Below are positions 1 to 64,000 of a DNA stretch of 64,000 nt, in pieces (position 1 is the first letter of the stretch; each line of letters opens with the position of its first letter). The DNA comes from Phormidesmis sp. (GTDB taxonomy: Bacteria; Cyanobacteriota; Cyanobacteriia; Leptolyngbyales; Leptolyngbyaceae), in NCBI GenBank assembly GCA_965248535.1, contig CBDFJR010000005.1, forward strand, positions 608,001-672,000, in the 5' to 3' direction. The notes beneath the pieces were generated by a model that did no database searches, was not told the origin of the DNA, and was given only the letters and a program-made list of their open reading frames with translations. The translations under genes and the position numbers were made by a program.

Positions 1-1394
1 GCTGGCTGCACGAGTGGCTGAGTTGGCTGCAACCTGTTAACCAATCGTGGGTTTGGAAGCTGCGATCGCTGCCTGCCCTAGCCGGAGTCGGCTCGATCTT
101 TGCGATCTATTCGCTAAATCGGACTGCCTTCTCAAAACCTGCGGGGTTGGTGGGCGCGATCGTCATGGCGGTGTCTCCCTTCGCGGTCTATCTCTCTCAA
201 GAAGCGCGTCACTACACGGTGCCTATGCTGCTGCTCAGTCTGGCGCTGTTAGGCATGATTCGCCTTCAGCAAGACTTGCGAGAGCAACGCCTGCAACCCA
301 GTGTGTGGCTGGGCTGGGTCGCGGTCAACGGCGTGGGTTTCTACGTCCACTATTTTTTTATTTTGGCCACGATCGCTCAACTGCTCACTCTAGCTGTCTT
401 GGTTTTCAACCTTCACCGCTCAACTTTCAAAGCACCTGTGGACTTTTATCGTCATAGTTGGCTGGCGCTGCTCATGGCCGCGGGTGGCATTGGGTTGATT
501 TATCTGCCTTGGCTGCCGACCTTTTTGGGTCATTTGAGCCGCCCCGAAACGGATTGGTTAACCCCCACTCAAGCTGGTTGGTTAACGGTGATTGCGCCGC
601 TCTATCAGCTATTGGCGGGCTGGGTGCTGATGACGATCGCGCTTCCGGTTGAAAATCAGCCTCTCTGGGTCGTGATTCCGGCGGCGGTGCTAATGCTGCT
701 GTTTAGCGGTTGGCTGACTTGGCAAGTGCTTAAAGGACTGAAAAAACTTTGGCAAACTCCAGAAACCCACTGGGAAACTCTGACGCTAGCTAGCTTTATT
801 GGCTGGGTGTTGGTCGAGTTTTTGGCGATCGTCTACCTGCTTCACAAAGATCTGACGCAAGTGCCTCGCTATAACTTCATCTACTATCCTGCGGTGTGTG
901 CCCTGATAGGAGCCAGCCTCTGGAAAGGACGATCCGACCAGGATTTTCGACTCAAACCCTTACTTCCTCTGGTTTTAGCAGGGTTGATTAGCTGCGGATT
1001 TGTGGTCTCCGATCGCGTCTTTCTCAAACCTTATCAGCCTCAGCAAGTTGCCAAAACGATCCAGTCAAACGCCTCAGAATCGACGATCGTGGTGATGGCT
1101 CATCAAGATTGGCAAGACATTGCCTTGGGCTTGAGCTTTGCCCTAGACCTGTTGAAAGCTGATTCTAAAACCAAATTTGCGTTTTTGCAGCGATCGCAGG
1201 GTTATGACTCCGTGTGGCAGTCTCTGAAAAGCCCCAAAATCAACGACTCTTCGCCCCAAAATCTGTGGATCATCGCCCCCGGCTTGAGGGGAAAAGACTT
1301 TCCCCCGCAGCTTGCTTTGAGTCGATCGGTCTGCGCTCGCGACCCCAGCCGCTATTATCGAGTCGGCGTGCCCTATCAGGGCTATCGCTGTTGA
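1..1394 (+). CDS. Membrane glycosyltransferase, GT39/ArnT/PMT-like (5'-partial)
   Basis: Frame is open from base 3 (WLHEWLSW...LRSLPALAG) into ORF 147..1394; many TM segments; SPFAVYLSQEARHY and GFYVHYF motifs typical of GT-C fold enzymes. Confidence 0.75.
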   Translation, partial: WLHEWLSWLQPVNQSWVWKLRSLPALAGVGSIFAIYSLNRTAFSKPAGLVGAIVMAVSPFAVYLSQEARHYTVPMLLLSLALLGMIRLQQDLREQRLQPSVWLGWVAVNGVGFYVHYFFILATIAQLLTLAVLVFNLHRSTFKAPVDFYRHSWLALLMAAGGIGLIYLPWLPTFLGHLSRPETDWLTPTQAGWLTVIAPLYQLLAGWVLMTIALPVENQPLWVVIPAAVLMLLFSGWLTWQVLKGLKKLWQTPETHWETLTLASFIGWVLVEFLAIVYLLHKDLTQVPRYNFIYYPAVCALIGASLWKGRSDQDFRLKPLLPLVLAGLISCGFVVSDRVFLKPYQPQQVAKTIQSNASESTIVVMAHQDWQDIALGLSFALDLLKADSKTKFAFLQRSQGYDSVWQSLKSPKINDSSPQNLWIIAPGLRGKDFPPQLALSRSVCARDPSRYYRVGVPYQGYRC

Positions 1395-1403
1395 CCGATC
1401 GGG

Positions 1404-2497
1404 CTATTCGTCAATCTGCCAAAGCTCTTTGGTATAGTCTTCATCTAGCACCTTTTTGGGACGCATGATCAACACCACTTGACCCTAACAGCGGCACCTC
1501 TGGAGGGTCTGCAAACCAGCGTAGCTGCAACTGCTCGGCTTCGGCGACCACAAAATAGTTCTGATCATTCCACTGGCGCTGGGCCCGATCGACCACGATT
1601 ACGACTTCCCCGATCGCGCCGGGCAACGGAGTCGGGAGGCGATCGCTGTCGCCCAAAAGCACGATCGGGTCTTCTGCTCTGCGAATCACTTGCCAGCCAG
1701 GAATCGGCACCCAGGCTCCGGTTCCAGAAAACTGCACGAGTTGAAACGCCCCAGTCTCTTCAACCAGGGGGACAGCCTGTAAATCGGCCTTCGTTAAGGG
1801 CAACTTGCCGACCACAGGCAAAATTCGAGGCAGATCTTCATCGGTCTCTAGCCGATAAACAGGCAAACCCGGAGCCGGACGCACGGGGGTGACGGTGAAA
1901 TCGGTCAATAGTTGCTCGATTTTTTTGCGGGCTGTCGCACTGTGAGCAAACCTTCAACCCCTTGGCAATGAGAATCGATCGGGCCTGCAAATCACTTTTT
2001 TCTCTGGCACTTTTCCAGACTTGCAGCGCCACCGCATCTCCCGGATGAGTGGTGAATTCCTCAGGTGGTTTAAACCGAGAGACATCTTTGACCGCACGGG
2101 CCACTTCTCGCGCTTCATCAATGTCTAGCTCTTTTTCGACCACAAAGCTGGCGGCGGCGGCTCGCTCAGTTTGGGTGAGAATGCGTAGCTCATAGAGCGA
2201 ATCACTGCCCTTTTGCCAAAAGTGACCCTGCACCGCCTCTGACACGCCCGTGCTGACGATCGAGCTATAGACTTGGGCCGCGACAATGATCTGATTTTGT
2301 TGAATCGGCTCAAACCCGGTGGCTTCAAAAATCGCTTGGGGGCTGTAGCCTGATTTTTGCAAGGTCTGGCACGCTTGACCCCACTCGACCCAACTGCCTT
2401 CTTTGCGGCGCAGCGACTTTAATAGGGCTTCTGCCTCTACCTGACTTTGAGCCGTCTCATGCTCAGAGTTAGGCAACTCTTGGGGTGTCTCAGTCAT
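1404..2497 (-). CDS. raf1: RuBisCO accumulation factor 1, split by two +1 frameshifts (~1952 and ~1484)
   Basis: LRRKEGSWVEWGQAC and GFEPIQQNQIIVAAQVY are Raf1 motifs. Removing two extra bases joins ORFs 1838..2509 and 1441..1908 and restores the end ...VVLIMRPKKVLDEDYTKELWQIDE*. 1094 bp = 1092+2. Confidence 0.88.
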
Positions 2498-2597
2498 AGC
2501 CTCTCTCAAATTCTGCGGGCAATCTGCTTATTAGCTTACCAAAGTTAGGTGGCTTGACTAGATGATTGGGTTTGCGCCATGATAATATACTCAACGA

Positions 2598-2670
2598 GGG
2601 GTTATAGCTCAGTTGGTAGAGCGCTGCAATGGCATTGCAGAGGTCAGCGGTTCGAACCCGCTTAGCTCCA
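2598..2670 (+). tRNA. tRNA-Ala(GGC)
   Basis: Acceptor stem GGGGTTA/TAGCTCC-A with G3:U70; D arm AGCTCAGTTGGTAGAGC; anticodon arm CTGCA-AT-GGC-AT-TGCAG; T loop GGTTCGAAC; CCA not encoded. Confidence 0.97.
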
Positions 2671-2681
2671 TTCTTTTATGT

Positions 2682-4619
2682 TTAACGATCGGCATCATCT
2701 TGTGGGGTGACTCTCGCGATCGTGTCTTCTAAAAAGCGAATCACTGCATCGCTGAGAGGCGCAGGAACATATTTTGCAAACCACTGCCGCACATAGGCCA
2801 TCGTCGTCAGATTTAGCTCTTGAGTCGTAAAGATTTCTTTGACTTCTTCTAGTCGCTCTAGGGCACGCTCTTTGATGTCAGAAGGCGCGTTGTCTTCAAC
2901 GAGTTCCCACACGTCGCTAAACTGGGTTTGCAGAGTTTTCAAATCGCTTTCTAAAACGACTTCGGGCACGTCTTCTAACAGGACGCTGGGCAAAGACCCT
3001 CTAGGCTGACTGGGGGGAAACGCTGGCTTAAAATAGCTGCTATATTGCGCTTCTTTGTAAATTTTTTCTAACAGTTCATCAATCTCTGGGTTGTGAGGAG
3101 CAATGTCTAAGGCCCGCTCTAGGGCGGCTTTTGATTCTTCTAAATGCCCTTCTTCTCGAAGTTCTTCACCATAGTCCCACAGGGCTTGAAGAAACCCGTC
3201 TTTGGCCCGCACGGGGTCAACTCGGTAGGCACGATCGTAATATTTCACCGCCTGACTAAAGTTGCGAATTTCCATAAAGCATTCTGCGAGATCAAACAAC
3301 GCCCCAAAGTGATTGGGGTTAGCTCCCAAAATCGGACTGAGCCGACTGATAATGCTGAGAGTCACGCCAAAGGGCCGCGCTTTTTTAATCGCTTGATAGT
3401 CCTGCTCGATTTCAGGATCAAGCCGCTCTAGCTCCCAAATCTCGTGCTGTAAGGGGTGGCGTTTGACCAACCAGCGCCTGACTAGCTCGATCGTCACGCG
3501 AAATGTGGCAACTCTGGGGGGAATCGTGGTTCCGGTGGGCCGGAATTTTGCCCCAACAGGCTGCAAAAAATTCCAGTCAGCGAGATGAAACTGGGCATCG
3601 TGCAGGGATGGCGTGAGAATGACCCCACGATCGCGCAGCAAGGCTAGGGGTTCTTCTTGGCTAAAGTTAAGCAGCGAGGCATCGTGAGGCTGATCAAAAA
3701 TCAGTTTTGTCTCAGGCACTTCGGCGGCGGCTGAAAAAACGACCCGCTCTGGAATCGGCAACCCATCCCAAAACCAGGCTAGCCCGCCTTCGCCCAGTTC
3801 TAGGGCTTTTTCGATAATGCTGTCAACATCAGCGCGAGTCACCTGCCAGCGATTTTCTTCTCTGGCGTGAGAAAACACGGCAAAACAAACCACCTGCGTA
3901 AAGTAGGGGTGCCCGGCTGAGAGATCTAAAATCGCGTCGATCGCCCCCTGGCTATACTCCAGCAGTCCTGCCGCAGGTTTGGTGATCAGCCGCTCAGCAC
4001 TGCGGCGATCGAGCAGCCCAACTTCTTGATTGGGGGCTTCACGAAAAAGGCTGACCAATTCAGGCAGATCGTTGAGTTGTCGCCCGACCACCGGAATGAT
4101 GTAGAGATCAGAATGGTGATAAACCTCTGACTGAAGATATTGAAACAGGTGTCCCGCTGCAACCTTGAGACTATAAAATGCGTCAAACTCGTCTAGCAAC
4201 AGCACGAGATTTTGCACCTTGAGGGCTTGGCGCAGGTCTAGAAGGAAGCGATCGACAAAAATCTTGGGGTCGGCCTTTAGCTCTGCCATTGAAGGGAGGA
4301 CGATCGTGCCCATCAAGCCAAAGTGCTCTAGCGAATCTCTCGCCAGTTCGTGCAAAACTTCGTCTAGGGGTTTTTGGCTGTCGCCCTCTAAAGAGAGCGG
4401 AACAAAGGCGAACTGTTCAAGGTCAACGAAATTGGGAATCTGAGCCAGCACCGATGACTTGCCAATGCGGCGCTGACCGTGCAGCAAAATCACTTGAGAA
4501 CCCTTGTAGAGGTTGTCTGCCACAAACTGAAACAGACTTTCGCGTCCAAAAAACAGGCTCGGCTCTGTGATCGGGCGACCGATGATGTAAGGATTTCTCC
4601 GAGCGATCGGGAAACTCAT
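2682..4619 (-). CDS. STAND-like/AAA ATPase with TPR repeats and C-terminal helical domain
   Basis: NPYIIGRP..FFGRE, Walker A GQRRIGKS, Walker B LVLLLDEFD, SAGHPYFTQ; TPR-like segments (QAVKYYDRAYRVDP, ALERALDIAPHN). Confidence 0.8.
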   Translation of the reverse strand: MSFPIARRNPYIIGRPITEPSLFFGRESLFQFVADNLYKGSQVILLHGQRRIGKSSVLAQIPNFVDLEQFAFVPLSLEGDSQKPLDEVLHELARDSLEHFGLMGTIVLPSMAELKADPKIFVDRFLLDLRQALKVQNLVLLLDEFDAFYSLKVAAGHLFQYLQSEVYHHSDLYIIPVVGRQLNDLPELVSLFREAPNQEVGLLDRRSAERLITKPAAGLLEYSQGAIDAILDLSAGHPYFTQVVCFAVFSHAREENRWQVTRADVDSIIEKALELGEGGLAWFWDGLPIPERVVFSAAAEVPETKLIFDQPHDASLLNFSQEEPLALLRDRGVILTPSLHDAQFHLADWNFLQPVGAKFRPTGTTIPPRVATFRVTIELVRRWLVKRHPLQHEIWELERLDPEIEQDYQAIKKARPFGVTLSIISRLSPILGANPNHFGALFDLAECFMEIRNFSQAVKYYDRAYRVDPVRAKDGFLQALWDYGEELREEGHLEESKAALERALDIAPHNPEIDELLEKIYKEAQYSSYFKPAFPPSQPRGSLPSVLLEDVPEVVLESDLKTLQTQFSDVWELVEDNAPSDIKERALERLEEVKEIFTTQELNLTTMAYVRQWFAKYVPAPLSDAVIRFLEDTIARVTPQDDADR

Positions 4620-4645
4620 AGATATATTTTAGATATTTGGCTAGA

Positions 4646-5947
4646 TTAACCCTGGATCAATCCTTTCGGCAATGCTGCTGACACTTTCCCTAACCATTCC
4701 AGAATAGAGGGCACCTCTTCTTTATGCTGCCACAACCAGCGAATGGCTTTTGTAACGTTCTCGGCCTGTTTGTGACTCATGAGGTTGAGAAATTCTTTTT
4801 GGCGATCGTGCAAACTCTCTTCATTGCTGTTTTCGATCTCTTTGATCACCCACCACTCCATCATCGAAGAGGCAAACCTATAGGATTTTTGACTATCGTG
4901 CCGTCGCGATATCACCACGCCCCGCTCTTCTAAATCTGTCAATTCTCGCTCTTTTTGGCTAAAAACGAGATCGATATCTCCTAGATCATAGTGTTTTTTG
5001 AGCAGGCGACCCTTTAGCCCGCAGAGGGCAATCAGCATCATTAGGGTTTGCTCAACCTGATTGCCTAGGTTCCACATATCTTCAAAATAGTGCACCGTGG
5101 CGCGCTGAAAATCTTGGGCAAACGCTTCTGCGTTGGGGATGTGCCCCGTCCGCAATTCCCGATAGAGTAGATGTCCGGCGTTTTGCAGCAGCGCTGGGTT
5201 GCCGTCTGCGATCTCTCGAATGCCATCCCTGAGAGCCGGAGTCATGAGCATACAGCCCAACAGAGCCGCCACTTCTGTCTCTTCAAAGGGCTTGAGAGGT
5301 TGAAACAGATAGTGGTTATACCAGGGGGAGCCGTCGGGCTTGAGTTTGGGGCCAAGTTCATTTAACCGTCGCAGCGAGGTGACGACCATCGAGAGAAACT
5401 GCCGCTCTCTAGCGTGAGAAGCAATGTTTCGGCAGTCGCTTAAAAAAACGGCTATGTCGCTGTCGCTATAGCCATCTTGGGGTCGCAGAGCAGCGTCATA
5501 ATCATCGACTAGCAGCACCAGAAATTTGTCTTGCTTGCCAATTTGTCGCAGCAGCGATCGTAGCCCATCTTTAGTCGTGTTGCCCTGATCTAAAAATTTA
5601 CGGACTTCTGCCTGCAACGCTGGCTCTTTTTCTAAAGCCTCGTGAATCAGCACCATGATCTCGCGCCAAAAATTGACGGCACTAAAGGGGGCAATGCTCA
5701 AACAACTCAGCAAGACGATGATGGCGCTAGAGGGGTCGTGTCCTCTCAGTTGCCAGGCTTTGGGCGAGGCGAGGAGTTCTAAAAACGACGATTTGCCGAT
5801 GCCTGGGCCGCCCCAAAGGGCGAGATTGCTGCGGCTGAGAATCTGATCAAAGGCGGTCTCGATCGCTGAGGTGCGCCCCGCGAAGCGATCGGACGGAATA
5901 GTTCTGCCGACGATAAATGGATTTTGAGTGATCGGGCTTTCGGTCAT
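4646..5947 (-). CDS. STAND-like/AAA ATP-binding protein
   Basis: NPFIVGR..FAGR, Walker A GGPGIGKS, Walker B LVLLVDDYD, ADGNPALLQ, winged-helix-like C-terminus. Confidence 0.78.
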   Translation of the reverse strand: MTESPITQNPFIVGRTIPSDRFAGRTSAIETAFDQILSRSNLALWGGPGIGKSSFLELLASPKAWQLRGHDPSSAIIVLLSCLSIAPFSAVNFWREIMVLIHEALEKEPALQAEVRKFLDQGNTTKDGLRSLLRQIGKQDKFLVLLVDDYDAALRPQDGYSDSDIAVFLSDCRNIASHARERQFLSMVVTSLRRLNELGPKLKPDGSPWYNHYLFQPLKPFEETEVAALLGCMLMTPALRDGIREIADGNPALLQNAGHLLYRELRTGHIPNAEAFAQDFQRATVHYFEDMWNLGNQVEQTLMMLIALCGLKGRLLKKHYDLGDIDLVFSQKERELTDLEERGVVISRRHDSQKSYRFASSMMEWWVIKEIENSNEESLHDRQKEFLNLMSHKQAENVTKAIRWLWQHKEEVPSILEWLGKVSAALPKGLIQG

Positions 5948-6022
5948 CGGCGGATCTTCTCGGTGACAGGGGCAGGGGGTGATATGGAACGATCGTAGCC
6001 CAAACCCACCCAGATCAGTGAC

Positions 6023-6952
6023 TCATACCGTGACTGGAGTCGCTTTGCCCACGGGAGCGATGCCTGCCAGATCGAGAATCTGGGGAATCAGATCTTCGCG
6101 CTTCACCGCCATCATGTGCACGCCCTGACAGAGTTGGCGGGCGAGTTGCACCTGCTCTGCTGCAATCATTAGACCTTCTTGGAGAGGATCAGAGGCGCGC
6201 TCTAAGCGATCGATGATAGAGTCTGGAATCTGAACACCCGGCACACAGCGATTAATAAATCGGGCATTTTTGGCAGACTTGAGTAGAAAAATCCCTGCTA
6301 AAACGGGTTTTCCGGCGGGCGAACCGAGGTGATCCATAAATTTTTCTAAGCGATCGAAGTCTGAAATTAGCTGGCTCTGAAAAAACTGGGCACCCGCTTC
6401 TACTTTGCGCTCAAATCGCCGCTGCAACCCTGACCAACTCCCACACTGGGGATCAACGGCCGCGCCAGCAAACAAGGTAGTTTCGCCATCCGATAGAGAT
6501 TGATCGTTCCAGTCAGCGCCTAAATTGAGTTTGGCGATCAAATGCAGCAAGCGCACAGACTCTAGCTCAAATACGGCTTTTGCATCTACATGATCACCTG
6601 CCTTCACCGGGTCGCCCGTCAACGCCAAGATGTTATAAATTCCTAGCGCGTGGGCCCCAAGCAGGTCAGCTTGGAGACCGATGCTGTTGCGATCGCGGCA
6701 CGCCACCTGACAGATCGGCTCAATGCCCTGTTGCAGCAGCAGCGCCGACGACACCAAGGCACACATTCGCATCACGGCCCGACTGCCATCGGTGACATTG
6801 ACCGCATGAACTCGCCCTCTGAGAAGCTGCGCCATCTCTAGCATATGAGCGGGGTTGCCCCCTTTGGGAGGAGCGACTTCAGCCGTGATTAAAAATTCGC
6901 CAGACTGAGCAGCCGAGCGGAACGAGGGGAGCGGGCGTGAGGGGTGCGACAT
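6023..6952 (-). CDS. metF: Methylenetetrahydrofolate reductase
   Basis: TAEVAPPKG, NVTDGSRA, CRDRN, LALTGDP, AGAQFFQSQ motifs. Confidence 0.9.
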   Translation of the reverse strand: MSHPSRPLPSFRSAAQSGEFLITAEVAPPKGGNPAHMLEMAQLLRGRVHAVNVTDGSRAVMRMCALVSSALLLQQGIEPICQVACRDRNSIGLQADLLGAHALGIYNILALTGDPVKAGDHVDAKAVFELESVRLLHLIAKLNLGADWNDQSLSDGETTLFAGAAVDPQCGSWSGLQRRFERKVEAGAQFFQSQLISDFDRLEKFMDHLGSPAGKPVLAGIFLLKSAKNARFINRCVPGVQIPDSIIDRLERASDPLQEGLMIAAEQVQLARQLCQGVHMMAVKREDLIPQILDLAGIAPVGKATPVTV

Positions 6953-7057
6953 GGGCGATCGGGTAAGGCGTTTGCTAGGAATTATTGGGGATCAAGTCTA
7001 GGTTGAAGGCTGATCCCTGTCATCTTTACAGGAACTTAGAGGTGTGGACGGATCACC

Positions 7058-8068
7058 TTAGAGCGGCAAGGTGTATCCCATGGCTTTTTTGGCTTTAGTC
7101 AAAGTTGCGTTAGCGATCGCTGAGGCTTTTTCGCGGCCGTCTCGCAGCACCGATTCTAAATAGCCGCGATCGTCCATGATCCCCTGATATTTTGCTTGAA
7201 TGGGCTGCAAGGCCGCAATCAGAGTTTCGGTCAACAAGGGTTTGAACTGACCCCAGCCCATATCTTGACATTCTGCGGCCACAGCTTCTTTAGTCTGATT
7301 AGACAAAATCATGTAGAGCGTCAGCAGATTGTTGCATTCGGGACGATCGACATCACCAAACACCAGCCCACGAATCGGGTCTGTTTTGCAGCGCTTGATC
7401 TTGTTTTGAATCACGTCTGGTGGGTCTAGCAAATTGATCCGACTTAACTCAGACGGGTCAGACTTTGACATTTTGCGGGTGCCATCGGTGAGGCTCATCA
7501 CCCGTGCCCCTTCAGCCCGAATCAGGGGAGCAGGACGTTTGAGAACGGGGTGCTCAGGGGTGGCAAACTTGTGATTGAAGCGATCGACTAAATCGCGAGT
7601 CAGTTCTAAATGCTGTTTTTGGTCTTCGCCGACGGGCACTTTATCGGGTTCGTAGAGCAAAATATCGGCCGCCATCAATACAGGATAAGTGAGCAACCCT
7701 GTGCCTACGTCTTGCCCCTGTTTTAGCGCTTTTTCTTTAAACTGGATCATATCTTCTAGCCAGTTGAGCGGCGTGATGCAGCTTAACAACCAAGCCAATT
7801 CAGCGTGAGCCGGAACGTGCGACTGCACAAAAATCGTAGTGTATTGTAAATCTAAGCCGCAAGCGAGGTAGAGCGCAGCGATCGCATAGGTGTCTGCCGC
7901 CAGGGTTTCTGGGTTGTGGGGCACCGTAATTGCATGGAGGTCTGCCAAGAAGAAGTAATTGTCATAGTGACGTTGCCCTTCGACCCAGTTGCGGATGGCT
8001 CCTAGATAATTACCGAGGTGAAGATAGCCCGTGGTTTGAATGCCAGAAAGAACTCGCTGCCTTGTCAT
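7058..8068 (-). CDS. trpS: Tryptophan--tRNA ligase
   Basis: HLGNYLGA (HIGH-like), KMSKS, VPVGEDQKQHLELTRD. Confidence 0.96.
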   Translation of the reverse strand: MTRQRVLSGIQTTGYLHLGNYLGAIRNWVEGQRHYDNYFFLADLHAITVPHNPETLAADTYAIAALYLACGLDLQYTTIFVQSHVPAHAELAWLLSCITPLNWLEDMIQFKEKALKQGQDVGTGLLTYPVLMAADILLYEPDKVPVGEDQKQHLELTRDLVDRFNHKFATPEHPVLKRPAPLIRAEGARVMSLTDGTRKMSKSDPSELSRINLLDPPDVIQNKIKRCKTDPIRGLVFGDVDRPECNNLLTLYMILSNQTKEAVAAECQDMGWGQFKPLLTETLIAALQPIQAKYQGIMDDRGYLESVLRDGREKASAIANATLTKAKKAMGYTLPL

Positions 8069-8271
8069 AAGTTTGAGGAATAGAACAGGTGAAAGCGCCT
8101 GTCAATATCGTTAAAAACTGCAAAAACCGAGTCGGGATGCTTAAAAAGCAGGGTGCAGTTCACCTATTATCACCTGCAACCTAACCCTCTAGACTCGATT
8201 TTCAAAGCATTCAGTGTTTAAAGGTTTAGTCTCTATCGATTGCTAACGGTCTTTCTTTTAATCTTGCTTTT

Positions 8272-9216
8272 ATGAATTCTCAACTAAATTCTGGGTTAAA
8301 GCCTTTGGTGGTTGGCTGTTGGCAGATCGACGATCGTAGCTGGAAAGCCATCCCCGAAGCCCAGTTAGAGCGGGCGATCGATACCTATCTTGCGCTGGGG
8401 GTGAAAGGTTTTGACACCGCCGATATCTATGGGCGCAGCGAGCAAGTTTTAGGGCGATTGCTCAAAGGACGAGACACGATCGTGCTCACAAAGGCAGTGT
8501 TTTTTAGCGGAATTCCGACTCCTAATCAAGTTCGCAGCAAGATTGAAAACTCGTTGCGAACGTTGCAGCGCGATCGCCTCGACTATGTTCACGTTCACTG
8601 GCACGATCCGCAGCTTGATTTTTCTTCGACCTTTGCGCTGCTCAATGAGTGGGTTGAGCAAGGCAAAATTGTCAAACTGGGAGTGACCAACTTCGACACG
8701 CCAATGCTAGAAAAAGCGTTGAAAATGGCTCCGATCGCCACCCATCAGGTGCAATATAGTTTGATCGATCGCCGGGTTGAAGCGTCTATGCAGTCCCTCT
8801 GTCTAAAACACAAAATCGGACTGCTGGCCTACGGGCCCTTAGCTGGAGGATTTCTATCCGACAAGTTTCGCAGTGTGAAAGCGCCCCAAAATGCGGCTGA
8901 TCATGCCCGATCCTTTTATTATAGCCAGATGATTCAGGCTCACGGCGGCTGGGCGGCGGTGGGCGATCTGTTGGAAACGCTGGCGCAAGTAGCCCAAAAA
9001 TATGAAAAGACGATCGCTCAGGTTGCTTTAAACTGGGTCAATCAACAGCCGGGCGTAGAAGCCGTGATTTCTGGGCTGACCCTCGATCGCCAGCAGATTC
9101 AGCACAATGTCGAAGCATTTGCCTGGAATCTAGAAGCGGGCGACCTGCAACGGTTGTCAGAGCGATCGTCAACGTTATTTCAACAAGCGGGTGATGTCTA
9201 CTCCTATGAGCGTTAG
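8272..9216 (+). CDS. Aldo/keto reductase
   Basis: GCWQ, FDTADIYG.SE, LGVTNFD, QVQYSLIDRR, LAYGPLAGG. Confidence 0.9.
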   Translation: MNSQLNSGLKPLVVGCWQIDDRSWKAIPEAQLERAIDTYLALGVKGFDTADIYGRSEQVLGRLLKGRDTIVLTKAVFFSGIPTPNQVRSKIENSLRTLQRDRLDYVHVHWHDPQLDFSSTFALLNEWVEQGKIVKLGVTNFDTPMLEKALKMAPIATHQVQYSLIDRRVEASMQSLCLKHKIGLLAYGPLAGGFLSDKFRSVKAPQNAADHARSFYYSQMIQAHGGWAAVGDLLETLAQVAQKYEKTIAQVALNWVNQQPGVEAVISGLTLDRQQIQHNVEAFAWNLEAGDLQRLSERSSTLFQQAGDVYSYER

Positions 9217-9389
9217 TCACGTCGCTCTTTTGACTCAGAACTCTTTCCTAGACATCGTTCTAAAAGCTCCACTCGATGGAGCCGCCAAAAACGACGCGGG
9301 TTGAGCACCACCGGGTAAGTAAGCTCACCTAGCGGTTGGTTGAGATATTGCCAGAGCGGAAAATCGAGTTTGAGAAGGTTTGAGAGCAT
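9213..9389 (-). CDS. Small hypothetical protein (58 aa)
   Basis: ATG at 9389 inside ORF 9213..9530; FPLWQYLNQP..LNPRRFW..ELLERC resembles a small conserved cyanobacterial protein (from memory). Confidence 0.55.
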   Translation of the reverse strand: MLSNLLKLDFPLWQYLNQPLGELTYPVVLNPRRFWRLHRVELLERCLGKSSESKERRD

Positions 9390-9572
9390 GGGGGAGAAGT
9401 CCAGGTAGCAGGGATGAGCAAACGCCCACGCAAAAATCACCTGTCGGGGGTCTGCCAGCCTTAAAGTGCCCAACCCTATGAGCGTTCTCGTGGTAGAGAT
9501 TGCGGAATCTTTTATCTCACCTTTACACAAAAGATCTGTAATTTTTGGGAGCCAGTTTCTTTAGGGTTCGAT

Positions 9573-10751
9573 TCAAGTCTGATTGGGGGCAGAAAGTTGG
9601 ACGATCGCCCGTCCTAGCTGGTCATATTGATCCAACGTGTTGTAGATCTGGGCAGAAATGCGGACTAATCGAGCAGGGGCGGTTGGGTAAGGCACGATCG
9701 GGACTTCGATCCCAAACTTTTCGAGCAGCGCATCCTGTAATTCAACGTAGGAGCCATCTGATAGAGGCACGGTTGCCAAAGCGCCGATCATCTGGTCAGG
9801 ACTGGGAGGCACAACCTTCAGAATTTCGCAGAGAATTTTTCGGGCGGCGATCGCTTTGGTTCGGTTATTTTCCATCAACTCAGTCCAGCCTCCCGGCAAT
9901 AGTGATCCCATAAATCGGATGGCTTCGGGGACGCACAAATAAGCCGTAGGATCATCGGTTCCTGTCCAATCGAACTCTAGACGAAACCGAGAGCGATCGC
10001 GGCGCGGCGAGTTGGCTCCATGACTGATGGTTAACGGCCGAATCTGGGATTGTTTGTCGCGTCTCACATACAAAAAGGCGGCTCCTTTAGGTGCACACAG
10101 CCACTTGTGGCCGTTGCCCGTGTAATAAGTGGGAGCGATCGCCGTCAAATCGATCGCCACCATTCCCGGTGCGTGGGCACCATCGATCAAGGTCTCGACT
10201 CTTTGAGCGGTTAGCGCCTGAATGATTTCGGCGATCGGAAACACTAACCCTGTTTGACTCGTGACGTGATCGAGCAATGCCAGTCGAGTTCTAGGGGTGA
10301 CAGCGTTTAAAATTGGCTCGATCGCCTGCTGAGACGACTCGATCGGGTAGGGAATTTCTGCTACGACGAGGGTGGCACCCGATCGTTCTACTACATAATC
10401 CAGCGCATTTCGACAGGCATTATATTCCTGATTTGTCGTCAGCAGTTCGTCGCCTGGCTCAAACTTCAAAGACCGGAGAACCGTGTTGATGCCCGTCGTT
10501 GCATTGGGCACGAAGGCCAGATCATCCGCATCTGCTCCCACAAATGCCGCTAGGTCGATTCTGGCACGATCGAGCAACGTTTCTAAATCTCGCCCAAAAA
10601 ATTGCAGAGGTTGCCGCTCAATTCGCTGACGTAGCGCCTGCTGCAACTGCATCACAGGCAATGGGCACGCCCCAAACGAGCCATGATTGAGAAAAGCGAT
10701 CGTGGGATCAAGAGTCCAGTAATCAGCCCAAGTAGAAGAGGGATGGATCAT
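9573..10751 (-). CDS. Class V PLP-dependent aminotransferase/lyase (isopenicillin N epimerase/EgtE-like)
   Basis: FLNHGSFGACP, NATTG, LIDGAHAPG, GNGHKWLCAPKG (PLP lysine). Confidence 0.88.
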   Translation of the reverse strand: MIHPSSTWADYWTLDPTIAFLNHGSFGACPLPVMQLQQALRQRIERQPLQFFGRDLETLLDRARIDLAAFVGADADDLAFVPNATTGINTVLRSLKFEPGDELLTTNQEYNACRNALDYVVERSGATLVVAEIPYPIESSQQAIEPILNAVTPRTRLALLDHVTSQTGLVFPIAEIIQALTAQRVETLIDGAHAPGMVAIDLTAIAPTYYTGNGHKWLCAPKGAAFLYVRRDKQSQIRPLTISHGANSPRRDRSRFRLEFDWTGTDDPTAYLCVPEAIRFMGSLLPGGWTELMENNRTKAIAARKILCEILKVVPPSPDQMIGALATVPLSDGSYVELQDALLEKFGIEVPIVPYPTAPARLVRISAQIYNTLDQYDQLGRAIVQLSAPNQT

Positions 10752-10834
10752 GAGTTATGCCAAGGAGAATCGCAAACTTATCATTCGAGCAACTTTTGAT
10801 GAACAATAGAGATCAACGGAATTGAGGTCAAACG

Positions 10835-11239
10835 ATGGGACAGTGTGAACGGCTGGTGTTGATGGCAGAAGATGAGCTAACCCAATACAGCACTGATGCC
10901 CGCAAGATGGAAAAACTCAGACAGAAGATTGGGCTATCGGTCAACGCCAAAGAACAGCAGGCAGTCAAAGAAACGCTGTTGGCAGAGATGCCCACCGATC
11001 CGATCCGCAAACTGGTTGAGACCCAGCGCCAGACCGTAGCTCTGCCCTTTTGGGGAATCGCGGGTTTGGGACTGTTATTCGGCATCTCGTCCTTTCAACC
11101 TTTAGATTTTATCGCCACGATCGTCGGTGGCGCGATCGCGTTTAACATCCAAAAGTTGGGCTGGCAGCTTCAGGCAAAACGGCTGATCCTCCGCACCTTA
11201 GAAGACATCGAAGAACGGAGGAAAAATCCGACGGCCTAA
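10835..11239 (+). CDS. Conserved hypothetical membrane protein
   Basis: 134-aa ORF with two hydrophobic segments, divergent from the aminotransferase gene. Confidence 0.7.
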   Translation: MGQCERLVLMAEDELTQYSTDARKMEKLRQKIGLSVNAKEQQAVKETLLAEMPTDPIRKLVETQRQTVALPFWGIAGLGLLFGISSFQPLDFIATIVGGAIAFNIQKLGWQLQAKRLILRTLEDIEERRKNPTA

Positions 11240-11473
11240 GCAGATGATCCCTAGTGATATCTATGCCCGATCGGCAGCCGTTTGAATCTGATGATAATTA
11301 ATACATTGAGACATTCACTCTAACCAGTCTCTAGATAGAGACTATTTGTTGATCAGGGTTTTTGATTAGCAATCTACTAGGAGTGAACTTGCAATCAGAT
11401 TGAGTCCTCAATCTGGTGAAATAGAGTATACGGATACTTCTCTCCAGACAAGCTCATTCACTCTAGGTTGCCT

Positions 11474-12400
11474 ATGTCTATCGCTTCTACGGTTAAGGTC
11501 AAAGTCCCGGCGACGACTGCAAATATTGGGCCGGGGTTTGATTGCTTGGGGGCTGCTCTGACGCTCCATAACCAGTTTCGATTTTCGCGGTCTGATGGAG
11601 CCTCTTTGCAGATCACAGCCACGGGCGCTGAAGCCGATCGGGTGTCTACAGATGCCAGCAATCTCGTCTATCAATCGTTTATCAAGCTCTATCAGCACCT
11701 CGGCAAAACGCCTCCGTCGATACAGATTGAGATTGCGATGGAGGTGCCCCTAGCGCGAGGATTAGGAAGCTCGGCAACGGCGATCGTGGGCGGCTTAGTC
11801 GGTGCTAACACTCTAGCGGGATCGCCCCTCAGCCCAGAAGAAATCATGCAGTTAGCGATCGCCATCGAAGGACACCCGGATAACGTGGTTCCGGCGCTTA
11901 TGGGCGGCTGTCGGCTGGCTGCATCGGGCATCGATCGCGACTGGGAGATCTGTGATATTCCCTGGGATCAATCTATTGTCCCGATCGTGGCGATCCCCAA
12001 CTTTGAGCTTTCTACCGCAGAAGCCCGACGAGTGTTGCCCACCGAATACAGTCGGGCTGACTCAGTTTTTAATGCCGCTCACTTGGGACTGTTGCTGCGG
12101 GGCTTAGAGACCGGATGCGCCAACTGGCTCAAAGCTGCCCTACAAGATCGAATTCATCAACCCTATCGTCAGCCCTTGATTCACGGCTATGAAGCTGTCC
12201 GATCGGCGGCTCTAAGCGCAGGCGCACACGGAATGGTGATTAGCGGCGCAGGGCCGACTCTCTTAGCACTGGCAGGCCCAGCCACCGCAGCAGCCGTTAA
12301 ATCAGCTATGGGCCAGGCTTGGGCCGATCAGGGAGTCAATGGGCAAGTCGAATTGTTGAAGATCGATACCCAGGGCGCGATCGTAGACTCATCGCCTTGA
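11474..12400 (+). CDS. thrB: Homoserine kinase
   Basis: VPATTANIGPGFDCLG, PLARGLGSSA, EGHPDNV, ISGAGPT (GHMP kinase motifs). Confidence 0.95.
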   Translation: MSIASTVKVKVPATTANIGPGFDCLGAALTLHNQFRFSRSDGASLQITATGAEADRVSTDASNLVYQSFIKLYQHLGKTPPSIQIEIAMEVPLARGLGSSATAIVGGLVGANTLAGSPLSPEEIMQLAIAIEGHPDNVVPALMGGCRLAASGIDRDWEICDIPWDQSIVPIVAIPNFELSTAEARRVLPTEYSRADSVFNAAHLGLLLRGLETGCANWLKAALQDRIHQPYRQPLIHGYEAVRSAALSAGAHGMVISGAGPTLLALAGPATAAAVKSAMGQAWADQGVNGQVELLKIDTQGAIVDSSP

Positions 12401-12442
12401 CGATCGCGTTAGCCGCATTCTTGACAAAACCTGAATTCAGTA

Positions 12443-12892
12443 CTAAAGTACTAGAGGCAGTCTAGCTGACGTTCTCACCTGCTTACACAGACGCAACTCT
12501 GTCCCCTGACTGTTCCATTCCACTTCGTCAAACACCTGCCGAAGAATGTAAAGCCCACGTCCGCACTCACCCTGATCGCACGGGAGATGACATTCAACCA
12601 CAGGTTGATCTAGGTGAGGCGGCGCAAATCCAGACCCTTGATCGGTGATCACCCACCAATAATAATCAGAGGTCGTCGAGAAATGAACTAAAACTTTCTT
12701 GCGCGGGTCTAAGTTATTGCCGTGTTTGGCAGCATTAACGAGCGCTTCTTGCAAACCTAGTCTGACCTCAGCCTTCCAGTGGTTAGGAACTTTGGCTAAG
12801 AGCAAATCAAGGATCGGAATCAAATAGAGAGTGGATGCAAAGCTAACTGTGTTCCAGTTATGCCCGGTAGGACGAGGTGAAATAGCGATCAC
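12443..12892 (-). CDS. pmgA: PmgA-like anti-sigma/Ser kinase-type ATP-binding protein
   Basis: SFASTLYL.PILDLLL, LGLQEALVNAAKHGN, DQGSGF, ECGRGL (HATPase_c, RsbW-like). Confidence 0.82.
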   Translation of the reverse strand: MIAISPRPTGHNWNTVSFASTLYLIPILDLLLAKVPNHWKAEVRLGLQEALVNAAKHGNNLDPRKKVLVHFSTTSDYYWWVITDQGSGFAPPHLDQPVVECHLPCDQGECGRGLYILRQVFDEVEWNSQGTELRLCKQVRTSARLPLVL

Positions 12893-13227
12893 TCGGAAAA
12901 CCCCGTAGCTTTCAAGTGGATAAGCGTGCTCTTGGCAAGCAATGTGCTCTTAAAACCCATTGCTCTATCCGATTCAAGATTTGGCTATACGATAGTTTAA
13001 ACCTGAGATTTGCAGAATTAGCGCAAATCTCTTAAAGTCTCAGGGCGTGACAGAAACGCAGCCCATCTCAGCGAAGATCTGGCAGAAGGGTTTTCTCACA
13101 GCCCTTACTGAGTAGCTATTTATCTGTATCTACACTATACCAAAGTACGGATAGAAAAGCATCCCTTCTTCAGGGATCGCGCTGCTCTGTCTCCGTAAAT
13201 AACTCTAGAGTCTAAACCGATCTAGGC

Positions 13228-13923
13228 TTATTTACGGGGATAGATCACTTGCTCAAGGCGGCGGAAGTCTCTTTCTACTTCACCCCAAAGCGATCGATTG
13301 TGGGGATCAGTTCGCAGGGCTTTTTTGAGATAGAGCCGGGCTTTCTCAAACTGTTTTTCTTGAATCAGTTGCCGCCCCCAGCTTTGATAGATGATGGCTT
13401 GCCACTGCCGGATCTCGGAGTCAGCAGGAAGCCGTTGGGCTAATCCTTCGATTAAGGCGATCGCTCTAGGAAACCGTTTTTCTCTCAACAACTGCTGTAG
13501 CTGCTCATAGGCGGCTTGCTTAAACTGCTGCTCGACAAAGGAGAGGTTGGGATCAGAGTTAACAGGGCTTGATTTTTGCGGATCTTCTCGGCGCGTTACC
13601 GTCACCTTTGGCTTTGCCCCGCTGTTGGCATCTCCCGTCGCAGCAGGTTCTTTGCGCGTCACCGTAATTTTTGGTTTTACAGCTTCTGATGCAGGGGGCT
13701 GGCGGGTCACTTGCGGCCTATCTTGATCCTCTGGAGGTCTCACTACACCCAGCAAAAACCGATAAGCCTCGGTCACTTGAATAAATTTTTCGTTTGCTTG
13801 GCGATCGTTGGGGTTGACATCGGGGTGAAGCTGCCGCGCCAAACGACGATAGGAGGCCTTGACATCCTCATAGGATGCGCCTGCTCTTAATCCCAATAAT
13901 CGATAACAGTCTGCAATGTTCAT
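13228..13923 (-). CDS. DnaJ-domain protein with C-terminal TPR-like region
   Basis: N-terminal J domain with HPD motif (LARQLHPDVNP); TPR-like end (KARLYLKKALRTDPHN). Confidence 0.88.
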   Translation of the reverse strand: MNIADCYRLLGLRAGASYEDVKASYRRLARQLHPDVNPNDRQANEKFIQVTEAYRFLLGVVRPPEDQDRPQVTRQPPASEAVKPKITVTRKEPAATGDANSGAKPKVTVTRREDPQKSSPVNSDPNLSFVEQQFKQAAYEQLQQLLREKRFPRAIALIEGLAQRLPADSEIRQWQAIIYQSWGRQLIQEKQFEKARLYLKKALRTDPHNRSLWGEVERDFRRLEQVIYPRK

Positions 13924-13931
13924 TAATGATG

Positions 13932-13961
13932 AAAAAGGCAGAATTGCTTCAGCATTCTGCC
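13932..13961 (-). terminator. Putative intrinsic terminator after clpP
   Basis: Minus strand GGCAGAATGCT-GA-AGCAATTCTGCC followed by TTTTT. Confidence 0.55.
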
Positions 13962-14077
13962 ACTTAGAACAAGGAGTAACTCACTAAAGGTAGAAACACC
14001 GCCAGGGCACTGACCGCAGATTGCATCACTCTAACCTCTGGGGGTTGAGTCGTGGTAATCTGCCCTAAGTCTGCCCA

Positions 14078-14674
14078 CTAGTTGACCGATTCGATCACTT
14101 TGTCGATTAGACCATATTCTTTCGATTCTTGAGCCGACAGGAAGTAGTCACGATCGGTATCTTTCTCAATTTTGCTGAGGGGCTGTCCGCTGCGATCGGC
14201 CAAAATCCCATTGAGCTGACTGCGAATGCGGAGAATCTCTCTGGCTTCGATGGCAATGTCGCTGGCTTGGCTGCGTCCGGTGCCACCCAGAGGCTGGTGA
14301 ATCATGATCCGGGCGTGGGGTAGCGCAAATCGTTTGCCCTTGGTTCCGGCAGCTAAGAGAAATGCACCCATTGATGCTGCAAGACCCACACAGATCGTCA
14401 CCACGTCGGATTTGATGTGCTGCATCGTGTCATAGATCGCCATCCCTGCGGTGACAGAGCCACCCGGCGAATTGATGTAGAGCGAGATCGGTTTACCGGG
14501 GTCTTCAGAGTCGAGATAGAGCATGGAAGCGACGATCGCGTTGGCGATGTTATCGTCTACTTCTTGGCTCAAAAAGATAATCCGCTCCAAGCTAAGGCGT
14601 TGATAGATATCAATCCACTGCTCATAGGAGCTACCCGGCAGACGGTAAGGAACTTTAGGAGTACCGATTGGCAT
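14078..14674 (-). CDS. clpP: ATP-dependent Clp protease proteolytic subunit, ClpP3 type, intact triad
   Basis: MPIG N-terminus; [15 protein letters not shown] (Ser), MIHQP (His), DTDRD (Asp). Confidence 0.95.
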
Positions 14675-14700
14675 AGGACAAGTAAGGGGGGTAGAGGAGT

Positions 14701-15330
14701 TTAAGTCAAACGAGATTGGACGGGCGCAGGCAGTTGTGTGGGATCGAGCACCCGATCGATCAGGCCATATTCCTGCGCCGTAGTTGGGGTGAAATAAAGG
14801 CGACGATCGAGGTTTTTGAGAATTTTCTCAGGCGGTTGACCTGTGTTCTCTGCCAAAATTTCGACAAACATGGCGCGATCGGCGACGACTTTTCGAGCGT
14901 CAATCTCGATATCGGTCGCCTGTCCGCTCGTTCGGTTATATTGCGGAGCGAGGACAATCTCTGCGCTGGGCAAGCTTAAGCGAGACCCTTTTGCCCCCGA
15001 AGAAAGCAACATCGCGGCGGTGCCGCCTGCCTGCCCTAAACAGATCGTGTGGACGGGAGACTTGATGTATTGCATCGTGTCATAGATTGCCATGCTAGCA
15101 ACCATGCCTCCCGTTCGCCGTGCCGACTGCTCACCGGGAGAGTTGATGTATAGGAAGATCGGCTTGGTCGAGTCTTCAGAGTTGAGGGAGAGCAGCAGGG
15201 CGACGATGAAATTGGCGAAGTTGTCGTCGATTTCTTCATCTAAAAAGACAATCCGCTCAAAGCTCATGCGGGTGTAGAGATCGACCCACTGCACTTGTTG
15301 ACTGCCCGGAAGGCGATAGGGAACTTGCAT
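14701..15330 (-). CDS. Extra non-catalytic Clp subunit (ClpP3-like N-terminus, ClpR-like C-terminus)
   Basis: ClpP fold motifs, but all triad positions are replaced ([19 protein letters not shown]). Confidence 0.85.
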
Positions 15331-15368
15331 AAATCCTAGCTGAGAGACAGTGGGCTAACAACGCAACA

Positions 15369-16052
15369 TCAGGTCAGAGCCGGAACAGGGATGGGAAGTT
15401 GTTTGGTGCTTTCTAAAACGATGTCAATCAGCCCATATTCTTTGGCTTCTTGAGGGGTGAGATAGAAGGTGCGATCGGTATCTTTAACAATCTTCTCCGT
15501 CGTCTGCCCCGTGTTTTTTGACAGAATATCCAAAATTGCAGCGCGGTTTTCTAAGACTTCTTTGGCCCGAATTTGAATATCGGTTGCCTGACCGCGTGCG
15601 CCAGAACGCGGCTGATTGAGGACGATCGTGGCGTGAGGTAAGCTAGCCCTCGATCCTTTTGTGCCCGCCGAGAGAATCATAGCGGCAGCGCCAATTGCCT
15701 GACCGATGCAAATCGTATGGACGGGGGGCTTGATGTAGCTCAACGTGTCGCAAACCGCAAAGGCTTCGGTTTCAAACCCGATCGTTTCGCCATCCCAGGA
15801 GGTGCCTGTGGAGTTGATATAAAAGAAGATGGGTTTGTCGGGGTCGTCAAACTGGAGGTAGAGCAACTGAGCAATGATCAGCCGGGTCACGTCTTGACCG
15901 GGGTTGCGGCGATATTCATCGATCGAGTGGAGGGGCCCGCCCAAGTAAACAATGCGCTCTTTTAGCAGCAGTGAGGCTAAGTCAGGGGGTGGCGTGCGAT
16001 AGTAGGCATCGCCATAATTGGTAGACTGAACAGCTTTGATGGGTGATTCCAT
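15369..16052 (-). CDS. clpR: Non-catalytic Clp protease subunit ClpR
   Basis: YYRTPPPDLASLLLKERIVYLG, IIAQLLYLQFDD, FETEAFA, GQAIG (no catalytic Ser). Confidence 0.92.
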   Translation of the reverse strand: MESPIKAVQSTNYGDAYYRTPPPDLASLLLKERIVYLGGPLHSIDEYRRNPGQDVTRLIIAQLLYLQFDDPDKPIFFYINSTGTSWDGETIGFETEAFAVCDTLSYIKPPVHTICIGQAIGAAAMILSAGTKGSRASLPHATIVLNQPRSGARGQATDIQIRAKEVLENRAAILDILSKNTGQTTEKIVKDTDRTFYLTPQEAKEYGLIDIVLESTKQLPIPVPALT

Positions 16053-16278
16053 AGCGTAATGAAGCCTCAACGGTGGCGCTTCATCCATAGTAGCGCGGGA
16101 TTAGCCGCTCATGAAGGAGAAGAACGGCAGGGGATGGGCGGAAAACCGGGCTAAAAAGTTTTTTGATCAGGCTGCGGAAAATGCTGGCTCGAACTGTAGT
16201 TAACCGCCGAATGTCTAAAATCTATGGTTTGCTGTGGAGTGGTTTTGGTTCCCCTGCTTAATCTAGGAGCTTCCCGGT

Positions 16279-17529
16279 ATGCGAGTCGGCTTGGAGTGTG
16301 CGTTAAGTGATGCGGGTGTTGACGTGATGCAACTCAACAGTCAGCGTCAGGTTTCGATTGCGATCGCCGCGATCCCCGATGGCGTGGGACGGAGTGTGCC
16401 GCTAAATTTGTGTTTGATTTTGGATCAAAGTGGCTCAATGGAAGGTCGCGCCCTGAGCACCGTCAAACAGGCTGCCCAAGGGATTTTAGAGCGGCTGTCT
16501 CCGGGGGATCGCCTCTCGATCGTCACCTTTAACCACAAGGCTAAAGTCTTGGTGCCCAATCAAGTTATTGGCGATCTGAGCCAGATGAGAATTCCGCTGC
16601 ACCAGCTAGAAGCATCGGGCGGCACGTCAATTGATGAAGGCTTACGGGTGGGGATCGAAGAATTAGCCAAGGGCAAAAAGGATGCGGTGTCCCAAGTATT
16701 CTTATTAACCGACGGTGAAAATGAGCATGGGGATAACGATCGCTGCTTAAAATTGGCGCAGTTGGCAACGGGCTATAACTTGACGCTCAACACCTTTGGG
16801 TTTGGCGATGCCTGGAATCAAAATATTTTAGAAAAGCTTGCCGATGCCGGGGGCGGAACGCTGTCTTATATTGAGCAACCCGATCAAGCGACGAGTGAGT
16901 TTAGCCGTTTGTTCGATCGCATCCAGTCAGTCAGCTTGACGAATGCTCACCTGATTTTGTCTCTAACTCCGGGGGCCCGTCTCGCAGAATTGAAGCCGAT
17001 CGCCCAAGTTGCGCCCGACACGATCGAGCTTCCGATCGAGCAGGAGGGCGATCGGGTTACGGTGCGTTTAGGGGATTTGATGGTCGATTCTTCTCGTGTG
17101 GTGTTGGCAAATCTGTATGTCGGTCAACTGCCCGCAGGCAAGCAAACGATCGCGTCGGTGCAGGTTCGCTATGACGATCCGGCGTTGGGTCAAGAAGGAC
17201 TGCTGTCTGAGTCGTTTCCGATCGAGGTGTCTGCTCTTAGTGCGTTTCAGCCTGCGCCTAACCCCGATGTGCACAATCAAATTCTGACTCTGGCAAAGTA
17301 TCGACAGACCCAAATTGCTGAGATGAAATTGCAGCAGGGCGATCGCTCTGGGGCAGCAACGATGCTGCAAACGGCGGCAAAAACGGCCCTGCAAATGGGC
17401 GATCAGGGAGCCGCAACCGTGTTGCAAAATAGCGCAACGCAAATTCAGGCAGGGCAAGAATTATCGGAGAGCGATCGTAAGAGAACTCGCATCGTCTCTA
17501 AAACCACGCTGCAATCGAATCAGCCTTAG
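16279..17529 (+). CDS. von Willebrand factor A (VWA) domain protein
   Basis: MIDAS motif LILDQSGSM, GGT, LLTDGENEHG. Confidence 0.88.
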   Translation: MRVGLECALSDAGVDVMQLNSQRQVSIAIAAIPDGVGRSVPLNLCLILDQSGSMEGRALSTVKQAAQGILERLSPGDRLSIVTFNHKAKVLVPNQVIGDLSQMRIPLHQLEASGGTSIDEGLRVGIEELAKGKKDAVSQVFLLTDGENEHGDNDRCLKLAQLATGYNLTLNTFGFGDAWNQNILEKLADAGGGTLSYIEQPDQATSEFSRLFDRIQSVSLTNAHLILSLTPGARLAELKPIAQVAPDTIELPIEQEGDRVTVRLGDLMVDSSRVVLANLYVGQLPAGKQTIASVQVRYDDPALGQEGLLSESFPIEVSALSAFQPAPNPDVHNQILTLAKYRQTQIAEMKLQQGDRSGAATMLQTAAKTALQMGDQGAATVLQNSATQIQAGQELSESDRKRTRIVSKTTLQSNQP

Positions 17530-17645
17530 ATCTAGGTTTTTGTGAACTCAAATTTGAAATGAGCGATCGGGATCGATCAGATTTTGAAATGAGCGATATC
17601 CTGGTATGGATTATGAGCAGACGTGTAGAGTGAGGAGGCGGGGTC

Positions 17646-18374
17646 ATGAACAAGGTTTTTTGGGCAGCGAGTTTTGGGATCGCTGCGTTGGCTCTAACGA
17701 GTTGTGGAAGCAAGCAAGTCGCTAACAGCCCGTCTTCATCTACCGCATCTGTGGCTCAGGCTCCCGCGTCTCCTGCGTTTGAGAAGCCGACCATTCCAGC
17801 AGCCAATGCTTTTTTGCCGCCTGTTGCTGTTAAGGGAATGATTCAGACCACCAACTCAAAGGCTCGGCTGTCGCAAATTTCTACGATGGGTCGGCGCGAT
17901 CCGTTTTCGGCAATTTTGCCTACCTCGATTCAGCTTCCGCCTCAAAAGACGGCTCAGGCTGCTAACCCACCTCAAGCGTCTGCAAAGCAAGTAGTGAGTC
18001 AGCTTCCGTTGCGGGTGACTCCGCTAGCGCCGCCGCAAACGCCCAGCCTACCGCCGTTGAGTCCGATCATGGCGCTGCCGCCGTTGCCGATTAATCAGGC
18101 TCCGATCGTGCCTGTTTCCTCTACTAGTTTGGCCGATGCAGTGCAGATTACTGGGGTCGTGCAGATAGGTGGCAAAGCCGTTGCAATCATTCAATCGCCC
18201 CAAGAAGGCACGGCGCGCTATGTTCATGCTGGAGACTATGTATCCAACGGCAGCGTCTTGCTCAAGCAGATTATCATCAGCAAGAACGGCGAACCGACGA
18301 TCGTGCTTCAACAAAATGGTGTTGAAGTGATTAAATCGGTTGGCAGCACTGGGCCGATTGCGAGTGCTCGATAG
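17646..18374 (+). CDS. Pro-rich lipoprotein, PilP/GspC-like C-terminal domain
   Basis: Lipobox LTSC; RRDPF motif; C-terminal ITGVVQIGGKAVAII...YVHAGDYV. Confidence 0.6.
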   Translation: MNKVFWAASFGIAALALTSCGSKQVANSPSSSTASVAQAPASPAFEKPTIPAANAFLPPVAVKGMIQTTNSKARLSQISTMGRRDPFSAILPTSIQLPPQKTAQAANPPQASAKQVVSQLPLRVTPLAPPQTPSLPPLSPIMALPPLPINQAPIVPVSSTSLADAVQITGVVQIGGKAVAIIQSPQEGTARYVHAGDYVSNGSVLLKQIIISKNGEPTIVLQQNGVEVIKSVGSTGPIASAR

Positions 18375-18410
18375 TGGCTTTACCCTTCCTAAGTTTAGGA
18401 GTTGGTTGGC

Positions 18411-18936
18411 ATGACGGAACCTGCGGCGCATTTTAATGGGAAGTCATCGGATCGATCGGGGCTTGAACGACGATCGCTCAACTTTCACGAGACTTATATC
18501 TGTCCGGTGTGTCGGCATGGGCAGATTGCTGAGTTGACGCTGATGGATGCGTTTGCCTGCAACTTTTGTCGTCACATTTTTACGGCTAACCTGCGAGAGC
18601 AGTCGATTCATGTTGAAGATAGCTCTCAGCCGATGACGTGGCGCTGGAATGGGCGCAACTGGCAAGGCAGCAAATCAGCTAGATGTGGATCTGACCCTAG
18701 TGATTTGGATTGTGGGGGCGGTGCTGGTGGTGTTGCCGCCTGCGCTGATCTTTTTGTCGTCTCGACTGGTGCCGCCGCTAGAGGGCAGCACGTTAGATTG
18801 GTTGCCTAATGTGTGGGTGGGTCTGACGTTTTTAGCTCATTTTCTGTTTGTGGCGTGGCTGATGGTTGAGCATTATCAACTGCCGATTTATGTGTCGTCT
18901 AAGGTTCGCATTCGGCAGTGGTTAGAGCGTCGATGA
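18411..18936 (+). CDS. Conserved hypothetical Zn-ribbon membrane protein, +1 frameshift near 18665
   Basis: CPVC...CNFC motif followed by two TM helices once ORFs 18402..18809 and 18649..18936 are joined; AGGAG RBS; 526 bp = 525+1. Confidence 0.7.
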
Positions 18937-19484
18937 AAGAGCAGGATTCTAGTAACTTACCTAGTTTGCTGGATTATGAAAGAGCGGTAACCCTGAGGAC
19001 GGGTTAGCAACGGTCAGGGCCAAATTCTGATCTATTGAAACCGTCTAGAATCTTCCTCTGCCTTACGATCGCCGGAAAAGTTCTAAAACTCTTTTGCATA
19101 ACCACCAAGACGTTTTTCACTTTCAGATAACTCAACTATTGGCCCAAACGTAATAGTGAGAGGTAACTCTACCCAAGCGGTAATTACAATCCCACAAGTT
19201 AATGCGTCTAAATTTATTACCATAATAGTCTGGTAGTTGTAGCTTTGCTTTTAGATAGGTATGCAATTCTGTCTTTGTCTGCAAAACTCATGTCCATCCA
19301 ACGATTGCCATCAATAACACCTAGCTCAAGAGGAATAAATGTTCTGTATTGATTAGTCATCTTATTACAACAGTCCGTCATTTGAGTGAAACTCTGATTC
19401 TCAAGTTAGTATATGTTCTTCTGGTAAATTTGTAATTCTTTCAAGTCTTGCTTGTTCATTCATAGATCACCCATTTTTAATTAC

Positions 19485-22400
19485 TTATTCTTCGATTACG
19501 GCACTCCGATCGAGCAGCAACAAATTCCGCAATTGGTCGGTGTCGAGTTCAGTGAGCCAGTTTTCACCTGCGCCGATCACTTGCTCGGCTAGGGCTTTTT
19601 TACTTTCAATCATTTCGTGAATGCGCTCTTCTAAGGTGCCCGTGCAGACAAATTTGTGGACTTGCACGTTGCGAGTTTGCCCGATGCGAAACACCCGATC
19701 GGTCGCTTGATTTTCGACTGCCGGGTTCCACCAGCGATCGAAGTGAAACACATGATTGGCGCGGGTCAAATTCAGCCCGACTCCGCCTGCTTTGAGCGAC
19801 AAGATAAAAATGCGCGGCCCTTGCGGATCTTGCTGGAAGCGATCGATCATTTCTTCGCGCTGCTTTTTAGACGTGCCGCCATAGAGAAACAGCGTTTCGC
19901 GTCCTAATCGCTGTTCGAGATGGGCTTTGAGCAGCTTTCCCCACTCGGCAAACTGCGTGAAAATTAGGGCCCGATCGCCCTCCGCGACCGCTTCCTCTAG
20001 CATCTCTTCTAAGCGCTGAAGCTTGCCCGATCGACTTTCAAACGATGAATCAGAGCTTTTTTCAGCTTTGATTAATGTGGGATGATCGCAGAGTTGCTTA
20101 AGTTTGGTCAGCAGCGCCAGAATAATGCCTCGACGCTGAATGCCTTCGGCGGCATCGATGTCAGCCAGCGATTTGTCTACAATTTGTTGATAGAGGGCGG
20201 CTTGCTCGGCAGACAGCCCACAAAAAACCGTCATCTCTTGTTTTTCGGGCAAGTCTTGAATGATGTCACGATCGCTCTTCAGTCGTCGCAAAATAAAAGG
20301 CTGGGCCAGCGATCGTAAGGTTTGCAGCGAGGTCGTGTCACCATAACGCTCGATCGGAATCGCAAACCGCCGCTGAAAGAAATTGCGCGGGCCCAAATAG
20401 CCCGGATTCAGAAAATCTAAAATCGACCAAAGTTCCGATAAGCGATTTTCAACAGGCGTTCCCGTCAACGCGATGCGAAACTGGGCTTCGAGTTGCCGCA
20501 CTGCCTGAGACTGTTTGGCTTCTGGATTTTTAATATTTTGCGCTTCATCTAAAACGACCCCCTGCCAGGAGACAGCCGTTAGCGTTTTGACATCTCGCTG
20601 AACCAAAGCATAGCTCGTCACCACCAAATTGTAATCGTGCACCGCTTTGCCAAAGGCGGGCCCCTGAAGACGCTTATCGCCGTGGTGAACCAACACGTTG
20701 AGCACGGGCGCAAACTTCTTAACTTCGCGCTCCCAGTTGCCCAAAACAGAGGTCGGGCAGACCAAAAGAATCGGGTGTTCTAAGGTTCCCTGCTGGCGCA
20801 AATGCAGCATAAACGCGATGAACTGGATGGTTTTTCCTAGCCCCATATCGTCGGCGAGGCACGCCCCTAGGCTCCAGCGTTCTAGAAATGCTAACCAGGC
20901 AACGCCACGAGATTGATAGGGTCTGAGTTCGCCGTGAAAGTCTGCTGGGGTCTCAATTTCTTCGAGCGATTGGTTTCCGGTGAGGGTCGTCACCAGTTCT
21001 TGCAGGGCACCTGAGGCTTCAAAGCTGACAACTGGGAGCTTTTCGATCGTTTGAGTATCTCCGGTGCTAATCCGCAGAGCATCTTCTAGAGACAGGGTGG
21101 TCTGATCTTTTCGAGCCGCAAAAAACGCTTGGGCAGCTTTGATGTCTTGCGATCGTAGCTCTACCCATTCGCCGTTAATCTCCACCAACGGCGCATTCAT
21201 CGCCACCAAGCGATCAAACTCGGCTTTAGGAATGCTGTGCCCCCCGATCGCCAACTCCCACTGAAAGTTGAGCAGACTTTGCAGCCCTAACTGGCCCTTT
21301 TTTTGCTTTGTCGGGGTCGAAGCGCGAATCTTTAAGCCCAATCGATTGGCCCAGCCGCCTCGGTTGGCCAAACTGGGGGGCAAGATCACGCCCAGACCGC
21401 TATCTTGCAAGCGCCATGAGCCATTCATGATCAGGTCATAGGCTTGCATCGGGGTTAGCTGACACGACTGCGGACGCGCTTCTTGCAGGCTCGGTTCGAT
21501 CAGATTATAGAGGCGAGAAGCCAGCCCCAACCCCATCAGCAGGGTTTCTTGAGGGTGCTCGATCGTGCGTCCTTGATAAACCAAACGATCGACCGGATTT
21601 TTCCAAATCACCGCCGCACTGACGACGAATTCGGTATTGTCGATCGCTTGCAGAAGATACTCCAGTGTCCAATTTTTTTGATGACTCGCTGGGGGCTGAA
21701 GCCTCAGACAGGCCCGAAACTGAGCCGTCTGATAGTTGCGTAGGGGCGCTTTCCAGGTGGTGAGGGCGGTTGATAGCTGCTCAAGTCCTTCTGCACTTAC
21801 TTGAGGAGAGGGCCCAAGGGCTTGCAGCCAGTCTCGCAGCGGAGCCTCGATCGTGACTCCTCGCGCCACCGCCTCACGAGAGGGTTTAGACACGAGGGGA
21901 CGATCGGCCACCACTTCTCTGATTTGAGCCTCGACCACCTGATTGAGAAAGCTAGACAGCAGGGCTTGCGGTTCGGGGGGAAGCTCGATCGCTAAACAAT
22001 TCTCCAAATTGTCTTGCTGATAGGTGCGGCAAACCGACGGCATCAATCGAGCAAAATTGCCCAACCGGGCTTGATCGGTAGAGCTATCGAGCAGGGCTTC
22101 CCACTGGGCAACGGCAGGGTTTTGAAGCTCTAAGCCGGGCAGAAACTTTGATCGGGCCAGCAGATCTAAACTCCAGCGAGCGGTGTGGCACCAAAACCGC
22201 AGATCTCCGCCCATAAACGAGTCTTCTTCATTTAAAGAACCCAAGGGTAGGGAATTGAGAAACTGCAAGGCTTCGAGCGGGTTGAGGCAAAGACCGTTTA
22301 CTCGCCACAAATGGAGGGAAATCGGCTCAGGAGAGGGCGCGATCGCCGACGACAGTTGCGGCACTAAAATTTCTGCTGAGACCTCTTCTGACTCAGCGGC

Positions 22401-22748
22401 AGCCGACGGCAACGCCAAAATCTGCGATCGCCACGGTGCCATTTCGTCGACGATCGGCTTCTCGATCTTTTTGCTGCGTTTAGCTTTGGATTGAGCAGTC
22501 GCTGCCGGAATCTCGACCATCGGCAGATGCAGGCGCTTAGACGCGTGTAGCCTCGTTAAAAACTCCACCAGTTCAGCCCGACTCATGCTGTAGGGGTGAA
22601 CGGGCACCAGAGAGTCCACGTCTTCGCCAGACGGCTCTAATCGTCGCCACGCTTCACCCCAGATCAGCAAACATCCGGTCTGCAATTCTGCTAGGGGAGC
22701 CGCGATCGCGGACGTGTGAAATAACCAGCTACCGTGTAAAACTGCCAT
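19485..22748 (-). CDS. SNF2-family helicase
   Basis: LRPYQ, LADDMGLGKT, LDEAQNIKN, LTGTPVEN, GGVGLNLT, WWNPAVENQATDR. Confidence 0.93.
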   Translation of the reverse strand: MAVLHGSWLFHTSAIAAPLAELQTGCLLIWGEAWRRLEPSGEDVDSLVPVHPYSMSRAELVEFLTRLHASKRLHLPMVEIPAATAQSKAKRSKKIEKPIVDEMAPWRSQILALPSAAAESEEVSAEILVPQLSSAIAPSPEPISLHLWRVNGLCLNPLEALQFLNSLPLGSLNEEDSFMGGDLRFWCHTARWSLDLLARSKFLPGLELQNPAVAQWEALLDSSTDQARLGNFARLMPSVCRTYQQDNLENCLAIELPPEPQALLSSFLNQVVEAQIREVVADRPLVSKPSREAVARGVTIEAPLRDWLQALGPSPQVSAEGLEQLSTALTTWKAPLRNYQTAQFRACLRLQPPASHQKNWTLEYLLQAIDNTEFVVSAAVIWKNPVDRLVYQGRTIEHPQETLLMGLGLASRLYNLIEPSLQEARPQSCQLTPMQAYDLIMNGSWRLQDSGLGVILPPSLANRGGWANRLGLKIRASTPTKQKKGQLGLQSLLNFQWELAIGGHSIPKAEFDRLVAMNAPLVEINGEWVELRSQDIKAAQAFFAARKDQTTLSLEDALRISTGDTQTIEKLPVVSFEASGALQELVTTLTGNQSLEEIETPADFHGELRPYQSRGVAWLAFLERWSLGACLADDMGLGKTIQFIAFMLHLRQQGTLEHPILLVCPTSVLGNWEREVKKFAPVLNVLVHHGDKRLQGPAFGKAVHDYNLVVTSYALVQRDVKTLTAVSWQGVVLDEAQNIKNPEAKQSQAVRQLEAQFRIALTGTPVENRLSELWSILDFLNPGYLGPRNFFQRRFAIPIERYGDTTSLQTLRSLAQPFILRRLKSDRDIIQDLPEKQEMTVFCGLSAEQAALYQQIVDKSLADIDAAEGIQRRGIILALLTKLKQLCDHPTLIKAEKSSDSSFESRSGKLQRLEEMLEEAVAEGDRALIFTQFAEWGKLLKAHLEQRLGRETLFLYGGTSKKQREEMIDRFQQDPQGPRIFILSLKAGGVGLNLTRANHVFHFDRWWNPAVENQATDRVFRIGQTRNVQVHKFVCTGTLEERIHEMIESKKALAEQVIGAGENWLTELDTDQLRNLLLLDRSAVIEE

Positions 22749-23057
22749 TTGAGTTTTGAATCCCTAGGTCTTCTCAAAGTCAGTGCAATCTGCTTAGATT
22801 GAGAACGACGAAACCCCCTGCGTCGGTTAAAACTGCGATCGCAGTTAAGAATGATTCTGCCATCATAAAGCGAAACCCTGACGCGACGGAGTGAGAATCC
22901 GTCAGAGTTAGCGAACCCTAGAGGGTTAACGGCGCTGCCACACGGCTTAGACGCTCACTTTTAGGCATCCGTAATATTAAAAAAAGTCCGCAAAAGGGTA
23001 TCAGTGCTACGATCGCCAATAGAACAAAATAAAGAACAAGAAAGGAAAGGATATTTC

Positions 23058-25208
23058 ATGCAAGAGTTTGAGAAGTCAATATCCTTTGATGGTAGGGATA
23101 TTCGGCTCAAGGTGGGTATGCTTGCCCCCCAAGCGGGAGGAGCAGTTTTAATTCAGTCGGGCGATACGGCAGTGTTAGTGGCGGCGACCCGCGCCAAAGG
23201 TCGAGAAGGCATCGACTTTCTGCCGTTGCTAGTTGACTATGAAGAGCGGATGTATGCAGCAGGGCGCATCCCTGGCGGCTTTTTGAGACGAGAAGGGCGA
23301 CCTCCTGAGCGCGCAACCCTGACGAGTCGGCTAATCGATCGTCCCCTACGTCCTCTGTTTCCCTCCTGGCTGCGCGATGATATTCAGGTGGTTGCGACCA
23401 CAATGTCGATGGATGAGAGCGTTCCTCCAGACGTGTTGGCAGTGACCGGGGCCTCGATCGCCGTCATGCTTGCAAAAATTCCGTTTAACGGGCCGATGGC
23501 AGCCGTGCGGGTTGGCTTGGTGGGCGACGACTTTGTGATCAATCCGACTTATAAAGAGATCGAGTCGGGTGATCTTGATTTAGTCGTAGCCGGAACGCCG
23601 GATGGCGTGATCATGGTCGAAGCCGGAGCCAATCAGCTTCCTGAGCAAGACATGATCGAGGCAATCGACTTTGGCTATGAAGCGGTGCGTGACCTGATTC
23701 AGGCACAGCGCGACTTTATGGCAGAGATGGGCATTGAGCTAGTGACCGAAGAAGCCCCTCCCGTTGACCCGACGTTAGAGAATTTTATCCGCGATCGGGC
23801 CACTGCCCCCGTCAAAGAAGTCTTGGGCAGATTTGAGAAAGATAAGGCCATCCGCGAAGCCGCGTTGGATGCAGTCAAAGCCTCGATTTCAAAAGAGATC
23901 GAAGCGTTGCCTGACGAAGATCCCGTCAAGGTGGCGGCGGCGGGGAATGCAAAGGTTCTCAGCAACACCTTTAAAGAGGTGACCAAAACCCTCATGCGTC
24001 GTCAGGTGATTGATGACGGAATGCGCGTCGATGGTCGCAAATTAGACGAGATTCGTCCGATTTCTTGTCAGGTCAGCGTCTTGCCTCGTCGCGTTCACGG
24101 CAGCGGCTTGTTTAATCGCGGGCTAACTCAAGTGCTATCGGCCGTCACCTTGGGCAGCCCTGGCGATGCTCAAGCGCTAGACGATTTGCACCCCGATGAG
24201 CAAAAACGCTATCTGCACCACTACAACTTTCCGCCTTACTCAGTGGGTGAAACGCGGCCGATGCGATCGCCGGGTCGCCGCGAAGTCGGTCACGGTGCTC
24301 TAGCAGAGCGGGCGTTGGTTCCCGTGTTGCCGTCTAAAGAAGCGTTTCCCTACGTGATTCGCGTTGTGTCTGAGGTGCTGTCTTCTAACGGCTCAACGTC
24401 GATGGGGTCTGTCTCTGGCTCAACGCTGGCGCTAATGGATGCCGGGGTGCCGTTGGTGAAGCCTGTGAGCGGTGCGGCTATGGGTTTAATCAAAGAAGGC
24501 GACGAAATTCGCATTCTGACTGACATTCAGGGTCTTGAAGATTTCTTGGGCGACATGGACTTCAAAGTCGCCGGAACCGATACCGGAATCACGGCTTTGC
24601 AGCTTGACATGAAGATTTCAGGCTTGCCCATGGAGATCATCGCGGAGGCGATCACCAAGGCGCAACCCGCTCGTCTGCACATCTTGAGCAAAATGATGGA
24701 AGCGATCGACACGCCTCGCAGTGAGATGTCGCCGTTTGCGCCGCGACTGCTGACTATCAAGATCGATCCTGAGTTTATTGGCATGGTGATCGGGCCCGGT
24801 GGCAAAAACATCAAGGGCATCACCGAAGAGACGGGAGCCAAGATCGACATTGACGACGATGGCACGATTACGATTTCTGCGGTGGATGGCGAGAAGGCCA
24901 AACACGCCCGCAGCATTATTCAAGGCATGACGCGCAAGCTGAGTGCAGGCGATGTGTTTGTAGGCAAAGTCACCCGGATTATTCCGATCGGGGCTTTCGT
25001 TGAGTTTCTCCCTGGCAAAGAGGGCATGGTGCACATCTCTCAGCTTGCTGATCATCGGGTTGGCAAGGTTGAAGATGAGGTGGCGGTGGGCGATGAAGTG
25101 ATCATCAAGATTCGCGAAATCGATAACCGGGGTCGAGTTAACCTGACTCGCTTGGGCATTCACCCTGATGAAGCGACGGCGGCCCGTGAGACTGCTGCTG
25201 CCAAGTAG
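23058..25208 (+). CDS. pnp: Polyribonucleotide nucleotidyltransferase
   Basis: Two RNase PH domains ([30 protein letters not shown]), KH and S1 domains. Confidence 0.97.
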
Positions 25209-25218
25209 ATTTCTCGGT

Positions 25219-25287
25219 TAGAAATCGGAGTTCTGAGAAGGGTTGAGCGATCGCGCTAAATTCTCAGAACTCCGATTTTTGTATTTG
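25219..25287 (+). terminator. Hairpin terminator of pnp; copy A of a ~70-bp duplicated palindromic repeat
   Basis: AAATCGGAGTTCTGAGAA...TTCTCAGAACTCCGATTT followed by TT. Confidence 0.75.
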
Positions 25288-25329
25288 AGGGTTGAGTGTT
25301 TGAAAATATGCTCAATTGAAGGATGAATG

Positions 25330-25371
25330 ATGCGATATGCGATCGTGATTGAAAAAGCGGAAGGAAACTAA
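25330..25371 (+). pseudogene. HicB-type antitoxin N-terminal remnant
   Basis: Translates as MRYAIVIEKAEGN*, matching the typical start of short HicB proteins (MRYAIVIEKA..NYSAYVPDLPGC). Confidence 0.55.
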
Positions 25372-25387
25372 ATCAGGAGAACATTTA

Positions 25388-25609
25388 ATGACCACCGCAG
25401 AGACAATTTATGAATTGGTCAAAACAATGCCAGAAGAGCAGGCATCTCTTGTTTTAAAGCTTGCAGAAACGCTACAGAAAAGACAGACGGAGAAACCTTT
25501 AGAACAGGAAAAATCTCTACTAGATTTCTTTGGCATTCTTAAGGACTCTCCTAACTTTAAGGGTGATCCGGTAGAGATCCAAAGGAGAATGCGAAGTGAA
25601 TGGGATTAG
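25388..25609 (+). CDS. Putative type II antitoxin (DUF2281-like)
   Basis: 73 aa; AGGAG RBS; ends GILKDSPNFKGDPVEIQRRMRSEWD; overlaps the PIN toxin gene. Confidence 0.7.
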   Translation: MTTAETIYELVKTMPEEQASLVLKLAETLQKRQTEKPLEQEKSLLDFFGILKDSPNFKGDPVEIQRRMRSEWD

Positions 25610-26009
25610 ATTTCTCTTGGATACAAATTTTATTATTGGCATCATTAAGGGAAATGAAGCGGTTCTAGCTATTCTGTCCGAAAAGACGATGACTCCAGCC
25701 GAGTGTGCTTACAGTTTTATCACCCGAATTGAGCTACTGGGATATCAGTCAATTACGCAGACAGAAGTTGAATCAGTGGAGAGTATTTTGGCGACAATGC
25801 ACTACATCTCACTGTCTAAAGAAATAGAAAACACTACGATCGGCTTGCGTCGTCAGCACAATTTCAAAACGCCTGACGCTCTGATTGCCGCAACTGCCAA
25901 AGCTTTAAATCTGGAACTCCTCACACTTGATCAAACGCTTGCTAAACGAATGGGGGAGATTCTAGACGATGATCAGTCATCAACAAACAGCGAATCCGAT
26001 CTTGTTTAA
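25596..26009 (+). CDS. vapC: PIN-domain (VapC-family) toxin
   Basis: FLLDTN, ITRIELLG, KTPDALIAATA, LLTLD. Confidence 0.88.
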   Translation: MNGIRFLLDTNFIIGIIKGNEAVLAILSEKTMTPAECAYSFITRIELLGYQSITQTEVESVESILATMHYISLSKEIENTTIGLRRQHNFKTPDALIAATAKALNLELLTLDQTLAKRMGEILDDDQSSTNSESDLV

Positions 26010-26052
26010 CGTCAGTTCGACGGGCTTTTTCGCTGCGTTATTAGCGGCTTCT

Positions 26053-26134
26053 GCCCCCTAAATCCCCCATTCTGGGGGACTTTGAAACTGAATCCTTCGC
26101 TCAAAGTCCCCCACGAGTGGGGGATTTAGGGGGC
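26053..26134. repeat. Nested palindromic REP/MITE-like element
   Basis: GCCCCCTAAATCCCCCA-ttc-TGGGGGACTTTGA ... TCAAAGTCCCCCA-cgag-TGGGGGATTTAGGGGGC. Confidence 0.85.
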
Positions 26135-26193
26135 GTTCCTAGATTCGTGCAGGAGGTCTATTTGAGCATCCCCCGTACATGACGAAATATACC

Positions 26194-26265
26194 TAGAAAT
26201 CGGAGTTCTGAGAAGAGTTGGGTAATCGCGCTAGATTCCCAGCAGAACTCCGATTTCTGTATTTG
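26194..26265. repeat. Copy B of the ~70-bp hairpin repeat (direct repeat of 25219..25287)
   Basis: TAGAAATCGGAGTTCTGAGAAG...ATCGCGCTA...CAGAACTCCGATTTcTGTATTTG is shared with copy A. Confidence 0.8.
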
Positions 26266-26320
26266 TGTTTTGCGCGAAAGAGAAGAAGGGTAAAGAGCAA
26301 GAGGGCAAGAGATCAAAGGG

Positions 26321-28394
26321 CTAAAGAGTTCTGGGGGAAAGGCAGACAACCCGAAAACCGAGGAATGTTGATTGCGATTCTCCGGCGAATTCCTGAGGCG
26401 ATTGGCAGAGCGGCAGAGAAGCGGATTGTAGTTCCACGAACCGCCGCGCAGGAGCCGATATTTGCTATCTCCAGCTTCCCAAACGCTGCCATCGGTAGGC
26501 TTTGCCTCACCAGAGGTGTTCGGAGCACCTTGATAATTATCATGCCAGCGATCGCTACACCATTCCCAAACATTTCCGTGCATATCGTACAGCCCAAACG
26601 CATTCGGTGAAAAGCTGCCCACATCGGTTGTTTGTTCTCGATAGATGTCCTTTGCACCTTTACCATAGGAACCTGAATAATACCTTCGTATATCCAGCCG
26701 TCGATAGTTTGCTAAATCGGTTGAAATCGTTTCGCCAAAGTGAAAAGGGGTCGTAGTGCCAGCGCGACAGGCATATTCCCATTCGGCTTCGCTGGGCAGA
26801 CGGTAAGAGTTTCCAGTTTTTTGAGTGAGCCGATCGCAAAACTCCACCGCTTCAAACCAGGAAATTTGCTCAACAGGTCGATTGGCTCCTTTAAAGTTTG
26901 ACGGATCTGGATTGAGGTCGTGATTAATTTTGGGGAGAGTGGCGATCGCCTGCCACTGCACCTGAGTGATGGCAAATTTGCCCATGTAAAAAGGAGCGAT
27001 CGTCACTGAATGCTGCGGATATTCATCAGAACTTGCGCCTTCTTCATCTTTGGCGGCTCCCATCTGAAACGAACCACCTGGAATAGAAACCATATCCAGA
27101 AAGACATTGTTGCCCAATGCTTCTCGGAAATATTCGGCTTTTGCGCGACGCGATCGCTTCACCAGTTCTAGTATTGCGTCCAAACAGACCAGAGGTTTGA
27201 ACCTCAAGTGTTACCACCTCAAACTCAAAGGTTGGGTTGGGTGGAGGAGAGGGAAGAGCAGAGGGAATTTGGGAGAAAGTTTCTAAGGGCGCGATCGCTT
27301 CATCGATCTGATCTAACACAACGTCGAGGGAGAAATCTGTCAAAATCTCAGCCTCGATCGGCTGCACATCTTCATCTCGCAAGCCTAAAACCAGTTGATA
27401 ATCCTGAAGTTCCGATCTGGTTTCTTTGCTGAGAGAAGATGTAGCTTGTATTTCTTCTAGAAATGCCTCTCGATAGTTGTCAAGCTTTTGCTGGAGTTCG
27501 CGGTAAGGTTTCAGTTCGGCAGCCTCGATCGCTGATGCTGAAGCGATCGATACCCCTGTTTTACGAGCAATTTCTCTCAGCGTTCTGATCACAAACCCGA
27601 AAGCTTGCCATTTTTAAGTCGTTTCTGAACTTCTTTGCGATAGTTGCGTAAGGGATCGCTAATCGGCGCTTTCGCCAACAAAATCTTTTCGCCATCTTGA
27701 ACACATAGCGCTCAGGCTGCATCGCTGGAGCGGCTTTATGAACCTGCTCTCTCACATAATCGTGCAGTTCATTCACCGAAACAGCACCATCACCATCCAA
27801 ATCTGCCGCCCCGGTTTGAATGCCCTCCACCAGATAGCGCGTATAAATCGCCAGTTCCTCTCCCTCTCGCTCAAAGGAATATTCAGTTGCCGCCGAAGAA
27901 GTCAAAACAATTCTGCCACGACCGCCCAACTGTTGCCGAAAGTCGATCGTGCTGCCAGCATCTCTAGCCCTCATGCCCTCTGGAAACGCCCCACTGTGGC
28001 AGCAGTCTAAAATGACCACTTGCCGCTCTGAGTCGCAGTTTTCCATCAGGTCATGCACAAACCCCGCCTCGACCACCGTTGCTTTATTGAGCCTGCCTGC
28101 CTTTTGCGTGTCGCAGTTGGTCAGGAAAAATTTGCCATACTCATCTGTCACCCCATGCCCAGAAAAATAGAGCAAAACCAGATCATCGGAGTCGCGATCG
28201 CTAAATAAAGCTGCGATCGCGCTCCGCATCTCCAGCAGTCCAGGATTCGGTAGCGGCCTGACATCATCAAACGCCCCAAACTCTGGATGCTGCAAGACGC
28301 GCTGCATCGCCTCAATGTCTCTAACCGCCGCAGGCAAAGAATTGAGTCCCGGCTGATAGTCACTCACTCCAATCAACAAAGCAACCTTAGTCAT
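26321..28394 (-). pseudogene. Caspase-like (peptidase C14, EACC1-associated type) + helical linker + FGE-sulfatase/SUMF1 domain fusion, interrupted by at least 4 frameshifts
   Basis: KVALLIGVSDY, YFSGHG and ILDCCHSG dyad; RLPSEAEWEYACRAG, NAFGLYDMHGNVWEWC, RGGSW; true end GFRVVCLSPRTL* at 26321; shifts near 27700, 27595, 27162 and 26363. Confidence 0.8.
26497..26520 (-). mobile_element. 24-nt in-frame double-hairpin insert (SDR-like short dispersed repeat)
   Basis: AACACCTCTGGTGAGGCAAAGCCT (CACC-tct-GGTG and AGGC-aaa-GCCT) interrupts the GAP|TDGS motif. Confidence 0.55.
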
Positions 28395-28405
28395 CGATCT
28401 ACTGC

Positions 28406-28777
28406 TTATTTAATTTGCGCCAGCCGTTGAATCGTCTCCTCTGCCGCCAACAGTTCGGCTCTACTGCTAGCTTCAAACTCAAACTCTCGCCCATCGGGAA
28501 ACTTGGCTTTGCCTTTGATCGGCTTATCTCCAAGACGATCGCCCAAAAACCCAAACAACGTTTTAACACTTTTGGTACTGACCTCAGCTTGAAGCAAACC
28601 CCACAGAAAAGCCCCGATCGCTCGACTCCCTTCTGGCAGATTGGGGTCAGAAACGCGATCGACCTTGACTCCCTGAATTTTTTTCATTTGTTCCCAGAGA
28701 GTCTGAGTCAGTTTTTCTTGTTTTGCGACGCTGGTTGAATCTTGAAAGTCGATCGTCAGTTCAATCTGATCCATCAT
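28406..28777 (-). CDS. Effector-associated constant component EACC1-like protein
   Basis: V..VDRVSDPNLPEGSRAIGAFLWGLLQAEV...LFGFLGDRLGDKPI...EASSRAEL pattern; lies 11 bp upstream of the caspase gene. Confidence 0.72.
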   Translation of the reverse strand: MMDQIELTIDFQDSTSVAKQEKLTQTLWEQMKKIQGVKVDRVSDPNLPEGSRAIGAFLWGLLQAEVSTKSVKTLFGFLGDRLGDKPIKGKAKFPDGREFEFEASSRAELLAAEETIQRLAQIK

Positions 28778-28865
28778 GGCCAAATCTAGGTAGGGGTACT
28801 GAACTGAATTCTAACCTTTGCCAACCAAAAGACTTTGAGCCGCCCAAACCAATTCATCCACCCAC

Positions 28866-28896
28866 AAAAAAGGCTCTCGCTTTGACACGAGAGCCT
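28866..28896 (-). terminator. Intrinsic terminator of psbDC
   Basis: Minus strand AGGCTCTCG-tgtcaaag-CGAGAGCCT-TTTTT, 30 bp after the psbC stop. Confidence 0.85.
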
Positions 28897-28926
28897 CAAA
28901 TTAGAGTTATTCAGCCAATCTCAACG

Positions 28927-30312
28927 TTAGTCAAGGTTAGGCATAGACAACACGGGTTCAGACTCGCGATTGATTCCCCGTTCAAAGCCAGCCACGGCTG
29001 CACGAGCACGGCCCGCGTGCCACAGGTGACCCACCAAGAAAAAGAATCCCATCACAAAGTGGAACGAAGCCAACCAAGCGCGAGGAGACACATAGTTAAA
29101 GGAGTTGATCTCCGTCGCTACGCCACCCACCGAGTTGAGAGAACCCAACGGTGCATGAGTCATATACTCAGCCGCCCGACGAGCCTGCCAAGGTTGAATG
29201 TCATTCTTAATCTTGTTCAGATCAAGACCGTTCGGCCCACGCAGAGGCTCTAACCAAGGGCCCCGGAAATCCCAAAAGCGCATGGTCTCACCACCAAAGA
29301 TGATTTCACCCGTCGGCGATCGCATCAGGTATTTACCCAGACCCGTAGGGCCTTGAGCAGACCCAACGTTTGCACCCAAGCGCTGGTCACGCACCAAGAA
29401 GGTCATAGCCTGAGCTTGAGACGCTTCAGGGCCTGTGGGGCCATAAAACTCACTCGGATAAGCCGTGTTGTTAAACCAGACAAAGCAAGAAGCCACAAAG
29501 CTCATCAGAGACAACGCACCAATGCTGTAGGAGAGATAAGCCTCACCCGACCAGACAAGAGCGCGACGCGCCCAACCAAACGGCTTGGTTAAGATGTGCC
29601 AGATGCCGCCAGCAATGCAGATTAGACCCAGCCAGATGTGACCTCCGACAATATCTTCGAGGTTGTTGACGCTGACAATCCAGCCATCGCCACCAAACGG
29701 AGACTTGATCAGATAGCCAAAGATGATAGCGGGATTAAGAGTCGGATTGGTCACAACCCGAACATCTCCGCCGCCCGGTGCCCAAGTGTCATATAGCCCA
29801 CCGAAGGCCATCGCCTTAGCTACCAACAGCAGCGCGCCCACACCCAATAGGATCAGGTGATAGCCGATGATGTTGGTCATCTGGTTTTTATCTTTCCAGT
29901 CATAGCCAAAGAAGCTGGAATATTCTTCTAGCGTTTCAGGGCCGCGAACCGCGTGATAAATGCCGCCAAAGCCCAGAACCGCCGAAGAAATCAGGTGCAA
30001 AACACCGACTACAAAGTAAGGAAAAATGTCAATGACTTCGCCGCCAGGGCCCACGCCCCAACCTTGAGATGCCAGGTGAGGAAGCAAGATCAAGCCCTGC
30101 TCATACATCGGCTTCTCGGGGATAAAGTGAGCGACCTCAAACAAGGTCATCGCTCCAGCCCAAAACACAATCAGACCTGCGTGAGCGACGTGTGCGCCCA
30201 GCAGTTTACCAGAGAGATTGATGAGGCGGGCGTTACCAGACCACCAGGCAAATCCTGAGGATTCCTGGTCGCGATTGCCCGCTACGATCGAACTATTAGA
30301 GAGCGTTACCAC
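28927..30312 (-). CDS. psbC: Photosystem II CP43
   Basis: GTG start overlapping the psbD end by 17 bp; [36 protein letters not shown]; 461 aa. Confidence 0.98.
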
Positions 30313-31355
30313 GGGGAAGAACCTCTTCAGGGAATACAAATTTTTCGTGGGGCTGGTCTTGAGAAGCCATCCAAGCGCGGATGCCCTCGTTCAACAAAAT
30401 GTTCTTCGTGTAGAACGTTTCAAATTCCGGGTCTTCCGCCGCCCGCAGTTCTTGGGAGACGAAATCATACGCCCGCAGGTTTAGCGCCAAACCAACGATG
30501 CCCACCGATGCCATCCACAACCCCGTCACCGGGACAAACAGCATGAAAAAGTGCAGCCAACGCTTGTTGGAGAAGGCAATCCCAAAAATCTGTGACCAGA
30601 AGCGGTTTGCCGTCACCATCGAGTAGGTTTCTTCACTCTGGGTGGGGTTGAACGCCCGGAAGGTGTTGGCGTTTTCGCCGTCTTCAAACAGGGTGTTCTC
30701 CACCGTCGCGCCGTGGATGGCGCACAGCAATGCGCCGCCCAAGATGCCCGCCACGCCCATCATGTGGAACGGGTTGAGGGTGAAGTTGTGAAACCCTTGG
30801 ATGAACAGAATGAATCGGAAGATGCCCGCTACGCCGAAGCTCGGAGCAAAGAACCAACTCGACTGTCCCAACGGGTACATCAAGAAGACGGAGACGAAGA
30901 CGGCGATCGGGCCGGTGAAGGCGATGGCGTTGTAGGGACGGATGCCGACAAGGCGGGCAATCTCTAGCTGCCGCAGACAGAAGCCAATCAAGCCAAAGGC
31001 TCCGTGCAGGGCGACAAACGCCCACAGACCGCCGATTTGGAACCAGCGAGTCAGGTCGCCTTGGGCTTCAGGGCCCCACAACAGCAAGCAGGGAGTGCCC
31101 CATGCTGTCGGCGGGGGTGGAGACGGCGACGGTGAGAAAGTTGGCTCCTTCGAGGTAGGAGGAGGCCAAGCCGTGGGTGTACCACGAGGTGACGAAGGTG
31201 GTGCCAGTCATCCAGCCGCCCACGGCCAAAAAGGCGCAGGGGAACAGCAGAAGCCCAGACCAGCCGATGAAGACGAAGCGATCGCGTTTCAACCAGTCGT
31301 CGAGTGCGTCAAATACGCCTCGGCTTGGTTGCGCGCGCCCAACTGCTATGGTCAT
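30296..31355 (-). CDS. psbD: Photosystem II D2, one +1 frameshift near 31086
   Basis: [16 protein letters not shown] and [19 protein letters not shown]; 1060 bp = 352 codons + stop + 1 extra base. Confidence 0.96.
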
Positions 31356-31645
31356 AAATTAAGCCCTCTAGGTTTACTAAAAGTGCAGGTTCTCTAGAGT
31401 GAACGCGTTTATATGTTTATTTATAATATGAGAAATCAGAAATTTTACAAAGCGAAACGTGTCGTCTCAGCAAAAATTTTGTCAATTTTGAGCAGATTCG
31501 CCTGTCTTAATCAGGATCATGCCCTTTGAGGGCCGATGAGTTTCTGAGATCGCGTTCCCCGCTAGGTAGGTTTACTGACCAAACGTGACAAACCGTTATC
31601 TAGCGTCACGATCGCCTAAGTTCAGGTTCAGTGAGCAAATCCGAA

Positions 31646-34303
31646 CTAAAGCCCAATCTCTAGCTGCTGAGTCGGATCGGGGAATTCAGCTTGACTGGGT
31701 TTTTCGCTGCGGCCGCCCTTGCGGAGACCAACGGCAATTTTGCTGTGCTTTTCGATCTGACTCATCACCTGACGCGCCCGTTGAATCACCGAAGACGGCA
31801 ACCCTGCCAGCCGCCCCGCCTCAATGCCATAGGAGCGATCGGCACCGCCCGGCTGCACTCGGTGCAAAAAGATGATTTGATCGGGCAGTTCTTTAACCGT
31901 CACCTGATAGTTGGCAACGTTGGGCAAAATTGAGGCTAGCTCATTGAGTTCGTGATAGTGGGTTGCAAAAATAGTCCGGGCGCGAATTTCGGTCGCTAAA
32001 TGCTCGGCAACGGCCCAAGCGATCGACAATCCATCAAACGTCGCGGTTCCCCGTCCAATTTCATCTAATAAGATCAGCGATCGGGCCGTGCCGTGATTGA
32101 GAATATTCGCAGTTTCATTCATCTCGACCATAAACGTCGATTGACCTGTGGCTAAATCATCAACGGCCCCAACGCGGGTAAAGATGCGATCGCAGATGCT
32201 CAACTCAGCAGAGTGCGCCGGGACAAAGCTCCCCACTTGCGCCATGAGTTGAATCAGCCCAATCTGCCGCAGATAGCAGCTTTTGCCACTCGCATTAGGC
32301 CCCGTCAAGACGATTAGATCGGGAATCGAATTGGACTCTTGCCCCAGTTCTGCCGAGTTGGGAACAAAAAAACCTGCGGGCAAAGACTGCTCAACGACAG
32401 GATGACGGCCCTCTGAAATGGTGAGTTGACGACCGTCTATCATTTTGGGGCGACTATAGCCCTGGTAAACCGCCACCTCAGCTAACCCGGCTAGGGCATC
32501 GACCGCCGCAACTGCACGGGCAACAGTGCGAATCAGTTCGGCTTGTTCACCGACCTCCGATCGTAGCCCCGCAAAAATTTCATATTCTAAGTCTCCAAGC
32601 TCTTTGCGGGCGTTGAGAATTCGATTTTCGCGCTCTTTAAGCTCTGACGTGATGTAGCGTTCTTCGTTGACTAGGGTTTGCTTACGATCGTAGCCATCGG
32701 GCACCTGCCCCGCTTTAGAACGAGAAATGCTGATGTAGTAGCCAAAAGTTTTGCTGTAGCCGACTTTTAGGGTTGAAATCCCCGTTCGCTCTCGCTCAAT
32801 GACTTCGAGCTTGGCTAACCAGGCTTCATCATCGGCCGCCTGCTGGCGCATTTCATCTAGTTGGGGCACCACATCTGCCCGAATCAAGCCCCCTTCTTTG
32901 AGAGCCAGTGGCGGCCGCTCGACCAATCGAGCCTGAAGGTGTTTGCCGAGTTGCTCCAAGATCGGAGGCACCTGCTGAACGGCTTTGAGATAGGGCGATC
33001 GACTCGACTCGACCAGTCGGGCTAAGTCGGGCAATTTGCCTAGAGAATCGGCTAGACCGACCAAATCACGAGGGCTGGCGGTGCCTGACCCGGCTCGTCC
33101 CGCTAACCGTTCTAAATCATAGATCTGGCGCAGCAATCGCTGTAAATCTTCTCGCAGGGTGCCGTTTTCGACCAGTTCTTGCAGGGTGTCTTGTCTCGCC
33201 TGAATCTGGGTCAGGTGCAGCAGAGGTTGCAGCAGCCAGCGCCGCAAAGCCCGACTGCCCATGGGGGTGACGGTGCGATCGAGGGCCCACAGCAGCGAGT
33301 TGTGAAAGGTGCCATCGCGCACGGTTTGGGTAATCTCTAAGTTGCGACGGGTCTGATTGTCGAGAATCAAATACTCCGTCAGGGTGTAGGTGCAGATCGG
33401 CTGAAGCGGAATCTGCGTCTCTTTTTGAGTGTCGTCGAGATATTCCAACAGTCCGCCCGCGGCCCGCACCGCTAGAGGCAGATGATCACAGCCCAACCCT
33501 TCTAGCGATCGCACCCGAAATCGCTGCAACAAACGCTGGCGGGCTTCGACTTGGGTAAAGGCAGCCTGCGATCGCAGCGTATAGCAAAACTGCGTCGGCA
33601 GACAGTCGGGGAGATGGGGCGACTTTTCGCCCGGTCTGAGCAGCCCCCGCAGATCAGGCGCATTGGCTGGCAGCAGCACTTCGGCGGGCTGAAGGCGCAT
33701 CAACTCTTGGGTCAACTGCTCTAGAGACGAGGATTGGGTGGTGAGAAATTCTCCTGTTGAGATGTCAGCGTAGGACAAGCCCCAGTGATTGCCCGCGATC
33801 ACGATCGCCGCTAAATAGTTATTGCGACGAGCGTTGAGCATTCCTTCTTCTAAAAGAGTGCCCGGCGTGACCACGCGAGTAATTTCTCGCCGCACCAAGG
33901 CACCTTGGGCATCGGCTGCATCTTCAACCTGATCGCAGACGGCGATCGCATAGCCCTTTTCAACCAGCAGCGCACAGTAGCGATCGAGGGCGTGATGAGG
34001 AATGCCCGACAGCGGCACTCGCCCGACTTCTTTGCCGCCATCTTTAGAGGTGAGCACGATTTCTAACTCACGGGAGACCGTCAGCGCATCTTGAAAAAAG
34101 GTTTCAAAAAAATCGCCAACTCGATAAAACAGCAGCGCGTGGGGATATTGATCTTTGAGATCGGCATAGTGGCGCAGCATCGGGGTGAGGTGATCGCGAT
34201 GCACCGCGCCATGATCGGCATAGCGAACGGCGTGTTTGACCAGCCGATCGGGTAGCCCATTAGCAGGCACCGATTCAGAAGAAGGGGGAGGAGGAACAGT
34301 CAT
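31646..34303 (-). CDS. mutS: DNA mismatch repair protein MutS
   Basis: [49 protein letters not shown]. Confidence 0.97.
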
Positions 34304-34551
34304 GAACGATCGATACAGTACAGTCTTACTAGACTTTAGCGCAAGCTAAATCTGATATGAGTCTATAGCGATTTATCAGAATTTTGGGCTGTAAAGTGAT
34401 TTGCAATTTAATAGAATCCGCCGTTGTTGCAGAACCCTGCATGGTTAAATTTAAGGGTTGATCGCTTCGTTTTAGGGGGCGAACCCCAATCGCTGAAGTG
34501 GAAAGACTCTCCTGGGATTCTATTAAATTGCGAGTCCCTAAAGCGATTTGT

Positions 34552-36177
34552 ATGGCAAATTTTCAAGACTTTAAACCCCAAGCGTTCAAAATTCGATCCG
34601 ATCGGGCGTTTCAACTAGCGATCGCTCTGATCAGTGGACTATTAATGGGCTTAACTCCAGCTCCTTTTAATGTGTGGGGTTTGGCTTGGGTAGCGATCGC
34701 GCCTCTGTGGATTTTGGTTGTAACCGATACGAAATTGGCTGAGTCGGGCAAGTCTCTGAACAGTTATCGGTTCAAAATTTTTCTAGCGCTGGCTTGGGGT
34801 TTGGGCTATCACGGCTTTGCGCTAGCGTGGATTATCGGCTTGCATCCCTTAACGTGGCTGGGCATTCCGTGGTTGGCGAGTGTGGCGATCGTGCTAGTCA
34901 TCTGGCTGTTTATCACCGCTTGGGGTGCTGCCCTCGTGGGCATCTGGGCAGGGGTGATGAACTGGATGGGACGCTCAGGAGTCTCGGCGGGGCTGCGCGT
35001 CTTAACCGGAACGGCGGTTTGGTGTGGGCTAGAAAGCCTTTGGGCAATGGGTTCGCTCAATTGGACTTCGGTGTCTTATACCCAGAGTCCCTATAATTTG
35101 CCGATTTTGCATTTAGGTCAGATCTCAGGAGCGATGACGGTGACGGCCGCGATCGTCTCCTTTAACGGGCTGCTAGCCGAAGCTTGGATCGCCTCTAGAC
35201 GAACCAGAGAACCTCAAAAAAACCTTTATCTGGTGCCGATCGGCTTTTTTTTAGCCCTACACCTAATCGGATTTGGACTTTATAGCCGTCCTCTGCTCGA
35301 AGCGCCTAACGCAGCGCTCAAAGTGGGGATTATTCAAGGCAACGTTCCCACTCGCATCAAGCTATTTTCGGACGGATTGCAGCGAGCGCTATCGGGCTAC
35401 ACGGCGGGCTACCGGGTTCTCGTCGATCGGGGCGCAGAGGTGGTTTTAACCCCCGAAGGAGCACTCCCTTTTCTCTGGGAAGGCAAAAATCGCACTCAAA
35501 ATTCACTTTATGAAGCGATCGTCGAGAAGGGCGTTCCCGTGTGGCTCGGCACATTTGTCTCTCAGGGAATGCAATATACCCAGAGTTTGCTGACGATCGC
35601 GCCTCAGGGCGAAGCTGTCAGCCGCTATAACAAAGTCAAACTGGTTCCTCTGGGAGAATACACCCCGTTTCAAGATCTGCTGGGAGGGCTGATCAATCGG
35701 CTGTCACCCATTCGCGCCAATATGCTGCCCGGAGGCTTAGACCAGCAGTTTGACACGCCCTTTGGTCGAGCCGCCGTAGGAATTTGCTATGACTCAGCCT
35801 TTCCCGATCTGTTTCGCGCTCAGGTGGCAAAGGGCGCAGAGTTTATTTTGACCGCATCGAATCTAGACCCCTACAGCACCACGCTCAAAGCCCAGCATCA
35901 GGCCCACGATTTAATGCGGGCGATCGAGCACGATCGCTGGTCAGTTCGGGCCACAAACACGGGTTATTCGGGCATCATTGACCCCCACGGTCGAATTTTG
36001 TGGCGATCGCAGCCCGATCGCTATGAAATTCATTTAGACACGATCTACCGTCGATCTACTCAAACCCTTTATGGACGGTGGGGAAACTGGTTGACACCGA
36101 CCTTGATGGGGTTATCCACAATAGGATTATTGCTCAGAAAAAAGATTCTCTTTCTGCGGAATGAACCGTTGGTTTAA
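34552..36177 (+). CDS. lnt: Apolipoprotein N-acyltransferase
   Basis: N-terminal TM helices; IQGN, TPEGA, YNKVKLVPLGEY, GICYDS, RATNTGYS; start codon uncertain. Confidence 0.92.
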   Translation: MANFQDFKPQAFKIRSDRAFQLAIALISGLLMGLTPAPFNVWGLAWVAIAPLWILVVTDTKLAESGKSLNSYRFKIFLALAWGLGYHGFALAWIIGLHPLTWLGIPWLASVAIVLVIWLFITAWGAALVGIWAGVMNWMGRSGVSAGLRVLTGTAVWCGLESLWAMGSLNWTSVSYTQSPYNLPILHLGQISGAMTVTAAIVSFNGLLAEAWIASRRTREPQKNLYLVPIGFFLALHLIGFGLYSRPLLEAPNAALKVGIIQGNVPTRIKLFSDGLQRALSGYTAGYRVLVDRGAEVVLTPEGALPFLWEGKNRTQNSLYEAIVEKGVPVWLGTFVSQGMQYTQSLLTIAPQGEAVSRYNKVKLVPLGEYTPFQDLLGGLINRLSPIRANMLPGGLDQQFDTPFGRAAVGICYDSAFPDLFRAQVAKGAEFILTASNLDPYSTTLKAQHQAHDLMRAIEHDRWSVRATNTGYSGIIDPHGRILWRSQPDRYEIHLDTIYRRSTQTLYGRWGNWLTPTLMGLSTIGLLLRKKILFLRNEPLV

Positions 36178-37045
36178 GACTGATCAAATCATCAATATTG
36201 CGGCGCATTGTGAGACAAATTGCATCTAAAGGCAGATCGTTGGGATCGTGCCCAAAGGGGTTTTCAATTTCAATCCCAATCTCCTCAATGCCAAACAGCG
36301 TAAAGCTGATCAACACAACTACAGGAGCCGTCCACCACCCCAACTGACCCACCATTTGAAACGGTAAAGATAGACAATAAAGCAACAGCAATTGCTTGAG
36401 ATGAATTGCATAAGCCAGCGGCATGGGTGTTTTTAAAATGCGTTCACAGCCCCCGATCGCATCTACTAAACCGTCGAGTAATCGGTGCATTGCCGTTAGC
36501 TGATAAAGATTGAGTCGATGCTGTTGATATTGCGACTGCAAATAGTCACCAATCCAAAACGCAACTTCTAGCGGCGGATTGTTCATTTGCTGCAATTTTT
36601 CATATTGGTCAGGCGACAAAAAATCTTTGATTTCGAGACTGATAGATTCTTGTCGGAGATGCAGCTTAGTAGCGATCGCCAAGGCAATCAACAAATAGAG
36701 CGCTTTGACTTTTTCTAATCGATCGCCCGCTTCTTTTTCCTCAACCGCAATCCAGATCTGTCTCGCCAGATTTCTCACCGTGTTGACGATCGCACCCCAA
36801 CATTTCCGTCCTTCCCAAAAGCGATCGTAGGCCGTATTAGTTCTAAACACTAACAGCAAGCCTAAAACAATGTTGGGAATCAAACTAGCTAAAAACGGCA
36901 GAGAAACCGGATAGTTAGCATCTAAAAGCAGCTTGATCAGCAGCCCAAAAAATCCGCAAAAGAGCGATCGGGGCAACACCGCAGGAATCACAGAACCCTT
37001 GACCTGTAGAGCAAGATTTAGCCAGCGGCGTTTTTCCAGACTCAT
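36134..37045 (-). CDS. Bestrophin-family ion channel
   Basis: LLVFRTNTAYDRFWEGRK, CERILKTPMP, EIENPFGHDPNDLPLD. Confidence 0.92.
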   Translation of the reverse strand: MSLEKRRWLNLALQVKGSVIPAVLPRSLFCGFFGLLIKLLLDANYPVSLPFLASLIPNIVLGLLLVFRTNTAYDRFWEGRKCWGAIVNTVRNLARQIWIAVEEKEAGDRLEKVKALYLLIALAIATKLHLRQESISLEIKDFLSPDQYEKLQQMNNPPLEVAFWIGDYLQSQYQQHRLNLYQLTAMHRLLDGLVDAIGGCERILKTPMPLAYAIHLKQLLLLYCLSLPFQMVGQLGWWTAPVVVLISFTLFGIEEIGIEIENPFGHDPNDLPLDAICLTMRRNIDDLISLKPTVHSAERESFF

Positions 37046-37142
37046 CAGAGCGCTTCCTCAGTCAAAAAATAAACGTTAAAAAATTGGCTCTTGCCGCGCA
37101 AAAACCAACATCTAACCGATTCCAATATAGAGGTTAATCTCT

Positions 37143-37574
37143 TTAACGGCGCACTTTTCCGGTGAAGCCTGCTGCCTTAAATTGCTCTAGCTTTAGAGGC
37201 GTAGGTTGATTGGCAGAAACGGTGATTCTCAACTCAAAATCGCTGATGCCCGGCGGCACTTCTTCGATCGAACCCAATCGCGTCCGATTTCGCATGACTG
37301 AATCGTTGTTTGCGTCATAAATGCGCCCAAAAATATCGGCATTCACCACCGTTCGATTCGTCGCGTTTTCAGCTTTGCCCGTGACCAAATAGCAGTTTGC
37401 GGCGCGGGTTGTGCCGCTCATCACCGAGCCTTCACCCATCTCAGACGGGCAATCGTGATAGGACAAATCAAACAGTTTAATTTGAGTCAGCGCTAACGCA
37501 TCGGGTGCAGTTAGCCCTGCCAAAACCCACATCGCCGCAGACAGGACAACGACAACCAAAGCTCGAAACTGCAT
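37143..37574 (-). CDS. Conserved exported hypothetical protein
   Basis: Signal peptide; CP...CYLVTG..NADIFGRIYDA..NRTRLG. Confidence 0.7.
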   Translation of the reverse strand: MQFRALVVVVLSAAMWVLAGLTAPDALALTQIKLFDLSYHDCPSEMGEGSVMSGTTRAANCYLVTGKAENATNRTVVNADIFGRIYDANNDSVMRNRTRLGSIEEVPPGISDFELRITVSANQPTPLKLEQFKAAGFTGKVRR

Positions 37575-37677
37575 ATAAATCACCCTCTGCGATCGACAAA
37601 CCGTTCTCCCAGACATTATGAACGGCTTTCGCACTCGTTGCATCCCCAATTGATCAAACATCAGGAAACTCTCAGTG

Positions 37678-38136
37678 TCAATTTCGATCGTTGTCGCCGA
37701 TAAAATCAGGCTGATTGCTGCCCGGAACCCGCCAATCTTCGTTTTCGCCGCCGATGATCAATTGGTCGATCGTCAAAAAATCTCGACCCAATTCGCGCAG
37801 GGTGTTGATGAGAATGTCTAGAGCGATCGCGTCACTGGTGCCCAAGTCAAACCAGCAGCGACCCCAATTTGACTCAAACTCAAACTCTCCCATGTTGTGC
37901 ATGAGTGCGACCATGCTGTTGTCAGCAAAGCTTTCGTCGTACTCCATATAGCTGATTTCTAAACCTATGTCCTGCACCTGAAGGTTTTCGGCATTAAAGG
38001 CCCCCAGTTTGCCTAGATAAAACCAAGAGCTAAAGGCTTCTTCAACATATTGTTTTTCCATCTCTGAGGGATTGTTGCTGAACTCCACCCAGATCCAGAC
38101 GTTGAAGGGGTCAAATTCGCGAAACTGTACTTTCAT
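37678..38136 (-). CDS. DUF3531-family protein
   Basis: FREFDPFNVWIW, GKLGAFNAENLQV, RCWFDLGTSD. Confidence 0.8.
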   Translation of the reverse strand: MKVQFREFDPFNVWIWVEFSNNPSEMEKQYVEEAFSSWFYLGKLGAFNAENLQVQDIGLEISYMEYDESFADNSMVALMHNMGEFEFESNWGRCWFDLGTSDAIALDILINTLRELGRDFLTIDQLIIGGENEDWRVPGSNQPDFIGDNDRN

Positions 38137-38234
38137 AAATTAGAAGGCGATAAGCGATCGTGGGGCAAAGTCAGTCCCGTGACCAAACTCGTCCCCGACT
38201 CTTCTAGCCTAGCGCCTATTGCCGATCTCCCCGA

Positions 38235-39182
38235 TCAACGCCCCATGTTTTGAACGCGGCGCTGAGTTCGGGTTAGCTCTTTTTGAATCTGGGTGACAAT
38301 GCCACTCGGCAACTGATCTTTTTGAGACAGCGCTTTCTCAAACAACGCGATGCCCTCTTTGTTGTTGCCTTGGCGCACCAAAATTTGAGCTTTTAGATAA
38401 GACAACTCAGGGTTTTTAGGAGCCGCCTCGATCGCTTGGTTAATCGCTTGCAGCGCTTTATCGGGCTGATTGAGGTCACGATAGCCCAACGCTAAACCTC
38501 GATAAGCCAAATAACGAGGCGACGCATATTTTTCTAATCGCTCGATCGCTTGAGTCGGACTTGACAACGGCAAACTGACGTTGACCGCCAACAGCAAATC
38601 GATATAACCCTTGAGCAGATTAAGCTCTGGGTCTTTAGCATCGATCTTTTCAGCTTCGTCTAAGTATTTGAATGCCTGCTGAAGCTTGCCCAATGCCTGT
38701 GGCGTGCCTCGAATTACGCCCTCGGTGCCCACCACATAGGCCCCTTCTAAAAAGTTGCCAACTGCAATGTAGAGATTGCCCCGCAAAGGATCGGTTTTAA
38801 GCAACTGCTCGGCGCTCTCACGGGTCTGGGTGGCATAGCCTTTAAAGCTAGCCAGCGCCGCCTGCTTTTGAGACTGATCAGATTCACCCTGCCAACTGCT
38901 ATAAGCCAGCGATGCCTTTAAAGCAAAGGCTAGCGGTTCGCCCGCTTCTGCCTGACTGAGATCAGACGCAGCATTTTTATAATTGCCTTGCTCAAAGACC
39001 GATCGAAAGGCCGCCTCGGTTTTATCTCCGATCGGGTGAGGGCTAGTGGTGCGAAAGGGGTCTTTTGCCAGGGAAGGACTAGCCCACAGACTGAGGGCGA
39101 TCGCCGCAGTGCTGACGATTTGCCAAGCGCGCTGCAAGTTAAGCAGCACAGGAGGTTGAGACGCAGAAAACCAATCAGCCAT
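38235..39182 (-). CDS. Exported TPR-repeat protein (Sll0314/Alr1548-like)
   Basis: Signal peptide, DPFR, DPLRGNLY, DPELNLLKGY, C-terminal TPRs. Confidence 0.78.
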   Translation of the reverse strand: MADWFSASQPPVLLNLQRAWQIVSTAAIALSLWASPSLAKDPFRTTSPHPIGDKTEAAFRSVFEQGNYKNAASDLSQAEAGEPLAFALKASLAYSSWQGESDQSQKQAALASFKGYATQTRESAEQLLKTDPLRGNLYIAVGNFLEGAYVVGTEGVIRGTPQALGKLQQAFKYLDEAEKIDAKDPELNLLKGYIDLLLAVNVSLPLSSPTQAIERLEKYASPRYLAYRGLALGYRDLNQPDKALQAINQAIEAAPKNPELSYLKAQILVRQGNNKEGIALFEKALSQKDQLPSGIVTQIQKELTRTQRRVQNMGR

Positions 39183-39502
39183 AAAAATCATTCTCTAAAA
39201 ATTATGCTTGAGACGTTGCTGCCGGATGATCAGCCGTCATTGAGAAATTCTAAGGTGTCTGACGGAGTTTCTGATGTCAAGTTCCGTTTGAGCAGCGATC
39301 GGGGTAGAGCGATCCAGAGACTTCCTTAAATTTGTCATAATAGAGACAGAAAAGTTTTTGCATCCTGATTGGGAACTGCGTCCTGCTCTCTTCATCACAG
39401 CGTGTCTCAATACTGGGTCGATTAGGCTTGCACTTACCATTCTCTGTTAACTTTGAAAGGTTTGCCTTTGGTTTCTAGTCCACCTTGCTCATAACCCTCT
39501 GA

Positions 39503-40174
39503 ATGCTTCATCTTCGTGATCTGTCTTATCACCCAACCGCCAGCCCTAGCCCGATTTTGAACGCGCTCAACTTAGAGATTGCCCCGCAGCAGTTAGGATT
39601 GATCGTTGGGCCCAGTGGCTCTGGAAAAAGTACGCTGTTAGAAATCTTGGCGGGGCTAGCAGAACAGACCAGTGGCACCCTGTTTTGGCGAGACCAAGAA
39701 CTGACCTTTCTGCACTTGCAGCAATTGAGCGGGTTGGTGTTTCAGTTTCCAGAACGCCACTTTTGCGGCGGCACTATCTTAGAAGAATTGCGGCTGGGGC
39801 ACCCCGAAATCAAGTCAGAGCGCATTCACGAAGCTCTTGCAGAAGTGGGTCTCGATCGCTTATCGCTGCAAACCTCCCCCCATTCATTAAGTGGTGGGCA
39901 GCAGCGCCGTCTCGCCTTAGCCGTGCAGTTGATTCGTCAACCCAGCATTTTGCTGCTCGATGAGCCGACCGCAGGGCTAGACTGGTCTATGCGTCAACAG
40001 TTGGTGAGTTTGTTAGCCAAGCTCAAAGCACACTGGAGTTTGCTGGTTGTATCACACGATGCGGGAGATCTGCTCTCGATCGCTGACCAATGCTGGACTC
40101 TAAACCACGGACAACTTAATCAAGTAGACCCCAAAACGCTCAAAGCCCCAGGGGAAGCGCAGCTAATTTCTTGA
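39503..40174 (+). CDS. ABC transporter ATP-binding protein (CbiO/EcfA-like)
   Basis: GPSGSGKS, VFQFPE, LSGGQQRR, LLLDEPT. Confidence 0.9.
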   Translation: MLHLRDLSYHPTASPSPILNALNLEIAPQQLGLIVGPSGSGKSTLLEILAGLAEQTSGTLFWRDQELTFLHLQQLSGLVFQFPERHFCGGTILEELRLGHPEIKSERIHEALAEVGLDRLSLQTSPHSLSGGQQRRLALAVQLIRQPSILLLDEPTAGLDWSMRQQLVSLLAKLKAHWSLLVVSHDAGDLLSIADQCWTLNHGQLNQVDPKTLKAPGEAQLIS

Positions 40175-40185
40175 AGGGTGTAGAC

Positions 40186-40941
40186 ATGAAGGACGAAGAA
40201 GACTTAGCGCCATTGCCAGACTTGGCTGATCTGTGGCAAGAGACGCTCAACTGGCAGCCAGATAGCCCTCAGCAATCTCAGTTTCAACGTTTTTATGAAC
40301 TGATTTTAGAGAGCAATCGACAGCTTAACCTGACCCGGATCACAGAACCCTCTGAGTTTTGGGAAAAGCATTTATGGGATTCTCTGCGGGGAATTGTGCG
40401 GCTTCTAAAGTCACTCCCTACGCCTAGTTCTTCGCCGTTTTGCGCGATCGACATCGGCACGGGGGCAGGCATTCCGGGGGTGCCTGTGGCGATCGTGCGT
40501 CCTGACTGGACGGTGACGCTGCTAGACTCGACGCGCAAAAAAATTAGCTTTGTCCAGAGCGCCGTTGAGACTTTGGAGCTAAAAAACATCAAAACCGCCG
40601 TGGATCGCGTCGAGCAGATCGGGCACGATCGCTATCATCGTGAACACTATGATTTGGCGCTGATTCGAGCCGTGGCCACCGCTTCGGTCTGTGCAGAATA
40701 TGCGCTGCCGTTGCTGAAAGTGGGTGGCGTTGCCATTCTCTATCGCGGGCAATGGACAACGGAGGAAGCCCAAGGGTTAGCGCTGGCAGTCGAGCAGTTG
40801 GGCGGCACGATCGAGGCAACCGATGGATTTGTGACTCCCCTCACCCAAAGCACTCGCCACTGCATTTATCTCCGCAAAGTTGCCCTCACGCCGACGACTT
40901 TTCCACGCACGATCGGCATTCCGACTCAAGATCCCTTGTAG
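40186..40941 (+). CDS. rsmG: 16S rRNA m7G527 methyltransferase
   Basis: NLTRI, KHLWDSL, DIGTGAGIPG, LLDSTRKK, RAVA. Confidence 0.93.
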   Translation: MKDEEDLAPLPDLADLWQETLNWQPDSPQQSQFQRFYELILESNRQLNLTRITEPSEFWEKHLWDSLRGIVRLLKSLPTPSSSPFCAIDIGTGAGIPGVPVAIVRPDWTVTLLDSTRKKISFVQSAVETLELKNIKTAVDRVEQIGHDRYHREHYDLALIRAVATASVCAEYALPLLKVGGVAILYRGQWTTEEAQGLALAVEQLGGTIEATDGFVTPLTQSTRHCIYLRKVALTPTTFPRTIGIPTQDPL

Positions 40942-41035
40942 AGTCATTCACAGCAAGATTTTTGAGCACAAGACAATTAGCGAGACTCAATAACAGTTAA
41001 TCCACCATATCTATAAAGACGTTCAGATATAGGAT

Positions 41036-42043
41036 CTATCTTTTGCTTTTAGGCAGCGGCGATCGCTCACTTTGCTGAAACTCTAGCCAAGATTTTTGCA
41101 CCTCGTCAGGAGCGGGATGCTGACTGTCATAAATCGCAATCACGTTGGTGAGCGGTCGCCCAGCCGACTGAAGAATTTTGCTGCCTTGGGCCAGCGCCAA
41201 GGAGGTGCCCCCATCTAGGTTCATCGCCTCGTGGCAGCCGAGAGATTTCATAATCGCCGCTTCTTTTTTGAGCGAAACCTGGCTGCGAAAAGTCACGAGC
41301 AGTAGCCGTTTACCATGTTCAGGAAACCCGATCGCTGCTCTAACCGCCACCCCCATCACCGCCGGATCAGCAAACCCCTCCTGCTGGGGATTGACCCAAA
41401 TCTTGCCTCGCTTCAGCAGTCTCGGCCCGGCGGTGAGAGAAAACCAGTGCTGTTGCCATTGCGGTTTCCCATCGACCCGCGCTGTGGTCATTTCAGGGCG
41501 ATTCCCGCGTCGCAGCCCCAAGGTTGTGCCGTAATTCTCCCACGGGCTGTATTTGAGAAATTTGCCGCTTGACACCAAATTGCCCATGACCCGCTTTTGG
41601 GCATCGATGCTAAAAAAGGTGCCATTAGCCGTGATGGCAGCCTGAGAGCGACGCACCAGATCTAAAAACGCCTCATCGCCCCGCGTTGAGTAACGGCTGT
41701 TTGCCTGGGTTGCCCGGTTTGCTAACTCGACGCTGACAAAGGTTTTGGGGTCGGTGAGGTCGATCGTTGTGACATAGATGGCAGTTCCGGCAATGCGGCG
41801 ATCGCTGACAGTGATCGGACGGCTAGGCACCGAGAAGTCAATCGGTTCGCGTTTGAGTTGATCAAATTTATCAACGCTGACCTCAACCGGATGCTGCGAC
41901 AAATCCGACGGGGTAGGCTTGAGCGAAAACAGCATCGTAGACAAAAATAGGGCAGACCCGACGGCTGCCGAGATACCGCCAAAACACGACACAACCCAAT
42001 GAAACGCTCTGCGGCGGCGATCGGACTTAACTCGGCTCTGCAT
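41036..42043 (-). CDS. Phosphodiester glycosidase (NAGPA-like) family protein
   Basis: ANGTFF, AGPRLL, RAAIG, AMNLDGGTS; N-terminal TM anchor. Confidence 0.82.
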   Translation of the reverse strand: MQSRVKSDRRRRAFHWVVSCFGGISAAVGSALFLSTMLFSLKPTPSDLSQHPVEVSVDKFDQLKREPIDFSVPSRPITVSDRRIAGTAIYVTTIDLTDPKTFVSVELANRATQANSRYSTRGDEAFLDLVRRSQAAITANGTFFSIDAQKRVMGNLVSSGKFLKYSPWENYGTTLGLRRGNRPEMTTARVDGKPQWQQHWFSLTAGPRLLKRGKIWVNPQQEGFADPAVMGVAVRAAIGFPEHGKRLLLVTFRSQVSLKKEAAIMKSLGCHEAMNLDGGTSLALAQGSKILQSAGRPLTNVIAIYDSQHPAPDEVQKSWLEFQQSERSPLPKSKR

Positions 42044-42202
42044 CAAACCTTTCTAAAACGCTCTGTCGAGTATGCCCTGCTTGATTTAATCGTTCAAGCC
42101 TGATTAAGAAGACTTATTAAGTGGATGTCAAGATTAAATGCCCAATCATCTCTCCGACAGCCTTGAGCAAATCAGGATTAAAATTGCAAATGCTGCCCCA
42201 TT

Positions 42203-42814
42203 TTGGAGTTGTCTGTGAGTTCTTCGACGCTGCCCACCATCAAGTTTTTGCAACAACCCACCTCTGCGGCTTGGGTTGAGCAAGCTCTTGCCAACCTTGA
42301 CACCCTTTTGCTCGATCACTCCCACTGCGAACGCAAAGCCGCCGGGGTCGCCCTCAATCTGATGTTTCGCTACCCGTCTAAGTCCAAACTGGTGAGAACG
42401 CTGACGGCGATCGCTCAAGAAGAATTGCAGCACTTTGAGCAAGTCAACCAGATTTTAGAGCAGCGCAATATTCCCCTAGCTCCCCTCGCGGCCCCACCCT
42501 ATGGCGCAGGGTTAGCCAAACAGATGCGTCGTGACGAACCCGATCGCCTCCTTGATGCGCTGCTCATCGCCGGGCTGATCGAAGCGCGCAGCCACGAGCG
42601 TTTAGGTTTGTTGGGCACTCACTGCCCAGAGCCTGACTTGGCCCGTTTCTATCGCGGCTTAATGGCCTCTGAAGCGCGTCACTACGGCGCTTATTGGACG
42701 TTGGCAGACACTTATTTTGAGCGATCGGCTCTCAACCATCGACTAGAAGAATTAGCCCAGGTCGAAAGTGATCTCCTGCTAACGCTGCACCCGCATCCTA
42801 GAATTCACAGCTAA
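42203..42814 (+). CDS. miaE: tRNA-(ms2io6A37) hydroxylase
   Basis: DHSHCERKAA, EELQHF, IEARSHER, SEARH di-iron motifs. Confidence 0.92.
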   Translation: MELSVSSSTLPTIKFLQQPTSAAWVEQALANLDTLLLDHSHCERKAAGVALNLMFRYPSKSKLVRTLTAIAQEELQHFEQVNQILEQRNIPLAPLAAPPYGAGLAKQMRRDEPDRLLDALLIAGLIEARSHERLGLLGTHCPEPDLARFYRGLMASEARHYGAYWTLADTYFERSALNHRLEELAQVESDLLLTLHPHPRIHS

Positions 42815-42826
42815 CACCGGGTCGGC

Positions 42827-43084
42827 TCACCGCAAAAACGGTGGTCGGCGCAGATCGGCAGGTTTGGTTTTCACCACTTCCCCCATAAAGCATTTCAGGG
42901 CTTTTTCTCGGTTTTTCATAAACGCTGCCCAAAAACCAGGGTGAAACTCTTCCATCGTCTTGGCCAATGCCCAGACGTCAACCGCCAAAACGTTGTAGAG
43001 CGTTTCATCTTCTTTTTTAAGCGAGTCAATCTGATCAGGCACCGACCCTTTTGGTGAAACGCGATGACCGTCATTGTTCAGCAC
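42827..43084 (-). CDS. Small hypothetical protein (85 aa)
   Basis: GTG-start ORF filling the gap between miaE and the DUF2854 gene; protein-like composition; no family recognised. Confidence 0.55.
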   Translation of the reverse strand: MLNNDGHRVSPKGSVPDQIDSLKKEDETLYNVLAVDVWALAKTMEEFHPGFWAAFMKNREKALKCFMGEVVKTKPADLRRPPFLR

Positions 43085-43274
43085 GATAGAGGCTCCCGAT
43101 GAGAAGTGAATAGAATGAGCTTGGCTTCTACCACAGTTATACTTGATACCTTGAGAAAGTCAGCTACGGAGGCTCGATCGCGCTAATCAGACTTTCCTCG
43201 CCCATGGACAACCTGAGAAGGCACCGAACCAGTAATAATTAAAAGTAAGCCATTATTTTGAGCAGATAAGCCCT

Positions 43275-43841
43275 ATGTTACGTCGAATTTCCTTAGCGTT
43301 GGTCGGCTTGGTCGTCGGCGGAGTGTTAACAATCGTTGGGTTTGCTGCTTACTTTTTAAACTACTCGACGCTGAATCTAGTGGGCTTTTTTTATGGCATT
43401 CCGCTGCTGTTAGGGGGGCTAGCCCTCAAAGCCTCTGAGCTAGAACCTGTGCCGCTAATGGAACCTACCCCAGCCTCAGTTTTAGAGCTTCGGCAGACCC
43501 AAGCCACTCCCACCCAAGTCCAAATTCTCAAAGATGTGACTCGCTTTCGCTATGGGCAGCAGGCCCATTTAGATCTCTCCCTCGGTCATTTGGGGTTAAG
43601 CCCGACGGATGATGAGCGCCCGATCTTGAGAGGAGTGCGAGAAACTGAAGTGGACGGAGCCTATACCCTAATTCTCAATTTTGAATCGCTTCTGGTGCCG
43701 TTTGAGACCTGGCAAACAAAGCAGGAAAAAATGACAACCTTCTTTGGCCCCCATGTGAAAGTGGCGCTAGATAGCCCAGCACCCGATCGGGTCGAAGTTG
43801 CCCTAATCTCAGCACCCGAAGCCGCTTCAGAACCAGTCTAA
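43275..43841 (+). CDS. DUF2854-family membrane protein
   Basis: GFFYGIPLLLGGLALK..EL.P, DVTRFRYGQQAHL, FFGP. Confidence 0.8.
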   Translation: MLRRISLALVGLVVGGVLTIVGFAAYFLNYSTLNLVGFFYGIPLLLGGLALKASELEPVPLMEPTPASVLELRQTQATPTQVQILKDVTRFRYGQQAHLDLSLGHLGLSPTDDERPILRGVRETEVDGAYTLILNFESLLVPFETWQTKQEKMTTFFGPHVKVALDSPAPDRVEVALISAPEAASEPV

Positions 43842-43843
43842 AC

Positions 43844-44101
43844 TCATTTCTCTAAGCGCACTGCATACCACTGAAGATAGTCTCCTGTGCCCACATCTAG
43901 GTCACAGGCAGTATCCAATAATTGTTTTGCCTGCTCGTCAACGGATGATAGCGATCGTAGATCTCTCGGCAAATTATCTTGATGCTGAGAGAGCACCGAT
44001 CGCAGCTTTTCTAACATCTCTGCGGCCGTCAAGAACTGTTCTGGCTGATTGGTTTCTAACACCACAAAGTGGTCTTCTCGATACATTAAAGAATCGGGCA
44101 T
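43844..44101 (-). CDS. crr7: Chlororespiratory reduction 7 (CRR7)-family NDH assembly protein
   Basis: MPDSLMY.EDHFVVLE...EQFLT...LQWYAVRLEK. Confidence 0.82.
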   Translation of the reverse strand: MPDSLMYREDHFVVLETNQPEQFLTAAEMLEKLRSVLSQHQDNLPRDLRSLSSVDEQAKQLLDTACDLDVGTGDYLQWYAVRLEK

Positions 44102-44253
44102 GGTGGCTCCTGACAATCAGCCTCTATTTTGACATTTACTGATTGAGGTAGATGCAGAAAGTCGTCGAAATCCTCCACGAGTAGGAGCTTTTGACCCAAA
44201 AGCAGTGCTATTAAGGTAAAGACAATGTAATCACCACAGATTATTAAAACTCT

Positions 44254-45210
44254 ATGTTGCGTTCAGCCCGTCTGATTTTTAACCCGGTCGCAGGTCAGAG
44301 CAACCCCGATCTCGATCTCCAGCTAATTCGATCGCTGTTAGCAGAGATTGATTTAGAGGTTGTTCAGACTACTCCAGAAGTTGGGGCAGACGAGTTGGCA
44401 CGGCAAGCAGTCGAGCAGGGAGTCGATGCGGTGATTGCCTCTGGGGGAGACGGCACCCTGTCGGCCGCGGCTAACGCCCTGATTGGCACCCACATTCCCT
44501 TAGGGGTAATTGCGAGGGGCACGGCCAATGCCTTTGCTAATGCTCTGGGCATTCCGACGACGATCGAGCTTGCCTGTGAAACAATCTTGCAGGGGCAAAC
44601 CAAAACTGTAGATGTCGCCTCTTGCAACGGTCAGCCCATGGTGCTGTTGGCGGGCATTGGGTTTGAGGCCGAAGCGGTCGAACTGGCAGACCGAGAGGCA
44701 AAAAATCGGTTTGGGATGCTGGCCTACGTTCTGGCAGGCTTTCAAGCGCTGCGAAATATGAAGCGCTTTGAGGCCCATATTGAAACCGAAGACAGAATTA
44801 TTTCAGTCGAGGCCTGTGCGCTCACGGTGGCTAATGCGGCTCCTCCCACCTCTGTTTTGGCCCAAGGCCCAGCAGGGTTGGTCATTGATGACGGCTTATT
44901 GGATCTGACGATCGTGGCCCCCGCTACCAAAGCAGGAGCGATCGCGGCAACCTATCATCTGTTTCAATCGGCGCTATCGGGCAACCCCACCGAGCGAGAT
45001 GATATCGGCTATCTGCGGGCCAAGCAGTTTAAAATCACGACCGAGCCGCCGCAAAAAGTGGTGGTTGATGGCGAGATGATTGGCACTACCCCGATCGAGA
45101 TTCAGTGCATCTCTGCCGGACTGACGATCTTCGTGCCGACTGTTGAAGAAGCCGCACCGAGCGAAAAACTTGAAGGACTTCCCCACTTAGTGATCGAAAC
45201 CAAATATTAA
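44254..45210 (+). CDS. YegS/BmrU-family lipid kinase
   Basis: IFNPVAG, ASGGDGT, RGTANAFA, DDGLLD, VDGE. Confidence 0.9.
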   Translation: MLRSARLIFNPVAGQSNPDLDLQLIRSLLAEIDLEVVQTTPEVGADELARQAVEQGVDAVIASGGDGTLSAAANALIGTHIPLGVIARGTANAFANALGIPTTIELACETILQGQTKTVDVASCNGQPMVLLAGIGFEAEAVELADREAKNRFGMLAYVLAGFQALRNMKRFEAHIETEDRIISVEACALTVANAAPPTSVLAQGPAGLVIDDGLLDLTIVAPATKAGAIAATYHLFQSALSGNPTERDDIGYLRAKQFKITTEPPQKVVVDGEMIGTTPIEIQCISAGLTIFVPTVEEAAPSEKLEGLPHLVIETKY

Positions 45211-45415
45211 CGCGCCTTGATCTCACCCTGACTTGCAGAAACTGCCATATAACTAAATAAGCCATCAAAAGAATTCCGATCGCTCGAAAGATCAAGGGGC
45301 TGAGGCAACACTATTGAGGCTGAAATTAGTTTCTGCCCCGATCCCCTTCGAGGATGTGGAAAAATGAGGTAGCGGTTCTGAGTTCCTGGTCAGTTATCAG
45401 TGAGATCAACGTTGA

Positions 45416-48400
45416 ATGCTTGCAGTAAATGTTGAGTGGGCCTTTCTGAGTGCGAACGCGATCGCCGCGCTCTGCAATGTCACGGTCTTGGTGGCGATCG
45501 TCCGTCGCTTGAGGCAGCGGCAGCGGCGATTTCCCTTTGAGACTCGCCTGCTGACCTACTCCCCCGGTGACCCCCGGCAAGAACAGTCCGAGGCGCTGCA
45601 TCGCCAGTCTGTAGCGGTCGAAGCTGCGATCGACGGCATTGCTATCTTCGACAGCCAGGGGTGCTTTCTCTATGTCAACGATGCCCTAGTGCGAATTTTT
45701 GGCTACCGCGACAGCCAAGAGCTAGTGGGCAGATTTTGGCACGAGCTTTACTATGGTGACGAAATTGCTCGACTAGAGCGCGACGTGATTCCCTTTCTCA
45801 AACAAAATGGGCAGTGGCGGGGTGAAGCGATCGCCAAAAAACCCGACGGCAGCACGTTTTTTGAAGAAGTCTCTCTAACGCTCACCGAAGACGGGTTTAT
45901 CTGCATCTGTCGAGATATCACCGAAGCAAAGCAAGCCGAGATTCGCCTAAGACTGCTTGAGCGAGCGATCAGTGCCAGCAGCAACGGCATTATCATCACC
46001 GATGCACGACAGTCTGACAACCCGATGATCTATGTCAACCCAGGGTTTGAGCGGATGACGGGCTACCGGGCAGGCGAAGTATTGGGCAAAAATGGCCGCT
46101 TTCTCGAAGGGCCCGAGGCCAACCAGCCCGCGCTAGCCCATCTCCGCAGCGCCATCAAAGCTGGGTCAGACTGCATTGTCAATCTGCGAAACTATCGCAA
46201 AGACGGCAGACTATTTTGGAACGAGCTATCCATTTCACCCGTGCGAGACTCTGAGGGGCGCTTGACTCACTACATTGGGGTGCAGACCGACACCACTGAG
46301 CGCAAACGGACTGAAGACGCGCTGCAACGACAATTTCAGCGCACGCTGCTGCTCAAACAGATCACCCAAGAGATTCGTCAAAGTTTAGACAGTCAGCAGA
46401 TTGTGCAGACGACCGCGACCCAAGTCGGGCGGGCATTTCGGGTTAATCGCTGTTTGATTCACGCCTATGTGATTACGCCAGAAGATGCCTTGCTGTCTGG
46501 GTTTGAGCTATCTCAACTGGGGGCATCTTTTCCCCAGATTCCACGGGTTGCTGAATATCTAGAGCTAGACTGCTGTGACTCGGTGTCTGATGTTGAGATT
46601 TCGATCGAGGGCAACCCCTACACTGAGGCGGTGTTAGGGCACGATCGGGCGATCGCCTCCCCCGATGTCAACGTCGATCCGCTCCTGATTCCTGTGGCAG
46701 ATCTCTGTCGGCAACTCCATCTCAAATCAATGCTGACGGTTCGCACGTCTTATCAAGGGGAAACCAACGGTGTGATTGGCTTGCACCAGTGCGATCGATT
46801 TCGGCAGTGGAGCGAAGACGAAATCGAACTTCTAGAGGCGGTTGCAGACCAGGTAGGCATTGCCCTAGCGCAAGCTCGGCTGCTCAAGCAAGAAACCCTT
46901 CAGCGAGAAAAACTCACCGAACAGAACTTTGCCCTCGAAAAAGCCAAACGAGTTGCAGAATCGGCCAACCGCGCCAAAAGTGAGTTTTTGGCAACCATGA
47001 GCCACGAAATTCGCACCCCGATGAATGCGGTGATTGGGTTGACGGGGTTGCTGCTAGATATGAAGCTGACCTATCAGCAGCGCGACTTTATCGAGACCAT
47101 TCGCAGCAGTGGCGACAGCTTGCTGACGATTATTAACGAAATTTTAGACTTCTCAAAAATCGAGTCGGGCAAACTAGAGCTAGAGCAGCAGCCGTTTAAT
47201 CTGCAAGCCTGCATCGGAGAGTCGATCGATCTCTTAGTCGCCAAAGCAGCCGAAAAAGACCTGCATCTGTCTTATCAGATCACACCCCAAGTGCCGACGG
47301 TGATTTTAGGAGACATCACCCGGCTGCGGCAGGTGTTGGTCAATCTTCTCAGCAACGCCATCAAGTTTACTGACGCAGGGCGGATCGTGGTTTGGGTGGA
47401 TGCGCGTCAATTGCCCGACAAAAGAACGGATTCTAAGCTCCAATCGCCAAAGTCTAGCCTGCAAACCCCAACCTATGAGCTACAGTTTGCTGTTAAAGAC
47501 ACGGGAATTGGCATTCCGCCCGATCGCATGGAGCGGCTGTTTAAATCCTTTAGCCAGGTCGATTCTTCCACCAGCCGACAATATGGGGGCACGGGGCTGG
47601 GGCTAGCGATCAGCAAGCGTCTCAGCGAGTTGATGGGCGGGCGGATGTGGGTTGAAAGTCGCGGTCAAATTGGGGGCGATTGCCCCGCTTACTATCGCAA
47701 ACTGAGCGGGCTAGACGCAGCCCAGAGTCAGCCGCAGGGATCGACGTTTTGCTTTACGATCGTCACCAGTCCCGGCAGTGCCGATCTCACCGCGATCGCT
47801 GAAGAGACCCCCGATCGCCTCAGGTCTGAGAAAGCCGTAGACTCTGATCTCGCTTCATCTGGCTTAGAGTCTTTAAGAACTTTATCGCGCATCCTTCCCT
47901 CCCTCAGCCCTCAGCCACAGCCGCTGAGAATTTTGCTAGCCGAAGATAACGTCGTCAACCAAAAGGTGGCGCTGCACCTGCTGCAACGCTTGGGCTATCG
48001 AGCCGACATTGCCGGAAACGGCTTAGAAGTATTAGAGGCCCTTCATCGCCAGACCTATGATGTTGTGCTGATGGATGTGCAAATGCCAGAAATGGATGGA
48101 CTAACTGCCACAGAGCGCATTTGTCAAGAGTGGCCGGTGGGCAAACGCCCCCAAGTGGTTGCGATGACGGCCAATGCAATGGAGGGCGATCGCCAGATTT
48201 GTCTCAACGCCGGAATGAGGGATTATCTCAGCAAACCCATTCGGATCGAGGCTCTAAAACTGGCCCTCAGCCAATGTCAGCCGTTGAGCAGCCCAGAGAC
48301 AGGGCTATCTAGCTCGCCCTCAAGCACGGCTCAGGTCGCGGCCTCTATTTCCATCCAAACAGCCGTTAGTGCCCACGCACTGCGAGACATTGGTGGTTTA

Positions 48401-48712
48401 TCAGGCGATAATGGCCCCTTACTCACTGAGATCATTCGTAGCTATTTAACGGATGCCTTAAAACTCATTCAAGAGATTAAAACCTCAGTTCAGGTCGGAG
48501 ATTTCTTTGCGCTTCAGCAGACCGCGCACACGCTCAAGTCCACCAGTGCTATGTTAGGCGCAACTCCCCTATCTGAGTTGTGCCAGGAGTTAGAGAAAAT
48601 GGCTCAAATGGGAAGTCTAGAAAGCATTGCCTCAAAAGTGCGCCAACTGGAGGCGGAATACGATCGTGTCAAAGCCTCGCTTCAAATGGAACTTCAGCAA
48701 TGTCAGAGATAA
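45416..48712 (+). CDS. Hybrid histidine kinase PAS-PAS(LOV-like)-GAF-HisKA-HATPase-REC-HPt
   Basis: MSHEIRTPMN, NLLSNAIKFT, DTGIGI, GGTGLGL; REC (LAEDN, VLMDVQMP); HPt AHTLKSTS. Confidence 0.93.
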   Translation: MLAVNVEWAFLSANAIAALCNVTVLVAIVRRLRQRQRRFPFETRLLTYSPGDPRQEQSEALHRQSVAVEAAIDGIAIFDSQGCFLYVNDALVRIFGYRDSQELVGRFWHELYYGDEIARLERDVIPFLKQNGQWRGEAIAKKPDGSTFFEEVSLTLTEDGFICICRDITEAKQAEIRLRLLERAISASSNGIIITDARQSDNPMIYVNPGFERMTGYRAGEVLGKNGRFLEGPEANQPALAHLRSAIKAGSDCIVNLRNYRKDGRLFWNELSISPVRDSEGRLTHYIGVQTDTTERKRTEDALQRQFQRTLLLKQITQEIRQSLDSQQIVQTTATQVGRAFRVNRCLIHAYVITPEDALLSGFELSQLGASFPQIPRVAEYLELDCCDSVSDVEISIEGNPYTEAVLGHDRAIASPDVNVDPLLIPVADLCRQLHLKSMLTVRTSYQGETNGVIGLHQCDRFRQWSEDEIELLEAVADQVGIALAQARLLKQETLQREKLTEQNFALEKAKRVAESANRAKSEFLATMSHEIRTPMNAVIGLTGLLLDMKLTYQQRDFIETIRSSGDSLLTIINEILDFSKIESGKLELEQQPFNLQACIGESIDLLVAKAAEKDLHLSYQITPQVPTVILGDITRLRQVLVNLLSNAIKFTDAGRIVVWVDARQLPDKRTDSKLQSPKSSLQTPTYELQFAVKDTGIGIPPDRMERLFKSFSQVDSSTSRQYGGTGLGLAISKRLSELMGGRMWVESRGQIGGDCPAYYRKLSGLDAAQSQPQGSTFCFTIVTSPGSADLTAIAEETPDRLRSEKAVDSDLASSGLESLRTLSRILPSLSPQPQPLRILLAEDNVVNQKVALHLLQRLGYRADIAGNGLEVLEALHRQTYDVVLMDVQMPEMDGLTATERICQEWPVGKRPQVVAMTANAMEGDRQICLNAGMRDYLSKPIRIEALKLALSQCQPLSSPETGLSSSPSSTAQVAASISIQTAVSAHALRDIGGLSGDNGPLLTEIIRSYLTDALKLIQEIKTSVQVGDFFALQQTAHTLKSTSAMLGATPLSELCQELEKMAQMGSLESIASKVRQLEAEYDRVKASLQMELQQCQR

Positions 48713-49656
48713 CGCCCTCTCACACGCCCCCGCTGATCTTGATTGCAGATGACGACAAGACCACTCGCATGGGTCTGCGTCAAGCGATGGAGCAAGAAGG
48801 CTATCAGGTTGTAGAGGCGATCGACGGCGAGAGTTGCGTGGCGCTGTTTTCTCGCTTGCATCCTGATGTCGTGTTGCTGGATGCGATCATGCCGATTATG
48901 GATGGCTTTGCTTGCTGCGCCCGCATTCAGCAACTGCAAGGCAGCACTCGGACTCCGGTGCTGATGATTACGGGGCTTGAAGATCAAGACTCGGTGGATC
49001 AGGCTTTTACAGCCGGGGCAGTCGATTACATCACAAAGCCGATTCACTGGGCGGTGCTGCGGCAGCGAGTTCGCCGACTGATTCAGCAGGTTAGACTCTA
49101 TCAGCAGCTTGAAGATGCCAACTCTGAGCTTCAGCGCCTGGCCACGGTCGATGGTTTAACTCAAGTCGCAAACCGTCGTCGCTTTGATGAATATCTAGAC
49201 GATGAATGGCAGCGGATGATGCGAGAGCAACTGCCCTTATCGCTAATCTTGTGCGACATTGACTGTTTTAAGCTTTTTAATGACACCTATGGGCATCAAG
49301 CAGGCGATGACTGCTTGCGAAAGGTGGCTCAGGTGATGCAATCGGCGGCAAAACGGGCGATCGATCTCTGTGCCCGCTATGGCGGCGAAGAATTTGCGGT
49401 GGTCTTGCCCCACACTGAGCGGCTAGGAGCTATTCAGGTGGCTCAGGGGATTGGGAGCGGCGTTAAAGCGCTAAAGATTACTCATGCCAGTTCTAAAGTG
49501 ACTCGTGTGGTGACGGTTAGCTTGGGGGTTGCCACAACGATACCCAGTCTAGACAGCAGCCTTGAGAGGCTGATTATGGCAGCCGATAAGGCCCTCTACC
49601 AGGCAAAAGCTGCTGGGCGCGATCGCGTTTGCACTCAAATGATCAAATCAAGCTAG
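48700..49656 (+). CDS. REC-GGDEF diguanylate cyclase (PleD/WspR-like)
   Basis: REC (IADDD, LLDAIMP), DGLTQVANRR, I-site RAID, GGEEF; overlaps the kinase stop. Confidence 0.92.
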   Translation: MSEITPSHTPPLILIADDDKTTRMGLRQAMEQEGYQVVEAIDGESCVALFSRLHPDVVLLDAIMPIMDGFACCARIQQLQGSTRTPVLMITGLEDQDSVDQAFTAGAVDYITKPIHWAVLRQRVRRLIQQVRLYQQLEDANSELQRLATVDGLTQVANRRRFDEYLDDEWQRMMREQLPLSLILCDIDCFKLFNDTYGHQAGDDCLRKVAQVMQSAAKRAIDLCARYGGEEFAVVLPHTERLGAIQVAQGIGSGVKALKITHASSKVTRVVTVSLGVATTIPSLDSSLERLIMAADKALYQAKAAGRDRVCTQMIKSS

Positions 49657-50100
49657 GCATTGCCAATGAGGACAGGCCATGAGCGTGCGATCGCTCAGGC
49701 TGCCTTGAGTCAGATCGAACTGGTTACCACGAGTCAGTTGATAGCTCGCACCTTGGCAAAGCCTATCGTTAGAAAATAGCGGTTTTATAGTTAGCCAAGA
49801 ATTATTAATTCTCAGCTTTTTTTGTGTGACACTTTGCAAACAGACCATCTCTTATCTATTAGGAGAAGTCTGCATATTACAACTGAAATGTAGAGAGGTT
49901 AGTGCCCTAAGCATTTTAACAACTCTAGGTTCCTTACTCAAGAATTCAAAGATTTCTACTGACAAACACAGAGCTTCAAGACTCCTTCAATAAGCCTTTA
50001 ACTCGTAGAAATCAAAAGAACTTTCAGGAACAAATCACTCTCTTCTTACGACTCTAAAAGTAAGAGAAACACAAACACTAAAGTACTCAGAGAACCGAAC

Positions 50101-50631
50101 ATGAAACTCTCTTTTAAGACCCTCTCAACTCTTTCTGCCCTCTCTGCTCTGGTTCTGGTTCCTGCCTTTTTGGGTGCAGGCTCCGCTTCTGCACAGCCCG
50201 TTCGCTTCGACGGCAGCTATGTGGGTGCAGGCATCTCGGCAGGCGTAACCAATGGCGGTCGCGACAATGATGCTGCTGTGTTTGGCGGCAACGTTCAAGG
50301 TCGCTTTGCAGTGCCTAATGCACCCGTTTCTGTCCGAGGAGCGGTGCTCTTCACAGGCGACAACAGCGCTGTGATTCCTAGTGTGACCTACGATTTGCCC
50401 ATCAACAGCAAGACAAACGTCTATGTCGGGCCCGGATATTCCTTTGTGCAAAACAACGATCGCTCCTCTCAAATCGGCAACAAAGACTCAGCCGTGCTGA
50501 CGGCGGGCGTAGAATCTCAAGTTGCAAAAGGGGTCGTAGTCTACAGTGATGCTAAGTATGGCATCAACGCTTATCAAGGCAGTGGCGCTGGGTCGCTGAG
50601 TGTGCAAGCTGGAGTTGGCGTTCAGTTCTAA
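50101..50631 (+). CDS. Small outer-membrane beta-barrel protein
   Basis: Signal peptide, alternating amphipathic strands, terminal Phe (QAGVGVQF). Confidence 0.8.
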   Translation: MKLSFKTLSTLSALSALVLVPAFLGAGSASAQPVRFDGSYVGAGISAGVTNGGRDNDAAVFGGNVQGRFAVPNAPVSVRGAVLFTGDNSAVIPSVTYDLPINSKTNVYVGPGYSFVQNNDRSSQIGNKDSAVLTAGVESQVAKGVVVYSDAKYGINAYQGSGAGSLSVQAGVGVQF

Positions 50632-50708
50632 GTCAACCTAGTTTTTGATTCTAACTCGTTTGTTTCCTGCTAGGGCATTCTGTTAAGTTCAACGCCAATT
50701 ACAGTGTG

Positions 50709-50744
50709 AACGATTCTCAGTCTATCGATTGAGAATCGTTTTTT
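50709..50744 (+). terminator. Intrinsic terminator
   Basis: AACGATTCTC...GAGAATCGTT followed by TTTT. Confidence 0.8.
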
Positions 50745-50887
50745 ATTTGCCGATTTCTTTGACCTAAAGAGAGAGGTAAATCTCAACATTTTCTACCAAA
50801 ATTAAGTTAATAAATTATAGATAAAGACTCAACAGCAGTCAGCATCTAAAGTTGACACATCTGCAACAAGTTTTATGGGAGTTAACC

Positions 50888-51730
50888 ATGTCTAACCCTG
50901 TTAAAGAAAAAATTTCGACCGATTTAAAGCAAGTTAAAGAAGTTGGGCAACTCCGCACTGATCGAATTCGTGAAATCGTTCAAGCGGCCGTTTCTCAAGT
51001 CGCCTCGGAGTTGAAAACTGGCTCTAGTGAGCTACGATCGCTCGTCAAAGATGCCTTCACATCGGCAATTTCAGGGGTTCAAGAAGGCGGCGTACATCTC
51101 AAAGACGAAGTGACGGCTTCGGTTGAGGGCGTGATCGAGGGCATTAGTCGAGCGCGGCAAACCAAGATTTCAGAAACCGAAGCCGAAGTCAAGCGGCTTC
51201 AGTCTCAACTCGATCAAGAAGAAGACCAACTCGATCAAGATGTCGAAGCGGGTTTAGAGGGGCTGAAAGAGGCAAGCCAAGAGATGTCAGCCGAAGTTAG
51301 GGAGCAGATCGAGCAAGCGATCGAGACCATTCGCAATAGTGAGGAAGTGGCGTTACTCAAAAAACGCTATGCTCAACTTCAGACGCAGGCTGCCATCTTG
51401 AGAGCCAATCTAGCGGCGCGCAGTGAGTCTTATTACGATCGTGCTCAAGACCACTTAGAGGATGCCAAAACTTGGTATCAGCAAGCTAAACCCAAAGCAG
51501 AAGTTGCTAAAGAGCAAGCTGATCAAAAAGTCAATGAGCTTGAAACCAAACTCGGTGAAGCGGGCAGCGCTTTGGCTAAAAAAGAGCGGCAAGTCCGGGG
51601 GTTGCTGAGAGATCTACTTAAACACGCCGCAGACTCGCTTAAAGAAGGTGACAAAGAGACGACAGGGCGATCGTCGATCGAGCTACCTGCGGCTAAACAG
51701 ATTGAGATCGAGCTTGATGAGCAGCGCTAA
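50888..51730 (+). CDS. Coiled-coil hypothetical protein
   Basis: E/K/Q/A-rich, all-helical pattern; no catalytic motif. Confidence 0.75.
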   Translation: MSNPVKEKISTDLKQVKEVGQLRTDRIREIVQAAVSQVASELKTGSSELRSLVKDAFTSAISGVQEGGVHLKDEVTASVEGVIEGISRARQTKISETEAEVKRLQSQLDQEEDQLDQDVEAGLEGLKEASQEMSAEVREQIEQAIETIRNSEEVALLKKRYAQLQTQAAILRANLAARSESYYDRAQDHLEDAKTWYQQAKPKAEVAKEQADQKVNELETKLGEAGSALAKKERQVRGLLRDLLKHAADSLKEGDKETTGRSSIELPAAKQIEIELDEQR

Positions 51731-51783
51731 ATTTCAGAAATCAGGATCGAGGATTGGGGTCTAGGGGTATTGGCATAGATAAT

Positions 51784-51808
51784 GGGCACGGCATTGCCGT
51801 GCCCTTAC
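51784..51808. repeat. REP-like palindrome between convergent genes
   Basis: GGGCACGGCA-T-TGCCGTGCCC followed by TTAC (GTAA-hairpin on the minus strand, similar to GTAG-family REPs). Confidence 0.65.
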
Positions 51809-51860
51809 TTGCTGCGGTCTTGGGGAGGGGGAAGGCTTGAGAGGGGGGATTTTGTAGGCG

Positions 51861-53084
51861 CTATTTTAAGTCGGTGACGCGCCAGCTAAGTTTGAGATTG
51901 ATCCAGAAATTCCAGAAGGTGACGATCGCGATCGCCACCAGCTTGGCCGCAAATTCGTTCATGCCAAATGCGTCGTGCAGCAAACTGACGAGCAGCGCTT
52001 GCAAAATAATGCCTGCCAAACAGACGATGTTGAACTTTAAGAACCGTTTCAGGCGCTGACTCTTTTTAGGTTGTCGTTTAGACACGTCTCTAAACGTCCA
52101 TAAATCATTCCAGAGAAAGTTATTGATCACGGCTACTTCGGCCGACAAAATTGTGCTACGGGCGATCGGCAATCCCAACTGCGTCCGCAGCAGATAAAAT
52201 ACCGCCAAATCAACAAACACCCCGCTAAACCCGACTAAGCCAAACCTGAGAAACCGAGCGATCGGAAACCGCTCTCTGAGGCGCTCGATTCGTCCACGCG
52301 ATCGCAGCTTTGCCAAGTGCATCAGATATTCGACATACTGCCGCCAGGTGACTTTGCTTTCGCCTTCTTGCCGCTCTTGAAACACGTAGCCAACTTCGGC
52401 CACCTCGCGAATGTTGCCCCGACCCAAAATTTCAATCAGAATTTTGTAGCCGAGCGGATTCATCAAACAGTCGGCGATCGCGGCCCGGCGCACCATAAAA
52501 TAGCCGCTCATGGGGTCAGAGACGCGCCCAATCACCTGGGGCAAGATGATCAGCCCTAGCAGTTGAGCACCCCGCGAAAGCATTCGTCGCACAAACCCCC
52601 AATCGCTGGTGCCGCCGCCTTCAATATGCCGACTGCCCACGGCCAAGTCTGCCCCTTGCTCGATCGTCTCTAAAAGCTGAATCAACACCTCTGGAGGATG
52701 CTGCAAATCGCCGTCAATGACCCCCAACACTTGCCCAGTTGAGGCTTGCCATCCCCGAATCACCGCCGTTGATAGCCCTCGCTCGGTTTGGCGACGCATC
52801 ACCCGCAGATGGGGATGGCTCGACATGAGTTTTTGGGCAAGTTCCCAGGTGCGATCGGGGCTATCATCATCAACCACAATCAATTCGTAGTCATTAGGCA
52901 ATGCCCGATCTAACAATCGGCTGAGAATTTCAACGATCTGCCGAATGTTTTTGCCCTCATTGTAGGTAGGCACAACCAGCGAAAAGTAGACAGGTCGAGT
53001 CATCAGCAAGGGATCGGGCGTAGAAGGCACCTCTAGCGCCCCCGACGGCACAGACAAAAGCGCGTAAGATAATTCAGGTCTCAT
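51861..53084 (-). CDS. GT2 polyprenol-phosphate mannosyltransferase-like enzyme fused to a GtrA domain
   Basis: VVPTYNE, VVDDDSPDRT, DGDLQHPPE, DPMSGYF; C-terminal RFGLVG...NNFLWNDLWTF (GtrA). Confidence 0.9.
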   Translation of the reverse strand: MRPELSYALLSVPSGALEVPSTPDPLLMTRPVYFSLVVPTYNEGKNIRQIVEILSRLLDRALPNDYELIVVDDDSPDRTWELAQKLMSSHPHLRVMRRQTERGLSTAVIRGWQASTGQVLGVIDGDLQHPPEVLIQLLETIEQGADLAVGSRHIEGGGTSDWGFVRRMLSRGAQLLGLIILPQVIGRVSDPMSGYFMVRRAAIADCLMNPLGYKILIEILGRGNIREVAEVGYVFQERQEGESKVTWRQYVEYLMHLAKLRSRGRIERLRERFPIARFLRFGLVGFSGVFVDLAVFYLLRTQLGLPIARSTILSAEVAVINNFLWNDLWTFRDVSKRQPKKSQRLKRFLKFNIVCLAGIILQALLVSLLHDAFGMNEFAAKLVAIAIVTFWNFWINLKLSWRVTDLK

Positions 53085-53523
53085 AAGGCGATCGAGGCAG
53101 AGAGCAAATCCAGCTTTAAGGCTCAAGAGGCAGACCTATCCACTGGCTGATTTTTAAACCTGCTGATCCACGATCGCAAGAGCATTCTCACGATCGCATC
53201 TAGCTAAAGCATTAACAAAACGTTAAGTGCAGCGATGCCGTTAACAAAACTACTTTAAGAGAGATTCTTCCCTAAGTCACCCCTGCTGATAGAAATGTGC
53301 CCAAACGAATTGCTGAGAGATCCCCATCCAGATCCTGAGTTAAGGATGACAAATTTATGCAGAACGGTTTGATCGACGCGGGGCTATGGCAAGACATCAA
53401 TCTCTCTCTAAGCTAGGATTGTGGCGTTTGTGGCGCTAGCCAATCCTCAAGAAGTGCCTAGAAGGTTTGTAGCGCTAGCAACGGCTTCTCTTGGCTGAAT
53501 CTCTGTTCTCTCATGGTGGTGTC

Positions 53524-55152
53524 ATGCCCAAGCGCAGGTCAAAATCATCGCCTTCTGAACCTTCTGAACCCGCTCTTGCTCTGAGTCTCAAAGAAAAATT
53601 AGCGGCTAAACGTCAAGCGGCTCAGACTCGAAAAGACTTGACCAGCTTTTTGGCAATGGCGGCGATCGTCGCGATCGTGGCAGGGCTATTAATGGCGATC
53701 GTGGGAGGCATTAAAGGTGGAGTCGGGGGCGGAGTGGCCATTTTTATGCTGATGTTTTCCTTCAAATATCCCTGGCAAGCCCTCTATGCTTTTTTGATTT
53801 ATATGCCGTTTAGCGGCACGATCACCTACTCGATCGGGGGCAACAATCCCTTATTTCAGCTTGCCAAAGATGGGTTTTACTTCCCCGCGCTGATCGCCGT
53901 GATTCAGCATTGCAAGCGCTATAAGCAGCCGTTTTTGATGCCCAAAGCCTTAAAGCCTGCCTTAGGAATCTTTTTGGCTTACTGCATTTTGGTGCTGCTG
54001 TTTGTGAATGGCTCTCAGCAATTGACGGGCAATGGCTCTGAGAAACCTATATTTATGGGCATCTTGGGCATCAAAGTTTTGCTGGGCTATGTGCCTCTGA
54101 TTCCCTGTGCCTATTATTTGATTAGAAAAAAAGCGGACTTATATCGACTGATGCGAATCACGGCTGTGATCATTTTGATCTGCTGTGGCTTGGCCTTTGT
54201 TCAATACATCCTCCTCAAAACGGGCCGATGTCAGGGCACGATCGGCGAAGGAGCCGCTTTGTTTAAGGCCTCTCTCGAAGCGAGATGTTTTGTGGGTGGA
54301 TCGCTGCTCTATAACGAAGATCAGGGCGTGATTCGGCTCCCTGGCACGTTTGTTGCGCCCTGGCAGTGGGGATGGTTTCTGATCTCTAGTGCCTTTTTTA
54401 GCTTCTCAGTCGCCTTTATGGATCCATCTTTTTTATGGCGCGGAGTCGGGTTAGGCTCAATGGCAGCAACCCTAGTTCTCGCGGTGGTTTCAGGTCAGAG
54501 AATTGCGCTGCTGCTAGTGCCGATCGTGATGGTAATTTTGCTGATTACCACGGGTCAAGTGGTCAATTTGAAGCGATTTATTCCGATCGCGCTGGTGTTG
54601 GGTCTGCTCGTGGGCGGAGTGGTGGTATCAAATCCAACGGTGGTGCAAGAACGCTGGACTAGCGCGGTTGAACGCTGGAACGCTTCGCCGCCTACTGATT
54701 TTATCGCCGGACAGTTTTCTGACTTCTCAGATAATGGCAAGTCAAGCGTTTTGGGCAGGGGGCTGGGGCGAGCGACTAACTCGGCGCGGGCGTTAGGGCA
54801 AACCGCCTTGATTGAAACTTATTATCCCAAGCTGATATTTGAGATCGGCCCGATCGGGGCGTTCTTATTTCTAGCGCTGGTGACGACGTTGACGGTTGCG
54901 ACGTTTAAAGCCTATCGATCGGTGCGTGATAAGAGTCTGCGAGGCTATGGGGCGGCGTTTTGGACGTTTGTGCTCGTGATCAGCTACAACACTTACTATT
55001 ACCCTCTAGATGTCGATCCGGTGGCGGTTTATTATTGGTTTTTTGCTGGGATCGTGTTGAAACTGCCTGTTTTGGATCGGCAAGAGCCAACGGCGATCGT
55101 AGACTCTTCCGCTAAAAAGAAGGCTCGACGAGCGATCGTTCCAGATGCTTAA
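53524..55152 (+). CDS. hpsL: Hormogonium polysaccharide biosynthesis protein HpsL-like (O-antigen ligase/Wzy-like)
   Basis: LSLKEKLA.KR start, RLPGTFVAPWQW, SGQRIA, GLGRATNSAR, YYYPLDVDPV. Confidence 0.75.
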   Translation: MPKRRSKSSPSEPSEPALALSLKEKLAAKRQAAQTRKDLTSFLAMAAIVAIVAGLLMAIVGGIKGGVGGGVAIFMLMFSFKYPWQALYAFLIYMPFSGTITYSIGGNNPLFQLAKDGFYFPALIAVIQHCKRYKQPFLMPKALKPALGIFLAYCILVLLFVNGSQQLTGNGSEKPIFMGILGIKVLLGYVPLIPCAYYLIRKKADLYRLMRITAVIILICCGLAFVQYILLKTGRCQGTIGEGAALFKASLEARCFVGGSLLYNEDQGVIRLPGTFVAPWQWGWFLISSAFFSFSVAFMDPSFLWRGVGLGSMAATLVLAVVSGQRIALLLVPIVMVILLITTGQVVNLKRFIPIALVLGLLVGGVVVSNPTVVQERWTSAVERWNASPPTDFIAGQFSDFSDNGKSSVLGRGLGRATNSARALGQTALIETYYPKLIFEIGPIGAFLFLALVTTLTVATFKAYRSVRDKSLRGYGAAFWTFVLVISYNTYYYPLDVDPVAVYYWFFAGIVLKLPVLDRQEPTAIVDSSAKKKARRAIVPDA

Positions 55153-55290
55153 GATCGTGGATTAAATGCCCTGGAAAAGTCCTCTGATTGGTCAGCGCCG
55201 AGATGTTAGGGGGCTAAAGCTGACCGAAACGCAGCGACCAAGACGGGTGTGTGCACCGGATGAGTGGGGATAAGTGAGCTATGGGACTTG

Positions 55291-55974
55291 TTAATTGAAA
55301 GACTCAGATTGACCCAACCGGGCGGCGGTGGTTCGCAAGGTTTGCAATCCTTTTAATGAGCCGCGAATCAGGTTTAGGGCGGCGATCGGTTGCCGCATCA
55401 TTGCGATCGCCAGCGGCCACGATCGTAGAGAACCTTCGGGGCTGAGGGCCGCCGACAGATCGGGTAAATCATGATCTAGGTCATCACTGACAACTCTCAG
55501 CATGGCGATCGGGCATCCAGTCAGCGCCAAAACCTCTAAAATCGCTGATCCTTCCATATCCACCACGTCAGCTTGATGACGTGATCCCAAAATTTGCTTT
55601 TCTTGAGCGGATGTGATGATGCGATCGCTCGTAAACGCCCGCACGAGCGAAATATTTTCCTGCAACTGCTGAATTTGAGTCGTCAGGGTGGGATCACACT
55701 CCCAAACGGTGCCCGATTCATCCAAGCAAGTCTGATAGAGCACCCGATCGCCGAGACCTAACAAGGGTGTAAGACTGCCGCACAGGCCCATGACCACAAT
55801 GCCCGACGGGCGAACAGCAGCAAAGGTAGGCGATCGCAGCCACTGGGTTAAAAATTGAGTGACTGGCTTGACCCCGATCGGCAGCGAGATCACTGGGGGT
55901 GGATTTTTGAGGTGCTTTAAACCCTGACAGACGGCTCGATGTTCTGCACCTTGAGGGACGAAGAAAGTCAGCAA
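55291..55974 (-). CDS. Purine nucleoside phosphorylase-family protein (HpnG-like)
   Basis: VPQGAE, GLCGSL, TSDR, VVDMEG, RVVSD; divergent from the hopanoid operon; start uncertain (TTG at 55974 assumed). Confidence 0.72.
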   Translation of the reverse strand: MLTFFVPQGAEHRAVCQGLKHLKNPPPVISLPIGVKPVTQFLTQWLRSPTFAAVRPSGIVVMGLCGSLTPLLGLGDRVLYQTCLDESGTVWECDPTLTTQIQQLQENISLVRAFTSDRIITSAQEKQILGSRHQADVVDMEGSAILEVLALTGCPIAMLRVVSDDLDHDLPDLSAALSPEGSLRSWPLAIAMMRQPIAALNLIRGSLKGLQTLRTTAARLGQSESFN

Positions 55975-56133
55975 AAGAGAAACGATGATAGAAAGAACTA
56001 AATCACTAACCTGAGGAAGGTTTGCAGTAGCCTGGATAAGAACCGAAATTATTGACGGTAGAATTACCGTCTGGGTTCGTGAAGCTCTAAAAAACCGCTC
56101 CTGCCTGCCGCATTTACTACCGAACAGTTCAAT

Positions 56134-58740
56134 ATGGTACAGCCAAATCGCAATCATTCCTCACGGGAGCGCTTCAATATTTCTCGACTGGCGATCGCCG
56201 CCCCTTGGCTCACTCTAAGCTTTTGGCTGGCGGTGACGGTGGCGGGCATCTTAGCCTTTAGCTCTCTCAAATATGCGCTGTTTCCTGATATTGCCTTTCC
56301 GGTGGTGGTGGTGAATGCTAGCGCGCCTCTAGCCACTGCCCTTGAGACCGAACGACAACTCACCCAGCCGATCGAGCAGACCCTACGATCGCTGCCCGGT
56401 TTAGATAACAGTCAGTCTTCGACCTATCCCAGTCAGGCGGCGGTGAGCGTGTCGTTTAAAGTCGGGACGAGTCTTGAAACAGCAACTCGCGACGTTGAGA
56501 GGCTGATGAAAACGGTGACGTTGCCCAAAAATGGGACGTTTAAGGTGATCTCGCTGAACTTGAATGAGTCAGCGGCGGTCAGCTATGTGATTGACAGTCC
56601 AGCGCGGAGTTTAGCTGACTTGACCAGCGTTGCAACAGACAAAATTGTGCCTGCGATCGCCAAATTGCCTGGCGTGCTCAAAGTCTCGCTGTTAGGAACT
56701 GGAGGAGCCGCTTCAACGCCCGATCAGCCCTCTGCGACTCCGGCTCAAGCGGGAACCTTGGCGCGATTTAATGGAGCCGATGTGCTGGCATTACAGGTGA
56801 TCAAGCGGGGCGATGCCAACACCCTCGAAGTCGTGAGCGCGGTTGAGACGGCAGTAACACAACTGCGGTCTAGTCAGCCTGGCGTAAATTTAACCCTGGC
56901 CGCGACCCAGGCAGACTATATCCAAAAGGCAACTCAATCGACGATCGATGCGCTAATTGAAGCGATCGCCCTGGCCGTGATTGTGATTTTCCCGTTTTTA
57001 AGAAGCTGGCAGGCAACGCTGATTTCGGCCCTGGCCATTCCCATCTCGCTGCTGGGGACGTTTATCGTCATGGCGATCTTTGGGTTTAACCTAGAGACGA
57101 TTACGCTGCTGGCGCTGGCGCTCGTGATTGGCAGCGTGGTGGATGATGCGATCGTCGATGTCGAAAATATTAGCCGTCACATTGACCAAGGTGAATCCCC
57201 CAAACAAGCTGCTCTGCACGCCACTGACGAAATCGGGCTACCTGTGACGGCTGCGACTTTAACGGCGGTGGCGGTGTTTTTGCCGATCGGGTTAATGGGC
57301 GGCGTGATCGGACAGTTTTTTAAACCCTTTGGGATCACAGTTGCGGCTTCGATGTTGACCTCGCTGCTGGTGGCGCGCACCCTGTCGCCCGTCTTGTCAC
57401 TCTATTTGCTCCGACCGAAGCCTTTAGGCGCTCACAAAACGGGCGCGATTTGGGCTAGGTTTTCGGCGGCTTATGGGCGACTGTTAGCGTGGTCGCTGCG
57501 CCATCGGGCGGCCGTTATCGGAATCGCCCTTTTCAGCTTTGTGGCAGGCATTGCGCTGATTCCGCTAATCCCGCAGGGGTTTATTCCGAAGCTCGATCGG
57601 GGCGAATTCTATGTTCGCTACACGGCTCCGCTGCCTGACCAAACCGCGACTCCCACCAATCCGCTCACAGCATCGCAAGCAGTGGCAAAACAGCTAGAAG
57701 ATCAAGTGCGAAAATCGCCGGATGTTGAAACGGTGTTTACGATCGTCGGCTCCCGCGAAGGAGAACCCAACAAAGGCACTCTCTACGTGAAGTTAAAAAA
57801 TGATCACGCCACCCCCACGGCCAAGCTGCAAGACCAAATCCGGGCAACATTGCCCAATTTAGCAGGGGTGACCACCAGCGTAGAAGATATTCCTTTTGTC
57901 GAGGCGGCTAGTCAAAAGCCTTTGCAGATTGCGATTCAGGGCGAAGATTTGACGGTGCTAAGTCGAGTGGCCAATGACCTGAAAGTCAACGTGCAGAAGC
58001 TCCCCGGTTTTGCTGATGTCACCGTCACGGGGGCAATGGGGGCAGAGATTCAGCAAATTGAGCGCAAAGATGGTCAACGAGTGGTTTATGTCAGCGCTAA
58101 TCTGGGCAAAGACTTGGCGTTAGGGGATGCGACCACGACGATCGTCAAAGAAGCCAAAGCCTTGATTCCGCCCGGAGTCACCCTTGATTTAGGCGGCGAC
58201 TCTGCCACGAGCAGCCAGATTTTTGGCAGTTTTGGGTCTACGTTAGCGTTGTCGGCGCTGTGCATTATTGTGGTTCTAGTAGCATTGTTTCGCAGTTGGG
58301 TCGATCCGCTGGTCGTCGGACTCTCATTACCGTTAGCGTTAGTCGGCGCAATGTTGGCGCTGCTATTCACTCAAAGTGATTTTGGCATGATTTCCCTGAT
58401 CGGTTTTGTGTTTCTCTTGGGATTAACCACTAAGAATGCGATCTTGATTGTGGATTATATTAACCAATTACGGCGAGACGGCTTAGCGCGGACAGAAGCT
58501 ATTCTCAAAGCTGGGCCGATTCGCCTCAGACCGATTTTGATGACGACGGCGGCGACGATTTTAGGCATGGCTCCGATCGCTCTCGGTTTAGGTGCAGGCT
58601 CAGAGTTGCGATCGCCGATGGCCATCTCGATCGCAGGCGGATTGGTCACCTCCACCCTACTCAGTTTGCTGGTTGTTCCGGTTGTCTACACTCTGCTGGA
58701 TGATCTCAAACCCCGTCACCGCGAGGCAAAGAAGTCATGA
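56134..58740 (+). CDS. Short (868 aa) AcrB-type RND transporter
   Basis: ALFPDIAFP, IGSVVDDAIVDVENI, KNAILIVD, RLRPILMTT. Confidence 0.9.
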   Translation: MVQPNRNHSSRERFNISRLAIAAPWLTLSFWLAVTVAGILAFSSLKYALFPDIAFPVVVVNASAPLATALETERQLTQPIEQTLRSLPGLDNSQSSTYPSQAAVSVSFKVGTSLETATRDVERLMKTVTLPKNGTFKVISLNLNESAAVSYVIDSPARSLADLTSVATDKIVPAIAKLPGVLKVSLLGTGGAASTPDQPSATPAQAGTLARFNGADVLALQVIKRGDANTLEVVSAVETAVTQLRSSQPGVNLTLAATQADYIQKATQSTIDALIEAIALAVIVIFPFLRSWQATLISALAIPISLLGTFIVMAIFGFNLETITLLALALVIGSVVDDAIVDVENISRHIDQGESPKQAALHATDEIGLPVTAATLTAVAVFLPIGLMGGVIGQFFKPFGITVAASMLTSLLVARTLSPVLSLYLLRPKPLGAHKTGAIWARFSAAYGRLLAWSLRHRAAVIGIALFSFVAGIALIPLIPQGFIPKLDRGEFYVRYTAPLPDQTATPTNPLTASQAVAKQLEDQVRKSPDVETVFTIVGSREGEPNKGTLYVKLKNDHATPTAKLQDQIRATLPNLAGVTTSVEDIPFVEAASQKPLQIAIQGEDLTVLSRVANDLKVNVQKLPGFADVTVTGAMGAEIQQIERKDGQRVVYVSANLGKDLALGDATTTIVKEAKALIPPGVTLDLGGDSATSSQIFGSFGSTLALSALCIIVVLVALFRSWVDPLVVGLSLPLALVGAMLALLFTQSDFGMISLIGFVFLLGLTTKNAILIVDYINQLRRDGLARTEAILKAGPIRLRPILMTTAATILGMAPIALGLGAGSELRSPMAISIAGGLVTSTLLSLLVVPVVYTLLDDLKPRHREAKKS

Positions 58741-59729
58741 CGAAAGCATTTGTGACGGGCGGAACGGGCTTTGTTGGCGCTAATTTAGTCCGGCTGTTGC
58801 TAAAAGAAGGCTATCAAGTTCGGGCATTGGTGCGACCCGATAGCCGACTCGATAACCTCAACGGACTCGACGTTGAACTTGTTGAAGGTGATTTAACCGA
58901 TCCCGCTTTAGCAGCCCAGATCAAAGGCTGTGAAGTCTTATTTCACGTTGCGGCGCACTATTCGCTGTGGCAGACCGATCGCGATCGCCTCTATCAAGCC
59001 AACGTTTTAGGCACTCGAAATATTCTGGCGGCCGCTCGTCAAGCGGGAATCGAGCGCAGCGTTTACACCAGTTCGGTAGCGGCGATCGGGGTCGGCGATC
59101 GCAGCCAACCTGTTGACGAAACCCACCAATCCCCAGTCGAAACCCTAATCGGACATTACAAAAAATCAAAATATTGGGCAGAGCAAGAAGCCGTCAAAGC
59201 CTATCAAGCCGGGCAAGATGTGGTGATTGTGAATCCCAGCACTCCGATCGGGGCCTGGGATCTCAAACCCACCCCCACTGGAGAAGATCTGATTTTGCGA
59301 ATGCTGCGGCGAAAAATGCCCGCCTATGTCGAGACAGGCTTGAACTTCATTCACGTAGAAGACGTTGCCCAGGGTCATTTGCTGGCATTGCAGAAAGGAA
59401 AAAGCGGCGATCGCTACATTTTAGGTCACCAAAATCTCACGCTGAAACAACTGCTTGACCAACTCAGTCAACTAACCGGACTGCCCGCCCCAACCCGATC
59501 GATTCCGGCATGGATTCCTCTCAGCGTCGCCTGGGTCGATGAACGGATTTTGGCCCCGATCGGCAAACCGCCCAGCCTTGCGATCGATGGCGTGAAGATG
59601 TCTCAACACCCGATGTACTACGATGCAACAAAAGCCGTGCGCGAATTGGGGCTTCCCCAAACCCCCATCTACACCGCTTTAAAAGATGCCGTAGACTGGT
59701 TTGTATCGAAGGGCTATGTGCAACGTTGA
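58737..59729 (+). CDS. hpnA: Hopanoid-associated sugar epimerase
   Basis: GGTGFVG, YKKSK, NPSTPIG..D.KPTPTG; ATGA coupling to the RND gene; next to hpnH. Confidence 0.88.
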
Positions 59730-59746
59730 GGAGAACAGGAAGACTG

Positions 59747-60763
59747 ATGGCAATTCAATTACAGCAAGCGATCGAAGTTGGCAAATATCTCGTGATGCAG
59801 CGTCTCAGAGGGCGCAAGCGCTTTCCATTAACGCTGATGTTAGAGCCACTGTTTCGGTGCAATCTAGCTTGCTCTGGGTGCGGAAAAATTCAACATCCGA
59901 CTGAGATTCTCAAGCAAAACATGACTCCTGAGCAGTGCTTTGCCGCCGTTGAAGAATGCGGTGCGCCTGTGGTGGCGATTCCGGGCGGTGAGCCGCTCTT
60001 GCACCCTCAAATTGACGAAATTGTGCGCGGGTTAGTGGCCCGCAAAAAGTTTGTCTATCTCTGCACCAACGGCATTCTGCTAGAAAAGAGTCTCGCTAAA
60101 TTCACGCCGTCGCCTTATTTGACCTTTAGCATTCACCTCGACGGCTTGCAGGAACTGCACGATAAATGCGTCGATCGTAAGGGCGTGTTTGAAACGGCAA
60201 TCAAAGCGATCAAAGCCGCCAAAGCCAGTGGCTTCCGTGTCACGACCAACACGACGATTTTTGAGGGAACTGACCCCAAAGAGATGCAGGATTTCTTCGA
60301 CTATCTCGACACCCTCAACATCGACGGCATGATGGTGTCTCCGGGCTATAGCTACGAGTGGGCACCCAACCAAGACCATTTTCTCAAGCTCGAACAGACC
60401 AAATCTCTGTTTAGAGAAATCTTAGCCCCGATGAAAACCGGGCAGAAAAAGTGGAATTTTAACCACAATCCGCTATTTCTAGATTTTCTGATTGGCGAAA
60501 AAGACTATGAGTGCACCCCTTGGGGAATGCCCAGCTATAGCGTTCTCGGTTGGCAAAAACCCTGCTATTTGCTCAACGAAGGACACTACACCACTTACAA
60601 GGAACTGCTGGCCAAAACCGACTGGGATCAATACGGTCGCAAGAGCGGCAACCCTAGCTGTGCCGATTGCATGGTGCACTGTGGCTATGAGCCAACCGCC
60701 GCCATGGACTCGATGCAGCCTGAGAATATCGGCCGCTCGATCGGGGCCGTCTTTGGCACCTAA
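59747..60763 (+). CDS. hpnH: Adenosylhopane-forming radical SAM enzyme
   Basis: [18 protein letters not shown] (CxxxCxxC), [26 protein letters not shown]. Confidence 0.93.
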
Positions 60764-60814
60764 GAAAAAAGGGTGTAGGGTAGAAAGCGTCTTTTTTAAT
60801 GGCATTCACTGCCC

Positions 60815-62470
60815 ATGAAACGGTTTTCTCCCTCGCCTCAACTGCTGCCTTATTTAACGCTGTTGCTCTGGGTGGTGCCCCTCGTGCTGCTCAGAAGCAA
60901 CCAGCAAAGCCTGATGGCCCACGACGAAGGCATCTATGCCACCCAAGCCCGATCGATTGTGCAAACGGGCGATTGGGTCAGCGTGCAGTGGGGCGGCGAA
61001 GCGGGATTTGATCGCACGATCGGGCTTCAGTGGCTGATCGCTGCTTGCTATCTTCTGTTCGGCACGAGTGAAGGAACGGCGCGATTGCCTAGCGCGATCG
61101 CGTTCATCTTCAGCGTGTTGCTAACCTACCGAATCGGCTGTTATCTCTTAAATCCCCGTTTGGCATGGCTAGGGGCGGCCATCTTTAGCGTGACTCCGCT
61201 AGTCGTGCAGTATGGGCGATTGGCAACTCAGGATTCTGTCTTGGTGTTCATTGAGTTATTGGGAATCTGGGCGCTTTTAGAAGCAGGCAATCCTCAACTC
61301 AAGACGCGAAACTCTTTGTGGCTATTGCTGGCAGGCTGTAGCATCGGATGGGGATTTTTGATTAAAGGATTCATGATCATTCCGGCGGCGGTGGCGATCG
61401 GGCCCTACTTAATCGGACAACACTCCCGTCATCGGCATCTCACCAACCCCTGGCTCTATGTGGGATTAGGATTAGGTGCTTTGCCCACGATCGTCTGGCT
61501 GAGAGCGGCGATCGCGCACTACGGCGACAAACCGATCGTAGAACTGTTTGGCAAACTCATTCATCTCAAAGGGCAAACCTATTTAGGAGCCGGGCCGTTT
61601 TATTATCTGTGGAACATTCCTGCTAATGGGTTTCCGTGGGTTTTTTTCGCGCTGGCAGGATTATGGTTAGCCTTCTTTAACCCTGATGTGCGGCAGCTTG
61701 TTAAAGCAAATCACGCCCGCTTGTTGCTGCTCAGCTACCCGATCGTCCTATTCATCGAACTGAATTTATTCGGGACTCGCACCCACTATTACCCGCTTCA
61801 GCTAATGCCCTTTGTGGGATTGTTTGCGGCGATCGCCCTTAATCACCTCGCCAGTCTCTACGCCAACCGTCAACAAGTCCGACTTTTAACGAGTCTAAAC
61901 CTACTTTTGGGTGGCTTCGCAATCAGTCTGATCGCGTTGAGTGGCGCGATTTTGACTCATCTGATCACGATTCCGGGAGTGAAGTCAGAGATTTTGGAGT
62001 TAGGCGCGATCGTGGCTCTCATCGTCGGCTTGGGGTGGCTAACTTTGCCGATCGTTTGGCTCCAACGACATCAGACCGACTTGATAAAATCGTCTCAGCA
62101 ATGGCTAACAGGGCTATTAATCACCGCATGGTTAGGGTTAGCCACGCTGAATCTGACCGGGTTATGGGGCAACTACACGCCCGATCTGAAGACTTTTTTG
62201 CAAACGCCTCACGTTGCAGAGGCTCTCAATTCCCATCCTGTCAACTTTGTGGTCAACGAAGATCAGTTGGGTCGCGACGATCGTAAAACTTATTTGCTGC
62301 TCAACTTTTACACCCCACAGCTAGGGCAAACTCTGACTCAACTCGCCGCACTGCAACCCGGTGAATTTGCCTGGCTCGACTCTAGTCACGCGATTCAGCC
62401 GACTCAAGCCGCCGTGATTGGCTCGTTTCAGACCTGGCAACTCGTCAAGAAACCGAAATCGGCAACTTGA
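60815..62470 (+). CDS. ArnT/GT39-family membrane glycosyltransferase
   Basis: SLMAHDEGIYA, ARLPSA, RLATQD, LIKGF; many TM helices. Confidence 0.85.
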   Translation: MKRFSPSPQLLPYLTLLLWVVPLVLLRSNQQSLMAHDEGIYATQARSIVQTGDWVSVQWGGEAGFDRTIGLQWLIAACYLLFGTSEGTARLPSAIAFIFSVLLTYRIGCYLLNPRLAWLGAAIFSVTPLVVQYGRLATQDSVLVFIELLGIWALLEAGNPQLKTRNSLWLLLAGCSIGWGFLIKGFMIIPAAVAIGPYLIGQHSRHRHLTNPWLYVGLGLGALPTIVWLRAAIAHYGDKPIVELFGKLIHLKGQTYLGAGPFYYLWNIPANGFPWVFFALAGLWLAFFNPDVRQLVKANHARLLLLSYPIVLFIELNLFGTRTHYYPLQLMPFVGLFAAIALNHLASLYANRQQVRLLTSLNLLLGGFAISLIALSGAILTHLITIPGVKSEILELGAIVALIVGLGWLTLPIVWLQRHQTDLIKSSQQWLTGLLITAWLGLATLNLTGLWGNYTPDLKTFLQTPHVAEALNSHPVNFVVNEDQLGRDDRKTYLLLNFYTPQLGQTLTQLAALQPGEFAWLDSSHAIQPTQAAVIGSFQTWQLVKKPKSAT

Positions 62471-63677
62471 CAATCACGATCGTGCCTTGATTGACCTGAC
62501 TCTGGATCGTGATTTGACCCTTGTGAAGATCGACACATTGACGCACGATCGCCAACCCCAGCCCGGTTCCCGGAATCGTATCGACGTTGGTCGCTCGATG
62601 AAACGACTCAAACAAGTGCGGAAAATCTTCAACCGGAATGCCAATGCCGTGATCTTGCACCTGAAACCGCACAAACCCCGGATCGTCCGCCGCAGGGCAC
62701 TGCACATCTAAATCAATGCTGCTGCCCCGATGCGAAAATTTGACGGCATTGCTGAGAAGATTGGTCAAAATCAGCGTCAAAAGCTGGGCATCTAGATCCA
62801 CCTCACTCTCACAGGTGCTTGCAAACTGCCACCGCACAGATGGAGAACTCTCTAAGCCTAAGCCCAGGTCAGTCAGCAAATCACTGCAAAACTGATGCAA
62901 ATTTAAACGAGCGGGGTGAAAGTCTAACGCGCCAGAATTGACTTTGCCTAGAGTCAGCATATCGGTCAAAATCGTCGTCATCGATCGCACCGCTTGCCGG
63001 ATCTTCTGCAAATAAGTCACGCGCCGCTCTTCAGAGCATTGGCTCCCCATGCGCTCAAGCAACTCAGCCGAAGTCATCACGATCGCTAACGGGGTGCGAA
63101 ACTCGTGAGACGTGGTAGTGATAAAGCGTGATTTGAGATCGCTAAATTCCTGTTCTTTGGCTAACGCTCGCAGCGCCTCTGCCTGGGCGCGCTGTCGCTC
63201 GGTCACCTCAGTCTGCAACTGGCGATGGGCTTGCTCTAAGTCAGCCATGCACTGATGGACTCGTGACTCTAGCGCTTTGTTGAGCCGTTGCAGATGAGAC
63301 TGCGTTTGATGATGGTCAAGGGCCATCGCGATCGTGTTGTATAGCTCGATCGAGTCAAACGGCTTGAGAATATAGCCATAGGGTGAAGTTTGCTGGGCCT
63401 GCTGCAACGTGTCACAGTCGTTATAAGCTGTCAAATAGACCACGGGCACGTCAAACTGTGCGCGAATTTCTTGAGCGACCTTGACCCCGCTCTGATTATC
63501 TTTAAGTCGAATATCGAGCAAAATGAGATCGGGTGACGTGGCTCTCACCAGCGCCAGCGCAGTCTGATGAGAGTCGGCAACCCCCGCCACATGATAGTCA
63601 GCCGCCTCTAAACGCATTTGAATGTTGAGCGCAACAATGCTTTCATCCTCGACGATCAGAATCTTTTTGCCTGTCAT
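62445..63677 (-). CDS. REC-HisKA-HATPase hybrid kinase
   Basis: IVEDE, LLDIRL, TSHEFRTPL, NLLSNAVKFS, DHGIGI, GTGLGL. Confidence 0.92.
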   Translation of the reverse strand: MTGKKILIVEDESIVALNIQMRLEAADYHVAGVADSHQTALALVRATSPDLILLDIRLKDNQSGVKVAQEIRAQFDVPVVYLTAYNDCDTLQQAQQTSPYGYILKPFDSIELYNTIAMALDHHQTQSHLQRLNKALESRVHQCMADLEQAHRQLQTEVTERQRAQAEALRALAKEQEFSDLKSRFITTTSHEFRTPLAIVMTSAELLERMGSQCSEERRVTYLQKIRQAVRSMTTILTDMLTLGKVNSGALDFHPARLNLHQFCSDLLTDLGLGLESSPSVRWQFASTCESEVDLDAQLLTLILTNLLSNAVKFSHRGSSIDLDVQCPAADDPGFVRFQVQDHGIGIPVEDFPHLFESFHRATNVDTIPGTGLGLAIVRQCVDLHKGQITIQSQVNQGTIVIVKLPISVS

Positions 63678-63783
63678 AGAGAGTGCTTGATAGGGTTAAA
63701 CGTTTCGTCTCTTGAAGGCAGAGGACAGAAATAAGCGGGTCTAGATCCTCCCCTTGCGATCGCGACTTCTTCTTAAACTGCAT

Positions 63784-64000
63784 CTATGGTTCGTTTAGCG
63801 CTGCTCGAATAAAAACGGTTGTGCTCTCCCACATTACCGTCTGATTGCCCAAACCTTGGCTAAATCGCTGATGAATTTGAGAAATCTCATCGTCTGATAG
63901 ACCGCGAGCTAAATGATCTCGATAGCTAAGCGTCAGAGAACTATCGCGACTCGGAGCAAACCAGCGATCGCAAAGCGCTTGACTCAAATAGATAGCCGTT
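63784..64000 (-). CDS. 3' end of a CDS that begins beyond the window; possibly the methyltransferase-like tail of cyanobacterial RarA/MgsA
   Basis: Frame is open to the window edge (TAIYLSQALCDRWF...SYRDHL...QTVMWESTTVFIRA*); family assignment from memory only. Confidence 0.45.
   Translation of the reverse strand, partial: TAIYLSQALCDRWFAPSRDSSLTLSYRDHLARGLSDDEISQIHQRFSQGLGNQTVMWESTTVFIRAALNEP

Follow-up and report, generated by a model that had tools for sequence, protein, structure and literature searches.

A catalytically dead ClpP3(N)::ClpR(C) chimera between clpR and clpP3 in cyanobacteria, a likely third subunit of the ClpP3/R core

The clpR-M-clpP3 locus and the protein of its middle gene

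The window, the stretch of 64,000 nucleotides of a Phormidesmis sp. contig (CBDFJR010000005.1) that was analysed as a whole, holds an operon of three clp genes, namely clpR, a middle gene designated here as M, and clpP3, separated by spacers of 38 and 26 nt (Table 1). An intact reading frame of 209 codons between the two known genes had been reported in a preliminary description made from the sequence, and this frame was recovered. An ATG upstream of the clpR start, at 16088, would lengthen ClpR to 239 aa. The triad of ClpP3, S101/H126/D176, corresponds in the alignment to S98/H123/D172 of S. aureus ClpP, and the N-terminus of this subunit is the variant typical of three-gene operons (ERIIFLS.EVDD). 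The analysis of the operon returned no sigma-70 site, no terminator excess and no Rfam match. Logan contigs of run X5, which may be the assembly's own source, agree with M without a difference across three overlapping pieces. Contigs from RNA libraries of relatives, described in three studies, span M at about 87-91% identity; as such contigs tell neither the level of transcription nor whether a single transcript exists, they were left out as support.

Table 1. Genes and features of the clpR-M-clpP3 locus, in positions of the window.
Feature	Position	Strand	Description
VWA-domain protein gene	16279-17529	plus	divergent, upstream of clpR
clpR	15369-16052	minus	227 aa, non-catalytic; NCBIfam PRK12552, 392 bits against a cut-off of 263
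ClpR Arg57			site aligned to Asn42 of S. aureus ClpP
M	14701-15330	minus	209 aa, intact; chimera of the ClpP3(N)::ClpR(C) kind, catalytically dead; belongs to the short 'MQVP' subtype
M, ClpP3-like half	15058-15330	minus	residues 1-91: N-loop, helix A, strand 1, helix B, strand 2, 7-residue insert, helix C
M, inferred junction zone	15043-15060	minus	residues 91-96, strand 3, immediately ahead of residue 103, the dead serine site
M, ClpR-like half	14701-15042	minus	helix D, strands 4-5, handle strand, helices E-G, C-terminal tail
clpP3	14078-14674	minus	198 aa, Ser-His-Asp triad intact
DnaJ-domain/TPR protein gene	13228-13923	minus	downstream of clpP3

The triad columns of M hold G, A and R in place of Ser, His and Asp, as the preliminary description had stated, and the loss extends to the family: a complete triad is found in none of the 258 distinct M proteins, Ser being kept in 42 and His in 5. 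M is about 50% identical to each of its neighbours and remains below every NCBIfam cut-off, with 207.8 of 249 bits for PRK00277 and 200.5 of 263 bits for PRK12552. By AlphaFold the protein is predicted to adopt an intact ClpP monomer fold (pLDDT 85.9), and a Foldseek comparison of this predicted structure with S. aureus ClpP gave a TM value of 0.84. Sequence and fold searches of the PDB listed no cyanobacterial ClpP3/R structure among their matches, and a search of the ESM Atlas with M found generic ClpP clusters only.

The motifs quoted in the earlier description are present, and the insert that ClpR carries after ERIVYLG is indeed absent from M, which has seven extra residues after YINSPG. 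The MPIG start of ClpP3 has a role in ClpC docking. Its absence, likewise noted before, holds for this M and marks only its subtype, not the family: the commonest starts overall, MPVD, MAVD, MSVD and MPVN, belong to the long subtype, and the short one, in which the N-terminal extension is lost, has MQVP.

With cyanobacterial ClpR, M shares the ClpP fold without a triad, the C-terminal tail and an insert at the corresponding place, the loop that follows YINS.G, yet it scores below the PRK12552 cut-off and lacks the N-half marks of ClpR, the PPPDL motif and the FETEAFA segment, as well as the insert after strand 1. Its N-half stands outside the 100/100 ClpR clade and carries the ClpP3-type N-loop VPY.LPG..W.D.Y together with ClpP3-type helices A-C. 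M is equally set apart from ClpP3, as it has neither an intact triad nor the MPIG start, and a grouping of its C-half with ClpP3 was rejected (p-AU 0.001). M would work like a ClpR while belonging to neither ClpR nor ClpP3.

Mosaic structure and origin of M

By scoring the columns of M against ClpR and ClpP3 profiles, it was found that the protein changes allegiance once, the cumulative score reaching its minimum within residues 91-96 for 34 of the 38 members scored. The seven elements up to helix C all sum to ClpP3-like values and the seven from helix D to the tail all to ClpR-like values, with a mixed strand 3 between them; both subtypes follow this pattern, which was matched in 0 of 5000 column shuffles. 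Among the ClpR-like columns are those of the FY.TP motif, of the tail, and of helices E and F, which take no part in catalysis. Fourteen ClpP1, ClpP2 and outgroup controls displayed no switch, and their C-part sums reached at most 15, compared with 141 for the M of this locus. Four members of the family carry a weak ClpR signal, with C-part sums of 11, 31, 49 and 51. The motif GQATDI, considered as a ClpR mark, was ruled out since it is common to ClpP3, ClpP1/2 and the outgroups.

These results modify the preliminary description, which had placed the junction at YINSPG and regarded the insertion that follows as ClpR-like. Residues 75-90, past the insert, still follow ClpP3, and the segment after the YINS.G insert is of ClpP3 type (an 18-letter stretch in the long subtype), so that the junction would lie about 25 residues later. 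The seven extra residues are real; their ClpR origin is unsupported, because ClpP3-type sequence adjoins the insert at either end and its length is 6-9 or 13-14 residues across the family, and the insert is probably M's own.

For the phylogenetic analysis 138 rows were kept, after ORFs cut by locus ends, a divergent ClpP (L214) and redundant rows had been left out, and 101, 42 and 40 rows were used in the half-trees. The C-half of M groups with ClpR (99/96) and falls inside it, leaving the ClpR of genome G033 outside (99/93). In the N-half tree calculated without ClpR rows M is nested among ClpP3 (93/87), and with ClpR rows it stands weakly beside the long ClpR branch (67/83). That both halves might group with the same parent had been named as a way to overturn the chimera; the topology of the C-half, imposed on the N-half, was rejected (p-AU 0.004). 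Taking profile scoring, half-trees and element shuffles together, M reads, as had been proposed, as a ClpP3(N)::ClpR(C) mosaic; its switch lies at about residue 91.

A history free of recombination was also weighed, in which M either is an old sister of ClpR whose N-half stayed ClpP3-like or is a copy of ClpP3 that lost its activity and came to resemble ClpR by convergence; such a protein could still be a ring subunit. The half-alignments comprise just 84-101 columns, and AU tests leave standing both a ClpR clade that excludes M in the C-half (p-AU 0.15) and a ClpP3 clade that excludes M in the N-half (p-AU 0.16). However, this history is quite unlikely in view of the single sharp switch, of the ClpR-like columns in regions unconnected with catalysis, and of the TRLSQER motif that M shares with one ClpP3 subgroup. 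Furthermore, the deepest ClpR of the set, that of G033, already possesses the ClpR N-terminus, yet it lies outside M and the remaining ClpR in the C-half.

The mosaic was likely born by unequal crossover between two clpR-clpP3 copies. An exchange in strand 3 between the clpP3 of one copy and the clpR of the other would give the order clpR-M-clpP3, and the loci read have this order, as the preliminary description had expected of such an event. For the short and long subtypes, a comparison of a single with a double origin gave a p-AU of 0.41 in the C-half and 86/46 in the N-half without ClpR rows. Protein P0103, encoded on a contig of 839 bases, combines a type-B ClpP3 N-half that has no insert with an M-type C-half, and is either a second chimera or a misassembly.

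Distribution, selection and co-variation of the partners

A profile built from 43 members, which separates M (at least 321 bits) from ClpP3 (at most 292) and ClpR (at most 250) by a clean gap, detected M in 66 of 251 cyanobacterial genomes with a completeness of at least 90%. These holders, with a single copy each, are spread over 37 of the 127 genera and 10 of the 38 families, and within most of these their occurrence is patchy. They include Cylindrospermopsis raciborskii, Aphanizomenon, Dolichospermum, Trichormus azollae, Leptolyngbya boryana and Microcoleus FACHB-1515, where M is annotated merely as a generic Clp subunit or as hypothetical. Among 120 homologues listed, 63 have 208-213 aa and are 62-96% identical to M, followed by a second tier of about 220 aa; the closest named one among these matches comes from Phormidesmis priestleyi. 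One scan of genome contigs gave at least 10 cyanobacterial loci among 80 matches listed, the rest being generic ClpP. It is well supported that M constitutes a widespread and conserved chimeric family, well beyond one assembly, occurrence in a single assembly having been named in the preliminary description as contrary evidence.

The gene order is nearly invariant, with clpR directly upstream in all 60 M loci read and clpP3 directly downstream in 65 of the 66 genomes. The exception is G027, where clpR-M (C1:1372139-1373395) and a holder-type clpP3 (4090041-4090625) lie 2.7 Mb apart.

M is under purifying selection, as had been suggested from its open frame. Once pairs with saturated or near-zero dS had been left out, dN/dS was 0.046 for M against 0.024 for clpR and 0.018 for clpP3 (28 pairs, 8 congeners), far from the value near 1 that had been named as contrary evidence, and 0.028-0.079 in six further groups. 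The evolution of M outpaces that of its neighbours by a factor of about 1.5 to 4. That M is a decaying duplicate, as the loss of its triad would allow, or an artefact of assembly is extremely improbable: this reading is refuted by the number of genomes that hold M and by its low dN/dS (0.03-0.08), and the coding frames read contain no stops.

Cyanobacteria are credited with three ClpP and one ClpR in PMC7966870, where the note to Table 1 likewise gives one ClpR, and four core subunits are counted in PMC9673162. Holders of M usually have five genes for Clp core subunits. Only four clpP-like genes are present in the source genome (G000, 99.76% complete), which lacks clpP1 near C5 980,700, outside the window; its congener G006 has clpP1 at the corresponding site beside the same upstream neighbour, and clpP2-clpX is intact in G000. 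In G213, G059 and G040 likewise only one of clpP1 and clpP2 was seen. Extra divergent ClpP-like genes beyond the standard four or five occur at L214 (G258) and L194 (G034). In a different three-gene array, at L247/L249 (G107:C108:19311-20503), clpR and clpP3 are joined by a further ClpP3-like gene, diverged but with its Ser, His and Asp motifs kept, which is not M.

The neighbours of M co-vary with its presence, a fact that, like the breadth of the family, had escaped the preliminary description. In the 73 genomes from which both partners were extracted, all 55 holders have K or R, and all 18 non-holders E, at the ClpR site that aligns with S. aureus Asn42, and ClpP3 positions 25, 36, 37 and 50 also shift in holders, 25 and 37 towards acidic residues. 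In M itself the helix-B Asn of this site is retained in 257 of 258 proteins. In S. aureus ClpP, Asn42 contacts Tyr21 of the neighbouring monomer, according to PMC10830462. Beyond the 73 genomes, the non-holder G021 has K and L002 has Q at the ClpR site, and the non-holders G022 and G030 have the ClpP3 Ser36 state of holders. A profile of the holder-type ClpP3 N-terminus, built from 20 holder ClpP3s of which some belong to the scored sample of 251 genomes, gave its 65 best scores (at least 123 bits) to M genomes without exception; the best non-holder reached 121 bits and the holder G241 117. As monophyly of the holder operons found neither support nor rejection (p-AU 0.29, 0.125 and 0.37), the split of 55 and 18 does not amount to 73 independent cases, and the co-variation may reflect one inherited ancestral event.

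A proposed place for M in the ClpP3/R ring

Cyanobacteria have in ClpCP3R their essential protease, which also serves as the model for the Clp core of plastids, and the picture of its architecture comes from two model species. In a ClpP subunit the apical half, formed by the N-loop and helices A-C, is the pore and chaperone side, while the handle strand and helix E of the equatorial half pair the two rings, and each ring face uses residues of both halves. The apical half of M is of ClpP3 type and the equatorial half of ClpR type, and the latter predicts a ClpR position with three active sites left per ring. M is thus probably a third, catalytically dead subunit of the ClpC-associated ClpP3/R core, placed where a ClpR would otherwise stand; in this position the three active sites would be kept and a fourth ClpP3-type N-terminus would be added to each ring.

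In S. elongatus the ring order is given as R-P3-R-P3-R-P3-R, with one R-R contact per ring, in PMC4673316. This single seam, which would lead to 3 ClpP3 : 3 ClpR : 1 M, appears to be the most likely slot, although with somewhat less than even confidence. If a basic helix-B residue of ClpR faces acidic residues of ClpP3, contacts of R with P3 would be preferred to those of R with R, and M would then be needed to close the ring. Since the interface residues of ClpR and ClpP3 differ in holders, M would be obligatory and the three genes would form one co-adapted, exchangeable unit. Both ring faces draw on both halves of a subunit, so the chimera does not provide a clean removal of the mismatch at the seam, and the orientation of M in the ring cannot be read from sequence. 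A complex prediction with ClpP3, ClpR and M gave a score of 0.04, the mark being 0.32.

M could instead occupy a ClpP3 position as an inactive mimic of ClpP3 (for example 2 P3 : 4 R : 1 M), which would lower the number of active sites and keep the ClpP3-type N-termini for ClpC. This arrangement would suit the strongly ClpP3-like helices A and B and N-loop of M, as well as the acidic FLDEE loop of the short subtype, which could face the basic ClpR residue 57. It is nevertheless unlikely, given the ClpR-like handle strand and helix E, and given that the R ring of Chlamydomonas, given in 10.1101/2021.07.26.453741 as P1, R1, P1, R4, R2, P1, R3 at positions D8-D14, keeps three active subunits while the dead ones diversified.

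A role outside the mature core, in which M would assist assembly, act as an inhibitor under certain conditions or belong to a separate ring, also seems unlikely. The full-length fold and the residues of the oligomer faces are conserved, M is a single-copy gene in a fixed position whose partners change along with it, and no holder-type ClpP3 without M was seen among the 251 genomes. Such a role would nonetheless agree with the faster evolution of M, with the insert that varies between 6 and 14 residues, with the N-terminal extension missing from the short subtype and with the distant clpP3 of G027.

The proposed core subunit may be compared with known systems. The ClpCP3R protease of S. elongatus (PMC4673316, PMC7966870) comprises the same two parent genes in the same operon and a dead ClpP-fold subunit beside active ClpP3, whereas the operon described here has a third, mosaic gene in between and partners with other interface residues. 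Closer in layout is ClpR2 of Chlamydomonas, which in the ring order given above has an R subunit on one side and ClpP1 on the other and so stands at the R-R seam, the slot proposed for M. Chain 7eko_L, which by chain order and length would be this ClpR2, is an R-type subunit with a ClpP3-type start; it differs from M in that the part of the alignment shown has no insert behind the PGG loop. Its matches to ClpP3 and to M are of equal strength (E 0.0011 and 0.0007), a resemblance only, so the N-terminal match does not by itself speak for orthology or a special kinship of M with ClpR2. In the Vo ring of the fungal V-ATPase (Vma3/Vma11/Vma16), a ring paralogue was made obligatory by complementary interface changes; the proteins are unrelated, and the new subunit arose there by plain duplication and not, as suggested for M, from a two-parent chimera.

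No description of a third gene in the clpR-clpP3 operon was found in the literature searched, which did not extend to trees and supplements of subscription journals that could hold such sequences. M accordingly appears as an undescribed variant of the known ClpP3/R machine, with a putative role as ring subunit. Should M prove to be a core subunit, roughly one in four of the sampled cyanobacteria would use a three-subunit core instead of the two-subunit core of the reviews, and M would be a bacterial parallel to the diversification of ClpR in plastids. A fuller account, in which a chimera born by recombination resolved the difficulty that an alternating ring of seven has an odd number of places, by filling the R-R seam in a 3:3:1 ring, and became obligatory as the interfaces changed, the three genes move as a unit between cyanobacterial lineages, plastids reached the same layout through ClpR2 and some two-gene operons represent secondary losses of M, is tentative as a whole and rather less likely than not to hold in every part.

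The history of the operon bears on the last of these points. Trees of the operon partners, which covered 73, 44 and 31 genomes (AU p 0.125-0.37), nest the two-gene type-A operons among those of holders in two of four cases, one of them the ClpP3 tree; in another tree these operons lie in a polytomy, and the concatenated tree nests G022/G030 among holders instead. The divergence of ClpR and ClpP3 is out of step with the kinship of the genomes, which suggests whole-operon replacement or hidden paralogy: the congeners G227 and G258 are 97/96% identical in ClpP1/P2 against 71/75% in ClpR/ClpP3, and G115 and G127 94/92% against 80/83%. With two-gene and three-gene versions alive, sometimes in one genus, it becomes possible to test directly why dead paralogues have been added to Clp rings. 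At least three sequence types of clpR-clpP3 operon, two with two genes and one with three, are scattered over families and even within genera (L002-L258), and the family of the source genome itself holds all of them.
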